Positions 1-64,000 of a stretch of DNA of 64,000 nucleotides are shown here, piece after piece. The first letter of the stretch is position 1. Every line of letters begins with the position of its first letter. The DNA is from Curvularia clavata (taxonomy: Eukaryota). Below the pieces are notes generated by a model, which was not told the origin of the DNA, did no database searches, and saw nothing but the letters and a program-made list of their open reading frames with translations. The position numbers were made by a program, and so were the translations under genes. The stretch lies in contig CP089279.1 in the NCBI GenBank assembly GCA_023920165.1, positions 2,356,001 through 2,420,000 on the forward strand. The letters run 5' to 3'.

Positions 1-638
1 CTTGGCAACAACCTCAACACGTCCATATTTGATATTAGCACCGAGCTTAGTGTTGATTCGGCCAGACTTGACAGGGTTTACAATAGTGCCGTTGGTCGTG
101 TTGGTGACTGCGACGCAGTCCATCCAGGTAGGTCCAGTACAGCCGTGGCCGCGGAGATCAATGACATGATCCTGCATGATCAAGTCCTCGTTCTGAAGGG
201 TAGGCTTAATGACCAGTCCACCGTCGTCAATGAAGACGTTTTCATCCGTGCCGGTAGTCATCTCGAATTGGCCATTACTGCAAACCAGATTTAGTCAGGG
301 GTCACAAAAGCTTGGAAATTTTCCACCTACCCAAAGCCACCAAGCTCAACCTCTTTAGTCCAGATGCTGTCATCCCAAGAAGTAAAGTTGTCATTCATAA
401 TCTCGCAATACTTGTGCTGCGCGACAGTTCTCAATCCATCCCAAATGAGAATACCTGTTACGGCCAAACCAAGAGCCAAACCAGCGAGAGGGAAGATAGT
501 GACCCATATTTGACGTGGGTGTTTTTTATTAAGCCACGGTTGCTGGACATCCTCAGGCCTCACACGTCGTGAGCGAAAGTACTCGCCCTTGTATGGGTGC
601 TGATAGCCAGAGACGGCCTGCGAAGGAGGGCTGTCCAT
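1..638 (-). CDS. Membrane-anchored GH16 beta-1,3-glucan-binding/glucanase-like protein (5' part only; runs off the window)
   Basis: ATG at 638, TM segment IWVTIFPLAGLALGLAVTGILIW. GT-AG intron 330-278 joins WTKEVELGGFG to NGQFEMTT...NPVKSGRINTK...IKYGRVEVVAK, typical fungal GH16 motifs. Confidence 0.85.
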
Positions 639-1390
639 TATGTATTGAGAAGAACAAGAATGCGAAGAATGCCTAGCGAAAGTTTGTAGAATAGATCCTT
701 TTTATCGTCCTGCTTGTCTTACCATTACCGCTACGTTTGACTTGACCCGAACCAAGTTGCAGTGGCGGAGACTTATCCTCGAATCCGCCTAAACGATACG
801 CTGTGGATCTTTTCTGGCTGTTATGTCAGTTTGAGCTTACAATGTAGAAGCCTGCCACTCATGGTAGCCATGTTTAGCAATTCGATCCGTGTTGACAATG
901 CTGACTGCTGATCCACCGTTGTGCTTTCGTCATGGACCTAACATCTCTAGTTGTAACTGCTTCCGTCGGTTTTCATGGAGGTTTTAGTAGATTGCAGCGG
1001 CTCGTGCTTTGAGAAACTATGGTCCATTGAGACTGGGACTTGATATTAGGTGGGCTGATAGACATGATCCATTCAATCCACTGGATGTACCGGATTACTA
1101 TTTCTTATCCGTCACTGGCTACGACAGCTGCGCAGTGTAGCAAGAGGTTAAGAAATGGCACTGGGAAGCAGCTTAGCATCGCTTCCAGAGCTGCGAGAAG
1201 TATTGCGTCAACACAAGAAACCTTCAATGGGAATTATTGAGCCGCGGAGACTGGAGCGAGTTCGGATAGCCGATTCACCCCCGTCGCATGCCATAATTTT
1301 TTGAAAGCCATATACATGTTTTCTGAGTAGTCTATCGATCCGAAGCAGTAGCGAGAGACCTCCATATCCGGGACATTCTGTTCAACAGAA

Positions 1391-2029
1391 CTATGCGTCC
1401 GCAGCCAGACTGAGGTAGATACCCCACACCACTCCGACCGAGCAGCCAAACACGATCCTCTTATCTACCGGCACCCACAAAAAGCTAATGAGACTTATCG
1501 CCGGCCAGAACTTATATCCATCCTTCATCATCGGCCAGAGCTTATTCTTGCAATCGCTGGTAACCACATCCATAGGATTGACGCCCGGCTTATCCTGAGC
1601 ATTGACATAAGCCATGTAGCTCAGGAACATGAGCGTGTTAACCACCGCGCCCACTGATTGATCGAGCAGAAACTTGATCAGGACATTTGTCTTGCTAAGC
1701 GACGTCTTCGCGGGTTCGGGCTTCGAGGCGGTTTTCTCGGCTGGAGTGGGGGCTGCCTTTGACGGCACTTGTGTGGGGAACAGGTCTTCGAGGAAGCCCT
1801 GCCAAATAATGTTGGGCGGATTGCTGAGAATGCTGAACAAGACGAACTTTAACAGCGGGCCGTAATTGAGTGTGAAGGGCGCCTAGAAAGGTGTCAATTA
1901 CAAATACTCTTGCATACAAAATTCCACGATAGTACGTACATCGTCCTTGTAAGACGATATGGCCTGCGCGAGCACGTTGGACGTTATGCTCAGTACTGCA
2001 CCCTGCAGGGTTTGCGATATCATCGACAT
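1391..2029 (-). CDS. Mpv17/PMP22 family membrane protein
   Basis: Exons 2029-1940 and 1882-1391 (GTACGT...TAG intron). Motifs SNVLAQ, KFLLDQSVGA, KFWPAISLISF and VWGIYLS. Confidence 0.9.
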
Positions 2030-2271
2030 GGCTGTGTTGCGCGCGTATTTCTTTACGTGGCTAGATAACACCACGGGCAGGCCCAAGAAGAAAAAAGAGA
2101 AGACAATGTAGAAACCTCAGCTCAGTGTAGGGCGGAGTCAGTAAATATTGGGGTATCAGAAGTGTATCAATGTGGCCAGTATGTACCCCATATTCCGCCG
2201 GGGCCGGAAACGTTTCAACAATGTTGCGACAAGGCGCGCGACTCGCGTAGGCGTCGGGACGGCTAACCCCG

Positions 2272-2279
2272 TGACGTCA
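2272..2279. promoter_or_regulatory. Perfect ATF/CRE palindrome TGACGTCA upstream of the Mpv17-family gene
   Basis: Exact bZIP CRE consensus about 240 bp upstream of the ATG. Function is inferred. Confidence 0.35.
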
Positions 2280-3248
2280 ATTAAACCTGCAGCTTTACAC
2301 TGCCGATTTGCGCGTTGTCGGTCCGGCTCAACCATATTGTTTTCACGACATTAGTTGATAGTACGCATGATTGCTCAACCAGGTGTTCTTAAAATCCGTA
2401 TGCATCTCCAGATGAGAAAAACGGAGTCAGTACCACTTTCATTCATGATCGGCATGCACAACCTGAATATGGATCTTTCTATTGTGGGAAGTTTCCAAGT
2501 CCTTGTCTAGTAGTATCACCAGGTATAGAAGGAAGAAGAGTATGATAGCGCTAGATTTAGTATAAACGCGCCGCCAAAATGTACTTCCAACTCTATCATA
2601 TGCAATCCTTTCTTAATCCATCTTGCTCTTTAGCGCCACATGATCCTCCCGCCCCGTAATGCACCGTTGCAGTGTTTTCCTGTTGACAATTCCTAGCATG
2701 TTCAAATGTTGGGTGTATTGCCTAAAAGGCTACGTTGGATTGAAAAGCCTCGACCTGATGGCTGACATTGAGCTTCCGAGTCTCCAAGTTGACAGTAGGT
2801 TCCCGTCGTGCTAGTCAAGAAGTAATACTCTTGTGCAGGTAATATCCAGCTCTTACGCTTCTCCATGCAGACCGATGACTTTGCATAAAACCGTATACCA
2901 TAAAATTCGACTGTATGCCCCCAATGAGAGGACCTGCCTAAAAGCAAAAAAGTAGCTCATGTTTGAACGGAACACAGCACATGTGACTGGCCCCGCACGA
3001 TTCGGACATGGTTTCCCGAGCGAAATATGGTGCCACATTAGTCAAAGGTGATGGTCTCTCCATAATCCACCACTGGGTTCGGCGCGTTGCCGAGTGCCTG
3101 ACTAGTGCTGTACGACATGAACGTGCAGGTCGACAGCCACAACCGCCAGACTCCGATGGTATCAGAATACCGGAGTTCGAACCTTCCTGGAAGGCTCACA
3201 GTCGTCAGGCAGAGTTGCGTAAGATACACAGATACGAGGTCTCAGTAC

Positions 3249-4368
3249 TCAAGGCATCAATTCTTCCCGGTGGAAATCTGCCATACCCTCCTTGGTGACC
3301 TTGCGAAGCTGTGCACCGGCGCGACCTAACTCGCCGCCAGCTTTCGTGGCTTCTTCGAGTCCTGCAATAACTGCAGCTTCGGCTCTGTCGTGAAATACCC
3401 TTTGCCGGTCTTCGCGATCCTCGTACATCTCCGCCTCTTCATCTCTCGCAGCCCCAAACAGATTGAGGTGCGCATAAACATTGGATCGTTCCGATAACAT
3501 GTGATGCTGAGTGTGCCAGAGAGGGAAATCGTTTGCGCTGATGTCGACAGTAGTTACGGATTGCGTATGAGAGAGACCCGTGCGAAGGAATGAAGCCAAC
3601 ACACTTATTTGTCTCACTTGCATCTTCGTATCAGCTTTTCCGTATGACCTCGCCGTCGACCATTTGGTAGACGCTTCGCTCTGCCAACCGAGGAGGCTCA
3701 GAAAGCATTTCAGCATCTTTACCCAACCTCCAGCGCAACTGACCACTTCGTCACCTGCGACTTGGAGCAGCCATTCAAGCACATCGAGGCCAAACAAACG
3801 GATTTCGGTTGCTAGATGCGTCATTGCAGCTCTGGTGTGAAGAAGCAGTTGGTCTGCATGACCAGCAATGTCTCTCGGTGGTAAACTCTGTAATAGCTTA
3901 AGCAACTGCTGGCGGACACTCTTTGTGCCATCCAAAATAAGGCGCTGAGCGGTAGGGATGATAACAGACGACGGCTGTGGTAATGGGGTTCCAGGCGGGT
4001 TGCTAGCAATTGCTGAGGTCAAAAAAGCCAGAGACTCCTTGCGCTGCGAATCTGATTTGTGATTCAGTAGACCTAGATGATGGGCACATTGTGCTTCTAG
4101 AGTCGGTGCACTAGTAGAGAGAGCTTGTTGCTTTAATGCAATTGCTATTCGTTGTTAGTGTTTTGTACAGTGCACCCTATCGCCAGTCTTACATTTTGCG
4201 CGAAAACTGGTGTCTGTGGTGTTTGCTGCCTTTGGTTTTGCTTTTCCAACTTTCAGTTTCGGTTTCTAGCAAACGTCAGTCTCAGTTGCCGAAGCTCATA
4301 TTCTCGTTCCGCCTTACCTGAAAGTCCTTCTTTTTGCTTTCCTTCTTTTTCTTCGAGCTGGCCGTCAT
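3249..4368 (-). CDS. IPI1: Pre-rRNA processing protein Ipi1 (Rix1 complex)
   Basis: Spliced N-terminus MTASSKKKKESKKKDFQ|KPKLKVGKAKPKAANTTDTSFRAK|SIALKQQ is the Ipi1/TEX10 signature. Two GT-AG introns; the main exon contains AMTHL. Confidence 0.92.
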
Positions 4369-4666
4369 GGTGGCGTCGGAGTCGTGTCCTCTTGATTATT
4401 CGGGTATTTCCGTGATGCGCCGACCATGTAAGAAAATTCTGCGCTTGGCAGACTTCTGACTTCTTTAATCTCGTCGACAGTAGAGCATACGCGCTTCAGC
4501 GAGAGTAGCTGGAAAATTAAGGATGCATAGATGCCGCTAGTGCAAAAGGAGCCTAAAAAGGTCATGGCTTGGCAGGGTCCAGTTGCAGATTGTCTCACCG
4601 ATGTCATTGGCATGCAGACCACGACTGTATCCCTTACCCCACCTCGTTTCACCGTTTCACTAGAGA

Positions 4667-5177
4667 ATGGCTCAAAACGCTGTATGTAATTGCTAACTTG
4701 CTGCGGAATTGCAGTTGACTAACGCACTGCTTAGCCAGATGAGACACTTGCGCTGCTCACCCGCTTGAGCCAGAAGCCTGGCGTGCAGAGCACCCTCATA
4801 TTGTCACGCGAAAACGGCAGCATAATACGCACCTCTGGCCTCATCTCGAACAGCTCATCCGCGAATCCAAACAGTACCCTCCCCGCTTCTGGAGAGGCTA
4901 CATCCGACAGCTACACGAATGGCAGAAAAGACAGCGGGATACATAGCGCAGAAGATGTTGCAAGCTCAGTATGGTCTTTCTTGACTGCGGCGGGCAGCCT
5001 CGTCGATGAGCTAGACAAGGAGGACGAGGTCAAGCTTCTACGGTTACGGACAAAAAAGAACGAGCTTGTCATTGTACCGGGTACGAATATTTCACATACG
5101 ACTGCGCTATAGAAACTAATTGACAGCCAGATCCCAAGTTCATACTCGTCGTTATCCACGATACTCCTCCTGCCTAA
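4667..5177 (+). CDS. Roadblock/LC7 domain protein (dynein light chain roadblock-like)
   Basis: MAQNA|PDETLALLTRLSQKPGVQSTLILSR...DEVKLLRLRTKKNELVIVP|DPKFILVVIHDTPPA*; two GT-AG introns. Confidence 0.85.
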
Positions 5178-5269
5178 GGCTGTGACCGAATTCATTGGAT
5201 ATGCGCTTTAATTTTTTTTCACGCAAGCATTACGATACCCAATTATGTTGAATAGCGCAATAGACTGGT

Positions 5270-5827
5270 TCACCAATGGGCTTCGCTAATGTCGACTTGA
5301 TTGACATCAACACCGTCCTTGAACCATCGCTCTGTAGCCGTCATTGGAAACTGTCCAAGTTTGGACCCTGGGCACCTAGAGACTTACCGGCTTCTTCAAT
5401 CTCGATATCATTACCGCTCATATGTCGCTTCCGCATCTTTCCGTCTTCAGCGAAGGTCCAATCTTCCAGGCCATAGCACCGCTTCCATTTCATGCCATCA
5501 TGAGAATCCTGGAACTCATACCAGAACTGTACAGCAATCTTGTTGTCAGTGAAAGCGAAGAGCTCCTTGCGCAGCCGGTAGTTTTTCTCCTTCTCCCACT
5601 TCTTGGTCAAGAGTTCCTCAATGGCTGCTGTACCCACAAGGAAAGATGACCGGTTGCGCCAGATGCTATCCGGAGTGTAGGCCTGGGCAATCACTTTTGG
5701 GTTTCTATGATGATCAGAGAGGGCGGAAATGCAGGTATAACACGACGTACTGGCTGTTCCACAGGTCCTGGGCCTTCTTGACCTTGGCACGGGCGGTTTC
5801 TTCAGTATATGGGGGGCAAAGGGACAT
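5270..5827 (-). CDS. DUF1348 / SnoaL-NTF2-like protein
   Basis: MSLCPPYTEETARAKVKKAQDLWNSQ|NPKVIAQAYTPDSIWRNR...YRLRKELFAFTDNKIAVQFWYE...YGLEDWTF; two GT-AG introns. Confidence 0.9.
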
Positions 5828-6570
5828 GATTGGAGTATGCAGGACTGCTCAAGAGTAGCTGAGAATTCAAAGAGTTCACTTTGAAAGGAACATAGATTCA
5901 AGATGCAGCTGTGAAGCCATTATTTATCACTAAAGATGCCGAACCATTCTTCGTGTCGGCATTTCGGCATGGTACAAACTGAAGCTAAGGACATTGCCGC
6001 TCTGCTTACTGAAGCTTAGAGACACTGCCGCTATGATTGTACTCGGCGGCATTACGTGAAAGTCTCTTCAACATTCTAGATTGCAACTATGGTAGAGTTT
6101 GAGCACATATGCAGAGTGTTCTCTTTGGTGTGGTTGTCGTCGCTGCTCCTGCCACGTGCCTCCGCCGATCCCGAGGGGCCCCACAGTCTACCTCATATCG
6201 ATAACGGAGGTGGAGGGAAGCTTCTCGAACAGCACAGCAATCTTAACCAGAAGCCTCGGTTCAAATCAATTGCGAAATCTCTAGCCCATGCCATGTCATC
6301 ATTTACAGTCTAGGATCTCTTCCTGCTCGAGGCTGGGATTTGGCATCGGGGTGCGTCTGGGTGTAGCGACATGTTTTTTTCCACCCGCTATTTCACTGCT
6401 CATCTTATTGTTGTACGTGTCTGATTCGGTGTCCACTCAGGTACACGCTTTGCATCTGTATGATAGGCCGAGAGGATTTGTCAAATACAAAAGGCCTAGA
6501 GCCATGATATCAGCCAGCGGATGTTACCGGGGCGGGGGAGTAGAGTGATACTACTATGTAGTAGCACCTT

Positions 6571-6577
6571 TTACTAA
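6571..6577 (+). promoter_or_regulatory. Yap1 response element TTACTAA upstream of the peroxiredoxin
   Basis: Exact YRE consensus about 255 bp upstream of an antioxidant gene. Confidence 0.45.
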
Positions 6578-6829
6578 CCAAGTCTCGGGCGGCGAGCATC
6601 CGGACTAGGAAGCCTGCCCCACTCTATGATCTCGAAGCTCCAAGCTTGGGAAGCAGAAGCAAGGTGAGGTCGGCGAGACAGCTGAGTGGGCGAGCTTTTG
6701 CCCCTCTCTGGGCCCCTCAAATAAACTCCCTAGCTGCCGGAGCTCTTTTACGCAGTACAACCACATTCAACTCTCTTCACACATTCTCTGTTTCCAATTC
6801 CACCAACACAAACATCAATTGCAAGCAAC

Positions 6830-7465
6830 ATGGCACCTCTTCAGGTTGGCGACAAGCTCCCCGAGGGAGTCAAGTTCGAGTACGTTCTGCTCATACTCAA
6901 ACGACAGCCTCGAGTCTCACTTCCGCATGAATGCTAACCACAATTCCCTTTGTACAGATGGGCACCCATCACCGACAGTGACCCCACCGCCTGTGGCCGC
7001 CCTCAAGAATACGACGCCAGCAAGGAGTGGGCAGACAAGAAGGTTGTCCTCTTCTCCGTACCTGGTGCCTTCACACCTGGCTGCCAGGCATACCACCTGC
7101 CTCCCTACATTGCCAAGGCCAAGGAGTTCAAGGACAAGGGCGTCGACATTATTGCGACCATTGCCTCCAACGATGCGTGGGTCATGAATGCTTGGGGCAA
7201 GGTCAATGGCGTCAAGGGCGACGAGGTCCTGTTCCTGAGCGACACCAAGACTTTCTTCAGCAAGCACTACGGCTGGCCCGCAGGCATGGGTGACCGCAAC
7301 GGTCGTTGGGCCATGGTCTTTGACCACGGCAAGGTCATCTACGCTGAGAATGAGAAGAGCCCCGGCGAGGTTTCGGTAAGTGTCTTGGATCCAAATGGTA
7401 CCTGTCTTGAAGAGGCTAACAATATGCAGGTCTCTGGCGCCGATGCCGTCCTGGCTAAGTTGTAA
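6830..7465 (+). CDS. AHP1: Prx5-type peroxiredoxin (Ahp1/Pmp20/Asp f3-like) with a PTS1 signal
   Basis: Introns 6880-6957 and 7376-7429. KKVVLFSVPGAFTPGC peroxidatic motif, N-terminal TACG cysteine, NDAWVMNAWG, C-terminal AKL. Confidence 0.92.
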
Positions 7466-7864
7466 GCATTGACAGCGAATGTGACTCGGTGTCGAGGAAC
7501 TGCTGTAAATGATTGATGCATGTAGTCAAAGTCCTAAAGAGACAAAATAAATCAAATGAAGAATAAATCACCATGTCAATTCCAATGCGCATGTGATGCC
7601 TGACTCAGGATCAGCCAGTCCAGTAGACCGTATGCTTCAAACATGTTCGATGCGTCGCTGTGTACGGTATGTACGGCAAGGTATTTGAAGTTCGTGTTTG
7701 TATTCATTGCTGGTCGAATGCTCAGCTTGGATCGCAACTTTTTCCATGCCCACGTGTGCTTGCAGCCCAACGAGCTTAGCCCTCGACCATGGTCTGTCTC
7801 GCATAGCTGCTTCTGTTCCGACATCCGTCATGTCGCGATATATACAAACGTCGTTCTTGCACGC

Positions 7865-8533
7865 TCAATCAAACTAAAATATGTCAGCTTAGTGTTCTAA
7901 CAACCAGGGAGTCGGAGCGTACTGGAGTAAGGAAAGACTCGGCCACGAAACGTGCCCTTGCGTTCAACTGGCCAGTGTTAGCTTGTACCTGCCATGAATT
8001 GTCTATGCTGCCTTACGAAGAGCTTCATTTCGGAGATCTCCTTGTCGACCTCCTCCATGAATTGAATGATAAAGTCGACGAGCTTGTGCTTCAGCATTTC
8101 CTCGGTGTGGAAGTTGGTGATCAGGAACGAGATGTCGTAGCCCTTGATGGGCTTCCTCCGCAGAATGAAGAACGACTCAGCTCTTTGGGTCAAGAACCGT
8201 GTGAACTTGTGGACCAGAATGTGCTCAATCTCGTCTGCTTGCTTGATCTTGATGCTTATTCGTACACTGTTGATACTGGGCTCGATGTATACACGTTCAT
8301 TCTCGTTTCTCGACACGGTAAGAGGGTTCAGGATGACCTCCGGAGAGCTTGCAGCCTCAACCTCGGGGACATTGTGACGCTCCGAGGCCTGCGAGGCAAA
8401 GTTGGAGAGAGAGAGGGCGGCCGTGAGAGACGAGCGCACGCACTGGAGGTATGGGCGGAGGGATTGGGACTGGGCGGAAATCAGTAGCGTGCGGGCAATC
8501 GGGCAGGCCAGAGAGCATAGGAAAGCATACCAT
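7865..8533 (-). CDS. ARC19: Arp2/3 complex 20 kDa subunit (ARPC4)
   Basis: [16 protein letters not shown]...[12 protein letters not shown]...[20 protein letters not shown]. The first coding exon is the ATG alone; the last is 9 nt. Confidence 0.97.
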
Positions 8534-8814
8534 GGTGGGTCGAGCTCAGCACCAGCTCAGTGTTGAGATGTCAGGGCTGTAGTCAGAGAGGGCGGGCTAC
8601 GACATGCCAACAGCACGGGGAGATGGCGCTGCCTGCAGGTGGTGGTAGTGGGGCTGGAGCTCCGGGCGGCGGCTGAGCTTGGCGCGGCTTGCATTCCTCA
8701 TGATTCGGCCGTCGACCATTACATATCGCCCCACGAACACATTATAAGTCTTTCTTTCGCCTCCGCCGTCCACGACTCTCTACACACTCTTTACAGTATA
8801 GCCGAATAGACATC

Positions 8815-10711
8815 ATGGCGTCTATACCAGGTATGCAACAGGAGAAAGGCATTTCCGAAGCATTTGAGTTAACTTGTGTAGTAATCGTAAAGCACCAAGG
8901 CAAGAAGCACGAGGTCGAGGTCGATACCACCTCCAACGGCGAGACATTCAAGTACCAGCTCTTCTCCATTACGGGAGTGGAGCCAGAGCGCCAGAAGGTT
9001 ATTGTCAAGGGCGGACAGCTCAAGGATGACGCCGACATGTCCAAACTGGGCCTCAAGCCCGGCCAGACGCTGATGATGATGGGAACACCTTCAGGCAGCG
9101 GAATGGTCATTGAGAAGCCCAAGGTTCCTACCAAGTTCTTGGAGGATATGGACGAGGCAGAAGCCGCGCAGTTGGAGGGCGCCACACCCGCCGGTCTTCA
9201 GAACCTGGGTAACACCTGTTACATGAACTCTACACTACAAACACTGCGCTCCATTCCAGAGCTTCAGGAAGAGCTTCTGCGTTACTCTGCAAGGTACGAC
9301 TTCTCTTGACTATGTGTTTGCACTGTACTGACCGTATACAGCAACGATGCCGGCTCATCCAGCTCTGCACAGCAGCTCAGCCAGTTCGGTCTCGGTGGTC
9401 TTGGTGCCTCGTCAGACCTCACAAGCTCCCTGCGCGATCTCTTCAAGCAAATGTCCGAGACTCAGCAGGGATTCCCCCCTCTGATGTTCCTTAACGCTCT
9501 TCGAACCGCCTTTCCCCAATTCGCACAAAAAGCAAAAGATGGTCACGGTTACGCTCAGCAAGACGCAGAGGAAGCATGGTCACAGATCGTATCGCAACTG
9601 CGACAAAAGCTGAAAGTCAGTGACAAGGACGCTTCAGGTGCGGACAAGCAGTCCATGTCTTGGATCGACAAATATATGTCGGGTAGGTTCGAATCGGTGA
9701 TGGAGTGCGATGAGCCCGCGGCAAAAGAGGCTGGTGAGGAGCCAGTTCACAGCGAAGACCTCTTCTTCAAGCTCAATTGCCATATCAATATCGAGACGAA
9801 CCACCTTAGGGACGGTCTGGCCGCTGGCCTGAAGGAGAAGATCGAGAAGCGATCAGAGGTTCTGGGACGAAACGCTATGTACACCAAGACATCCAAGATC
9901 GCGCGTCTGCCCAAGCATCTTCCCGTCCACTTTGTCCGCTTCGACTGGCGACGAGACACCAACAAGAAGGCCAAGATCATGCGAAAGGTCACATTTCCCG
10001 AGGAGCTGGATGCACTGGAGTTCTGCACCGACGAATTGAGGAAGGTCCTGGTGCCTATCCGTGATAAGATCCGTGACGTCCGCAAGGAAGAGGAGGACCT
10101 CGAGCGCGCCCGCAAGCGACAGAAGCGCATGAGGGCTGGCGAGGAGAACGACACTGACCCTCTTGCCTCCAAGGAACCTTTACAGAAGAAGAAGGAAGCT
10201 GCGCAAAAGAAGGAGGACGCCAGCAAGTCTGAAGATACCAAGATGGAGGAAGTCGAGTACAAGACTGATGCTCAGGTCGAAGCTGAACGTATCGCATCGA
10301 TCGTGGCTGCCAAGAAGGAGCTCCTTGCGCTTGTAGACCCGAAGATGGCAGCTGATGATGGCGCCAACCAGACAGGTCTTTACGAGTTAAGGGGCGTCAT
10401 CACTCACCAGGGTGCCAGCGCTGACAGTGGTCACTACACTTCTTTCGTCAAGAAGCAGGGTGCCAAGGACCCAGTCACTGGCAAGCGAAAGGAGGAGGAT
10501 GGCAAGTGGTGGTGGTTCAATGACGAGAAGGTGTCTGAAGTCGATGCCGAGAGGATACAGACTCTCTCTGGTGGAGGTACGTATACTTGCCATTGGGGTA
10601 GAATTAATGACTGACAAGGCTATAGGTCAAAGCCACTCGGCTCTTATCCTTCTCTACCGCGCGATTCCTCTGCCAGTCGTTGACGAGGATGTGCAGATGG
10701 ACGAAGCATAG
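8815..10711 (+). CDS. UBP6: Proteasome-associated deubiquitinase Ubp6/USP14
   Basis: N-terminal Ubl domain, Cys box GLQNLGNTCYMNS, QQDAEE, His box HQGASADSGHY. Introns 8831-8881, 9294-9341 and 10577-10625. Confidence 0.97.
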
Positions 10712-11148
10712 AACGGCTCGATACTTTAGTAGATGGTGTTTTGGGCTACCACTGTCGCCATTTTGCAAAGTAGGAGCATAGGTTGAGCGAAAGAAAACGC
10801 ATGGCACTGGCGTTTGGATCGCAAAAAGAACTATGAAGCGATGCTCATAAAGAATGAGTAATGAAGGCATGAATTCTAGACTTGCATTAATAGAAACGTT
10901 ACCAGATCAGTCCACTGTGCATGTTCCTGTCCTCGTGTGCCCTTCACTCTGCGTCATCGGCACACGCCGTAACGTGCTGCCAAGCCTTGCTACAATTGCG
11001 ACGCCCGTCTTGAACACTTCTCTTTTTATCTCCCCATGTGATACTTCAGCATTCAAGTCTAGTTGCCTTCGAATCATATACCTAATACGTCTGTCTTCGT
11101 ATCATCATATCTTCGTAGTCTTTCGTTTCATGTCCTAGTATCGCCGCC

Positions 11149-13859
11149 ATGTTCTACAGTCACGAAAGTAGGCTTTGTTCCCAAACTCTAAATGGAAGAA
11201 GAATGCTAACCCTCACAGTTCTCACCTCGCGCAAATACGGCGTAGCAACCGTATGGTTAGTCCTGACGATTCCCGATAGCTCCTTCCCTTGACTGACAGA
11301 AATGGCAGGCTCGTTGCAACCCTCGGTGCCAAATCGTGCCTGAAGCGCATCAACCGCAAACAGATTTTCGACGTCGATGTATCAAAGGCGTGCCAGACCA
11401 TTGTCGACCCGGCGGCACCCCTGGCGCTGCGTCTGCAAGGAAACTTATTGCAAGTTCCTCACTTTCAAGATGTCATGTACGGCACTGTTGACAAACACAG
11501 GTATGGACTGTCGCGTGTCTACCAGCAGCAGTGCGGCTATGTTCTATCCGACGCACATAATGCACAGCTTGCGCTGAGGGCAGCTTTACGGACTACACAG
11601 GATGCTGCACTAGATGCCACTGCCGGCAAGGCTGGGTAAGGACTGATATTCGGCTCTCTTAAGACATTTCATTGACATGCAAGACTTAGGCCGGAGCAAC
11701 TCATTCTCCAAGATGACCCGTCCTTCCTCCCTGAATTCGCCTATCCTCCACCTGAGCTCCTCGCTGATCTCGACCCCAATTTCAACCCCGGTGCCACACA
11801 CTCTGGGGATTCCCAACCTCTGACGCCTTTCGGCTCTCAGCAGTCAGCATCTGGCTCGCATGTAGGCAGTGCAGGTGGCCTTATACTTCCTACTTCTTCT
11901 CCTGTCGCTCAGAGCGGATTTCGACTGGAAGGAGATTATGCAACAAGCATTGTTAACCAGAACAGTGACATGCTTGGAGTTGGTGACACAATCGAAATCG
12001 AAGATCCAGACTTTACGTTTGGGGACGATGGCGAGATCGTTCAGCTGTCACCACTTGCTCCATCGCGCGGGACTACACGTGCAACTGTATCTGGCAATGC
12101 TGGTCGGAGTACCAGGATAAAGAAGGAAGTTGAAGAAGAGCTACGTACACCTGATCAGGTAAGTTTGTTGCGTTTCTTCACGTTTATTGTCATCGCCTGC
12201 GCAGCTGCTGCTTCACTCGATTGCTTTTATGGACTTGTACTGCCCTCACCGTGCCTGATGATCGAATCAGTGTACGGACGCAGAGAAGTTCCTTCTCCGG
12301 TAACATCTTGTATATATGCTTCATTCTTCCTCATTGCCTCTCATCTTCTTTACTTCCAGCTGATATTCTTATTCTCTACATTTAAATGAATGCTAGACTT
12401 GTACATCATGAATACTGACATCTATCAGTTGCCAGACGACGATATGGATCCTGGATTTCCCGGCGAAGAAGACAACCTTCCTGAAAAACCCGCCTCCTCG
12501 TCAAGCAGTATATCACATACGGACCCGCACTCAGAAGCAGTAGAGTCCTCAGAGAGCTTTATCGCCCCCATGCGCCGGCGTCGAGTACCGCGCACCATCC
12601 CTGCAGATGCGGTGATGGAAATGCGTAACAAGGATCTGGCTGACTGGAATGCAAATTACCTGAACAACATGAAGACTGCTGCTCGACAGAAGGCACATAA
12701 TCGCGCCCTCACACAAGCAAAGAAGAATGCTGAGCACTATGTTTGGGGATCTGGCCTGGGAAATATCGGTGAACGTATGATCATTAGCCACGGCTACAAT
12801 CCATTCAGTATGTTTGTTGGTGACAACCTCTTTGAGGCAATCACTGGTATAAGTCGCAAAGTCACGGTTCTCAAACGTGATCGAGATAGCGGCATTGATG
12901 AAGCTACGCAAGAAGAGTCTCGCCGCGTACGTCAGAAGACTATCGAAACTGAGGCTGCTCGAGGGGCTGATGACGACGGATTTCCTATGCCTCTCGGTGA
13001 CGGCGATGACGATGCAGTCGAACTGCCCCGCGAAGCTGCCTCTGCTCTCGATGAACAACTCATGCTATCCTCAATGCCTTGGAACATGAGTGCATTTATT
13101 CGAGGGTCCTCAGCTATCCCTTTCAGTGGACGTATCGATATGATCAGTTCGGCATCTCGAGGCAGGCATGGCAGTCGTCCAATATCTACATCTCCCCTGC
13201 GAGGACGAGGCCAACCACTCCCGTTTGAGCTGCAGCAGCTGGCAAGTGATGCGGACCTTGCTGGTGATGAGTTTGTGCTGCCTGGATTCAGTTCCGATAG
13301 CCCTGATCCTGAAGCTCATCCAGAGACTACATCGCGGCTTCGCACGGCCCTTTCCGCTGAAGGCGAGAATTTCATCACGTACATGGCCGAGAAGATCAGC
13401 GAGAAGAGTGATCGAGCACAGACTGATGCAGAATTTGAGAGCAACATCAACACTATCACATTCGAAGAGCTCCTTCCACCTAGGGAAAACACCAGGATAG
13501 TTGCTTGCCATGGCCTAATGATGATTCTCACACTGGGAAGCAAGGGTATGCTTGATATACAGCAACCCGAGCATTTTGGTGACATTCATCTTAGCGTGTC
13601 CGCAAAAGCCAAGGCTCTGCAGACCATGGAGACAGGCGATGGCGGAGAGTCAGGTGACGGCAGTGAAGACAACGAAGGAATTGCAACGGAACCGGTGCTA
13701 CCAATCGATTCGCAACACGTGGCTGGCGAGGCTGAAGAGCGAGATGAGGAGATGGAGGACCTACTCGGCGTGGAGGAAGAAGGACATTTCGAGGAGCAGT
13801 TTGCGGCTGGACATGGTGATCAGGAAGGAAATAATATCGACTCACTGTATGCTGACTGA
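11149..13859 (+). CDS. REC8: Meiotic cohesin kleisin Rec8 (Rad21/Rec8 family)
   Basis: MFYSHE..LTSRKYGVATVWLVATLG...PLALRLQGNLLYGLSRVYQQQCGY N-terminal domain and C-terminal winged helix (FEELLPP..NTRIVACHGL). Five introns, including GC-AG 11450-11500 and a 270-nt intron 12159-12428. Confidence 0.88.
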
Positions 13860-15089
13860 ATGGGTTGACTATACGTCTCATTTGAGTGTATCACATACGG
13901 CTCACTTCTGCCTTGATGATTCACGGTATGGCGGTAATAATTGCTGCGGGAGTCGAGGATTAATGTATCAGCACGATGATTCTATTTCATTTAACATGAT
14001 GCGTGGTAGGGACTTCTATAGCAAGCGGGAAAAGCTGTGGTGGAGTTCATATGTCCGGTATTTAATAAAAAATCTTGTTCTTAATATATGCAACTTTTAC
14101 CAAGTCTACACTTGCCAGCTCAACGCATGACAACCGCGAACCAGCAGCTCACACTCGACCTTGAACAGGCTACTTTGCTAACTTATCACATGTGACATAG
14201 TCAAATCCAGCACCGGAAGACATATATCTGTATTCCACCACAAAGTCAAACACATAAACGAGGTGACCGATCTTACCCCCCAATACCGAATTGAGGAAGA
14301 AAATGAATAAGCATCCCGGTTCGCTTGCTCAAATGGCGAATGAGCGACTGCATGGTGCGTATATTTGGACGGTGTTTTAAGATCTGACAAGCATTCATAT
14401 GCAATCTAGAAGCCAACACCAACCCAATACGCTCAAGCGCATGTCAGCAATCCTACTAGTTTGGCGCTTAGAGTACTCGATGCCCCTTCTTCCCAATTCA
14501 ATCTAGAAAATGATGTACTTTTACAACTCGAAGAGAGAGCACTCGATATAACGTTGAGGTGCTACTTCAACCTCGGCATGTGGTGGATGCTCCGAAAATG
14601 GTCCGTATCTCCTCTGCGGACCAACAACGACAGGGTTAGGTGGCGTATACACAAGATCGGTAGAATCTGGCCAATCTAACCCTTGGGTACGACTTGTAGT
14701 GACGACATCTACTACCTACATAGGTACCATGCACATTTTCAGAAGACCAGCCAATACCTGCCTTCGCGTACTGCAGAGTACCGTAAGCAGCCTCACCAAT
14801 GGAATACGACGAGGCTCGTTTTAATGAAGATCCAGGCTTGTGCACCCCATATAACATGGCGGAATATCAACAACAATACGGCAACGGGAACCGCTAAACA
14901 TCGCAGAGTTACCTTTTCTGGTATAAAACTGGATGTTGGCTAGGTTGCATATACCTGGTGGCAGTGCGGGGTCTAAGGTTTAACAACGGCCGGGACTGAT
15001 TCCGCATATATAAAACAAGCTTCTTCGCACTGCGCGGACACAACTCCGGTAAAACCGACAATTCTACAGACAATTAAAAGACCGTCACC

Positions 15090-16107
15090 ATGGGAAAGTC
15101 GTTTAATCCAGCGACTGACATCGGAAGCCTCGAAGGCAAAGTAATCTTGGTTACTGGTGGTACGCATATCCTCTCGACGCGACCGCTCCCATAGAGCCAA
15201 CACGCGCAGCATCAAGACGCCTAACACAAGCAACCACATAGGCAATGCTGGGCTGGGCAAGCAAACAATCGCATACCTCGCCGCCCACGGCCCCGCACGC
15301 ATCTACCTCGCCGCGCGCACCGAATCCAAAGCCCGCGACGCCATCACCTCGATCAAGTCCTCTGTCCCCAACGCCTGCGACATCGAGTACCTCCCTCTGG
15401 ACCTGACCTCCTTCTCCTCGATCGCCGACGCGGCCTCCACTTTCAAAAGCCGCGAAACACGTCTCGACATCCTCATCAACAATGCAGGTATCATGGCGAC
15501 ACCGTACAGCACGACCAAAGAAGGCTACGAGATACAATTCGGCACAAACCATATGGGCCACGCGCTGCTCACAAAGCTGCTACTGCCCGTTATGCTCGAC
15601 ACGGCGAAGCTGCCGGGTGCAGATGTGCGCATTGTCAATTTGAGCAGTATGGGCCACCAATTCGTTAGCTCCCAGGGCATCAATTTCGATATGGCGGCGC
15701 TGGAAAAGGAAAATACCACGTACCGCTATGGCGCGTCCAAACTGGCGAATTTGATATATGCAAAGTCCCTGGCTGAACATTACCCGCAAATCACGTCTGT
15801 GTCGCTGCACCCCGGTGTCATTCTGACGGATTTGTTTAATAGCCTGCGCCAGAACTTTATTCTGAAGATCGGGCTGTGGTTTTATGGCGTTTTGGCATTG
15901 GTGCTGCCAGGGCATTATCAGGGGCCCGAGGGCGGTGCGCTGAATACCACGTGGTGTGCAACTGTGCCGAAGGAGCAGTTGGAAAATGGGGCGTATTATA
16001 TGCCGGTTGGGAAGAAGAGTGCGGGAAGTAAGCTTGCGCGTGATGAGGGGCTGAAGAAGAAGCTGTGGGAGTATACAGAGGAGGAGTTGAAGAAACATGG
16101 GTATTGA
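15090..16107 (+). CDS. Short-chain dehydrogenase/reductase (retinol-DH/WWOX-like)
   Basis: VILVTGGNAGLG (intron 15160-15241), LINNAGIM, FGTNHMGH and catalytic YGASK. TATATAAAA at 15007-15015. Confidence 0.93.
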
Positions 16108-16427
16108 GTTATATGGAAAGGAGTGTCGTAATGGAGGGGTTTTCCAAGTTGACATGAACGGCTGCGGAATAGAATGACATAGTTGCGGTCTTAATGTGTA
16201 TAATATTAAAGCCATTTTTTATCGTCTTCACAGAATCCACAAGAGACTGTTGTTGCGCTGCTTATCGACATGTCGTTCGGTCTATGTACTTGAAAACACA
16301 AATGTACAGTCATGGCCAGTCAGGCCTTTATATACAGGTAATCGTACCGCGCTGCAAAAAAAAAAGCTGCTCGCGCCAAACGCCCGCCCATGTGGTATCG
16401 TAAACTCTTCTATACCCTCTGCCCCGC

Positions 16428-17521
16428 TTAATCCACCCGCTTGAGCTGGCGGTAAACCTTCTTATGCTGCTCCAGAAACAAAAACGTGAGCACCGTATGC
16501 GGTCCGACACGAATGAAACTTGGTACCCAGCCCTTGAACATCCAACGAAATCCTTCCGCCCTCATCGTATCCGTTACCGTCTTTACAAGTCCGGCATTGT
16601 CACTCGAACTCATGACTTTCGTCTTGATGACGTCGACGGGTGAACAAATCGTGGTAGCGACAAATCCTGCGAGGAACGATGCAGTGAAATGCGTGGTGAG
16701 GTTGTCCTGTAGTGGAGTATACTTCAGCAAGGTGCGCTTGAATCCGTCGTACGTGGCGAGTTGGCCGACAGTCATGAGCACGGCTCTCGACGAGTTAGGC
16801 CAGACGCCCCTCCACAGACTTGCTACACCCTCTTCCCGCGACATGCGTATTATGCCGTCAACCGCATTCTTATAGCCTCGTCGCTTCTCTTTCGGTAGCG
16901 CAGCATCATGTTGCATGCGTACGTTCAAGATGTCTCCTGGGTTTCCAGCAAAACCACCAAGGAATCCTGATATCGAAGCCATGCCGACAAGCGTAAGAAA
17001 CGATGGTCTCTTGTCCGTGGTCGTCATGCGGGCTTTAAGCGATTCGTAGACACCGAAGCGCGTCATGCTGTATGTGCCTTGGCGAAGCTGTGCCGCAGAT
17101 ATCTGCAATGCGCGTCAGACGTAACGTTTGCGGCTGAGTGGAGGAAACAGACACCCTTGTAGAGACCCAATACGCCGTCAGTCTTGACAACATGGGAGAT
17201 CATTTGCATCATGTTTAACCGTACGCCATGTGCTGCTTGTGTCTGGAGCCGAACCTGATATCTGGTGAGTACATGCTAAACTGGTGCGCGCAATTCATGC
17301 CGTCACACCTTCACTGCCGAATAGTTAGCCAGGAATCCTACAACCTGCATAAGAATTGGAAAAGACTCACCCAGGTCCAGTGGGTGGGTGAAGAAAGTTG
17401 CAAAACAACTCGCACTGCCACCAAACCAGAAGGGATAATGTATAGGCGTTTTCTTGACCGGCTGCACATCGTCACTTTTGCGCAGCTCGGGTGCAGTCAC
17501 TTTTCTCGTGACTTGAGCCAT
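16428..17521 (-). CDS. DIC1: Mitochondrial dicarboxylate carrier
   Basis: YPFWFGGSAS and three carrier motifs (PLDLVKVRLQ, PGDILNVRMQ, PVDVIKTKVM). Introns 17370-17314, 17308-17255 and 17152-17103. Confidence 0.93.
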
Positions 17522-17789
17522 GTCGATTGAGAGATACTGCGCAGCAGCCGCATGTGAAGCTGGCAGGGGGCGAGTTGTCGTGTAGACAGGTCGTGGTGCC
17601 GCAGTCTTAAGAACAAAGATTTGCTCGTGAAAGTTCGGTGATTGTTAAGAGCCCGAGAATTCGGCACGGCGGACGTCATCGGCGAAGGGTGCTGCTTTCG
17701 GACTTAAGCCCGGGGCTTTTTTGGGCTTGGCCTCGCGTGCTGTTTTGCGGGCAGTACAACTACTCAAAGACTATCGCTATCCTGCAACA

Positions 17790-19407
17790 ATGCGAATACC
17801 TGTATACTCGGCGACTCTATGTCGCCAGATTTCCCTGCGTTCATCTTCAAGCATCTTGAGACATCAATCGGCGTCTCGGGTAACGCTACGCAATGCTCGA
17901 TTTAACTCTTCTGGTATGTAGCTAATCATGTGACGATTGTTTAGCATAGGGCAGCTACTTTGCACTCGGGGATGTGCCAAACAATTGACTATACAAATGC
18001 AAGGATATGTTCTAAGGTTATTCAGGAGCATTCCCCAAAGAGGTTAAGATAGAAGGAAGGACGTATCAGACTGATGAGTGGATGAATACGCCTTCGACAA
18101 TTCTCTCTGCAATTCCCAGACGTCTCCATCTTCAACAGGACCACCCTCTCACCATCACACGGAAGCTGATTGAATCTCGCTTCCCTGGCTACAAAACTCA
18201 CAATGAGCTCTTTCCTATCGTCACCACGAAGCAAAACTTCGACTCCCTAGGCTTTCCACTGGATCATGTTGGACGAAGTCGGACAGACACATATTACCTG
18301 AACAAAGAGACCGTATTACGGACTCACACCTCTGCCCATCAGGCCGATACTTTCCGTAAAAACGACAGTGAAGGCTACCTCATCAGTGCCGATGTCTACC
18401 GCCGAGATGCCATTGATCGAAGTCACTATCCCGTGTTCCACCAGATGGAAGGGGCGCGGACATGGGATCGCCAACAAGCTGAAAAAGAAGGCAAGACGCT
18501 GGCCCAAATCATCTGGGACGATGTAGAAAAGATACCCAAGCACGACATTGCGGTTGAAGATCCCAACCCTACTTTCCACGCTGAGCGAAACCCGCTACAA
18601 GCCGGCCACTCACCCGAAGAAGCCGAAGCCATAGCCGCGCATCTCAAGCGCAGTCTCGAAGATATGGTCGTAACTATTTTCAACGCGGCAAAAACCGCTT
18701 CAGACGTAGAAGGCGCCAACGAGCCGCTCAAGGTGCGCTGGGTAGAAGCATACTTCCCCTTTACCTCGCCGTCATGGGAACTCGAAGTCTTCTGGCAAGG
18801 CGATTGGCTGGAAGTGCTGGGCTGCGGTATCGTTTCGCAGCCCATTCTGAACAACGCCTCTGTGCCCAACCGCATAGGCTGGGCCTTTGGCCTCGGTCTC
18901 GAGCGCATTGCCATGTTGCTTTACTCGATCCCGGACATCCGCCTCTTCTGGTCCAAAGACTTGCGCTTCTTGTCGCAGTTCAGCGAGGAAAAACCCATTG
19001 CGCGTTTCGTCCCCTTTAGCAAGTACCCCGCGTGTTTCAAAGACGTGAGTTTCTGGCTCAGAAGTAGTTCGAGCGCTGCGGGGGGTGCGGCACCTGTCCA
19101 TCCGCCTACTACTGCATCAACGCAGTCGCCTACGTCCTCTGGTACCATCATCCCCCCTGCTGCCCCCGCCCCTTCTTCCTTCCATGAAAACGACGTCATG
19201 GAAATTGCACGCGAGGTCTGTGGCGACCTCGTTGAAGATGTCCGCCTGACGGATGAATTCGTGCATCCTAAGACGGGTAGAAGGAGTATGTGCTACAGGA
19301 TCAACTACCGCAGTCTGGAGCGCACGCTTACAAACGACGAAACGAATGAGATGCATGAGAGACTGAGGGACTTGCTTGTGGCGCGCCTGGGTGTGGAGCT
19401 AAGGTAA
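17790..19407 (+). CDS. MSF1: Mitochondrial phenylalanyl-tRNA synthetase
   Basis: Arg/Ser-rich presequence, intron 17914-18025, LRTHTSAHQ, YRRDAIDRSHYPVFHQME, YFPFTSPSWE, GWAFGLGLER and a C-terminal anticodon-binding domain. Confidence 0.96.
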
Positions 19408-19519
19408 GGGGGAAGAGGGGGAAGGAGGCGGGTGGTGGGCGGTATGCGGTAGGAAGGAGGTGAAGCACCACGGTCATTGGAAACGCACACGTGTAAACGG
19501 ACAAATCCGGATGAAGTCT

Positions 19520-21540
19520 ATGTGTGAGCGACGAGCTATTTCCAAAAGAAGAGGGTCCTAACAAAGACCCGGTTACGGGAATAGCATCCTTCTTTTTTTT
19601 TACCCAAATACGATGTAGTTGTGTTCCGGGTTCAAAGATCTATCTTTAGCTACAGTTGTCTTTTAGGGAACAGACACACACCTCCTCAAGATAAAAACAG
19701 AACCCTACAAAGCAACTCTACTTCTTTTTGTTTTTACCGTTGGAAAACCGCGGCAGCCATGCGGCCACGTCAGGAAGTCCCATGTAACAGGGGTGGTGTA
19801 AAAAACCAACGTGATCGTAGCGGTTACCGTACAGGTAAAAAAGAAAAGCAAGACTACATGCAATTCACCCGTCTCGCATGTGTGCATGGAAAAAAAAAAG
19901 ACAGACGGCTTGCGGACCGGCAAACAGCCAGTCAAGCCAACTAGGCTACTGTTCGTATGTATATGTGTATGTATGTATGTATAGTCTAGGATCCAATACC
20001 GGATTTTTTGCTCCCAGCCGCTTTTACGCGGTGCTGCACACCACATTCCCATTCGCATGCAGGTCGCGACCGCGATGGAGGGGTGCGTGCGATGCGATTC
20101 GAGCATATGCAGGAGCCTGTACATGTACATTTGTGTGGGTGTGAAAAAACGGTCGCCGTCTATTTTTCTTTTATTCGGCATCTCGGGGGGAAAGCATCCC
20201 AGCCACAGCATTTAGGTTTTTTTTTTCTCTTGGGGGTTTCGGCTCTTGGGTGCACACACACACCCCCCTGCTGTCTTACATTTCGTAAGCGATTGATAAT
20301 TGACGCGGGCCGGTTGGATGGACCTCGTTTCGCCGTGTTGAAGGCTTCGAGGTGTATTTTGTGAAACTCGGGGTCCAGGAATGTGTAGTAGAAAATTGTA
20401 TAATAGAGTTGTAGAATACGAAAAGTGTGCAACTGAGAGTTCAAGGAAAAGAGCGAATTGGTGGTCGTGAACATGTTTCCCCCACCATCGGGGCGGATTC
20501 TCGTGGTCAAGCATAGCCTATCCTTGGCTGTTGGAGATAGAATGCCTGGGGTTCCCATGTGCAGGGTGCTCCACTGCGCCCTGAATTTCTCTTCAGAGAA
20601 AAATAAGAAACCAAGTTCGTGCGCGATGCAAGCGATCGTGCTATGTGCCATTGACAGATCCTGCAATCGCCCTCCGTTACTAAAATGTACATTCAAAATG
20701 CAAAATCTTGCAAGCTGATTGGAATTTCAGTAGTGCTGTATGCAATGCGCGTTCCTACTGGTACGCCCTATTCATCCATAGAAGAGATCCAAGGACACGC
20801 ACAGATCTGTCGTGGCTGCATCTTCATCTATATTACCGCTGCATATAGGCTACTGCACCCCGCAAGCAAAAGGAAAGAAATGGGAAAAAAGGTGGCTGCC
20901 CTGCAGCGGACCACATGCGGTTTGAGCGAGAGGGGGAGGCGACCTGCAACCAGTAAGAAACGTAGTGCGGAGGGGAAGAAGCCGTGTCGGGACAAGTATG
21001 TAGCGTGGAACCGCCACATTATGATTTTGCGGAGCAATTTGCAATTGCAATTACAGCATTATCCTTGCAGTAGAGTTTTGCGCAATCGTGTCGCAGAATA
21101 CTCTGATCGATGATCTATGGTTTGGCTTAAGGTTGACGGGAAGAACATGTCAAAAGTGTAAATTGTTGAGAGACGGGTCTTCGAATTGCACTTTCTTTCC
21201 CTTAGTTAGAGGTGCGTATTCAGTCGCTGGTCACGTGAATACATTTAGTAAACAGAAAAAAAATGAACAGGTGGAAGGGGAAAAGCTCAACTTCCCAAAG
21301 AAGACGTGCCCACAGACCCGTATTCTTGGAGTTCTAGAAACCAGCTTCAAAAAAAAAAGTGGGCAAATCTATTCGCCTCATTCAGGTTTTCGTATGTTGA
21401 GACAGTTGGTTTTAAGATTGAGGACCGGAAGGCAACACTCTTTGCTAGTATGGACCCTTCCGGACCCGGAAAAGCATCACGGAGCGGTGCGGAGCAGGGT
21501 ATGCCTCTACCGCCACACATAGTTTGTCGCTGGAAAGGAT
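19520..21540 (+). ncRNA. Candidate long structured non-coding RNA (unknown family)
   Basis: No credible ORF. At least 10 helices of 7-15 bp, with wobbles that read as G.U on the + strand. Boundaries are approximate. Confidence 0.35.
19955..19981. repeat. Imperfect (TATG)n microsatellite
   Basis: gtatgtatatgtgtatgtatgtatgta. Confidence 0.7.
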
Positions 21541-24500
21541 ATGGCTGCTGTCTCAGAGCCCTAGCACCTCGGCCATTTAACGCATCGCTTCTCGGAAGTC
21601 TCATTCAAAGTTATTTGTTAGTCTTGGAAGTACAGTGATAAGACTTTGCAGTCCTGTGGAAGGCATCCAATCATTTGGTGTGTTATGATGCTAGTAAGAT
21701 TCCTTCATTTTACTCGTTGTCGAGGGGCATCGATTATTCAAGTTGTTCTCATCAAATCCTGCGTGTTGATGTTAGTTGTGTAAGCAAGGGTCTCCTTGTG
21801 ACGGGCAATACGGCCGAGGGAAATGAAATTAGTTGCACACAATGAGGGCGAGTATTTTTGCAAGATTGGTTCCAACTCAGGGATCGATGGTCGCGTTGCT
21901 TTCCAGAGCTATCATGCACAGGATGAAGCCATAATCGGACATCAACAACCGTCTCATGCGTGGTGTATGTACGTACGTATGATTCCAACTTGTGCTAGAC
22001 CCCTGCATGGTTAGTACTAGTGCCAACGGGCTGGATCCTTGCAGCCGAAATCCTGGGTGCGATAATCGCAACGTGATCATATACATGTGGTGTGGATGCG
22101 ACGCCCGCCATGGTTGTGTGGAGAAGATGAAGGAGTGGGAGGAGCCGTGTGTTGCCGGTGATAGGACGGTTGGAGTTAGAAGGTAAGAGATTGAAATAAA
22201 GGTACATGGCGGTACTCCGTCCTTGATCCGATAAGCGATAAGCCGTAGCCAGAACTGTTACAGCCCACCATTAGCTTACAATTCCTCATGCCGGTGGAAA
22301 TTCAGGATACGATGCGGCTGGTGAGTATTCGGAATCCTATTCGATGAAGAGGTTCAGCACAGACTTGGAGACGCCACAGTTGCTCTCCTCAGAAATAGTA
22401 GCAGTGACGGCTAACCACGTGGAATGGATGCCTTGAAACCTCTTGGAAGATCTCGAACCTGCGCTTGGCTGCATTACTCTGAAGCTGTGACAAGGCTGAG
22501 GCATCCTTCCGCTAGCAGTAGAGAAGAATCGGCCAGCTGCATGCTGATACGGACCATGTAACGGGCGCCCAGCGCTGATGGACTCGGGAAGGTCACAGTC
22601 CGATTTTGCCAAATGGATGCAATACTCGATGTGAAGCTGGCTCAGTGCATGTCATTGTCATTTCAGAAGACATATCGGACCGACACTATGAGGCAGAAAC
22701 TGCCTCGGCAGTCATCCGCGAGAAGCGGTGAGCCCAATGATAGTAACAGTGGTTGGGTGTCGCTGCATTCAAAGCCTTGGACCAGTAGGCATTAAAATCA
22801 AGTGGCAATGAACGGCGCCCCTGCAGCTTCAGTAAGAGGGGCAGGATTGTTGCAAGCTTAAACAGGTATGACGGCGACTCGTGTGTACTCAGTATACGTA
22901 CGTACGTAGTAGTAAATCTGCAGCTATCGTGTGTAAACTTCAAGTGGGCCATGCACCTTGCGACCTGGTCGACATGACCTAGAAAATGAATGTGGTCAGT
23001 TTGATAATGTTGATCACTTCCGGGTTTCAATGTAATAATGACAAGGGGAAATGATGGGCGTTATCGCAATACGCATGTCGAAATTGGTCACTGCGACCCG
23101 TGTATTCTACTAAGTCGACTAATGAGGGGGGGTGAAATGGTGTGGCTCAACGCACTTGGAGTTGCAGTATGAGTCTGCCAGCACAGCACCCTTATAATCA
23201 TTCACTTTTTTTTTGCCCCTCTACGTATCCAGAGCGTTTCAAGGCTGCGCCGCTTCGTTGCTCCACCAGCACGTGTGAGCCTGCATGCTTGGATCGATCA
23301 CGAAAAAATCCCTTTGGCAGATACGATGAACTGTGCTTATGAAGCAATAGGAGCGGTCCATTCTCCACGCGCGCAGATGCACGACTGTGTTGAAGCCAAT
23401 GAGCGTCAGCAACGGGGGAAATTATCCTTGCTGTAGTGGGCCAGTGTTTCTTGACTGCGAACGTTGTAAGTGTGACCAGATGCAGCGGCCGCACCGCACC
23501 GAAAGAGTCAAGAGACACGGCAAGATGAAACTACCATGTCGCTTTAGTCGGGGAAGATGGTCCGGCCCATGTGGGAGAGCGACCAGAGGAACCGCATACT
23601 GACGTGCTTTTGACAAGGAACAGGAAAAGGACTAGCCGGATTAGATACAAAATCGGATGATGTCGAGTGCGTGCAAATAGGTAGTGGGATTTCGTGCAGC
23701 AATCCTTTTGGTCGAGTAGATGCAGGACGCATTGCTTGGCGTGACCGTGGAGGGTCCTTGCATGTGGGCAAAGGCGGGTCGCGGAAATTCGGGAGTGAAG
23801 ACATATAGCCGCGAGCATTATCAATGTGACCAAGTTGTAGCTGTTAAGGATGAACAGTGCTAGTATATTATTGCTTTCAAGGTCACATGTGTGACGAAGA
23901 AGGGACGTGGGCGACGCATAATGTTTCGTGGGGGTTGCTGATGGCCGGCCACAGGTCGAGAGTTTTGCAGCCACCGCACGAGCCAGAGTGGCAGAGTGGG
24001 ATGTGCGGACGAGGCCGGGAGAAGAACTGGGCTTTGCTTGGCAAGGCCATGTGTGTACTCGGTATACTGGGGCTACGCGCGCGGAGAGCCGGTGGTAAGT
24101 TTAGGATGATGGCAGTACGAGATGGCGTAGGGCACATGTGCCGGGCGGCATGTCCTAAGCAGAATCGAGGCACACAAGAGGGTGAGTGTAACAAAACATT
24201 AGCCCGACATGGGTAATGGCCTGTATGTAGGGCACAGAGTTTGAGAGAGGGCGGAACCGGCGTCAGGGATCCACCGAAAGCTTGGCTAGCCTTGACCCCA
24301 TGCAATCGTTCAGCGGAGTCGGCAAGCCACAGCAGACCGGGGCCTGATTGGGAAGGGAAGAGAGCAGGTGTTGACGCAAAGGGGCAAGCGGGGGCTGGTG
24401 ACGAGGGAAGCGGATGATGTGACACCAGCTTTGGAGGTACTACTAATAAGTGATCGTCTTTCCCGACCGAGACGCCTCGCGTCGGGTGCGGGCAAGCGAT

Positions 24501-24630
24501 GGAGGGGAGGTGGTTGAGTGTGAAGCTGAATCCGCCTATATGTGCAATTAGCAGTCATGGCTGCAGAGAGCTAGACATGTCGGTCGAGTCAAACGGGCAC
24601 ATTCGCTTGGAGGAGCGAGTGGGGGCAAGG

Positions 24631-24677
24631 TGAGATGGGATGAGATGGATGAGATGGATGGGATGAGATGAGATGAG
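24631..24677. repeat. Imperfect (GATGA/GATGG)n microsatellite
   Basis: tgagatgggatgagatggatgagatggatgggatgagatgagatgag. Confidence 0.75.
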
Positions 24678-24771
24678 GCTGCAGAGGGGGTTGCGGTTGG
24701 CGATGCCGTCTGCCATGGCCATGGCCGCCACCGTCATTGTGACATAGTCCAGAGCGTATGCGTATAGTGAT

Positions 24772-24849
24772 GCAGGAGTAGGAGCAGGGCAGGAGCAGGG
24801 CGGCAGCAGGGCAGCAGCAGCAGGAACAGGAGGAGCAGAGGCAGGAGCG
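24772..24849. repeat. Degenerate (GCAGGA/GCA)n purine-rich repeat
   Basis: gcaggagtaggagcagggcaggagcagggcggcagcagggcagcagcagcaggaacagg... Confidence 0.65.
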
Positions 24850-25390
24850 GCACGTGAGGGGAACCTGGGAGGGGTGTCAAGCTGGTGCAGTACGCCAGGG
24901 GGCCCGAATGAGCAATGTGGAAGATGCCGTATGTGTAATAGAGAGGACTAGCCGCAAGAAGTGGTGTCAGGACAGGAGCGATAAGCTTTGGTGCAGTCTA
25001 GAAAATTCGTAGTATTTACGAGTCGTGGCTGGCCTGTCCCTGCTGTGCCGCAGTGACCCCGTTGCCGGCTGGATTGCCACGAGGCCGATTCCGCGCCCAA
25101 TAACCGGCGGTGCTGGTGTGCTAGCCCGCCTGGCCTAAACGTTCGCTTCGCACCTGCCTTGTGCCTGACGCGCGCAGCTTACATGGTAGTTCCTTCTCCG
25201 CAGCCCGGACTCACCAACGCTCTTGCTGCTACTGCTGCTGGCGGTCGGAGGTGGGCGAGGGAAGGCGCGACCAGGCTGGTCCTGGCTGCCTGGACCCTCA
25301 GCACGCTCGACCTCTCTCGCTCTCTCAACTCTGCTCGACCCTCGTCACATGACACACGGCATGGACCTTGCAACCACACGTCGCGGCACA

Positions 25391-25418
25391 GCACAGCTCA
25401 GCACAGCTCAGCACAGCT
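25391..25418. repeat. Tandem 10-mer GCACAGCTCA, about 2.8 copies
   Basis: Read directly from the sequence. Confidence 0.8.
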
Positions 25419-26194
25419 GCTTGCTTTTGTGACCATAATAGCATCCAATTCCACCCCAACGACACTGCACTGGGACGGCCCATGACAGACAGAAGCTCGG
25501 CATGCTGCCGTCACGGCAGGGCCACTACGCCGGTCGCCAGCTGCCTCAGCCTGGGAGAAACAGGCTAGCCGGCTTTCATGCCGCTTTGGGTCGACATCCC
25601 CCCCACCTCGCATCAATCGTCGTCTGCTGGAGGAACACCACGCTTGCTCGACAATGAGTAAGTGGCACAACGCTCGCCCAGTGGGCCTGCTGCATGTCAC
25701 GCCTCCGTTTTTTTGCTTGCTCTGACGCTGCACCACGGCCCTGCGCCCACCGTCTGCAGATCAAGACCCCGATGCCTCTTGGTCCTCTCCTCCCGACAAA
25801 AAAGTCGCGCCGTCTCGGCCCATGGCCTGCTGTGGGTGGTGTCGTGCTGCACATCGTGCAGATCACCCTAGGCATTAATTGCGTGACGATATAGCCTTCC
25901 CCACGAATCGCCAGACATGCGAGGTTAGGTGCTCGTTTCATCCCAACGCCCACCAGGCCCACCTGGGACGCGCCGCCGACAGCCTAGACACGGACGCGGG
26001 TATTGGTGCTCTGCGCCGTAGCAGGGGTCGTGCGAGCTGCTGCACGGCTAGCGTCGACACCTACCCTTAACCCGCTCCAGTGCCTTTTTTACCACATACA
26101 TGCAGGGAAGCCCTCATGTTTGACGTGCCCACCTTTCGAGTCTCACCAACCTTGCACCTCAGACAGTGTGCTACGGCAGCCTCAAACGCCCGCC

Positions 26195-28109
26195 ATGACA
26201 CACATAGCAAACTGCATGCGCTTAGATCCCAACCAGACGTCTGTTTATATAACCTTGGAAACATCCTCAACCAACATGGTACGCCCTCCCGCGCCACTCT
26301 CAGTCCAAATGAATTATCACTTGCCCCGGCGCTCTCGCTCACTCAGAGACCTTCAGGCTACCCAAGATAACAACTCCCCCCCTCCTACTGTCCAGGCCAA
26401 GAGCCCCCCATTGGCTGCTCCCACCCAGCCCGCTCCATCCAAGTATCACCTGTGGCTATCCGCAAAGAGCCCAGGACACTCGTCAAAATCAAGCCACTCG
26501 TCTTCAGACAGACTGACTGCCCTTGCCGCCGGTCGTTCTCCTACTTCTCTCAGTGACACTGCTGTCCTATCCGAGAACAGCCTTCCCTTTTGGCAACGAA
26601 CTGGTTCCCTGTCAAGAAGACGCAAAGTCAGTGTGCCTGAGCTCGGAAGCACCATGACCACTGTTCAAGAAATGCCACTGGATTCACGTAAGTTGATCTC
26701 ACTCGATTTGTCCCTCCAAGCAATTCATAGCTGACATGCATCTTCAGCAACCATCCCCGGAAGACCACCTCTCCGCAAGCCTTCGTATGAAGCGTTTGGC
26801 CATGAAAGGTCTTGCAGTGCTCCTGGCACCAATTGGCGATCTGGTCCATTTGGCGATGCCATGATCGCTTGCATTACTGGTCCTTCTCCCGTCCAGACCC
26901 AACCCACCACCACCCTCCCATCTGCAGACTTGCCTGGCGTCTCTGGCAGGCCTCTGTCTCCCATCCTTAGTCCTGGTGCAACACCCAGGCCTCTGCTCAA
27001 GCTCGAAACTACCAACATCGAAGAAGACTGGGAAATCCCGCCCCAAGTGCCTCCAAAGTCTCCCGTTGCTGAGCGTAAGGGCTCCCCAGCTCCATTGGTC
27101 CTCAACTCAAAGGCAAGCAAGTCACAACTTGCGACACCCGCATCAACTGGCTCAGGTGGCGCCACTCCCTTGAGCGCTATGGACCTTCGACGCTCGCCAA
27201 ACGGCACCATGGGCCTTCCCACACCACCTTCTGCCTTCATCAACCCCTTTCACGCATCTTCGCCCGCTTCCGCTCGAGGCTCACCACGAACCGAGAGGAA
27301 AGATCCCATCGCTACCCAAGCCTTTCCCCACAACCGCAACATGTCAGAGTCGTCCATCATGGACCGGGGCCGGCCAAAATGCCGCAACGCCAAAAAGGAT
27401 CGGCCCCGGGCCATGTCTGAAACCAGTGGCCCCGAGACTGTTCCCGATTCATGGAAGCTGCCTCAGGGTATGCGGGTACCTGAGGCTTCAAGGCGCATAA
27501 GCGATGCCGACAAGAGGCTGCTTCACAAGCAAGCCTACGATCAAGCCGGCAACTTTGAAGTCCTTAACAAGCGTGATGTAGCATCACTATCAAGAGTAAG
27601 TTGCGCTCAGAAAAAGTTCCTAACTTCAACTACTAACATGATTGCAGGAACTCCGAGCACTTGATGAGCGCTGTGACTACCTCCGCAAAACTTACAAGTC
27701 CCTGCGCGCGGGCCGCCAGAAGCTCCATGGCCGCATGATTGCCTACCTGCGACGCGGGGAGACCGTCATCTTCTCGCGCGAATCCCTTCTCAAACAAGAA
27801 GAGGCTCTAGCCGAGCTCGATGTTTCGATTGATGAGTTCATTCAGAAGCTTGAGCAAGCTGAGAACCGCCGCCTCCGCCTTCGCCAAAAACTGCTCGAGC
27901 ATGTTGCTGCTGCCATTGTGCTTGACCCCAACTCCCACGATCAGGTTGCCGAGACCACCCCACCCCGAAGCCCAGTCAAGATGGACAGTCCTTCTCGATC
28001 TCAGCGAAAGGAGACCGAATCTATCAAGATTTACGCCGACGGACATGTCCTCAACCTTTTCTCCGATATTGAAAAGGCGATCGGCAAAATGTGCGAGCAG
28101 ACCTGCTAG
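26195..28109 (+). CDS. Uds1 (up-regulated during septation) domain coiled-coil protein
   Basis: ATG in a good context (cgccATG; alternative start 26276). Introns 26688-26747 and 27596-27647. Pro/Ser-rich N-terminus, then FEVL..DVASLSRELRALDERCDYLR...QKLLEHVAAA. Confidence 0.8.
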
Positions 28110-29642
28110 GCCTGACTCGCTAGCAACACCATTGTTGCAGACCCGCCTATTGGCACTTTCGACCTTGCCCTTTATGGCAAATTCCTAATTTCACAGCTAG
28201 CATCCCATGATTTCTTATGTTTGTATTATAACGGCCTTTTGGATGTACTCTCTCACTAATATTTCTTCTCCTTCCCTGGACTGGTTTCGGCTCATTCTTT
28301 CAACGTTCAAAGGCAAGCTTTTTTTTTTCACGCCAACGTTTTACCTTCATTTCTTCATGCTATCATCTATACCCAATTTTCCTGCACATTACTTCTTTAC
28401 ATTTTGGTGCTCTTCTTTTTGCACTTCACCATCTTCTTCAAAAGACGCCATGTCAGACATGGCGACGGACTTGTCAGGGGTTTGTTTCGTGTTTGGGGGT
28501 TTGGAGCTTGGACAGCGGCACGTGGGATGTCATTTTGGTAGGCAATACATGTATTGAGCTACGGCCCGCAGGGTTTCATGAATCAAGAATCATATCTTGA
28601 GCCAACCGTTCTTGTCACTCGTCAAACATGCAAACATGCACTTGTGGCGCACCGCTTGCCCGAGGCGAGGCGCGAAACAATGCCGTCCCGCCAGTGCTTT
28701 GTCGCCATAAGGCATGAGCACCTTTGCGTCGACTCGACAATTCGCCGTCACATCCCGCTCTCACTGGGCCGATGCGCTTTGCGACAGCACATGTAGCAAT
28801 CATATTGCATTAATTGCCTCTGGGTATAGGTGTAGCCAGTCGCGGCATTTTCATCGAGTATGCCAGGCCCAACTTCGTTTCATTGAGGTACGTACGTCCC
28901 GGGTACGGCGAGGCTCCGGCCCTGTCTATATGGCCTATAAGATATTCGCTATAGCCCGTTTCAACGGCGCTGTGACGTTGTAGGAAATGTCGGTAAAACG
29001 GAATATTGGTGGGGCACAAACGTAAAGGGGGACTTTGCGAAAAGGCATTCTATTCAGCATAGTACTATTGAGCAAACTTGCACGGGCTGACACTAGAGCG
29101 CACTGTATGTATTCTGGCGCCTATGCTGGACCTATACTTGCAGCAGCTACACTGGTGGTGCATGCGTCCTGGGCTTGGTGACAAAGCTGCTGACATCAGA
29201 CATTGGCCACTCTTCGGAGATACAGGAAAAGCCCTTGAGCATCAGCAAACAAAGATAATACTGCGTGCCGCTGCCCGAGTTTCAGAACGAGGCAAAAAGC
29301 GGGCAACCTCGCCTTGACTCAAGAGGCTATATACTCAGCGCCGGCCAAGCCTGACCAGAGAAATATTGACGACATGCAAATCTGCATTGCTAATATGAAT
29401 GGCGAAAATCGCCATGGTTGATGGTTTCAAGTCCCGTGTGCATGGGTGCAAGTGGCGCGGGGGTTTTTCTTTGCTTTTTGTATGCTGCCTGTCGACGACC
29501 AGACTCTTGCTGTTTTTGTCGGCGGCACCTTTCTCCGCCTGGTCCGTGCCCGCCTTTTTGCGCGAAAAAGTTTGGGGCTTTCGGGCGACGACGTGACAAT
29601 CGTAGACGGCAGCAAACTTCTTCCCCGTCCAGGACCTTCACC

Positions 29643-31117
29643 ATGGCTACTAACAGCATCAAGTTGCTGACTGGCAACAGCTATCCCGAGCTCGCCCGTC
29701 TTGTGGCTGACCGGTACGTTCAAGACCTTTGTTCTCCGATGCTCGTCAGGACTACAACTAGGCGTGCACATCTCTACACATATCCCCCACGCCTGCGGTA
29801 GAGTCAGCGCAGACCAAGAATGCGTTTCATGACGACTGCGCAATGTATTCATGTTCCGCTCCTGCCTTTTCGAATCACCAAAAGAAATAAAATCTCTCCG
29901 ACGCTGATGAAACAACCTCGGGCAGCATTGCTAATGTCTTCACAGGCTTGGAATAGAGCTCACCAAGATTCTCGTGCTTCAGTATTCGAACCAGGAGACT
30001 TCTGTCACCATTGGCGAGTCTGTCAGAGACGAAGATGGTATGCGCACAGCTTCCTCTTCTGGAGCGTAGTCGTATCTGGTAGGCCTCAGCTTACGGTGCT
30101 GCAGTCTTCATTCTCCAGTCTACGCCGCCAGGCGACATCAACGATGCACTAATGGAGCTGCTCATCATGATCAACGCTTGCAAGACGGCCTCTGCACGCC
30201 GTATTACCGCTGTGATTCCAAACTTCCCTTATGCCCGTCAGGACAAGAAAGACAAGTCTCGAGCTCCCATTACAGCAAAGCTCATGGCCAACATGCTCCA
30301 GACTGCTGGCTGCAACCATGTCATTACTATGGATCTCCATGCTAGTCAGATCCAGGGATTCTTCAACGTTCCTGTTGATAATCTCTATGCTGAGCCCAGC
30401 ACGCTTAGGTGGATCCGTGAGAATCTCGATGTCAAGGATTGCGTAATTGTCAGTCCAGACGCTGGCGGTGCCAAGAGGTAGGAAACTTCTGATATCTCGA
30501 GCAATTTCTGGTGCCAATTTACCCTTGCAAATGGGGCTATCTGAGTCACCGGAACGCTACTGCGTCACGTTGGAAGCGCAAAAAATTTACTGTTGGCCTC
30601 CAGGAAATATCAGTGCTAACTAAATGACAGGGCGACTTCAATAGCAGATGGTCTCAACCTCGGCTTTGCTCTCATTCACAAGGAGCGAACTCGGCCGAAC
30701 GAGGTCTCCCGAATGGTTCTTGTTGGAGACGTTCGCGGCAAGACTGCCATCTTGGTTGACGACATGGCCGATACGTGTGGTACGCTGGTCAAGGCCGCGG
30801 ACGTGTTGATCTCCGAAGGCGCCAAGGATGCACTTGCCATTGTCACACATGGTATCCTCAGTGGTAATGCCATTGAAGCTCTCAACGGCAGCAAGCTAAA
30901 GAAAATCGTCGTCACCAACACTGTGCCGCACGAGGACAAAAAAGAGCTTTGCGACCGTATCGAGACCATTGATATCAGCCCAACTGTAAGTGGTTAATCG
31001 TGTTATGGATGATGATGAAATCCCGGGCCTAACCATGTATAGCTTGCCGAGGCTTGCAGACGCACCCACAACGGAGAGAGTGTCAGTTTCTTGTTCAAGC
31101 ATGCTCCCGTTGACTAG
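29643..31117 (+). CDS. PRS: Ribose-phosphate pyrophosphokinase (PRPP synthetase, Prs2/3/4-type)
   Basis: [55 protein letters not shown] and [12 protein letters not shown]. Four introns, including 29714-29945 and 30478-30630. Confidence 0.97.
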
Positions 31118-32959
31118 AATGGAGTCGACTACTGAGTCAACGGCAGTTAGTTAACTCAGGGATCTCGGCGTTCAAGGCGGTATAGGCGTTAGGATCAACA
31201 TCATGGTCTGCTCATTCATCACGACAAAACGCATCTCAGGGATTACGAAGATCTGCAGATCGCATTTGGGGGTTCAGCGGCCACCGGCCACCGGCACAGC
31301 CACTGGCGCAGCACGTGGTGTCGCACTATCTAAGCATTAGTGAAATTTACATGCGGCTAGTTTTGTGTATTCACCCGCTAAAACGCATGGCAGGTGCTTA
31401 GAGCTATTCCGCTGTCAACCAGGTTTGACATGTTGGCTGAAGACGACGCCACAGTGAGGCACCTGTTGCGTTCGCTTCGGTGCGTGATGCGAGCTAATCT
31501 GCTAGTGTCATTTTAGTGCATACTAGTGCGAACTTTACATGGTCTTCAAACTGTCCCGACCTAGCGCAAACTCAGGCTCTGGGATTTGCAGCATTTCTCG
31601 CAGCATGATATCTCTGTGATATGTCGTGCATGCGGCGGGAATGATGGCCGTACGAGTCTGGTCAATGGGGTTGTAGCGGCAGAGATATTATGCTGACGCT
31701 ACCCTTTGCTCTTGAATCATTAACAAATCCGCCTCCAGTAACTTCACACAATCTAGACTTGACAATTAATGATAAGCCGCGGAGTTCGTATAAGAAGGTC
31801 AGTGCTTCTCGATCTCAGCTTGCTCCAGGTCCACACAAATGTAATGAGAAATCTCTCCACCACGAGTCTGTAACACTTTACAGGCATACTCCATGCTCCA
31901 GTCGTAAAACGTTTCCGACCATCAACATCTGAAAGCCGTGCGAGATCCTGCGAGTCACATCAACCTTATTCCATTCCGCATTCGTCTTCTTCCCCGCGAT
32001 TTTCAGATCACCTGCTGATGTTCAGGCTTTGCACAAGCCAAGATCGACCGCTCCGTTCCGGCAAGGGTTCACCACGTGATGACTGCTTGTTGTGTTCGGA
32101 CGTCGTCGGATGTACGGAGGATCAAGATGGGCAAGGTTACGATACCCGGTGATCATCTTCCCTCGTGAAATTACGATATCAGGTTGATTTGCGATCAGCA
32201 CTGCGCACATGCCATGTCGAGACAACCAGCTGGTGCCGGCTGCCGGCTGCCTGTGGGCTGGATTTGGGTGTATTAAGGCGCGCAACAGTACATATTGTTG
32301 AAGTGTGGGGTTGTATCGGTTAGAAAGGCGTTGAAGCGTCAAAGTTTAAGTTGATGACACAGTCGTGTGTTCTGGCCTGCGTTGAGTACTTTCGGAAGGT
32401 ATGGCTACGACGTTTCTTTCAGCTAACGATATCGTTTCTGAGTACAGAACTCTACAAACCGTGTTCCAAAAAGACGCGCTATGCGGATGGAAGTCGCGGA
32501 TGCACATACAGCCGCAAAGAGTCGAAGAGATCGCACGAGAATGCATGTTACAGGACTTCACCGGAGCAGCCGAGTCTAACGGCACAGCCAGATTTGAATT
32601 GCACTTCCAAAGAGAGCGGTGTGCATGATGTTGGCTTCGGTGCTACATTCCCACGAGTAAACAGCAGACATTCGAAAAGGGTCCAGATCTTCATTTCCTC
32701 ACCTTATCCTCAGCTGCACAAAAAACAGCAGCACTAGTTCATCCTACTGGAGGCCTGAACTGCCACTCTCGTACCATCCGCCACCCCAGAACAGGCAAAC
32801 ACCCAATACATCCACAGCTCATCCTTTTCAGCAACCGACAACCCAACAGGTGGGGACCCGGATCCAGAAAAAGCCACCTCGCAAGACGATATGAAATCTC
32901 TTTGAGCCACTTTCTGCCCAAGCCAAACAGCCAACAGCCTCCCCCACATTCAACGAAAA

Positions 32960-33264
32960 CAAGCCACGCCGTTTCACGTTCTCGTTTGTTTTTTTGCCCA
33001 TGGCTTCGAAAGACGGCAAATTGAGAGAAATAGCATGTTATGCAGTCTTAAGGGGAAGCGAAACCTCAATTCCGATGCTTGAGTTTTTGATAAGCAAAAA
33101 AACGGCGTAGAAAACAGGGAAATTTAGTTCGCTGGTTTTAATTTTCCAGGGCGAAGGGAATTGAGTTTTGAAAGGAAGGGAAGGGGGGCGTGTGTTTGTG
33201 TGTTGGACTAATGACGACTACGAAGATCCCGGACACGGAGCCTGCGTAGGCAAAGCTTGGTTCT

Positions 33265-33295
<31 letters not shown>

Positions 33296-34020
33296 GGTTC
33301 TCGAGAGGGCAAGCACGTAATCAGAGGAGCAAAAACAAGGGTCATTTGATTCAACGATTAAGTTGTAAGCTACTTTCCTTACCTAAGTGTTTTTTGTTAT
33401 ATCTCCTAGACCCTGAAAGATGTAGGACCCTTTATTTTGGTTTGACTTGCTTTTGCGCCTTCTCTTCTCCTCCCTTTTCGTATTTTTCGGACCCCATTCA
33501 TCATCGGTCCGCCTTTCGTGCGATTTTGCCCACCCCCCACGTCCCGGGTGCGTGGAACGGCCTTGAACTCTGCGGCTTTTTGACTTTGCGCTAACTACGC
33601 AAGCCACTGCTTCGTAGTTCGGAGGTTGTTTTATAAGCGAGGCATGAGACCCTGATAAAGGAGGAAGCGAAAGAGACTTGTGGCTGGATTTGTGGCTATT
33701 TTGCCGTTCTACCTAGCTCTAGTGCATTTATCTGCTTTGCTGCTAGAGTGGGGGCTAAGGGTCGGTAAAAGACAAAGTTCAAGATTCGGGTAGGTAGGTA
33801 CATTGGTTTCGAGGGCTTTTCTTTTGCCGTTTTGGCGCACTATGGGGTTTTACAGATGGACTAATGTCGGCAAAAGAGGGAATAAGATTTGGATATGTTA
33901 GATAGTTGGGAACTAGGCGAGTAGTTGCCGTTTTGCCTTGGCTTCTTTGTTTTTAGTGTTCTACCTATTTTTTGAATACTGCCGAAGTTCAACCTGAGTT
34001 CATTCTGAAATTGGTAGACA
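32960..34020 (+). ncRNA. Candidate structured non-coding RNA or degenerate element (unknown)
   Basis: G/T-rich + strand with several 8-10 bp helices, some long-range. No credible ORF. Confidence 0.3.
33264..33297. repeat. T11-G23 homopolymer junction
   Basis: Read directly. The run length may be affected by sequencing error. Confidence 0.85.
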
Positions 34021-35909
34021 GGGAGATTCCTTGATGAGAATTTGACGTTAGGTACACTACACAGGCAGACGGGCGGGAATACTTAGCATTCCGCGTGGTT
34101 TGCTTAGTCTGCTAGGAACGTGCATGGTGGGACGTATCTATCAACGCCTGTTGGGGAAATTATCTGCACCCCAAATTCAAAGAAAGCAGGACATGAACCT
34201 CAACATTGTTCACATGTGCATACATTTCCTATTTGAGCCTCTTGGCTGCTTGCGCATCGGTCCGTAAACACTCCCATCTGCCTCGCATCGAGACGCTCGC
34301 ATTCCATTCCCTTACGCTATCCTCCCCTTGCAACGAACGCTTCCCAAAAAGCAGTGATTTGCATGGCGTTATTCTCTACCTTGCTCGCGGGAAGGGGGTT
34401 GTGATGCAAAACACGCTTGCGTGCAGATTCCAAAGCGGACGGCCCGAAAACACCAACTTTATCACGTCCCTTCACCACCATGGACGTGACATCCTTGCAT
34501 TTACACATACACCATTGATGGCGATGAGGGAACAGGTATCCCGAGAGTCTATTTTCTCTTCCCGCTAGATGCACGCAATTTGAGTCCTGAAAAGTATGTT
34601 GCCAGCAGGGCATAAGGACCCTGTTTTTGGATGTTAACTTTCTTGCAAGCACCTACTCAGACTAGGGACGTAAGATTATCTGCATTGTGGCTGGCGCAAT
34701 CGGTTTAACATACCTACTTACAATACACGCTATCCCGCCCATCTATCCCCATCTCCACTCTTCTCCCCCTAGCCTGCCATCTCCACTAACAACTCTCCTC
34801 ATGTAACAATCCAACTACAAATGTGGGTATGCACACATGCATGCACCGTGACGGGTGTTTTGCCTAACGGCCCGAAAAGACGGATGTGCGCGTGCGCATG
34901 CACTACCCTGGCTTCCTGTATATAGCTAAATCAAGGACGCAGCAGGTGATCGCGGTTAGGGAAGGTGACGCGTTTGCGCTGCGGGTGTGGGATACGAGGG
35001 GACATGGGGTGCATCCTTCGGGGTATTTAGGGTTGGAGAATTAGGTTCATTGCTGGGTTGGGATTACAAGCAGGATGAACAGGGACGGGAGTGGGTATCG
35101 GTGAGGCTCTCGGGCCAAGAGAAGAAAGTGGAGACATGTTGTTGGTGGGTCGGGTGAGGAGATGGAGAAGGAGACGCGAGGAGATGGCGTGATTGAGGCG
35201 GATGGCAAGGGCGGTTTGCATCGGATGGTTGGAATCCGGGGCGAGAGGATGAGGAAATGGAGATCATTGAAGGGTGTGTAATCACATACAATGAGTAAGG
35301 TCATGTTGCAGCATTTCGCTTCTGCAAAAGGGTCTGAAAGGGAAGGAGAACGAATAGTGGTAGTTGCCGCTCATCGCCACTTGTTGATGCTCAGTGGCTA
35401 CTTTCTCTCTTCTTGTCCTTGTCTGTAAAATATCTACAAGATTGTTGGGAAGCTGTTGTAAGTTTCCTACTGTAAAGGATGGATGTAATCAACATGTGCA
35501 TTTACAGGCGTCACTGCCAAAGATGCTGAGCCTAAAGTTTTATTCTGCCTTGTCCTTTCTCTATGTAATGAATAGAGAACCTTTATGTACATGGGTACAC
35601 TAAGTTCGTTGGGACTAAGATACACGTGAAGTTTTGTCAGATACCTGTTTCTCGGTTGAATGAATTCTTTCCAGTGAACACTGCCAATGTAGCCCCGCAA
35701 ACACATTATCACGTTGTAAACTGATCATGTAGGCTTGCGATAAGTTCAGATCAATAAGAAGGTGCTATACTAACAATAATGCGAATGAATATTCGACTTA
35801 ACGCAGGTCACTGTGAATCACTCAAGGCAAAATGTGGTTGAGGCACTGGCATCATTGAGGAATAGCAACAGCATTGCGAATATATTGATATACAAGATCT
35901 TCTATACTC

Positions 35910-37940
35910 TCAAGTTATAAACTGCGACCAAGACCCAGGTTCTGTACCCTTCTTCTCCTCCCTTCCAACTTCCGCTTCACTCTGCTGCCCTTGAGATTCT
36001 CTTCTGCGACCTTCGTTTCCTCCCTCTTGTTCAGGCAATGGAGATCGCTTCCTGCTTTTGACCTTCTCTTTCTTATTACTTTCTGAACCCTCCTGTCGTC
36101 CAGTAACCTTCACACCACCTTTCTTTAGATTCTTCTCGACTTTTTTATTTGCCTGTCGTTTTGCCCTCTCGCTAGCCTTCCTCTTCAGCTCCTGCTGCGT
36201 ACGAGCATTGAAAAATAGCTTAAGTTGCGCGTGTCTAACAATTCCTGCAAGTTCGGGCGGGTAATTGCGCGCAGTGAGGTCCGGGTCAGAGAGCAGACGT
36301 GTGGTTTGCGAGTGCAGCTTTTGGAGGGCGGATGTAAGCGGTGTGTCAGGGTGGTTGGGGAAAGATGGGTTGATCCTCTTTCGATGAGGATCAGGAAGCG
36401 GTCGGTAACTTAGGCTTGGTTTTTTCTCTTCTTTTTCCTGTTCCTCAGCCTGGGTAAGGGCTTGCTCAGTTGCTTCTTTTTGTTTCGACTCCGCATCTTC
36501 CTCAAATAGATGAGACGAGCTTTGTCCTCTATTCTCGAGTACAAATGCTAGGCCAAGAGAGTGTCGACCGTTACTTCCGTAAGGAGTAGCTTCGAGGATC
36601 TCTTTGGTATCATCTGTCCAGAATGTCTCTCCTTCGAATAACCTCTTTGCAGTGCGATAAACTGTACCAGTAACTGGAATGAGCTTGTTTTTCTCGTCCA
36701 TGGCAGCATTGACTTGCAGTCGCCCACTGCCATGTCCTATGGTAATCGCACCCTCCACCAAAGGCTCAGGAGATAGCATCTGTTCGACAATGGTTCCTGG
36801 GATGCGGGCCGCAACTGCTGTCGTTAACGCTGCAGTCAACGGTATAGCGCGATGTGGCTGCGTGTCGGAGAGGAAGCGGAGAACAATGTCCATTTGCGAT
36901 GACTGAAGAGTCTTTCCCGACAGCACAGGATGAGTGGACGACTGTGATACAAGACCAATCTTCGGGATGGTACGGGGCACTTCATCTTCTGATGCTGCGA
37001 TGCCCATTGCCACTGCGGCAGTTTTCCGAATGCTTTCGAGCAGTGCGAGCTTGTCTGTAAGCTTATTGAAGTCGTTAGGAAGAACAGTACCATCCACACC
37101 GACGTCGTCTGCGCGAATGAAGACCGCTGGGTTCGCTCCATCTACACAGGACACTTTATAGCCCCTGATGCTGTCTATTCGTTTACCAGTGGGCAGAACC
37201 TTACCGGTCTTGCTGCCGTACGGTTGTTTAAAGTCGAGCTTGATCTTTGAGCCGTTTCCAGTCACTCCGTCGATACTATAGTCTCCCACAACAGCAGCTT
37301 GCCCTCCAAGGACTTCAAAGGTAGAGTCTATCAACTTTCCAGTATTCGTATTTCGAATTCTGACTGTGACGTCTCCATCTCCCTGTGCGTAAATCCGAGG
37401 CGGCAGGAGACCTGCATTGTATGCGTAGGGTCCAATAGCGCTACTCATATTGCCGCAGTTGCCTGCAATATCCACTTCGTTGTTCTCAATGCCCAATCCA
37501 ACGAAAGTGTAGTCAATGTCTAACGCTTCCTCGTCCAAGCTGTCACGTGCCTCCTCTCTAGCCTGTGCTTCCCGTGCGCTTTCCCGAGTTGCATCAATGC
37601 CGCCATAGCCTGTGCGAAAGCGACCGGCTGTGGCATCGATGGCAATTCTTTTGCCGTAGGGTTCGACCAGACATATTTTGCTCAGACTCGATATGCCAGC
37701 GCCCATACCATCGAGCTGCCGTCCATACGAATCACCACTCCCCATGATTTGGCGGAAGATGTTGGGCCATTTTGCACGTTCTCTGGGAAGATGTTGAGGT
37801 TGGATCATGACTGCCCGCGATGTGCCTCCCCGGTAGTAGGCCGCCTTGATCGGTTTTTGTACCGGTGCAGAGGGAGGCGCATCATGTCGGGAGATAAAGG
37901 TCCGTATGCGGAGGGAGTATATTGGCGAGGAACGCATCAC
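35910..37940 (-). CDS. PrpF/DUF453 family isomerase with mitochondrial-type N-terminus and long charged C-terminal extension
   Basis: Intronless 676-aa ORF: YYRGGTSRA, GRQLDGMGAGISSLSK, GNCGNMSSA, GSKTGKVLPTG, SCVDGANPAVF, RTAKRLFEG. Confidence 0.88.
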   Translation of the reverse strand: MMRSSPIYSLRIRTFISRHDAPPSAPVQKPIKAAYYRGGTSRAVMIQPQHLPRERAKWPNIFRQIMGSGDSYGRQLDGMGAGISSLSKICLVEPYGKRIAIDATAGRFRTGYGGIDATRESAREAQAREEARDSLDEEALDIDYTFVGLGIENNEVDIAGNCGNMSSAIGPYAYNAGLLPPRIYAQGDGDVTVRIRNTNTGKLIDSTFEVLGGQAAVVGDYSIDGVTGNGSKIKLDFKQPYGSKTGKVLPTGKRIDSIRGYKVSCVDGANPAVFIRADDVGVDGTVLPNDFNKLTDKLALLESIRKTAAVAMGIAASEDEVPRTIPKIGLVSQSSTHPVLSGKTLQSSQMDIVLRFLSDTQPHRAIPLTAALTTAVAARIPGTIVEQMLSPEPLVEGAITIGHGSGRLQVNAAMDEKNKLIPVTGTVYRTAKRLFEGETFWTDDTKEILEATPYGSNGRHSLGLAFVLENRGQSSSHLFEEDAESKQKEATEQALTQAEEQEKEEKKPSLSYRPLPDPHRKRINPSFPNHPDTPLTSALQKLHSQTTRLLSDPDLTARNYPPELAGIVRHAQLKLFFNARTQQELKRKASERAKRQANKKVEKNLKKGGVKVTGRQEGSESNKKEKVKSRKRSPLPEQEGGNEGRRRESQGQQSEAEVGREEKKGTEPGSWSQFIT

Positions 37941-38189
37941 GCATCATATCATTGAGTCTCGGAGAAGCGAAGCAGCCGTCGTAAACTTGGATGGAGGCGA
38001 ATGCTCGGAAGAGATCCGACCTCGGGACGGGAAGATGGACCCTGCTCGGGTGGGTGCGTTGGGCAATCCGTCACAAGTCCGAATTTTTCTCGAAGACGTT
38101 AACATCATCGCATCACACATCTCGACTACATTTCTCGCCGCACAACCATCGCATTACATCCTCCTGCATTTCACACAACTCTATACAAT

Positions 38190-38945
38190 ATGCTGCAAAG
38201 AACTATTCTCCGCGCCTCAAGACAACAGGCTGCCCGCCAAATACGGGCCTTTGCACCACTACGTCAGCAGTCCCCCATCACACGGGCAGTAGTCTCACCT
38301 GCTATCCGATGGTACTCAGATGCTGCACCAGCAAAGGAGGGCGAGGCAGCTGAGAAGAAGAAGGAGGATGCGCCTGCAGAGAAGAACGAAGCTTCACAAT
38401 TGAAGGAGCAGATAGAGAAGAAGGACAAGGAAATTGTCGAATTGAAGGTACGCTCCACCATAGGATGTGTATATGCAAGAGAGGGGCAAACCGCTCACAC
38501 CACCTAACAGGACAAATACCTTCGCTCCGTCGCCGACTTCCGCAACCTCCAAGAGCGCACCAAGCGCGAAATCCAAGGCGCAAAAGACTTTGCCATCCAG
38601 CGCTTTGCTCGCGATCTCGTCGAGTCTGTCGACAACCTCGACCGCGCCCTTGGCACCGTCTCCGAGGAGAAGCTCAAGTCGGACAATGCCGACCTCATTG
38701 CTCTCCACGACGGCATCAAGATGACCGACACCATTCTCATCAACACGCTCAAGAAGCACGGATTGGAGCGCTTCGACCCTTCGGAAGCTGCGGAGAAATT
38801 CGACCCCAACATCCACGAAGCCGTCTTCCAGGCACCCCAGCCAGACAAGGAGGATGGCGTTTGCTTCCACACACAGCAAAAGGGCTTCAAGCTCAACGGC
38901 AGAGTACTACGACCAGCCAAGGTTGGTGTTGTAAAGAACGCCTAA
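38190..38945 (+). CDS. MGE1: Mitochondrial GrpE nucleotide exchange factor
   Basis: Presequence, intron 38448-38510, DKYLRSVADFRNLQERTKR, FDPNIHEA and GFKLNGRVLRPAKVGV. Confidence 0.97.
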
Positions 38946-39446
38946 ATGTCGTCTACACCTTTCCTACATGAACCACGACGATTTGGATTGCTTTTTTCTT
39001 GCTTCGCATCTGTATGACTATACCTTGGTTCGCGGCTCTTAGAAAGAGCAACGGGTACATTTAGGAAAAGGCGTTTCTTCGTGTGTTGCGCCACAACAAA
39101 ACCTGGGCTAGCACTGGAAATTTCTCTTTTGACATGTGTACATATATTCCCCTCTCACGCATCTGGAAAAAAGTTGAGCAAACAACAAATGACGCAACTT
39201 GCGACTTGTACTGTAATATTAGCTATGACGGACATGATAAAAAGAAAAGAGTCTTGAAAGAGAGCGAGAGAGCCAGAGAGAAAGGTCAATTGACAATGCT
39301 TTCTTCTCCAACCTGCCAGTCTGAAGATATATATTTCTGTGTTGGTGACGCCAGCCATTTTTAAACGCCAGCCCATGCAATTGTTGTACAGCCATTTGGC
39401 CCATCTAGTATTCAATTTCATCAAAGGTCCCCACGTGCGCATACAT

Positions 39447-40561
39447 CTACCAGCCCTGGCCATAAGGTGTAGCACCATACGGCGTAGTGCCTCCTTGAGC
39501 CGCACCGCCCCATGAACTGGCGCCACCATAGCCTCCAGGGCCTCCCACTGGCGTGTAGCCACCTGCATCGCCATAGCCACCCCCGTTCAACATGGGGCTT
39601 TGGGCGCCGCCAAAATCCTCGGGGTCTCCGACACCACCAGATAATTCTTTGAGAACTTCAGCGAGTTTGATTTGTAACCGCTGGATTCCTTTTGTGACAA
39701 TCTGGTCTGGTTCAATACCGCCGACTGTTTCGACGTCGTAGAAGAAGCGTGTAGGCACGGCATTGTAGTTGAAGGGCTCGTCGGGGTTGGGTGGGCCGCC
39801 ATCGAGGTTGATACGGGCTTCATCCTTGGGCCTAAAAGCATATCATTAGTTTGAGGTTGTCTGCCTAGCCAGCAGGCACTGCACATACCACTCCTTTTCT
39901 GGATCTTCCTCGTGCCAATAGTCCAGATGGTGCAGCTTGTTTGCAGGATCGTACTCGAATCCGATGGCCGCGCTGGGCGCCCATTTTGCGTGTTCCTTCG
40001 CGATACCCTTCTTTGCGATGCACTTCATGTTGATGGCCTGGCCTCTGCGCAGCTTCACAATGCAACTGCCCGTGCCTTCTGAGTCTGTAATCACCGGCCG
40101 TCCTAGCTCGTCATTCGGCGGTCTCGACTCGATAACCAGATCGCGCGCATACACCTTCATAATCTCGCTGCCTGTACATTTCGCGTTGAGAGTAAGGACA
40201 ACGCTGCAGTTGTCACAGTAACCTTCGCAGTCGCAGTCACGCGAGTACAGCAGGTCGTCTACGCCCTTTGAACACAAAGGAATGAGACCAAGGCGGTGGC
40301 AGACAAACTCGTCGGCAAGCACAGATGTGTTGTCAAACACTTCCACAACGTCGATCGCAAGCGTTGGGATCTCAGCGAGCATTACACGGCGAAGCGCATT
40401 TGCGGTTTCCAGATTAAAGTTTTGGACGATGAAATGAGCACGCTGGTTGTCGGCCTGCGCATGGCTGTGTTAGCTCGACGTGTCAGCCCAGGTAGACAGA
40501 GCGGGCAGTGTACCTGGAGAAAGCGGACGTTGATCTGGCCGCCATCTGGATCGTAGTCCAT
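39447..40561 (-). CDS. RPB3: RNA polymerase II subunit Rpb3
   Basis: ANALRRVMLAEIPTLAID, NTSVLADEF, zinc site CDCEGYCDNC, KKGIAKEHAKW. Introns 40513-40455 and 39888-39832. Confidence 0.97.
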
Positions 40562-41839
40562 CGCGTCGGCGTGTGGATGAGAAGGGGGCTGAGGAGTTGC
40601 GGAGCGCGTGAGAGAGCCGAGATATCAAGGCGACCCGGGCGGAAGATAGGCAGGTACGTGTTGGCGTGTGTGGGGTGGCTGGCTAGGGTCGTCGTGGTAT
40701 ACGGAGATTCTTTGAGGTGAGTCTGGAGCGGAGAGGCCTAAGCCGATTGCGGCTGGAGATTACATGCGCCACATCTGCGCCACAGATTGGTAATAAGATG
40801 CCTCGTGGTATTCGCACGACGTACGATACTCGTTCAGTACACAATAGGGACTCGTTCAAGAACTAGACCAAATATTTCTCGGGAATGAAGGGCGGCATTG
40901 TCATATCGCCACGAGCGAGTCTGCACGACTCAAACGTGTTAATGCGACAACAGCTAATAGCTAATAGTGGGAAGAGCAAACGTCACGGATGAGTAAGTCT
41001 ACTGAGCTTGCGTACTCGGACACGTTGGCAAGATAGATAATGACTCTGTCCAGCCTTGCGCATGAGATGCTTGAGACACCCGTTGCCAAAACATACGCGG
41101 CGAATGAGGCACGGTGGAAGCCGTCGAGCATGAGACATCAGAATGCTATCGGCTGACAAAGGCGGCGTGCACCAGGCCGCCTAGAACTGCCTTGCTTGCC
41201 AAATCAATCGAAACAGTATATTACCATGTTGTACTAGACGGCGCAGTCCTGGCAGTAATGCCAAATGTTGAGTCTGCGGCCGACCAGAGGCCAGTATTCC
41301 CAGCCAGTCGGATAGTTAAGGCCGTCGCAACATGTATGCCGTGCAGCCCAGACAGGGTCAAGGCGGACACTAACAGTCGATCTGGCACTTGAGTACTGCG
41401 CAAGCAATATTGGGTGGAGCAGAGCAGAGACTGCTGGAATTCGCCTTGGGGCATTTGGGGCTGAGTGGACGATGAGTGAGCACCAACGAGGCTGAGGCCT
41501 TTCTCCTTTTCTCGACGTGTTGTGCTTTTGTCAGGCTAGGTTTGGTCCAGGACGCGTCCGCAGAGGTCCGTGGCCGATCCAAAGCGCAGCGTGTTGAGGA
41601 GTTGACGATGGGGCAGTGCAGTGATGCCCAGTCTGGACATGGTTGCGGGTGAGGTGACGGCCGAGTTCTAGGCTTGGCGAGTGAGGCGGAGCAACGCTTG
41701 CTGGTGGCATGCGGAACCTGGAACCATCCGTCAGAGGACCGCATCCGAATATAAGACTCAAGTCGTCACGACGTGGTCCTCCAACTCACCACAGCCATTT
41801 ACAAAGCAAGCACACTCAAGATATTTCTGTGCAGCATTC

Positions 41840-42685
41840 ATGATCGCAAGCATGCAAGACACCATACCATCGCCACAGCGCTCTCGCGCATCGTCGCGAA
41901 GCAAGTCGCCGCTTTCCATCGACCTGTCCGACCTGCCTCCACTGGTTGAGCCATCCCCACCGTCAAACACACTCATCATCACCGTAAGCAACATGTTCAG
42001 TAATTGCAATAACAATGCTAACAAGGCTCAGAATCTTTTGGCCCCGGAAATCTTTCATCTATCTACCCTCACCGAGATTCGCGAAACAATCAACCAGCAT
42101 GCGAGAGTGCACACATGGGCGCCACTCAAGTCCTTCCGTCGCATTGTAGTCTCCTTCTTCGATACAGACTCAGCGATACAAGTCCGGCAGGCGCTTGACG
42201 GAGAACAACTTATGGGCTTTCGCATCCGTGTATACTTTGGTGTAAACACACCGATGAATCCAACCGACCAGCACCTGGCACTGCCCAAGTCAGATCGGCT
42301 CTTCTTCATCTCGCCGCCACCATCGCCACCTATGGGCTGGGAAATCAGAGAGGAAGATGCACCCAACACTGTCGTCCATGCCGAGGATCTGGCAGCAGCG
42401 CTGGCAAAGCTGCACGCAAACCCAGAGGAATCGTCGCCTACCTCTGAGCACGGAGCTACCCCAATCACCAGGAGGCGTACGGGCAGTACGACTGTCGTCT
42501 ACCACCCAGAGGACCATGGCGACTCACCAAACCTTCCAGCCATCTCCGTTGAAGACACAACTGAAACACCCGAGCCCTCAACGCCACTCGACACCATGGA
42601 GGGCGTCGAGGGACCCATTGCTTCGCAAAAGGCACAAGGCATAGCCGTCAGCACTGCTCGGCCACCGGTCGAGTTGATGCATTAG
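41840..42685 (+). CDS. RCN1: Calcipressin / regulator of calcineurin (RCAN)
   Basis: Start at 41840 or 41852; intron 41984-42031. PLKSFRRIVV, FFISPPPSPP, PxIxIT-like PAISVE and C-terminal TARPP. Confidence 0.93.
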   Translation: MIASMQDTIPSPQRSRASSRSKSPLSIDLSDLPPLVEPSPPSNTLIITVSNMFSNCNNNANKAQNLLAPEIFHLSTLTEIRETINQHARVHTWAPLKSFRRIVVSFFDTDSAIQVRQALDGEQLMGFRIRVYFGVNTPMNPTDQHLALPKSDRLFFISPPPSPPMGWEIREEDAPNTVVHAEDLAAALAKLHANPEESSPTSEHGATPITRRRTGSTTVVYHPEDHGDSPNLPAISVEDTTETPEPSTPLDTMEGVEGPIASQKAQGIAVSTARPPVELMH

Positions 42686-43427
42686 AGCGTTCTATTACTC
42701 TGTTATTTTCTTTGTGTGGTTTCCTTTCTGTTTCTGTGTTATCAAAAAGCATCATATGCGCACATTTCAACAGCATGGCAAGGCTTCGGCGTTTCTGGTT
42801 TAAGTGTCTGGGAAACGCTCGGATTTGAGCTGGTTAAGTGCATCGGATTTGGTCGCGCAATGAATCGCGCGAGTATACCCAGTGGTATAGAACTGGGGCT
42901 TCCTGGAGTTACTATGTATATATGTTAAATGAGACAAACACGTTCAACCAGACGCTGCACCGCCTCATGTGATGATAAATAACACCTATACTTACGCCTG
43001 GTAGAAACAAACCATCCATCTCAGATGTCGACATGACTCTTGAAACTGTTGGATGAGAATACTATTGGTCGCTAGGTGAAGCCCTTGCAGTACTACGCAA
43101 AACACGTGCTCACAAAAGGCATTCGTAAAAGAGCGACAATTGTGAGGCAGAGACTTTCGTATGAAAATCCTCATTGCAGATTGGATTGCGAACATTCACT
43201 TCACCGTAGATGTTCTCTATCTACTTCAAGTCGATGGGGCTACGGTTCCGCATCTAATGTTAGCGCGGTTCTCAATGATCTGCACGTGACGCGCCAAGCG
43301 CACTAGCGCGCACCACTCAAGCGAGCCCGTCGAAAACTATCAATTTCGAAATCTCGAACTCAGACTCTCACGACGACCATATACTAACGTTGCAGCTTCC
43401 GCACGCCGTCGAGACGCCGCAGTCAAG

Positions 43428-44346
43428 ATGAAGCTCAACATCTCCTACCCCAACAATGGCACCCAGAAGCTGATCGAAGTCGACGATGAGCGCAAGCTCC
43501 GTGTCTTCATGGACCGCCGCATGGGTCACGAAGTCCCTGGCGACAGCGTCGGCGACGAGTTCAAGGGCTACATCTTCAGGATCACCGGTGGTAACGACAA
43601 GCAAGGTTTCCCCATGAAGCAGGGTGTTATGCACCCTACTCGTGTCCGACTCCTGCTCGCCGACGGCCACTCCTGCTACCGCCCCCGCCGCACTGGCGAG
43701 CGCAAGAGGAAGTCCGTTCGTGGCTGCATTGTCGGCATGGACCTTTCCGTCCTGGCTCTCAGCATCGTCAAGAAGGGTGACGAGGACATTCCCGGCCTTA
43801 CCGACATTGTCCACCCCAAGCGCCTCGGTCCCAAGCGCGCCACCAAGATCCGCCGCTTCTTCGGTCTCAGCAAGGAAGATGATGTGAGTTCTCTCATAGC
43901 TTCTTCGCCAATCCTGCTTTATCTAGCGGATTGAGTCTCGCTCTTTCCTGCTATCAGCAGCGCATTGAGTCTGAGCAAGAAGTGAGCCTAGAAATTATGA
44001 AGGTTTGAGCACTAACAATTACATTTGTAGGTCCGCAAGTTCGTCATCCGCCGTGAGGTCCAGCCCAAGAAGGAGGGCGCTAAGCCCTACACCAAGGCCC
44101 CCAGGATCCAGCGTCTGGTTACTCCTCAGCGTCTGCAGCACAAGCGCCACAGGCTCGCACTCAAGCGCCGCCGGGCGGAGGCTTCCAAGGATGCTGCCGT
44201 ATGTGCCTCCCTTTACTTCTCTATCGAACCAAAGGCTAACAATGTGGCAGAACGAGTACGCTCAGATCCTTTCCAAGCGCATCAGCGAGGCCAAGACTGC
44301 CCACGACGAGGCCCGCAAGAGGAGGGCGTCTTCCATGAAGCACTAG
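43428..44346 (+). CDS. RPS6: 40S ribosomal protein S6 (eS6)
   Basis: MKLNISYP...[13 protein letters not shown]...KRRASSMKH. Introns 43884-44030 and 44199-44250. Confidence 0.99.
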
Positions 44347-44753
44347 AGGATCATCATGAGTTCATGATTGGGTCGTGAGATGATTACATTGGCGTCGGCA
44401 TGAAAAACAAGGGAGTGAGCTCCTATATCTGAATGAAAACTTCGGGCATTCTAGGGGATAGGCGCTTCTCATACCACTGACTGTTTCAAGCAGTTGTCTG
44501 AATAAACAATTGCATCACTTCACGACAGTCTCACATGCTCCTTGTGTTCCACCCACTTGGCTTCCTTGTTGTCTCTTACATCGCGACAGCGAACCTATTG
44601 CACTTTTCAAGACCCCTGTGCTGCCGTTGCCATCGAATCATGACGGAATATTATTTACCTCATTCGCAGTGCTGTAATCATACATTGTTATCATCGCTTG
44701 CAGGCACGCTCACCCACGAAGCCCTTGACCTATCATTTAGGTACTCAGCCAAC

Positions 44754-47615
44754 TCATCTGATTACTACACCCTGCCGCTCAATGCCCCTAGCATAAGGCC
44801 CTTCCAGGATGTCGCACCCACCTAATAAACCTACTGCTCCATTGCCCAACATACCACCGGACTGCACACTACCCCGACGATCTGACCATATCTCATGGAA
44901 ACGAATCGCCATGTCACTAGCCGCAACCACAATGCATCCTTCCTCCGCACCTCTCCTTGACCAAACCCCATCTTCCCCTTTCGATCTTCCATCATCGCCA
45001 CCATTTTCTGCCTGCGCACTTTTCGTAGGGCCACCTGGATATGCAACGGCACATAGAGCACGGTTTTCATCGTACCAGGGAACGGCAACAAGTTGCTCAC
45101 AGCTCGGCCACGCGAACACAGCAATACGGTAGGGATGTTCGGGTTGCGCAAAGCCGAATGTCGCTGCTATTTCTCGCCGTGTCTGGGACCAAATGAGGCT
45201 GGTGACCTGGGCTGCGCAGTCGATGGTCGCAAGACAAGTCCCAGAGCGCGTATGGTAAAAGTGAATACATCGATCATTTGAGCCGCCGCCAATGGCAATC
45301 AGGCCGCGCTGCCAGGGGCAAAAGTCGATTGCTTTGACAGCTGCGTTTAGTGTCCAGGTGTGCTTGGCCGCGGATTGCGTGAGATGCAGCACTGAGCTGT
45401 TGCGATTAGAGACCGTGTATATGAATTCTCCATTCGGTCCTTGGCGAACATCGAGAATTGCTGCTGTTTCGTCGCCGGATGGGGGGACATGGAGGACTCT
45501 CTTTGTCTCAAAGAGATTGCAGTTGTTATCGTTTCCGCCACTGGCAAACAGTTCGCCGTCTGCAGACCATGTAAGGCCACAGATCTGCTGGCTATGGATT
45601 GTCAGGCGCGCGAGAAGAGTCATGGCTCCATGCCAGCCGAACAATGCACTCTGAGTCTCCGAAGGCCATTCTACGCTGTAGAAATAAATGTGTCCTACTT
45701 CGTCTCCGATGATCAATTCTTCAGTTGGTACGGTCATTGCCCTGTCACGGAGGGAAGGACGCTGCACAACAGTTGGTCTCCAGGACGCGCATGACACTGG
45801 CTTAGGTTGTGTGGCATCGAAGCGCGGTTCTGCATCAAACGGACTCCAGAGTGAGATGCTTCCGTCTGCCCGCCCGACAGCGAGAATGGCTTGACCACCG
45901 GAGTTGGAAGAAAAGCTCAGACACGTAACATGCCGACTCTCGGGGTGGCCGTTCGCTGGCCTGGCGTTGAGTGACTCTGGAGTGTTTACACCTTTTATTT
46001 CAGACCAGATATGCACAAGGTTACCTAAGCCAACAGCAAGGCAGTTTGAGGTATGAGAGTATGCAAGCAGGGTGCAATAGAAGTCATCACGAAGTTCTGG
46101 TGCGTCAAGAACTGTGCTTTTTGTTAGCTCCGGCAAGATCTGTCAATACTTGAAACCTATCTGAAAGGTAGGACTGGCACGGCTCTTCGCTTCTGCCGAG
46201 TCTGATGCTGTGCTTCGTTGAACTATTAGCTCGAAATTGACTACGAGTTCGTGCGACAAAGGCAAAGACAAACGTGAGCTCGAGCCGTCTCTAATCCATG
46301 CGCTATCTCGCCACACATGCTTCACCTGTGAATCGGGACCATGCTTTGGAGAGTTTTGGAAAGTCGCCAAAGACGAATGCTGGAGTATGCGATCTGTCTG
46401 GTCAATGTCCAGCGCCAGTGCAAGTCGTTGTGCGTAGACTTCTAGCTCAGCTTCAGGATCCGCTCGATTGAGGAAAGCAGACTTATACAGCGGTGCGTTC
46501 GTTCCGCTTCTGAGCATCCTACCTCTTCCCGTGGATACGGCTACCACTGTATCACTCGCAGCAGAAGGTCCCCCAACATTCCAGACTGCTCCGGCACTGA
46601 TCTGACGAGCAGCTAGAGGAATAGAGCCACGTCTCATGTTGGCATTTCTTCTGGTGGCATTAGTCCTTCCTGACATCATGGAGTATGTCTCTCGAAGCCC
46701 ACGCAGTTCTTCATTCATTCGATCGCTCCTGTGTAGTCTACGGCTGAAGGCGTCTGTGTTTGTTCGAGTACCTTTGTTAACAGCCTGTTCCCTTCTGCGA
46801 CGTGCTGTTGGGCTGTTTAGTTCGAAGCTTTCTCGGGCAACAGTAGGCGGCCGACGATAGGCGATGAATCGATCCGGCGTGCCGATCTGACCAAAGCGAG
46901 GCGATGACACCAAGCCTTGCCTGACCACCGATCGACTACATCTGGTAGGGGAACCCGAAAATCGTGAGGAGGGTCTTTGTAGTCCGTTCTGTAGGACGCT
47001 CTTCTTGACTGAGGCACCTGTGTAGCTCGAGGTAGGTAGTATATGGCTTCCAGACTTCAAAGATGCATGGATGGGCTTTTCAGGTAAGGCTTCTGACGAA
47101 AAGGAGTCGTTGCACCTTCGGGTTTTCAAAGGTAATAAGCTTTGAACTGAACTGGGAGTATGTGTTACGCTTGAATGCAATGATTCTTCATCATGTGCAG
47201 AGTCTACGCTCGTTGAAGACAGGGAACGAGCATGTGGAGAAATAAGAGAAGGAGCTAGATACGGAGAAGGTGGATCAGTAGCGGAAAGTGGTCGTGATTT
47301 GACAGGTGAATCTTCATCTGGCTGCACTGGTGAAGGATCGTAACCAGTCGCATAGAGCACTGGAACCGAGAGCGCTTCGAGACTGGATTTGTATTTGCAC
47401 TTCCAGACAGGAGATTCTGGAGTCAAGCCACGCTTGTGGGCAGCATTATCAATGTCCCGAAAGAAGAGGCAGCTTCGACTTTTGCGTGGAGATCCAGGCG
47501 TTCTTGGTGATGACCACTCCTCTGTGCTAACGGTCTTCGTAGGTGACAGTGGCGGTGTAAGGTATCCGTGGTGCAATAAAAACGCTTCATCATCAGTGTC
47601 GTTTATGTTGAGCAT
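44754..47615 (-). CDS. AMA1: Cdc20/Fizzy-family APC/C activator, meiosis-specific Ama1 type
   Basis: C-box PDRFI, LDAPELRDDFYCTLLAYS, WD40 with ASGGNDN, AAVKAI and GGGSNDR, and a C-terminal IR tail. The long divergent N-terminus and WD40 insertions fit Ama1. Introns 46273-46213 (GT-AG) and 46160-46114 (AT-AC). Confidence 0.85.
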
Positions 47616-47924
47616 TGAGGATCAAGATGAGTGAGCTAAAGCACTTGCGTAGCCCACCTCAGTGGATGTGAGGTTGCGTAAAGGAGAGCAGCCGATAATG
47701 GAATTGGACCAAGTTCTTTTACTGTTGGGTTAGTAATAACAATGGTGACTGGAGCATCAGGAATGCTGTGAGTTGTGTAGGTTTGGTAGTGTTGAGGTGT
47801 TGACAGTTGCAGTGTCTGTGAGTGGTGACGCGGGGAAGAGGTTCCTGCGCATAGTGGGGCAGCATCTCACGGAGGCTTCCACCTACAAGCAGCCGCGAAC
47901 CTGCACGTTGCTCGAGTAATTACC

Positions 47925-49108
47925 ATGGCGAGCGTAAGCATATGTTCTTTACGCATGCAGTATGAGGCTAACGACTGTAGCACGGCGTCTCACGTGGTAC
48001 GGGTCCTGTCGTGCGTTCCGAAGAGGCACGACAGAAGGAGCTTGAGCAGATTGCCCGCTACAAAGAGCTGGCAGATCTGGTCAATGCAAAGGTACCTGGC
48101 TAGCCCTTGATGATGATGCCCAGGAAAAGCTAACGTGGAACCTCGCAGATTGCTGAGAAGCAGTACACAATCGATACCCTCGGCCTGGTCACAAAACTGT
48201 TGAACGAGAATCCCGAATACTACACAATATGGAACCACCGCAGGCGCGTCCTCATGTCTCTGACAGGAGCGGAGACACCCGAACAATCACCACAAGACCT
48301 ATTGCAGGATGACTTGCAACTCACATTTGCGCTGCTGCGAAAGTTTCCCAAGTGCTATTGGATATGGAACCACCGCAACTGGCTCTTGCGCCAGGGAGAG
48401 ACATTGATGGGCGCAGAAGCGGCACACAAGCTTTGGTCGGGAGAACTACAACTCATAAACAAAATGCTGCACGCAGACAGTAGAAACTTCCATGCTTGGA
48501 GTTATAGACGCATTGTGGTGTCGGAAATTGAGCGTTTGACCGCGGATTCAGACATCCCAGAAGAGAACCCCCCAAACAGTCTCGCTGAATCTGAGTTCCA
48601 ATATACCACCAAGATGATCAAGACCAATCTTTCTAACTTTTCTGCTTGGCACAACCGCAGCCAGCTTATTCCCAAGATCCTCCTTCAGCGTAACGCAGAC
48701 TCCAAGGCGCGCCGTGCATTCCTCGATTCAGAACTATCTCTGATATGCGAGGCTGTCAACACAGACCCCTTTGACCAGTCCATATGGTTCTACCACCAGT
48801 ATCTCCTCTCCATTTTGTCTCCTTCATGTCCTTCGGATCGCCTGGTTGTTCAAGACCTGACAAATGGCGAGCGGCAAAAGTACTATGAGAATGAGATGGA
48901 GTATATACGAGAAATCTTGGAGGACGAAGCGGACTGTAAATGGATATACGAGGCGCTCCTTGGACTTGCGGAGGCGTATTTGGAGGTCGATTCCGGTACG
49001 GGTTCGTTCACAACGAAGGACATGAAGTCCTGGCTAGACGAGCTGAAGCGGTTGGATCCGTTGCGGCGAGGAAGGTGGAATGATTTAGAAAGGAGATTGG
49101 ATCTCTGA
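47925..49108 (+). CDS. BET4: Rab geranylgeranyltransferase (GGTase II) alpha subunit
   Basis: MAS|HGVSR, PPTA repeats (NPEYYTIWNHRR, PKCYWIWNHR, DSRNFHAWSYRR, NLSNFSAWHNR) and LDPLRRGRW. Two short introns. Confidence 0.95.
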
Positions 49109-49135
49109 ATACCAAGCAACGAGAAATGATAGCCA

Positions 49136-49521
49136 TCACGGTTTCCCTTTTGTGTCTTCATTGCTATCCTTCAGGGACACTGTTTCCCTAACCGGGTCTT
49201 TTTTCCAAGCCCACAACCCCAGCATGTTCGACCAGGAGTTCCCAGACGATACGGAAGTAGTGGGTTCTTCTTGTCTGGCTTGGAGTTGGCGAACCGGCAC
49301 AGGGGCAGGGCTGGCACCTTTTGAAGCAGCGGCAGCAGCCAATTCTCTAAGAACGTGTGAGTGGGAGCGAATGAGAGCGCGCCCAAAGATTTTGCATACC
49401 GTTGGTACTCTTCTTCCATCCGTGCTAGTCGTTGTTTCTTGAATTCTCCGTCAAAAGTCGCCACCCCAATTGATACGCCGATTACCGCTGCCAATGCAAC
49501 AGGAAGAATGCGTCCTGCCAT
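49136..49521 (-). CDS. Small (110 aa) protein with one N-terminal TM helix, unknown function
   Basis: Exons 49521-49400 and 49346-49136 joined by a 53-nt GTATGC...TAG intron. MAGRILPVALAAVIGVSIGVATFDGEFKKQRL... Confidence 0.7.
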
Positions 49522-49739
49522 GTTGATACGCCTGTTGCGCGAACAATTTGTTGAGGTTTTCGGAGACCAAGTTGTATGACGGAAGCACTCCCGCGGGGAA
49601 AAGTTCGGCGTCCTTCCGCCATTACTTGGGTACTTTACGCGCTAGGCGAAGCACGGGACGACGCGCCATGCCTGTCGTCTACAACCATATGCCTATTCCA
49701 CCAGCATCGAGCTTCGATACGACATGCAGGCACGCCCAA

Positions 49740-52700
49740 ATGTCCAAATGGCGACAGAAAGGATTTGTTCAGGACTCGGATGAAGAAGAAGAGGAGTCTC
49801 AGCTTGAAAGTCAGGGTTCCAGACTGAATGGTGGCTTACATGGACGCGTCGAGCGCGTCGAAGATGACATCAATCAGACCGAACAAACCGAAGAGGCAAG
49901 GGGGCATGTGAACAAAGTCGAAGTATGCCTTGGAGGAGATGGCGAGAATGCTGGAAATGTTAAAAGACCAGATCCACAGGAGAGAAGCATAGCAACGCTC
50001 GTGAAACGCAGTTCACCCAAACGCCCCTCTCCATCTACGCCCAAGTCAGCACACAACCCCAGGCCACAGCCGTCAGAGAGTCCAGATCCGCTTCAAGGCT
50101 CCCAAACCCCGAGATCCCAACGCACTTTCCGACCTCTCTCGTCTCAGCAGCGGCTTGAATCACCGAATCGCCCGCACAGCTCGACAGTGTCCATTCCTCA
50201 ACTCAATGAAGTTGGACTACCACTGCAGACTGTTCGAAGCCCTCATACAACACCACGGGTAACTGTCGCCGAGAACACCCATGAGCCTACCCGTGCCTCA
50301 AACATCTTGAACGAGTTCGGCATTGTGCCTCTATCGGATAATTCTGACGATGACGATCTCTCAGACCCGCCCACAGACTTGGAATCACCTCCACCTTATT
50401 TTGTCCAGCCCCATAGAAAGACGGCAGTTCAGGTTGTCATTACTTCTTCTAAGGCTTTACAACAGCAGCTTGTGCAAGACAGGGTGCAAGAAAGGAGTGG
50501 ACGAGATTTTCGCCAACGGAAACCGATCCAAATGCATCCTTATCTGCTGGAAAATGAGGAATACAAGAGAACAGTTCAGAGCAGAGGTCTTCAACCGGTG
50601 GGAAGATTAAGGTCGCGTTCGCCACAAGGTAACTCAAGACAAAAAGACAACGAAACGCAAGAACAAGAGTTCAATCCCGACGAGGAGCCTACGAGCAGTC
50701 CGCCAGATGCAGAGATACCAGTTTCTAGTCCTGTTGCTCTACATCCAGGGAAAGATGCACATCCTGCAGATTCAACACGTCGGCCCACTTCCAAACCTAT
50801 GCGACGGCTCCCTTCTACTCAACTCCGTCATCCTCATGCAACAAAACGGAGAAAGCTCAACGTCTCATCTACGCAAACTACTATGCCACCAGCAGGGCCA
50901 CCAAAAAGTATATTCGACAACCCTGTCATGCAGCACGATATTTGGTCGATACCTCCGAACTCCCCTCCTTATTCGAGTAGTCCGCCGCTGCAGGGGAACG
51001 CTTCAGTTCGCCGCCCAGGTATACTGCGCAGGATGACCCCGGCGCCTAACTTGCCAACACCATCTACTTCGTCAGTTATGCAAGATGACCGTCGTCTTGG
51101 GTCGGATTCTGATTCAGACACTGCACCGCGCAGTACTCAAAGGCCTGACAGTGGGCTTCGTCGGCCGAAACGCGTGGTACTTACAGATAGCTCATCTTCG
51201 GACGACGGGTCTGCCTCACTGGCAGAGCAGAGTGACAATGAGTTAAGGAGTGTGAGCAGAAAGATGAAGGGGGTTTTGCCTGCATCCTGGATACGATATG
51301 AACAGCAGATTCAAAAGCAGCGCGAAGCCCAGCAACGTGAGCGGGAAAGGACACGTGCCAATACAGCATTGTCCCCCGGACGTGTTGCACCTGTACGCGG
51401 AGTTGCTCAAAAGATCACAAGACCATCCGGTCGGCCCCCCCTATCTTCGGCTTTCAACATCCACACCAGAGACACTGTCGTTATATCCGACGATTCAGAA
51501 GCTGATCAAAGTGTGCCTGCGTCGCACACAATTCAAACCATACGAGATTCTGTAGCTGATGCGTCGGCGTTAGCTCAGAGATTTGATGATCGTTATGTTG
51601 ATGATGACAATTTGTCAAATATGGAGCATGATCGTCTGCCCCTACCCACACTTGGAGGGGTCGGCTCTAAGCGGAAGAAACAGAGCAAGCTTCCCGATGT
51701 CTTTGGCAAAGTGAAGAAATCAAAGTCTTCTAATGGCACGAGAAAGCACTCAGCTCACAAGAAGCGGCCCTCCAACAGCCTGACTGAGAAAAGGAAGCAA
51801 AGCAACCTTGCAAGATCGCGCCGTGTTTCTCCACCAGCAATGAGTGTGGTTGACGCAGTCCTCTCTCCGTCGGAGCGCACCGCGAGAGTGCCCCAGTTTC
51901 TCAGAGTGGCCAGACGACAAGCACTTCGGAGGCCTGACCTTGCTCGCCAAAGCCCACGTAACAAGCAAATAAGACTTCATACTGGTGAGGATACGGAGGA
52001 TGCCAACAACACTCTTCAGCAATGGCGACAGGGCTCTTTGAAGCCAAGATTGGACGGTGCTGTGAAAGAACGGAGGCCTCGACTGCCCATGGTCGACAGA
52101 ACTAATAACAAGCACGATGCAGAGCAACAGCCGTTGACAGACGCGGAGTCTGTGAAGGATCTAGATGGTCAATCAGAAGTTGCAACCGAGGTTTCTCGTA
52201 TACGTCCACGGAGAAACATTCCTCTCGGCCTCCAGGTTTTTCAACGTCCATCACCCAGGTCCACACAGCAAAGCAAGGATCCGTCACAGACCAGGAAGCC
52301 TCGCAAACGTCCAGAGTACATGGGATCTTTGCTTTTCAGGACCGCACAGTTGGAAGGTGATGAGAGTGCCTTTGGTCGTGACCATAGGAAGATCGCGTTT
52401 GAGAAAGGCTTACTACATGTCGATCAGCAATTCGGAAAGCAGTTGTCTAATGAGTACCATGTTGCCAACCCGCAGTTGGCACGTTGTCTTGCAGATGGTT
52501 ATGTTGAGCCACCACCTTTACCTCATTCTGCGGATCACGTTGGAGAGCATGCGACAGAAGCTCTGAGCAAAATTGGACCTACAACTAAGAGGCGTCTCAA
52601 ACGGAAGGCTCAGGCACGAAGAGTCGATGTGGATGCACGAGAGTTTCGCCAACCAAGTGAGCCGGCTGTTCAGCAAGTACTTGGAACAATCAGTTCCCCT

Positions 52701-55700
52701 CAAGTACAGGAACTTGCCGCAGAACAGAGCTCTCCTATGCTCCATGGTCTGGGGCCTTATGGCACTCGATACCCCATTACCTTCGATATATATTCAGTGA
52801 CCTCTGAGACATATTTTCACTCATCCACTTTCATTGGATCCGACGAGTTTCATCGAGCTCTGAGCATTGGAAAACCAGGGGGTCGTGACCTGGACGAGGC
52901 CGCAGGGTTCTCTGCCATCACCTGCGGAACAACGTCTGTTAGATGTGGTCCATGGAATGATGAGACCTCTTCAACACTATATGAAATGGTGAGAAATGCG
53001 TCAGCATTTACAATAACCGAAACATCAGCAGGACCGCCCACCGGTCAGGTGCATCCAGCTCAATTAGCTCGATCACTCGTCGTCTACATATCCGACCATC
53101 TTAGCTTTCTGGATCCAATTGATCGGAAGGACTGTGTGACAAAGTCGATTCGATTGTGTCAAACTCTTTTTGATGGCGCAATGGCTGCTTTTGATAGTAC
53201 TTGCGGCCATGGAGTAGGCCACAACTGGTGTGCTATGCGCACTATGACTTATATGCTTGTCATAAGCCTTCAACTGTATCGCATTGCTCAGCATCCACAT
53301 GTTGACGAAGATTGTCGTGCTGAGGCCCTGACGCTGATAAGAAATGCCGCAAAAACGGTTGTCACCCACTTGGTTCGACAAGCTGTTCCAGAATTGGGCA
53401 GCTTCCTTGAGCTAAACAAGCGACACACTGTACGTGAGAAAGGCGTGCAAGACAACGAAATCGCCATAGAAAGTACAGTCGTCTGCATGCACGTATTGGA
53501 AGACCTACATATCTCGGGATGGGGGTTTTGGGACCTTGTCAGTCAAGAGCTCAGTCCTCAGGTCTCCAATGCCACTCACATTTCCATTTTCGAAACAACA
53601 TGGGCTAAGCTTTTCACATTTCTCCCATTCGGCGAAATCGACGTTACAGGCATCCCATTGAGAAATCGACGAGAGACCTTCCAGGATGATAATTGGATAT
53701 GCATTCGAGACATCCTCCGACGGATATTCGAGTTGTATACGAACACACGCGGGAAGAACAGTGCATCACTGAACGACTATGTCCGTGCCAATCTTGCACG
53801 ATGCCATCGACTTATGACACACTGGCATTGGAGACGTCCCGAGTTGATGCTCAATGCCGTGATTGATTTCTTTGGAAAGCATGGTCTCAAAGGTCTTCGG
53901 CACGAGGCGAGTGTTGGATCCATCGCGTTCCTGGATGACCTTAACGCTGACCCTTCAATGGCTGTTGAGCCAAACGAATACTCTTTTCACACCGCACTCA
54001 AGTGCCTTGCTTTAGGTCTTCGAGGTATGAAAGATGTCTACCCTGAGAAAAAGATACGCAGCTTTGTCTTTCGATCAGTCCCCAACCATGGTCGAGCGTA
54101 TCCAAAAGACCAGCCCCTGGATGAGGGAAACCTTGCGGCACTGCGCAATCACCATGACTTACTATCGACTCTCTACTGGAATGCCCCGCCGGGCTGCCGA
54201 CCAAAGCTGGAACAAATTAAGGGCCTCGTGAATCACGAAAGTTCCCATCGGGAGGCTTGCAGATTAAGCGTTCGTGCCTGGACCAATCTTACCACTTTCC
54301 AGCTATCTACCGAGGAACCTTACGCGTCTACAGAACCATTTGCCCTTTGGCACAAGGACATCATGCATCAGACGCTGAGGCAGTACAAGCTTGCGAAAGT
54401 GGAGGCTGAGGATTTTCTGAAATCAGTTGCTGTTGACGGTGCCACAGACATATCGGCAGTCATGGTCCGTCAAACAATGGAGAAGAACCAGGAACAGGTG
54501 ATTGCAACTCTACGAGACTGTATTGCGGGTATGAGTAAAGCCATCAGACATGCAAGGGACCAATCATCTTTGAAGAAGTTCCTTATTGCATCCGACATCA
54601 TGCATCTGCTTGAGCTTCCTCATCTGGAAGATCGTCGTCTAATCGGCGTCATTCATGACACGCTGAAAGTTCTACAAGAGTATTCAAAGGTACAGAGAAC
54701 ACAGTCTAGGAAGGAAGCAAGCCAGGAAACCAGCGAGGAGAGTCAAGACTACGGCGATTTCCCAGATATGGACGATCTAGATGATCTAGACAATCTTGAT
54801 CAAGCTGTTCCGGCAAAGCAGCCTCAACAATCAGGCCTCGACTTCATTCAAACACCGCTATGGCACCTGCTTTCGAACGCATTTGGCGCGGAAAGCGCAC
54901 CAGATGACATTCTGCTGAAAGATTGTGTTGATACCTGGGTCTGCATCGCTGGGGGTCAGGTGGCATCAGGCGAGCGATCTTGGTCTTACTACCTCGACTC
55001 GTTCAGCCATATGTCGTGGAAGCAACTACGGCAGACCGAGCAGACGCGGAAATTCGGCCCCTACTTCTTGGCCGCACTCATTGATTGTGACCCTGCCGTC
55101 TACAAGGAACATCGAACGGAGTTTCTTCAGGCTCTAATGGTATCTCTGGTGGAACGAGAGTCCATGCTCCGATTCCAGTATCAACTACTACACGCCATCA
55201 TGAGAACCGATGGTCGTCATCCGCTCATGCAGAATTTACCCTTCTTTCGTGATCTCCAGACTGGCGCATGGGACATCAACCCAGACTCTCTTCGTACACG
55301 GCGTCTGGGACTCATATCAAGCATCTTATCCAACATGCGAGACGATTTCTACGCCATCAGTCGTAATGAGCCTGCGCGCACTGCTGAAGCAAAGAGAGTC
55401 TACGTTTGCATGCTGAGAGACTTCATGGAGTCTATGAAGCACAACTATCAGAAGCTCAGCCAAGGTACGACTATCATTGGTGCATACGTCGAGTTTGTCC
55501 AAAAGATAGTCCGGTTTTTGAAACAGTATACAAGCGATATACTCCCTGTGTTACCTTTCTTCACAGACTCGGCGGCTTTCCCACTGCCTGCAGAAGATCC
55601 CACCTACGTAGTCGCCCGCTTGTGCGGTTATGCACCGAAACTACTGGACTCTGGGACAGCGAAACAATTGTCTGTCTTTATAGAAACTGTAGTGCAGCAA

Positions 55701-56531
55701 GCCGCTGCAGATAACCAACAAGTATACTTGGTGCATCAGCTCACGAGTGCGCTTTGTACGGATGAGTCACCAGCGGCTGACAGGGTGGCACTGCGATCAG
55801 CATTGTTGCAAGCCATCTTCCCAGCATACATTGAGGAGGCATTTTCGTCCAGCACCGCCTTCACGATTGGCCGACCGATTCTACTAGCACTCCCGTCCAT
55901 CCTCGACACGATGATCTTCGACCTACGTGTCACGCAGCCAGAAAGTGTCAATTCAATCACCAGCTGTATCATATCCGTCTCGCATGCCTTCATTCGTGGC
56001 ACTGAACAGCTGAAAGACAATTATCTCGAGCTCTTTCAGCGTCCATATGTATTTTCCGCATTGGCACACATGCTCGATGCCATGATATCTATCCTAGCGC
56101 TACTCAAGTACATGTGCAGTCGTACTCTACCCACCGCTGACGCTCCTCCGCTTGCCGCATACATCGACCAATTTATCACGTACATCGCTGCGCTTCTCCA
56201 TGACACCGCGCCAGACACGATACCCTCCTACCCCGCTGACTCTCACGCTCCGCCTCTGGACACACAGCACGCCAATCTTCTTGCCTTCTGCCGCCGCAGC
56301 CTGGAAGAGACTTTAAGCACGAACTGGAGTAAGAGCGCGGGGGCAATATGGTTTGGCGTCGGAAACGCACGGCGCGAAATTTTGCTGGACATCGGCACTG
56401 TAGAGGAAGAGAGTTTGAGATTCGACGACGGGGTTAGGCGTTTCCAAAGCGTGTTTGATGATTTGTATGGGTTTGAACAATATCATGGTGGGCATCAAGA
56501 TGATATCGAGTTTGACGATGTTGTTGTTTAG
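49740..56531 (+). CDS. MMS22: Mus7/Mms22 family replication-fork repair protein
   Basis: Intronless ORF of about 2260 aa starting MSKWRQKGFVQDSDEEE. Motifs RQRKPIQMHPY, GVLPASW, TYFHSSTFIGS, PNHGRAYP and LRNHHDLL. Confidence 0.88.
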   Translation: MSKWRQKGFVQDSDEEEEESQLESQGSRLNGGLHGRVERVEDDINQTEQTEEARGHVNKVEVCLGGDGENAGNVKRPDPQERSIATLVKRSSPKRPSPSTPKSAHNPRPQPSESPDPLQGSQTPRSQRTFRPLSSQQRLESPNRPHSSTVSIPQLNEVGLPLQTVRSPHTTPRVTVAENTHEPTRASNILNEFGIVPLSDNSDDDDLSDPPTDLESPPPYFVQPHRKTAVQVVITSSKALQQQLVQDRVQERSGRDFRQRKPIQMHPYLLENEEYKRTVQSRGLQPVGRLRSRSPQGNSRQKDNETQEQEFNPDEEPTSSPPDAEIPVSSPVALHPGKDAHPADSTRRPTSKPMRRLPSTQLRHPHATKRRKLNVSSTQTTMPPAGPPKSIFDNPVMQHDIWSIPPNSPPYSSSPPLQGNASVRRPGILRRMTPAPNLPTPSTSSVMQDDRRLGSDSDSDTAPRSTQRPDSGLRRPKRVVLTDSSSSDDGSASLAEQSDNELRSVSRKMKGVLPASWIRYEQQIQKQREAQQRERERTRANTALSPGRVAPVRGVAQKITRPSGRPPLSSAFNIHTRDTVVISDDSEADQSVPASHTIQTIRDSVADASALAQRFDDRYVDDDNLSNMEHDRLPLPTLGGVGSKRKKQSKLPDVFGKVKKSKSSNGTRKHSAHKKRPSNSLTEKRKQSNLARSRRVSPPAMSVVDAVLSPSERTARVPQFLRVARRQALRRPDLARQSPRNKQIRLHTGEDTEDANNTLQQWRQGSLKPRLDGAVKERRPRLPMVDRTNNKHDAEQQPLTDAESVKDLDGQSEVATEVSRIRPRRNIPLGLQVFQRPSPRSTQQSKDPSQTRKPRKRPEYMGSLLFRTAQLEGDESAFGRDHRKIAFEKGLLHVDQQFGKQLSNEYHVANPQLARCLADGYVEPPPLPHSADHVGEHATEALSKIGPTTKRRLKRKAQARRVDVDAREFRQPSEPAVQQVLGTISSPQVQELAAEQSSPMLHGLGPYGTRYPITFDIYSVTSETYFHSSTFIGSDEFHRALSIGKPGGRDLDEAAGFSAITCGTTSVRCGPWNDETSSTLYEMVRNASAFTITETSAGPPTGQVHPAQLARSLVVYISDHLSFLDPIDRKDCVTKSIRLCQTLFDGAMAAFDSTCGHGVGHNWCAMRTMTYMLVISLQLYRIAQHPHVDEDCRAEALTLIRNAAKTVVTHLVRQAVPELGSFLELNKRHTVREKGVQDNEIAIESTVVCMHVLEDLHISGWGFWDLVSQELSPQVSNATHISIFETTWAKLFTFLPFGEIDVTGIPLRNRRETFQDDNWICIRDILRRIFELYTNTRGKNSASLNDYVRANLARCHRLMTHWHWRRPELMLNAVIDFFGKHGLKGLRHEASVGSIAFLDDLNADPSMAVEPNEYSFHTALKCLALGLRGMKDVYPEKKIRSFVFRSVPNHGRAYPKDQPLDEGNLAALRNHHDLLSTLYWNAPPGCRPKLEQIKGLVNHESSHREACRLSVRAWTNLTTFQLSTEEPYASTEPFALWHKDIMHQTLRQYKLAKVEAEDFLKSVAVDGATDISAVMVRQTMEKNQEQVIATLRDCIAGMSKAIRHARDQSSLKKFLIASDIMHLLELPHLEDRRLIGVIHDTLKVLQEYSKVQRTQSRKEASQETSEESQDYGDFPDMDDLDDLDNLDQAVPAKQPQQSGLDFIQTPLWHLLSNAFGAESAPDDILLKDCVDTWVCIAGGQVASGERSWSYYLDSFSHMSWKQLRQTEQTRKFGPYFLAALIDCDPAVYKEHRTEFLQALMVSLVERESMLRFQYQLLHAIMRTDGRHPLMQNLPFFRDLQTGAWDINPDSLRTRRLGLISSILSNMRDDFYAISRNEPARTAEAKRVYVCMLRDFMESMKHNYQKLSQGTTIIGAYVEFVQKIVRFLKQYTSDILPVLPFFTDSAAFPLPAEDPTYVVARLCGYAPKLLDSGTAKQLSVFIETVVQQAAADNQQVYLVHQLTSALCTDESPAADRVALRSALLQAIFPAYIEEAFSSSTAFTIGRPILLALPSILDTMIFDLRVTQPESVNSITSCIISVSHAFIRGTEQLKDNYLELFQRPYVFSALAHMLDAMISILALLKYMCSRTLPTADAPPLAAYIDQFITYIAALLHDTAPDTIPSYPADSHAPPLDTQHANLLAFCRRSLEETLSTNWSKSAGAIWFGVGNARREILLDIGTVEEESLRFDDGVRRFQSVFDDLYGFEQYHGGHQDDIEFDDVVV

Positions 56532-57071
56532 CTAGCATGTATGCGGACTTTTAATACGCGGATGGTAAACAATTACGGACGTGTAATGTTCAGACGCAAA
56601 GTTTTCGTCTTTCTGATGCGAAACGAATTGAAATCAATGATCTTTGGACTACGCTGTTATGATGAATCACACTGTGCAGAAAAGAAAACTGATTGAACGA
56701 TTGTAACTGCAACAAGAGAAGCAGTTGCAAAACCGACCTGGTCGTTGCATCATTGACCGTGTTAATTTTGGCTCATCCAAGAAAAATCACATAGCACGGA
56801 AAGCACATTCATATTATCGTTCTTAACCGACTGAGTCTCTTGCAGCTCTCAATTTCCTTATCAGAGTCATTCTCATACCACGAGACAGAAACCGTCTTCC
56901 CAGTGTCTCCCCCAGAACTTACCGAGCTCTCATCCTCTGCGCATGTCCCCGTCCAGAGCAACGGGCCACCTTTTCAGCACTCACATGCACTACGTTTTAT
57001 CAACACTCTTGCTCAGCAGAGGTTTTGGTCCATCTCCGCACTTTCGATAAAGAAATTGGTTCCGTGAACTT

Positions 57072-60000
57072 TCAAGATGAACTGCCACCCTGTTCGTCGT
57101 TACCTTTATCCATATGTTAGCTGTATCCTCCATAAAGACAGGAAATGTAACATACCGGATTGGGGTGATGCGTCAGTGACCTCACGCTCTTGTTCCTTGC
57201 GCTCTTTTGCCTCCCGTTCTAGTCTTTGCTGCTCCATAATTGCATTGGTGGTTGCATAGTAAGATGTAGTATCGTGTTCAATGTGGTATTGGATAGCCTC
57301 GATATGAGTCATCTGTGAGGTAAAGGGGTCGTAGTTGTGAGTATCCATGGGAAAATGTGCAGGAATTTCTCCATTCGTATCAGGCTCCATAGTGGTGCTG
57401 GGTTCGGTAGCGGGTGTTTTCTTCTTCTTGGTTCTCTTCTTGCTCTTCGTCTTTTTTGGCGTCTCGGCTAGGGTATTTTCAGGCTGGGTGATGGTTGTTC
57501 CAATACATGTGTCCTGAGAAGGATCAGAAGTCTCGGGGTTGTCGGGAAGGGCAGACGGGGTATTGTTCGGTCCACCCATATCTCCTGCGATTGTCGAAAT
57601 TGATGAATGGCGCGAGATGGATTGACAAGGGACCATGGTACCTTCAAGAGTTATATGCAATCCATTGCGACTTGAAAATTTTCTCAACTCACTGGGTTGA
57701 GTATCACCAGTCTGGGATGGGGATGGTGTTGGTACAGCTAGTGATGAAGGACTTGAGAGGAAAGACTCGGTTTGAGCTGACGAGTCTTTTAACACTGCTG
57801 GGATGTTCGTAGTTTCGACCTTATCCGCTTTTTCAGTGATCATCGTGAATGCCTCCGCTGGCGATTTATCAATCCTCTTTTTCTCACTTCCACTGATTCG
57901 CTTATCTTCCTCCTGAGCTTTAGCAGCCTTTGCCTTAGATTTTCCCTTGGACTTCTTCGTTTCCTCAAATTCAGGTTTCTCAGTGTTTGAAGTAGTCGCC
58001 TGCGAGTCAGCGTGTACATCTGTAACCACGGAGGAAGTGGCGGAGATCGTAGGCATCTCGGTCTTTGGCTTTGGATCTGCGCAGCTTTTCCCCTTCTTCG
58101 ATGATGCAACTTTGTCAGCCTTATCAGCTTTGGCCTTGGCAATCCGATCCGCTTCCTCCTTCTTTTGTTGTTTCCTCTTAGTCTCTTTTTCCTTCTTTGC
58201 TTGAGCCTTGCTCTTCGTTGCGAACGGGTGAAGGGATTGAACCTGTTGCACTCCACATTTCTTGACCGCGTCTGTAGAAGCTCCCTTGACAGGAGCAGAC
58301 ATTTTTGCGCCCTGGTTCACAGAGCTAGTTTCTATATGTGCTGTGTCTGCGGCTATCCGTTTATCTTGGCCATAGCTCTCTCTTGGTCCAGAGGCCTCCG
58401 GGTTGCCTTCAGTGTTCGAGGATGCGGACGTCGGCTTCTCACGATCTGAATTTGATTCTCGAGGGGTGCCGATATTTGGGCCCTCAGATGTGGCCGGCGG
58501 TTCGAGGTTGTCTTGTAGTGGGCTGTTGTGTGTTATTTCAGAAGTTCGAATGACGATACCATGGTTCGCATCCGTTGATTGATCCAGAGTCTCTGGCTCT
58601 GACTCCATCTGCGTAGCTTCAGGTTGCACTTCTGGTGCAGAGTGAAAACTAGTGTCGTTTTTTGCTCCATCATCCGATGCATCGTCCTCGGCTCCTTTAC
58701 CTGCTTCGACAGATGATGCTGTCGTTTCATCATGCTGCGGAGTTTGGAATGGCTCACTGCCGACCGTCATCTTCATTTCAGTAGGTGAAGATTCAGAACG
58801 AGCCACGTTGTCTTTGCTTTGCGGGCTTTCCAATTGGGCCAACTGATCGAGCGGTTCTGCAATCGTTTGCCGCTTCTCGTTTGCCGCATGACACATGTCC
58901 TGAACTGCATTCGACGTGGATTCAACATGAACTAGTTTTGAATGAACATCTTGCACATTTGTGTCATCCTCATTGCTTGATTTACTGTTCTTGATGGTGG
59001 CTGTTGGCAAGACATCGACTTCCAGCTTCTCATTGGGGTTCGGCGTATCTACATGGGGATCTTTCTTGGTATGCGAATCTTTCTTGGCTTTGCATTTGGT
59101 TTTCTTTATAGGAGACTCATCTTCACGCTTCGGTTTCTCCAATTCGGAAATTTTAGTCTCTGTGAGGTCGGTAGCTTCCTTGGGTTTGGTGGCCTCCTTG
59201 AGGTTGTTAGCCTCCAGTTGTAACGTAGGCGGCTTCTTCTGCAGGTCGCTTCTAGCATCCTGGGGAGAGTACATAACTGTATCACTCGCTGCAGCTGTTT
59301 CAGTTTCGGCACTGGTAGCAGTGCTCTTGCCGTCGAGAGGCACGTTTACTACGCCGTGGGCATATCCATTAGCTGGATGGACGACGCGTGAATACTCAGA
59401 AGACGCTGCAGGAAATGATTCTTTTTGATAGTAGCGTTTTGGTACTGAAATTGCCGGCCGAACCTCGCCGTTTCGCAATCGAGGGTCGAATTGGTTGATA
59501 GTCAGGGCCGCCCTAGCATCAGCCGATGATGCGAAACTACAAGTGTCAGCTAGTCCAGAAGACTTGAACATCATACTTACTTGGCGAAGGCATGAACATG
59601 TCCCTTCACTGTGTTGCTTTTCACAGAGATTGAAAGAGGAGTGATTCCAACTGTCTTGTCGAACAGCTGCTTGAGCTCATTTTCACGGACATCCGGTGGC
59701 AAATCTCCAATCCAAAGCTCTTTGACTGTAGTGTTTTTCGGGCCAATCCAGGTATGACCACAGCCGTAGACAGAGTCACCAGTGATGCTTGTATCGTCCT
59801 CGGATAAACGCCGTCGGTTACTGGATTCGATTATTCGTGAACCTGTTGAAGGGATGTAATAGTGACTGCCTTGTACTAGACGGGCACTGGAGGAGGTGGA
59901 CGATCTTCGACCTCGGTTTTGCGGTGCTGTGAAATTGCTAGCTCCGCCCTTCTTTGCCAAATCGTTGTGTACTTGTCCTCCGCTAAACTTGCGGCTGGTT

Positions 60001-61568
60001 CCATTGTATGGGTCGAAGAGTTGGCCTGCATTTTGTTGACTGAGACGACGGGGCATCGGGGCCAGAGGATCAACCACCTGTGAGCGCATGAAGCCGGAGA
60101 AATACATGTTCGTCGCATCACCCATCGAAAGTGACTGCGGTTCTTTTTGCTGGTTCACATGAGCTGGAGACATGTGTGAACTTCGGAAGGCACCCATTTG
60201 ATAGTTTATGTGCCCTCGTGGCATCATTCCAGACTCCATAGGTTGAGCAGGACATGCTGGGTGAGTCAACACCGGCGGTCCTACGAAATAAGAGCCCATC
60301 GCTGAGCTTGGTATCATGGACGCATTCATCTGCGGGCCCACAGCTATCGGGGGTGGGCCGTATTGAGATTGGTGCATACCAGGTACCGGGAAGGGATATG
60401 GTCCAGGGACGGTGCGACTTTCGTTCTCAATCCATCCTTGTGGCTGGCTATGGGCTGGAGAACCTAAGTTCCGACTACCCTTGTGTACTTTCAAACCCTG
60501 CGCACCAATATTTGGAGATGTTGTAGATGGCGTTCCCATCCGCTCTAGCCCCGTGCACCTTGTATGGGCTTGCAGATCGTTTGCTGGATGCGACGAATGT
60601 GGCGCGATACGTTGAGGCGGAGATGACAATTTTGACTGATCTGGCCCAGAAACGGCTATATTATCCGTACGAGCTGTGTGTTCTGATGACAATGCTGTCA
60701 ATTTTGTTAGCATAGCTAAACTCAGTCACCATTTCCAGCAGTGTTTCTTACCAGCTTTCTTTCCAGTAGATGTGGTGATCTTGACGGAGGATCCCTTTAC
60801 CTCATCATTGCCTCGCTGAGCTACGACAGGAAGGTACTGATCTTGGTATGTATTGAATGCTGGAGCGTTCTTCAAACGAGCGTTGCTCCAGTCGGTGATC
60901 AGTATGAAAGCGACATGCCAAAGAAACGGCCGAGGAAAGGAGTTGAGTTCGCCAAAAACGAAGATGTGATCGAGAGCTGAGAGCGGATCGTTGAGATCGT
61001 ACACATTGCCGATGTGAATGCCAGTGAAGTCAACTTGTTGAAAATATGCTCGCGCCCAATCCTTGGCCAATCTGTCTGCGGCATGCCATGTGTCGCGCGC
61101 GATGAAGGTAAGCATCTGCTCACAGAATGTCCTACCATCGATATGAATGTCTGTGGCGTCCCAGAGATCGTCCACAGTCCATCCTTGATTGGGAAATATG
61201 CATAGGCATTGACCTTGCAGGTAGTCAGCAACTGAACCGGGTGTCTCTATCAAGGCGGTATACTCACTCTTGTACTTGAACTGCCAATACCTTGCCGCTA
61301 GTACCACAGCCTCAGCGTCATAGGGACTACGTGCAACGGCAGGTACCAAGTGCAGCTGTAACCGACGGCGGGCTTGGGTACCAAGCTCAGTGGAAAAGAA
61401 GCCCTGTCGGAGGCCCGGCCCAAACCTAGGGTCTCTCGTCGCATGCTGAACAGATTCAACAGTCGTCTTACCCATGTCAGTAGCAATGGCGTTGTGTGGT
61501 TGACCTGCACTCGCAGTAGCTAGCTCGCCAGAAGTAGACGAAGTGGTGGGACTAGAAGACTCTTGCAT
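57072..61568 (-). CDS. Large, mostly low-complexity protein with one RRM domain
   Basis: Exons joined by introns 60751-60695, 59580-59537 and 57155-~57104. RRM: KELWIGDLPPDVRENELKQLF...HAFAN|FASSADARAAL. The 3' end is uncertain. Confidence 0.7.
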
Positions 61569-62195
61569 TGTCGAACAATGCCGCGAACACTGCTAGTCTG
61601 TGACGGAAAGATCGTACGTGCCTAGCTGTTTGTGCAGAAGGATGATTCCAGTTGAGGGAAGAGCAATTATAGTAGGAAGGCGCAACCTCGTGTGAGAACG
61701 GAGAAAAGTTTGAGATACCAGGGAAGTAGTGAAATTTTGTGAGCAAACGGTTGTTCATCATCTGGGAATAGCGGAGCCTGGACATAACAACAAAAGAATG
61801 AGAAGTGAAGGTGAAGGTGAAAACGCATTATTTTCGCATACTATTTGTCCAATCTTGGGTTTTTTGCAGCCACTCTTGATGAATGGTCATTTCCCACGAT
61901 ATATGCGCTCAGGATAAGACCTGATAACACGACTATGGAAAGGAATCACAAAGCATTTGGAAGCGAAGCTACAAGGAAATCCACTGCACTTCCTCTCTGC
62001 GGATGCTCAAGAGAAGTTCCTGGGAGACATGTTTTACATATGCAGTAGTATGGAAGTTCCTAGTGCATAGCAAGGCCAGAGACCTGGAAGTGCCTCACAG
62101 AATTAGCTCATTTGATAGGTTGAATATACGATTAATTCTCCAGTATTTTGGCCGGAATGCAGTAGATGTGTGCAGACCAGTCTATTCCCCGCTGC

Positions 62196-62766
62196 TTACG
62201 CGCTGCCTGTCTCCTTTGGTATCGCGCGCACCAACTTCATAATCTCACTCTCATTGTCACCCACGACTGAAAAGTGTTAATAGACCAGATTCCCAAGATG
62301 TTTCTTACTCTACAGTGGAACAAACTCACCCGCCTTGCCTTGATTCCAGTCGACAACAAGAGGTCTCTGGAATGTCGCCGCATCAGCCTTCAGCCTTCGC
62401 ATAGCATCGTTCTCGCTCTCTGCTCCGCTGATGACTTTTCCTGCTGCACTTGGTCCGCCTAGGTAGTCCAGAATGTTTTTGAGCTGGTCGGTAGTCGGCG
62501 GTGCTTCTGTGACATCGAGCTCGAATTCTGTGCGCTCGGCTTTGTTTTGGGCCTGATGAGATGAGGCTTGGTCTTGCGTAGCACTTGCAACAGACTGTGC
62601 ATTGGCTTGTTTGAGCAGAGTGAGGACGCGAGTAGAGGCTTGATTTGAAGGCGCGTGGAAGAGCGTTACGACGTTCTTTGCGCCGTGCTAGGGAAATGAT
62701 TAGCAGCGAGCAATTGTCAATGCTTCACAGATATTGATTTACCTCTCCAAATAGTCGCTTGAACAT
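62196..62766 (-). CDS. FMP46: DUF1687 mitochondrial thioredoxin-like protein (Fmp46-like)
   Basis: MFKRLFGE|HGAKNVVTLFHAPSNQASTRV...PPTTDQLKNILDY...FQRPLVVDWNQGKA|VVGDNESEI; two introns. Absent from the ORF track. Confidence 0.85.
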
Positions 62767-63434
62767 GTTTGCGGTGTTGTGGCTATTGTTGCGCTGGTAG
62801 GTTGACAAACAAAGTCGTAGTGGTGCCTGGACAGCTTGGGTTGAGGTTCGGGTGTGACGTAGATCGTCTCGCTTCCGCCTGCCCCGTCTCCCGGAGCTGC
62901 TGCGGAGTCGTTATCGACAAGAGATCTACGACGCAGCTGCCTAGACACTCACTCGGCCACAACGTCTATGACTACACTAAGTCAGGGGGCTAGGCGGGTG
63001 CAAACATGCCAGTGGACCTAAGAGACCAAACACAAGCGACGTGTTGGTTGACGAGAGGCAAAGATGGATTGATGGCTCAAAAATCTCGCAATACAGTGGC
63101 AAACTCTCCTTGCCATCTGGTCGGCACGCAATTCATCGCAATTCACTACCATGGAAATGGACATCACTAATACCGGTAGAAGAGATTGGGATCACAAGCA
63201 GCTGGATTTCGTGATGCAGCCGTGCAAAAAGCAGAATATACATTTACGCCATGAATATGCCCCCATCATCCCAAAGTGTGGGATCATGCTGCTGCGAAGG
63301 AACGTGCCGTGGCGACGTCCGTGATTCCCACTCCCTCTGATCCAGAGTCATAGCCGTACAGAGGAAACCGAATTCATGACCATATTCTCTAGCTCATCGT
63401 GCTCGTTTCGTGCGCCCTTCCTCTCGTGCTTGGC

Positions 63435-63851
63435 TTATGAGGTTGGGTTAGGGTTCATCTGCTATCCGTCAGCGCCTGTTCAACCCGGAAAATTTCCTTC
63501 TCTACGGACCTTGCGCTTGCCACCGGTCATGGTGACGTTGACGAAACGGCGGGTGTATGTGAGCCTCTTCTTCGCGCGGCCCTTGGGGGTCTTCTTCTTC
63601 TCTTGGGGCTCAACCTAGTAAGGTGTTAGATCGGTTCTCCCTGTCGTGTTCGTCTCTCCCAGGTCCGGTCGAAGTTATGGGGTCGTCGTTCGACGGATGC
63701 GTTCGATCGGGACAGCGAGTTCACATGGATATGCTTACCTTGGGGGCTAGATGCTGTTAGCAGGCGCTCATCTTCATTCTGATGCGAGCCAAGACTTACT
63801 CTGAGACTTGACCTTTCCGGCACGAGCGAGGGATCCGTGAACCTTTCCCAT
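63435..63851 (-). CDS. RPS30: 40S ribosomal protein S30 (eS30)
   Basis: [37 protein letters not shown]...MNPNPTS*. Exons 63851-63800, 63746-63739, 63614-63510 and 63458-63435. Confidence 0.98.
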
Positions 63852-64000
63852 GTTTGCGGTTGTTGATGAGTCGAGTTGTTCTGTAGGGTGGCGAACTCGT
63901 GTTAGCAAGTGTGCTTCTGGTTTCCAGGCGTCGAGTGCAAGGGTGTGAAGACTTGTTTTCGCAAGGCTTCAGGAGTGATGCAGGTGCAGTCGGTGGTGTT

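Follow-up and report, generated by a model that had tools for sequence, protein, structure and literature searches.

The locus studied here raises the question of whether a meiotic gene of a Pleosporales fungus reaches its protein only through an intron that begins with AT and ends with AC, and, if so, whether this intron acts as a lock on the gene or is simply an old and rare type of intron. Passages of two papers describe Mer1-dependent meiotic splicing of AMA1 in Saccharomyces cerevisiae (PMC11585973, PMC10776026), and a premature stop in FgAMA1 (PSC33) of Fusarium graminearum is described as being restored by A-to-I editing (PMC4817773, PMC10776026); these accounts agree with the background given by the initial annotation, which had proposed a further, splicing-based gate on AMA1. 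Its statement that the minor spliceosome is missing from such fungi also agrees, at the level of Ascomycota, with the relevant part of PMC10639083, where this phylum is said to hold no convincing minor introns and to have lost the minor snRNAs.

Results

An AMA1-like gene and its predicted structure

The gene lies on the minus strand of the window, by which we mean the whole 64,000-nucleotide stretch of DNA analysed. Co-activators of the Cdc20/Cdh1/Ama1 type carry an N-terminal C-box, DR[FY]IPxR, and a C-terminal Ile-Arg tail; the window gene has a C-box-like DRFIAYR in exon 1 and ends in ...GVVIR directly before the stop, and an alignment of 48 ortholog sequences gives a C-box consensus of PDRFIPxR, with the terminal I and R invariant. 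The exon 3 product matches the CDC20/Fizzy WD40 domain (PF24807, E 1.2e-60, 205.8 bits against a cut-off of 200), and the solved structures nearest to it are Slp1, FZR1 and CDC20. The closest named proteins, up to 87% identical, come from Pleosporales, several of these relatives being named 'meiosis-specific APC/C activator protein AMA1' at source and one 'Meiotic fizzy-related 2'. Domain, C-box-like motif, IR end and AMA1-named relatives together support the initial identification of the host gene as an AMA1-like, Cdc20-family APC/C activator of a Pleosporales fungus, the label AMA1 itself coming from the source names of the relatives. Its predicted parts are the following:

46274 to 47615, minus strand: AMA1 exon 1, in open frame 46143 to 47621, with its junction from the rebuilt gene model
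46213 to 46273, minus strand: intron 1, 61 nt, GT-AG, donor GTTTGT, branch-like GCTAAT, acceptor GAAG, phase 1
46161 to 46212, minus strand: exon 2, 52 nt, encoding (P)QHQTRQKRRAVPVLPF and the AG of an Arg codon
46114 to 46160, minus strand: intron 2 (AT-AC), 47 nt, phase 2, matched in position and ends at 33 other distinct loci of the metagenome scan
46155 to 46160, minus strand: predicted 5' splice site of intron 2, ATAGGT, with exonic CAG directly upstream
46123 to 46128, minus strand: predicted branch site of intron 2, GCTAAC, its branch A being 46124, 10 nt upstream of the final base of the intron
46114 to 46116, minus strand: predicted 3' splice site of intron 2, CAC, followed by exonic AG at 46113-46112
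44754 to 46113, minus strand: exon 3, starting A-GTT-CTT-GAC (R/VLDAPELRDDFYC), in open frame 44754 to 46142

Exon 1 has its likely start at ATG 47615-47613; the N-terminus read from there can be aligned to that of the Bipolaris models (MNDTDD...). The 3' end of this exon reads ...WIRDGSSS, followed by the opening base of another codon (phase 1); exon 3 closes with the stop codon at 44756-44754. The position of intron 1 was set by homology, the heuristic in the window being tied with another candidate; heuristic predictions gave the same phase-1 donor after an exon 1 end of the DG..S type, with GTTTGT in 5 Pleosporales-like loci. With introns 1 and 2 removed, the product has the length of three database proteins, P0010, P0016 and P0019.

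The AT...AC segment at the window locus

Around intron 2 the minus strand reads ...cgaagagccgtgccagtcctacctttcag / ataggtttcaagtattgacagatcttgccggagctaacaaaaagcac / agttcttgacgca, with the 47-nt AT...AC segment (46160-46114) splitting the 52-base exon, which ends ...RRAVPVLPF-AG, from A-GTT-CTT-GAC (VLDAPELRDDFY), exactly as had been described beforehand. When models were rebuilt from the coordinates, removal of minus 46273-46213 (61 nt) and 46160-46114 (47 nt) left a single open frame of 919 codons (HVWRDSAWIRDGSSSPQHQTRQKRRAVPVLPFRVLDAPELRDDFYC), and the conserved PF[RK]V-LDAP motif was joined solely by the removal of the AT-AC segment (PVLPFRVLDAPELRDDFYC). The rebuilt models also confirmed that keeping the 47 nt leads to PFR and then immediately to a TAG stop, and that a canonical alternative, 46273..46112, stays in frame with 901 codons while losing the 18 codons that hold RRAVPVLPFR. 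The 46161|46113 junction is itself derived from DNA alone.

An error of sequencing or assembly might be suspected, or a pseudogene in decay, because non-canonical ends are frequently artefacts. However, contigs from three runs of three studies (X1, X20 and X12) span 46114-46160 and keep both end letters, their lone listed intronic difference being at 46154 and none falling on 46160 or 46114, where the initial annotation had asked for a check; since these are three independent public runs, a sequencing error at the intron ends is excluded. Given in addition that the spliced frame is open throughout and that the same ends occur at 33 other distinct loci, an artefact or a pseudogene seems extremely improbable. 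The same three contigs hold no splice joints; they are unspliced and of uncertain kind, RNA being a guess. Three metatranscriptome runs had small shares, and one of these, X9, gave no coverage at 45900-46500, which is uninformative either way.

Two other candidates were set aside on the anatomy of this segment. An A-to-I change of the first intron A to a G-like base was rejected, as with the AG 2 nt further on it would put the reading out of frame and as a G stands before the A, and a nested ('stwintron') origin was rejected, as 47 nt is too short for two introns.

The same site in other fungi

A metagenome scan anchored on exon 3 gave 117 stretches which, with the window, make up 96 distinct loci, each scanned locus being one metagenome contig; 94 loci were resolvable. 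All 94 encode P[FY..][RK][VI]-LDAP, contiguously at 39 that are intron-less at this site and after removal of a 45-62 nt intron at the other 55. The latter comprise 34 AT-AC introns, 18 GT-AG introns at the same position, one GT-AG intron shifted by 2 nt, one AT-AA and one AT-AG, the last two Leotiomycetes-like; a pairing of G1 with a final C is absent among the 55. The AT-AC loci, including the window, share the exact same codon position and are Pleosporales-, other Dothideomycetes-, Lecanoromycetes- and Leotiomycetes-like, whereas the same-position GT-AG loci are mostly Sordariomycetes-like, these labels being taken from the best match, across about 110 residues, among about 95 named proteins, with just 50-60% identity in some cases. 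In a tree of low resolution (88 rows, 111 columns), a Pleosporales-like clade of 13 that includes the window is all AT-AC (SH-aLRT 98), as is a Lecanoromycetes-like clade of 10.

The scan thus met the suggestion of the initial annotation that AT...AC ends be sought across AMA1 loci, 33 others having the same ends. At the 34 loci that need an A-first, C-last intron here, AT, G5, T6 and AC are invariant and the interior is unconserved, a recurrence far beyond chance. That the AT-AC intron of AMA1 keeps its codon phase across Dothideomycetes-, Lecanoromycetes- and Leotiomycetes-like genomes suggests that it is old, and that it probably turned GT-AG in Sordariomycetes-like genomes and was lost elsewhere.

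Exon 2 as coding sequence, and readings that dispense with it

Over the 34 AT-AC loci, the six codons before the donor have entropies of 0.67 bits at the first, 0.37 bits at the second and 1.59 bits at the third codon position, compared with 1.83 bits for the intron interior; these codons vary mainly at third positions, and the small exon is therefore coding. Its peptide aligns to human FZR1 KISKIPFKVLDAP and to S. pombe Slp1. Together with the 94 of 94 loci, the wobble and the FZR1 alignment show that the middle exon is kept in orthologs, on which the initial annotation had made its reading depend. The invariance of P462/F463 in the 48-sequence alignment is not evidence on this point, because it is partly by construction, the rows having been picked for the motif. 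An AlphaFold2 model of P0010, made with 48 aligned orthologs, has pLDDT below 50 for residues 444-477, including the exon 2 peptide and LDAP, and is uninformative on the role of the peptide.

These data bear on the view that the functional mRNA skips exon 2 from GT 46273 to AG 46112 and that AT..AC is coincidental. The sites are canonical, the exonic AG 46113-46112 serves as acceptor in the exon-skipping models, the 901-codon product is in frame, and the motif is absent from 38 of the 41 named Pleosporales models, mostly with the skipping junction that a GT-AG-only predictor would pick. However, these models are the output of canonical-site-only predictors and not observations; skipping would delete a peptide that is encoded at every resolvable locus and can be aligned to human FZR1, the third-position wobble extends right up to the AT, and AT and AC are invariant across the 34 loci while the interior is not. 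We consider skipping as the productive route very unlikely.

The intron explains why AMA1 models usually lack the conserved peptide, since gene predictors disallow AT-AC ends; P0010, P0016 and P0019 are the three of the 41 that keep the motif. Recognizing the intron corrects a systematic annotation error, in that a peptide encoded at every resolvable locus is missing from most Pleosporales AMA1 models and also from models in other classes. Among the database proteins with a contiguous junction that were compared with the AT-AC loci, the best pairs are just 85-88% identical, so that none is a transcript-derived protein from the species of such a locus, and a further protein search around the junction added none. 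Two Logan-derived ORFs, P0168 and P0193, show the contiguous junction after unrelated residues and may represent partly spliced RNA or genomes without the intron.

Another way around the AT-AC intron would be a lone 45-nt GT-AG intron, 46156..46112, in the exon 1 frame (...SRASPTFQIVLDAP), or else read-through or editing of the lone TGA at 46145-46143. Two big ORFs that share a frame and are parted by one stop, long open frames by either route (940 codons for the 45-nt intron model) and a database model, P0021 from Periconia, with an analogous PTVQIV junction speak for such a solution. In either case, however, the 40-odd residues that result (RLSLPLSHELVVNFELIVQRSTASDSAEAKSRASPTFQI) are without counterpart in orthologs and take the place of the conserved motif, itself encoded in a different frame. 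The donor of the 45-nt intron, GTTTCA, is a poor one, and, as for editing, the A follows G here, as opposed to the strong fungal A-to-I preference for a preceding U described in part of PMC11156358; hence, both routes are highly improbable.

Splice signals of the AT-AC introns

The 34 AT-AC introns, 45-53 nt long, have A1, T2, G5, T6, A-2 and C-1 without exception, and A3 in 32. Their donor hexamers are ATATGT (16), ATAAGT (7), ATACGT (6), ATAGGT (3) and ATGAGT (2), flanked on the exon side by A at -2 in 32 and G at -1 in 30. Of the 34, 33 have a branch of the form CTRAY or TTRAC at a distance of 10-11 nt from the 3' end, and the acceptor contexts are CACAG (23), TACAG (8), TACGG (2) and AACAG (1). 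None of the 34 has the minor-spliceosome donor ATATCC, and neither in the window nor at the 34 loci was the U12 type found (ATATCCTT donor, TCCTTAAC branch 10-15 nt from the 3' end). One locus, L048, has a single CCTTAAC at intron bases 7-13, adjoining the donor and away from the place of the branch.

AT and AC ends, an ATAAGT-like donor and an ordinary branch near the 3' end are the features of U2-type AT-AC introns, whose donors have a strong ATAAGT consensus according to a passage of PMC5029451. The ATAGGT and GCTAAC of the window, together with the signal survey of the 34 loci, uphold the earlier assignment to U2-type rather than U12-type signals.

Discussion

Taken together, intron 2 of this Pleosporales AMA1-like gene is very probably a genuine spliceosomal intron of the U2-type (type II) AT-AC class, and it is presumably excised from RNA by the major spliceosome. 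We propose that the major spliceosome would recognize the donor CAG|ATAGGT as the usual fungal GTANGT with A at position 1, backed by the exonic AG, G5 and T6; the branch GCTAAC would then be used, followed by ligation at the AC 10 nt downstream, with the first A and the last C of the intron standing in for the usual contact between G and G at the ends. The 52-nt exon would thereby be joined to exon 3, giving the PF-R-V-LDAP junction that is found in every resolved AMA1 ortholog. In line with such a contact, PMC1557818 describes, in the part relevant here, that a G1-to-A change is rescued by a last-base G-to-C change in yeast and human, less efficiently than with GT-AG; because of this lower efficiency, some transcripts may be mis-spliced or unspliced.

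On a regulatory reading, the AT-AC intron is real but deliberately inefficient, functional AMA1 mRNA being made solely under some sexual-stage condition. Besides the lower efficiency of A1/C-last splicing (PMC1557818), the post-transcriptional gating of AMA1 in two other fungi, as these sources describe it (PMC11585973, PMC10776026, PMC4817773), speaks for it, as do two canonical decoys in the window, namely skipping by 46273..46112 and GT 46156..AG 46112, the latter leading, with intron 1 removed, to a stop after PFR. In addition, an AG lies 2 nt past the AC in 32 of the 34 AT-AC loci, and omission of exon 2 never breaks the frame, as the introns on either side of it are of phase 1 and phase 2. 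However, coding alone can explain the AG, since it consists of the base that closes the Arg/Lys codon and the one that opens the Val codon, and at two loci the context is TACGG, without such an AG. Relatives have GT-AG introns (18 loci) or none (39 loci) at the same site, the interior of the intron, at 1.83 bits, has no conserved element, and the gene has no motif resembling the Mer1 enhancer. The consensus of this intronic enhancer is AYACCCUY, with 11 matches in the window and none within 44754-47621. On balance, we regard a regulated gate of this kind as unlikely.

A stronger version, according to which the AT-AC pair and the canonical decoys form a conserved kinetic gate that blocks functional Ama1 outside the sexual cycle, is in our opinion quite unlikely. 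If it were true, AMA1 would be under three independent locks in three fungal lineages (Mer1 splicing, A-to-I repair of a stop, and AT-AC), and the lock could go back to an ancestor shared by most filamentous ascomycetes. The data are explained by a frozen intron of a rare type, with no regulatory role, and a splicing gate is not needed; we infer that use of the AMA1 AT-AC intron is constitutive rather than regulated. In our reading, the intron persists because reversal needs two matched changes, and not because of AMA1 regulation. AMA1 is already held back post-transcriptionally in budding yeast and Fusarium, and therefore a restriction to meiosis by weak splicing elsewhere in ascomycetes is directly testable.

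The locus may offer an old major-spliceosome AT-AC intron that can be traced through fungal evolution, and the GT-AG, AT-AG, AT-AA, shifted and intron-less states at one site constitute a natural series on first-last nucleotide pairing and intron conversion. A search of the literature on AT-AC introns in fungi and ascomycetes and on AMA1, supplements aside, found no report of an AMA1 AT-AC intron; the one paper in which AMA1 and AT-AC both occur, a review on budding yeast, deals with each on its own, and the papers found for Dothideomycetes concern, to judge by their titles, the 'AT-ACP' of polyketide synthases.

The AMA1 AT-AC intron is a further case of the already known class of U2-type AT-AC introns, of which the catalogue of Sheth et al. 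2006 has 24, according to a passage of PMC1557818. Like the animal members of this class (such as human SCN4A and SCN5A), as far as these are described there, it has AT and AC ends, an ATAAGT-like donor and no U12 signals, and its ends are kept over long evolutionary distances. Unlike them, it is fungal, lies in a gene for a meiotic APC/C activator and is known here from DNA; it is very short, at 45-53 nt, with a branch-to-3' distance fixed at 10-11 nt, and its site has natural GT-AG, AT-AG, AT-AA and intron-less variants in relatives.

Closer to hand, S. cerevisiae splices engineered /AT-AC/ introns (Parker and Siliciano 1993, as cited) and a nested AT-AC intron of RPL30 (Gould et al. 2016, PMC5029451, in the part relevant here). 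These cases resemble the AMA1 intron in that the fungus is without a minor spliceosome and a first A and a last C replace G and G. The RPL30 AT-AC event is described in that part as a side product of 1-2% whose donor does not resemble ATAAGT (PMC5029451), whereas in AMA1 AT-AC is the sole route to the conserved protein, with a donor that agrees with the consensus for U2-type AT-AC introns. The Mer1-dependent AMA1 of yeast, as far as the sources above describe it, belongs to the same gene family and likewise places a suboptimal 5' splice site between transcription and functional protein, but the yeast intron has GU ends, and the window gene is without an AYACCCTY-like enhancer. Finally, FgAMA1, in the accounts cited above, is an AMA1 ortholog whose genomic frame is also broken unless its RNA is processed in a non-standard way; in contrast, the spliced frame of the window gene has no in-frame stop over its 919 codons, and the processing step would be splicing rather than editing.

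Gene structure and identity

A single gene occupies the minus strand of the window at 47621-44754, and its features are as follows.

Open frames and introns of the gene (window positions)
46143..47621, minus strand: upstream long open frame, 492 codons
44754..46142, minus strand: downstream long open frame, 462 codons
46273-46213, minus strand: intron 1, GT..AG, 61 nt, phase 1
46160-46114, minus strand: intron 2, AT..AC, 47 nt, phase 2

The downstream frame encodes a CDC20/Fizzy WD40 domain (PF24807, E 1.2e-60, 205.8 bits vs. a cut-off of 200), while a C-box-like DRFIAYR lies within the upstream frame and the protein ends in ...GVVIR, by the usual definitions of the C-box and the IR tail. The nearest database proteins are from Pleosporales (Bipolaris, 87% and 86%), and several relatives bear the source name 'meiosis-specific APC/C activator protein AMA1'. 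Domain, C-box-like motif and nearest relatives together identify, at the sequence level, a Pleosporales gene for an AMA1-like APC/C co-activator; its putative orthology to yeast AMA1 rests on those source names. By eye only, two neighboring plus-strand frames resemble ribosomal protein S6e (43290-43934) and a protein prenyltransferase alpha-subunit repeat protein (48134-49108, ...NPEYYTIWNHRRRVL...).

In models rebuilt from the coordinates, removal of both introns yields one 919-codon frame, HVWRDSAWIRDGSSS-PQHQTRQKRRAVPVLPFR-VLDAPELRDDFYC, and the minus-strand sequence bears out the AT..AC anatomy described in the initial annotation, which a model had made from the sequence alone. Retaining the 47 nt places a stop directly behind PFR, just as had been claimed, and the same stop is reached if intron 1 is removed and the GT 46156/AG 46112 pair is used. 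The canonical alternative named in that annotation, one intron at 46273..46112, does keep the frame but drops 18 codons. With intron 1 kept, GT 46156..AG 46112 in the exon-1 frame gives an open frame in which the motif PF[RK]V-LDAP, which removal of intron 2 would join, is replaced by ~40 unconserved residues. Because introns 1 and 2 total 108 nt, the two long frames share one reading frame, parted by a lone TGA (46143-46145, minus strand), and read-through or single-intron models therefore look deceptively good.

The initial annotation had also raised a possible sequencing error at 46160 and suggested checking reads at 46160 and 46114. In three public sequencing runs, each from a different study, contigs span the whole intron (46114-46160); inside it they depart from the window only at 46154, and at both ends they agree with it, so the ends are no sequencing error. 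In public run X1, a 3,682-letter contig of depth 74 is unspliced over all of 45900-46500 and, extending ~1,800 letters before and 1,280 after this interval, is roughly gene-long; the run type was guessed as RNA, in which case both introns would be retained; a DNA run would make this a plain contig.

Survey of the intron site

Metagenome contigs were scanned with back-translated LDAPxLRDD[FY]YC, a query wholly inside exon 3 that does not depend on whether an intron is present. It yielded at least 117 stretches, 80 with 1500-base flanks and the remainder with 300; with the window added, the stretches listed come to 118 sequences, of which 96 differ from one another when the 240 bases surrounding the junction are compared. 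Two were unjudgeable: L024 breaks off 3 bases ahead of the match, and in L102 bacterial-looking sequence is joined 30 bases upstream. By eye, L102 resembles a bacterial ParB-type protein until ~30 bases ahead of the fungal exon; it is probably an assembly chimera and was left out of the counts. Among the matches listed, all 94 judgeable distinct loci (including the window) encode the motif, contiguously in 39 and after removal of one short intron at the site in 55, with a relaxed motif needed for 1 of the 39 and 3 of the 55. First-position G was paired with last-position C in none of these 55 introns among the matches listed.

Introns at the site, among the matches listed
AT-AC: 34 of 55 (33 metagenome loci and the window)
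GT-AG, identical position and phase: 18 of 55
GT-AG, shifted 2 nt (locus L044): 1 of 55
AT-AA (locus L067): 1 of 55
AT-AG (locus L074): 1 of 55

Coding constraint on the small exon

In distant orthologs (Capnodiales, Lecanoromycetes, Eurotiomycetes, Sordariomycetes) the sequence invariably reads ...VPxxPF[RK]V-LDAPxLRDD[FY]YC, which, together with the motif count, agrees with a middle exon conserved in orthologs. Most Pleosporales models join ...DGxxS directly to L-LDAP: PF[RK]V is present in 3 of 41 LDAP-bearing named Pleosporales models (P0010, P0016, P0019) and absent in 38, and 2 more lack any LDAP motif. The window's spliced product matches those three complete models in length and pattern, and the exon-2 peptide aligns with human FZR1 (RKISKIPFKVLDAPELQDDFY) and S. 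pombe Slp1.

Since an AG lies two bases behind the AC and the flanking introns are in phase 1 and phase 2, skipping of the exon with canonical sites is always in frame, which accounts for the form that the database models take. Across the 34 AT-AC loci among the matches listed, the six codons ahead of the donor have a mean entropy of 0.67 bits at the first codon position, 0.37 at the second and 1.59 at the third; over intron bases 7-22 it is 1.83 bits. The small exon, variable mainly at third positions, is thus constrained at the protein level up to the AT, with the intron interior free, and it is chiefly this signature that disfavors exon skipping as the functional form.

For most AT-AC loci among the matches listed, the frame is open for just 19-30 codons ahead of the donor. 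A heuristic search located a phase-1 GT-AG intron behind a W..D..W block, leaving an exon of 49-55 nt, in Pleosporales-, Lecanoromycetes-, Leotiomycetes- and Capnodiales-like loci among the matches listed. In the window the heuristic tied with another candidate and intron 1 was chosen by homology; its GTTTGT donor is common to the window and five Pleosporales-like loci among the matches listed.

Two Logan-derived ORFs (P0168, P0193) have contiguous ...VPILPFRV-LDAP preceded by unrelated residues (MNFFNLLIPSVYIERNQLP...), and could represent either RNA in which the AT-AC intron is out while the upstream one stays in, or genomes that have lost the intron. VPxxPFRVLDAPxLRDDYYC, the family's most conserved stretch, falls in residues 444-477 of P0010, for which the structure model (m97849649a480) has pLDDT <50, with the propeller >85; the model is thus uninformative on the peptide, and the stretch might adopt its fold only in contact with a partner, for example the APC/C.

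Taxonomic distribution and history

Loci were labeled by best match among ~95 named proteins over ~110 residues, at identities from 100% down to ~50%, so that the weaker labels are rough; the class names follow general taxonomy, three of them having been checked.

AT-AC loci by label, among the matches listed
Pleosporales-like: 13 loci (all resolvable ones, including the window)
Other Dothideomycetes-like: 5 loci
Lecanoromycetes-like: 11 loci
Leotiomycetes-like: 3 loci, one 96% identical to Pseudogymnoascus
Doubtful Sordariomycetes-like: 1 locus (L039, 29 residues matched)
Lichinomycetes-like: 1 locus, 55% identity

The conserved AT...AC ends that the initial annotation suggested seeking across Dothideomycetes are found in the first two groups. 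Sordariomycetes-like loci make up 16 of the 18 same-position GT-AG loci among the matches listed, and the 39 intron-less ones include all 6 Eurotiomycetes-like and 12 Capnodiales-like loci. A quick tree of these matches (88 rows, 111 columns, many forks unresolved; L023, L024, L028, L039, L050, L089, L093 and L102 dropped for short or missing sequence) places the window inside a 13-row clade, all AT-AC (SH-aLRT 98), and contains a Lecanoromycetes-like clade of 10 rows, also all AT-AC. The five intron states need at least 14 changes on this tree vs. a shuffled mean of 41.1. Checked lineages place Dothideomycetes, Lecanoromycetes and Leotiomycetes in leotiomyceta. We infer from these sequences that the AT-AC state is old, turned to GT-AG in Sordariomycetes and was repeatedly lost.

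Four Leotiomycetes-like loci, L106 (GT-AG), L067 (AT-AA), L074 (AT-AG) and L107 (AT-AC), share one intron position ~50 bases before the pattern match and a near-identical exon-2 end (...ccaattgc.cc.ttcaa); the first three cluster (SH-aLRT 91), and L107 has no resolved place within the Leotiomycetes-like clade that also holds them. Each locus is one contig. Together the four may form a natural series that documents how such introns convert; in L067, an AG 4 bases earlier would make a 43-nt AT-AG intron and one residue more. L044 belongs to a Capnodiales-like clade whose other members have no intron here; its 50-nt GT-AG intron (GTATGT...GCAG) sits 2 bases downstream of the common position, interrupts the Val codon in phase 1, and may reflect sliding or a separate gain.

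Possible readings: a regulatory gate or a frozen intron

The initial annotation proposed that the AT-AC intron is a regulatory splicing gate on AMA1, and its background on Mer1-dependent AMA1 splicing in yeast (PMC11585973, PMC10776026) and premature-stop editing of FgAMA1 (PMC4817773, PMC10776026) holds in the excerpts of those papers. For this intron, we consider such a gate unlikely. Its interior has no conserved element in the 34 AT-AC loci among the matches listed, a Mer1-enhancer-like motif was looked for and is absent from the gene, and relatives among the matches listed have GT-AG or no intron at the site. On these grounds we prefer, from sequence comparison, a frozen rare intron, reversion of the AT-AC state being difficult as it takes two matched changes. 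Literature on U2-type AT-AC introns, fungi, AMA1, ascomycetes, Dothideomycetes and filamentous fungi yielded no report of the AMA1 AT-AC intron, and for fungi an excerpt of PMC1557818 goes no further than hypothesized AT-AC II introns of xylanase genes.

Splice signals and comparison with known introns

The window has donor ATAGGT, branch GCTAAC (A at 46124) and acceptor CAC. We postulate that the major spliceosome would recognize CAG/ATAGGT via the AG of the exon together with positions 2-6 of the intron, that 46124 would serve as branch A, and that in the second step the first A would pair with the C ten bases downstream, in place of G with G. According to excerpts of PMC1557818 and PMC11585973, a G1-to-A change is rescued in yeast and human when the final G becomes C, and this rescue is described as less efficient. 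By analogy, we infer the excision of the AMA1 AT-AC intron, the spliceosome used and the efficiency.

Among the matches listed, the 34 AT-AC introns are 45-53 nt long and invariant at A1, T2, G5, T6, A-2 and C-1, with A3 in 32; the donor is preceded by exonic A (32/34), then G (30/34). Their donor hexamers are ATATGT (16), ATAAGT (7), ATACGT (6), ATAGGT (3) and ATGAGT (2), and their acceptor contexts CACAG (23), TACAG (8), TACGG (2) and AACAG (1). In all but one of these 34, a CTRAY-type branch (TTRAC in three) precedes the 3' end by 10-11 nt; the minor-spliceosome donor ATATCC occurs in none, and the single CCTTAAC (L048) adjoins the donor, away from the branch place. The initial assignment as U2-type, not U12-type, is upheld by these donors and branches, and its premise that Pezizomycotina lack the minor spliceosome agrees with an excerpt of PMC10639083, which reports no convincing minor introns in Ascomycota. 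U2-type AT-AC introns, as described in excerpts of PMC1557818 and PMC5029451, follow the U2 consensus except for an A in position +1, with ATAAGT strongly favored; the signals of the 34 AMA1 introns match this description, but do not match those of U12-type introns.
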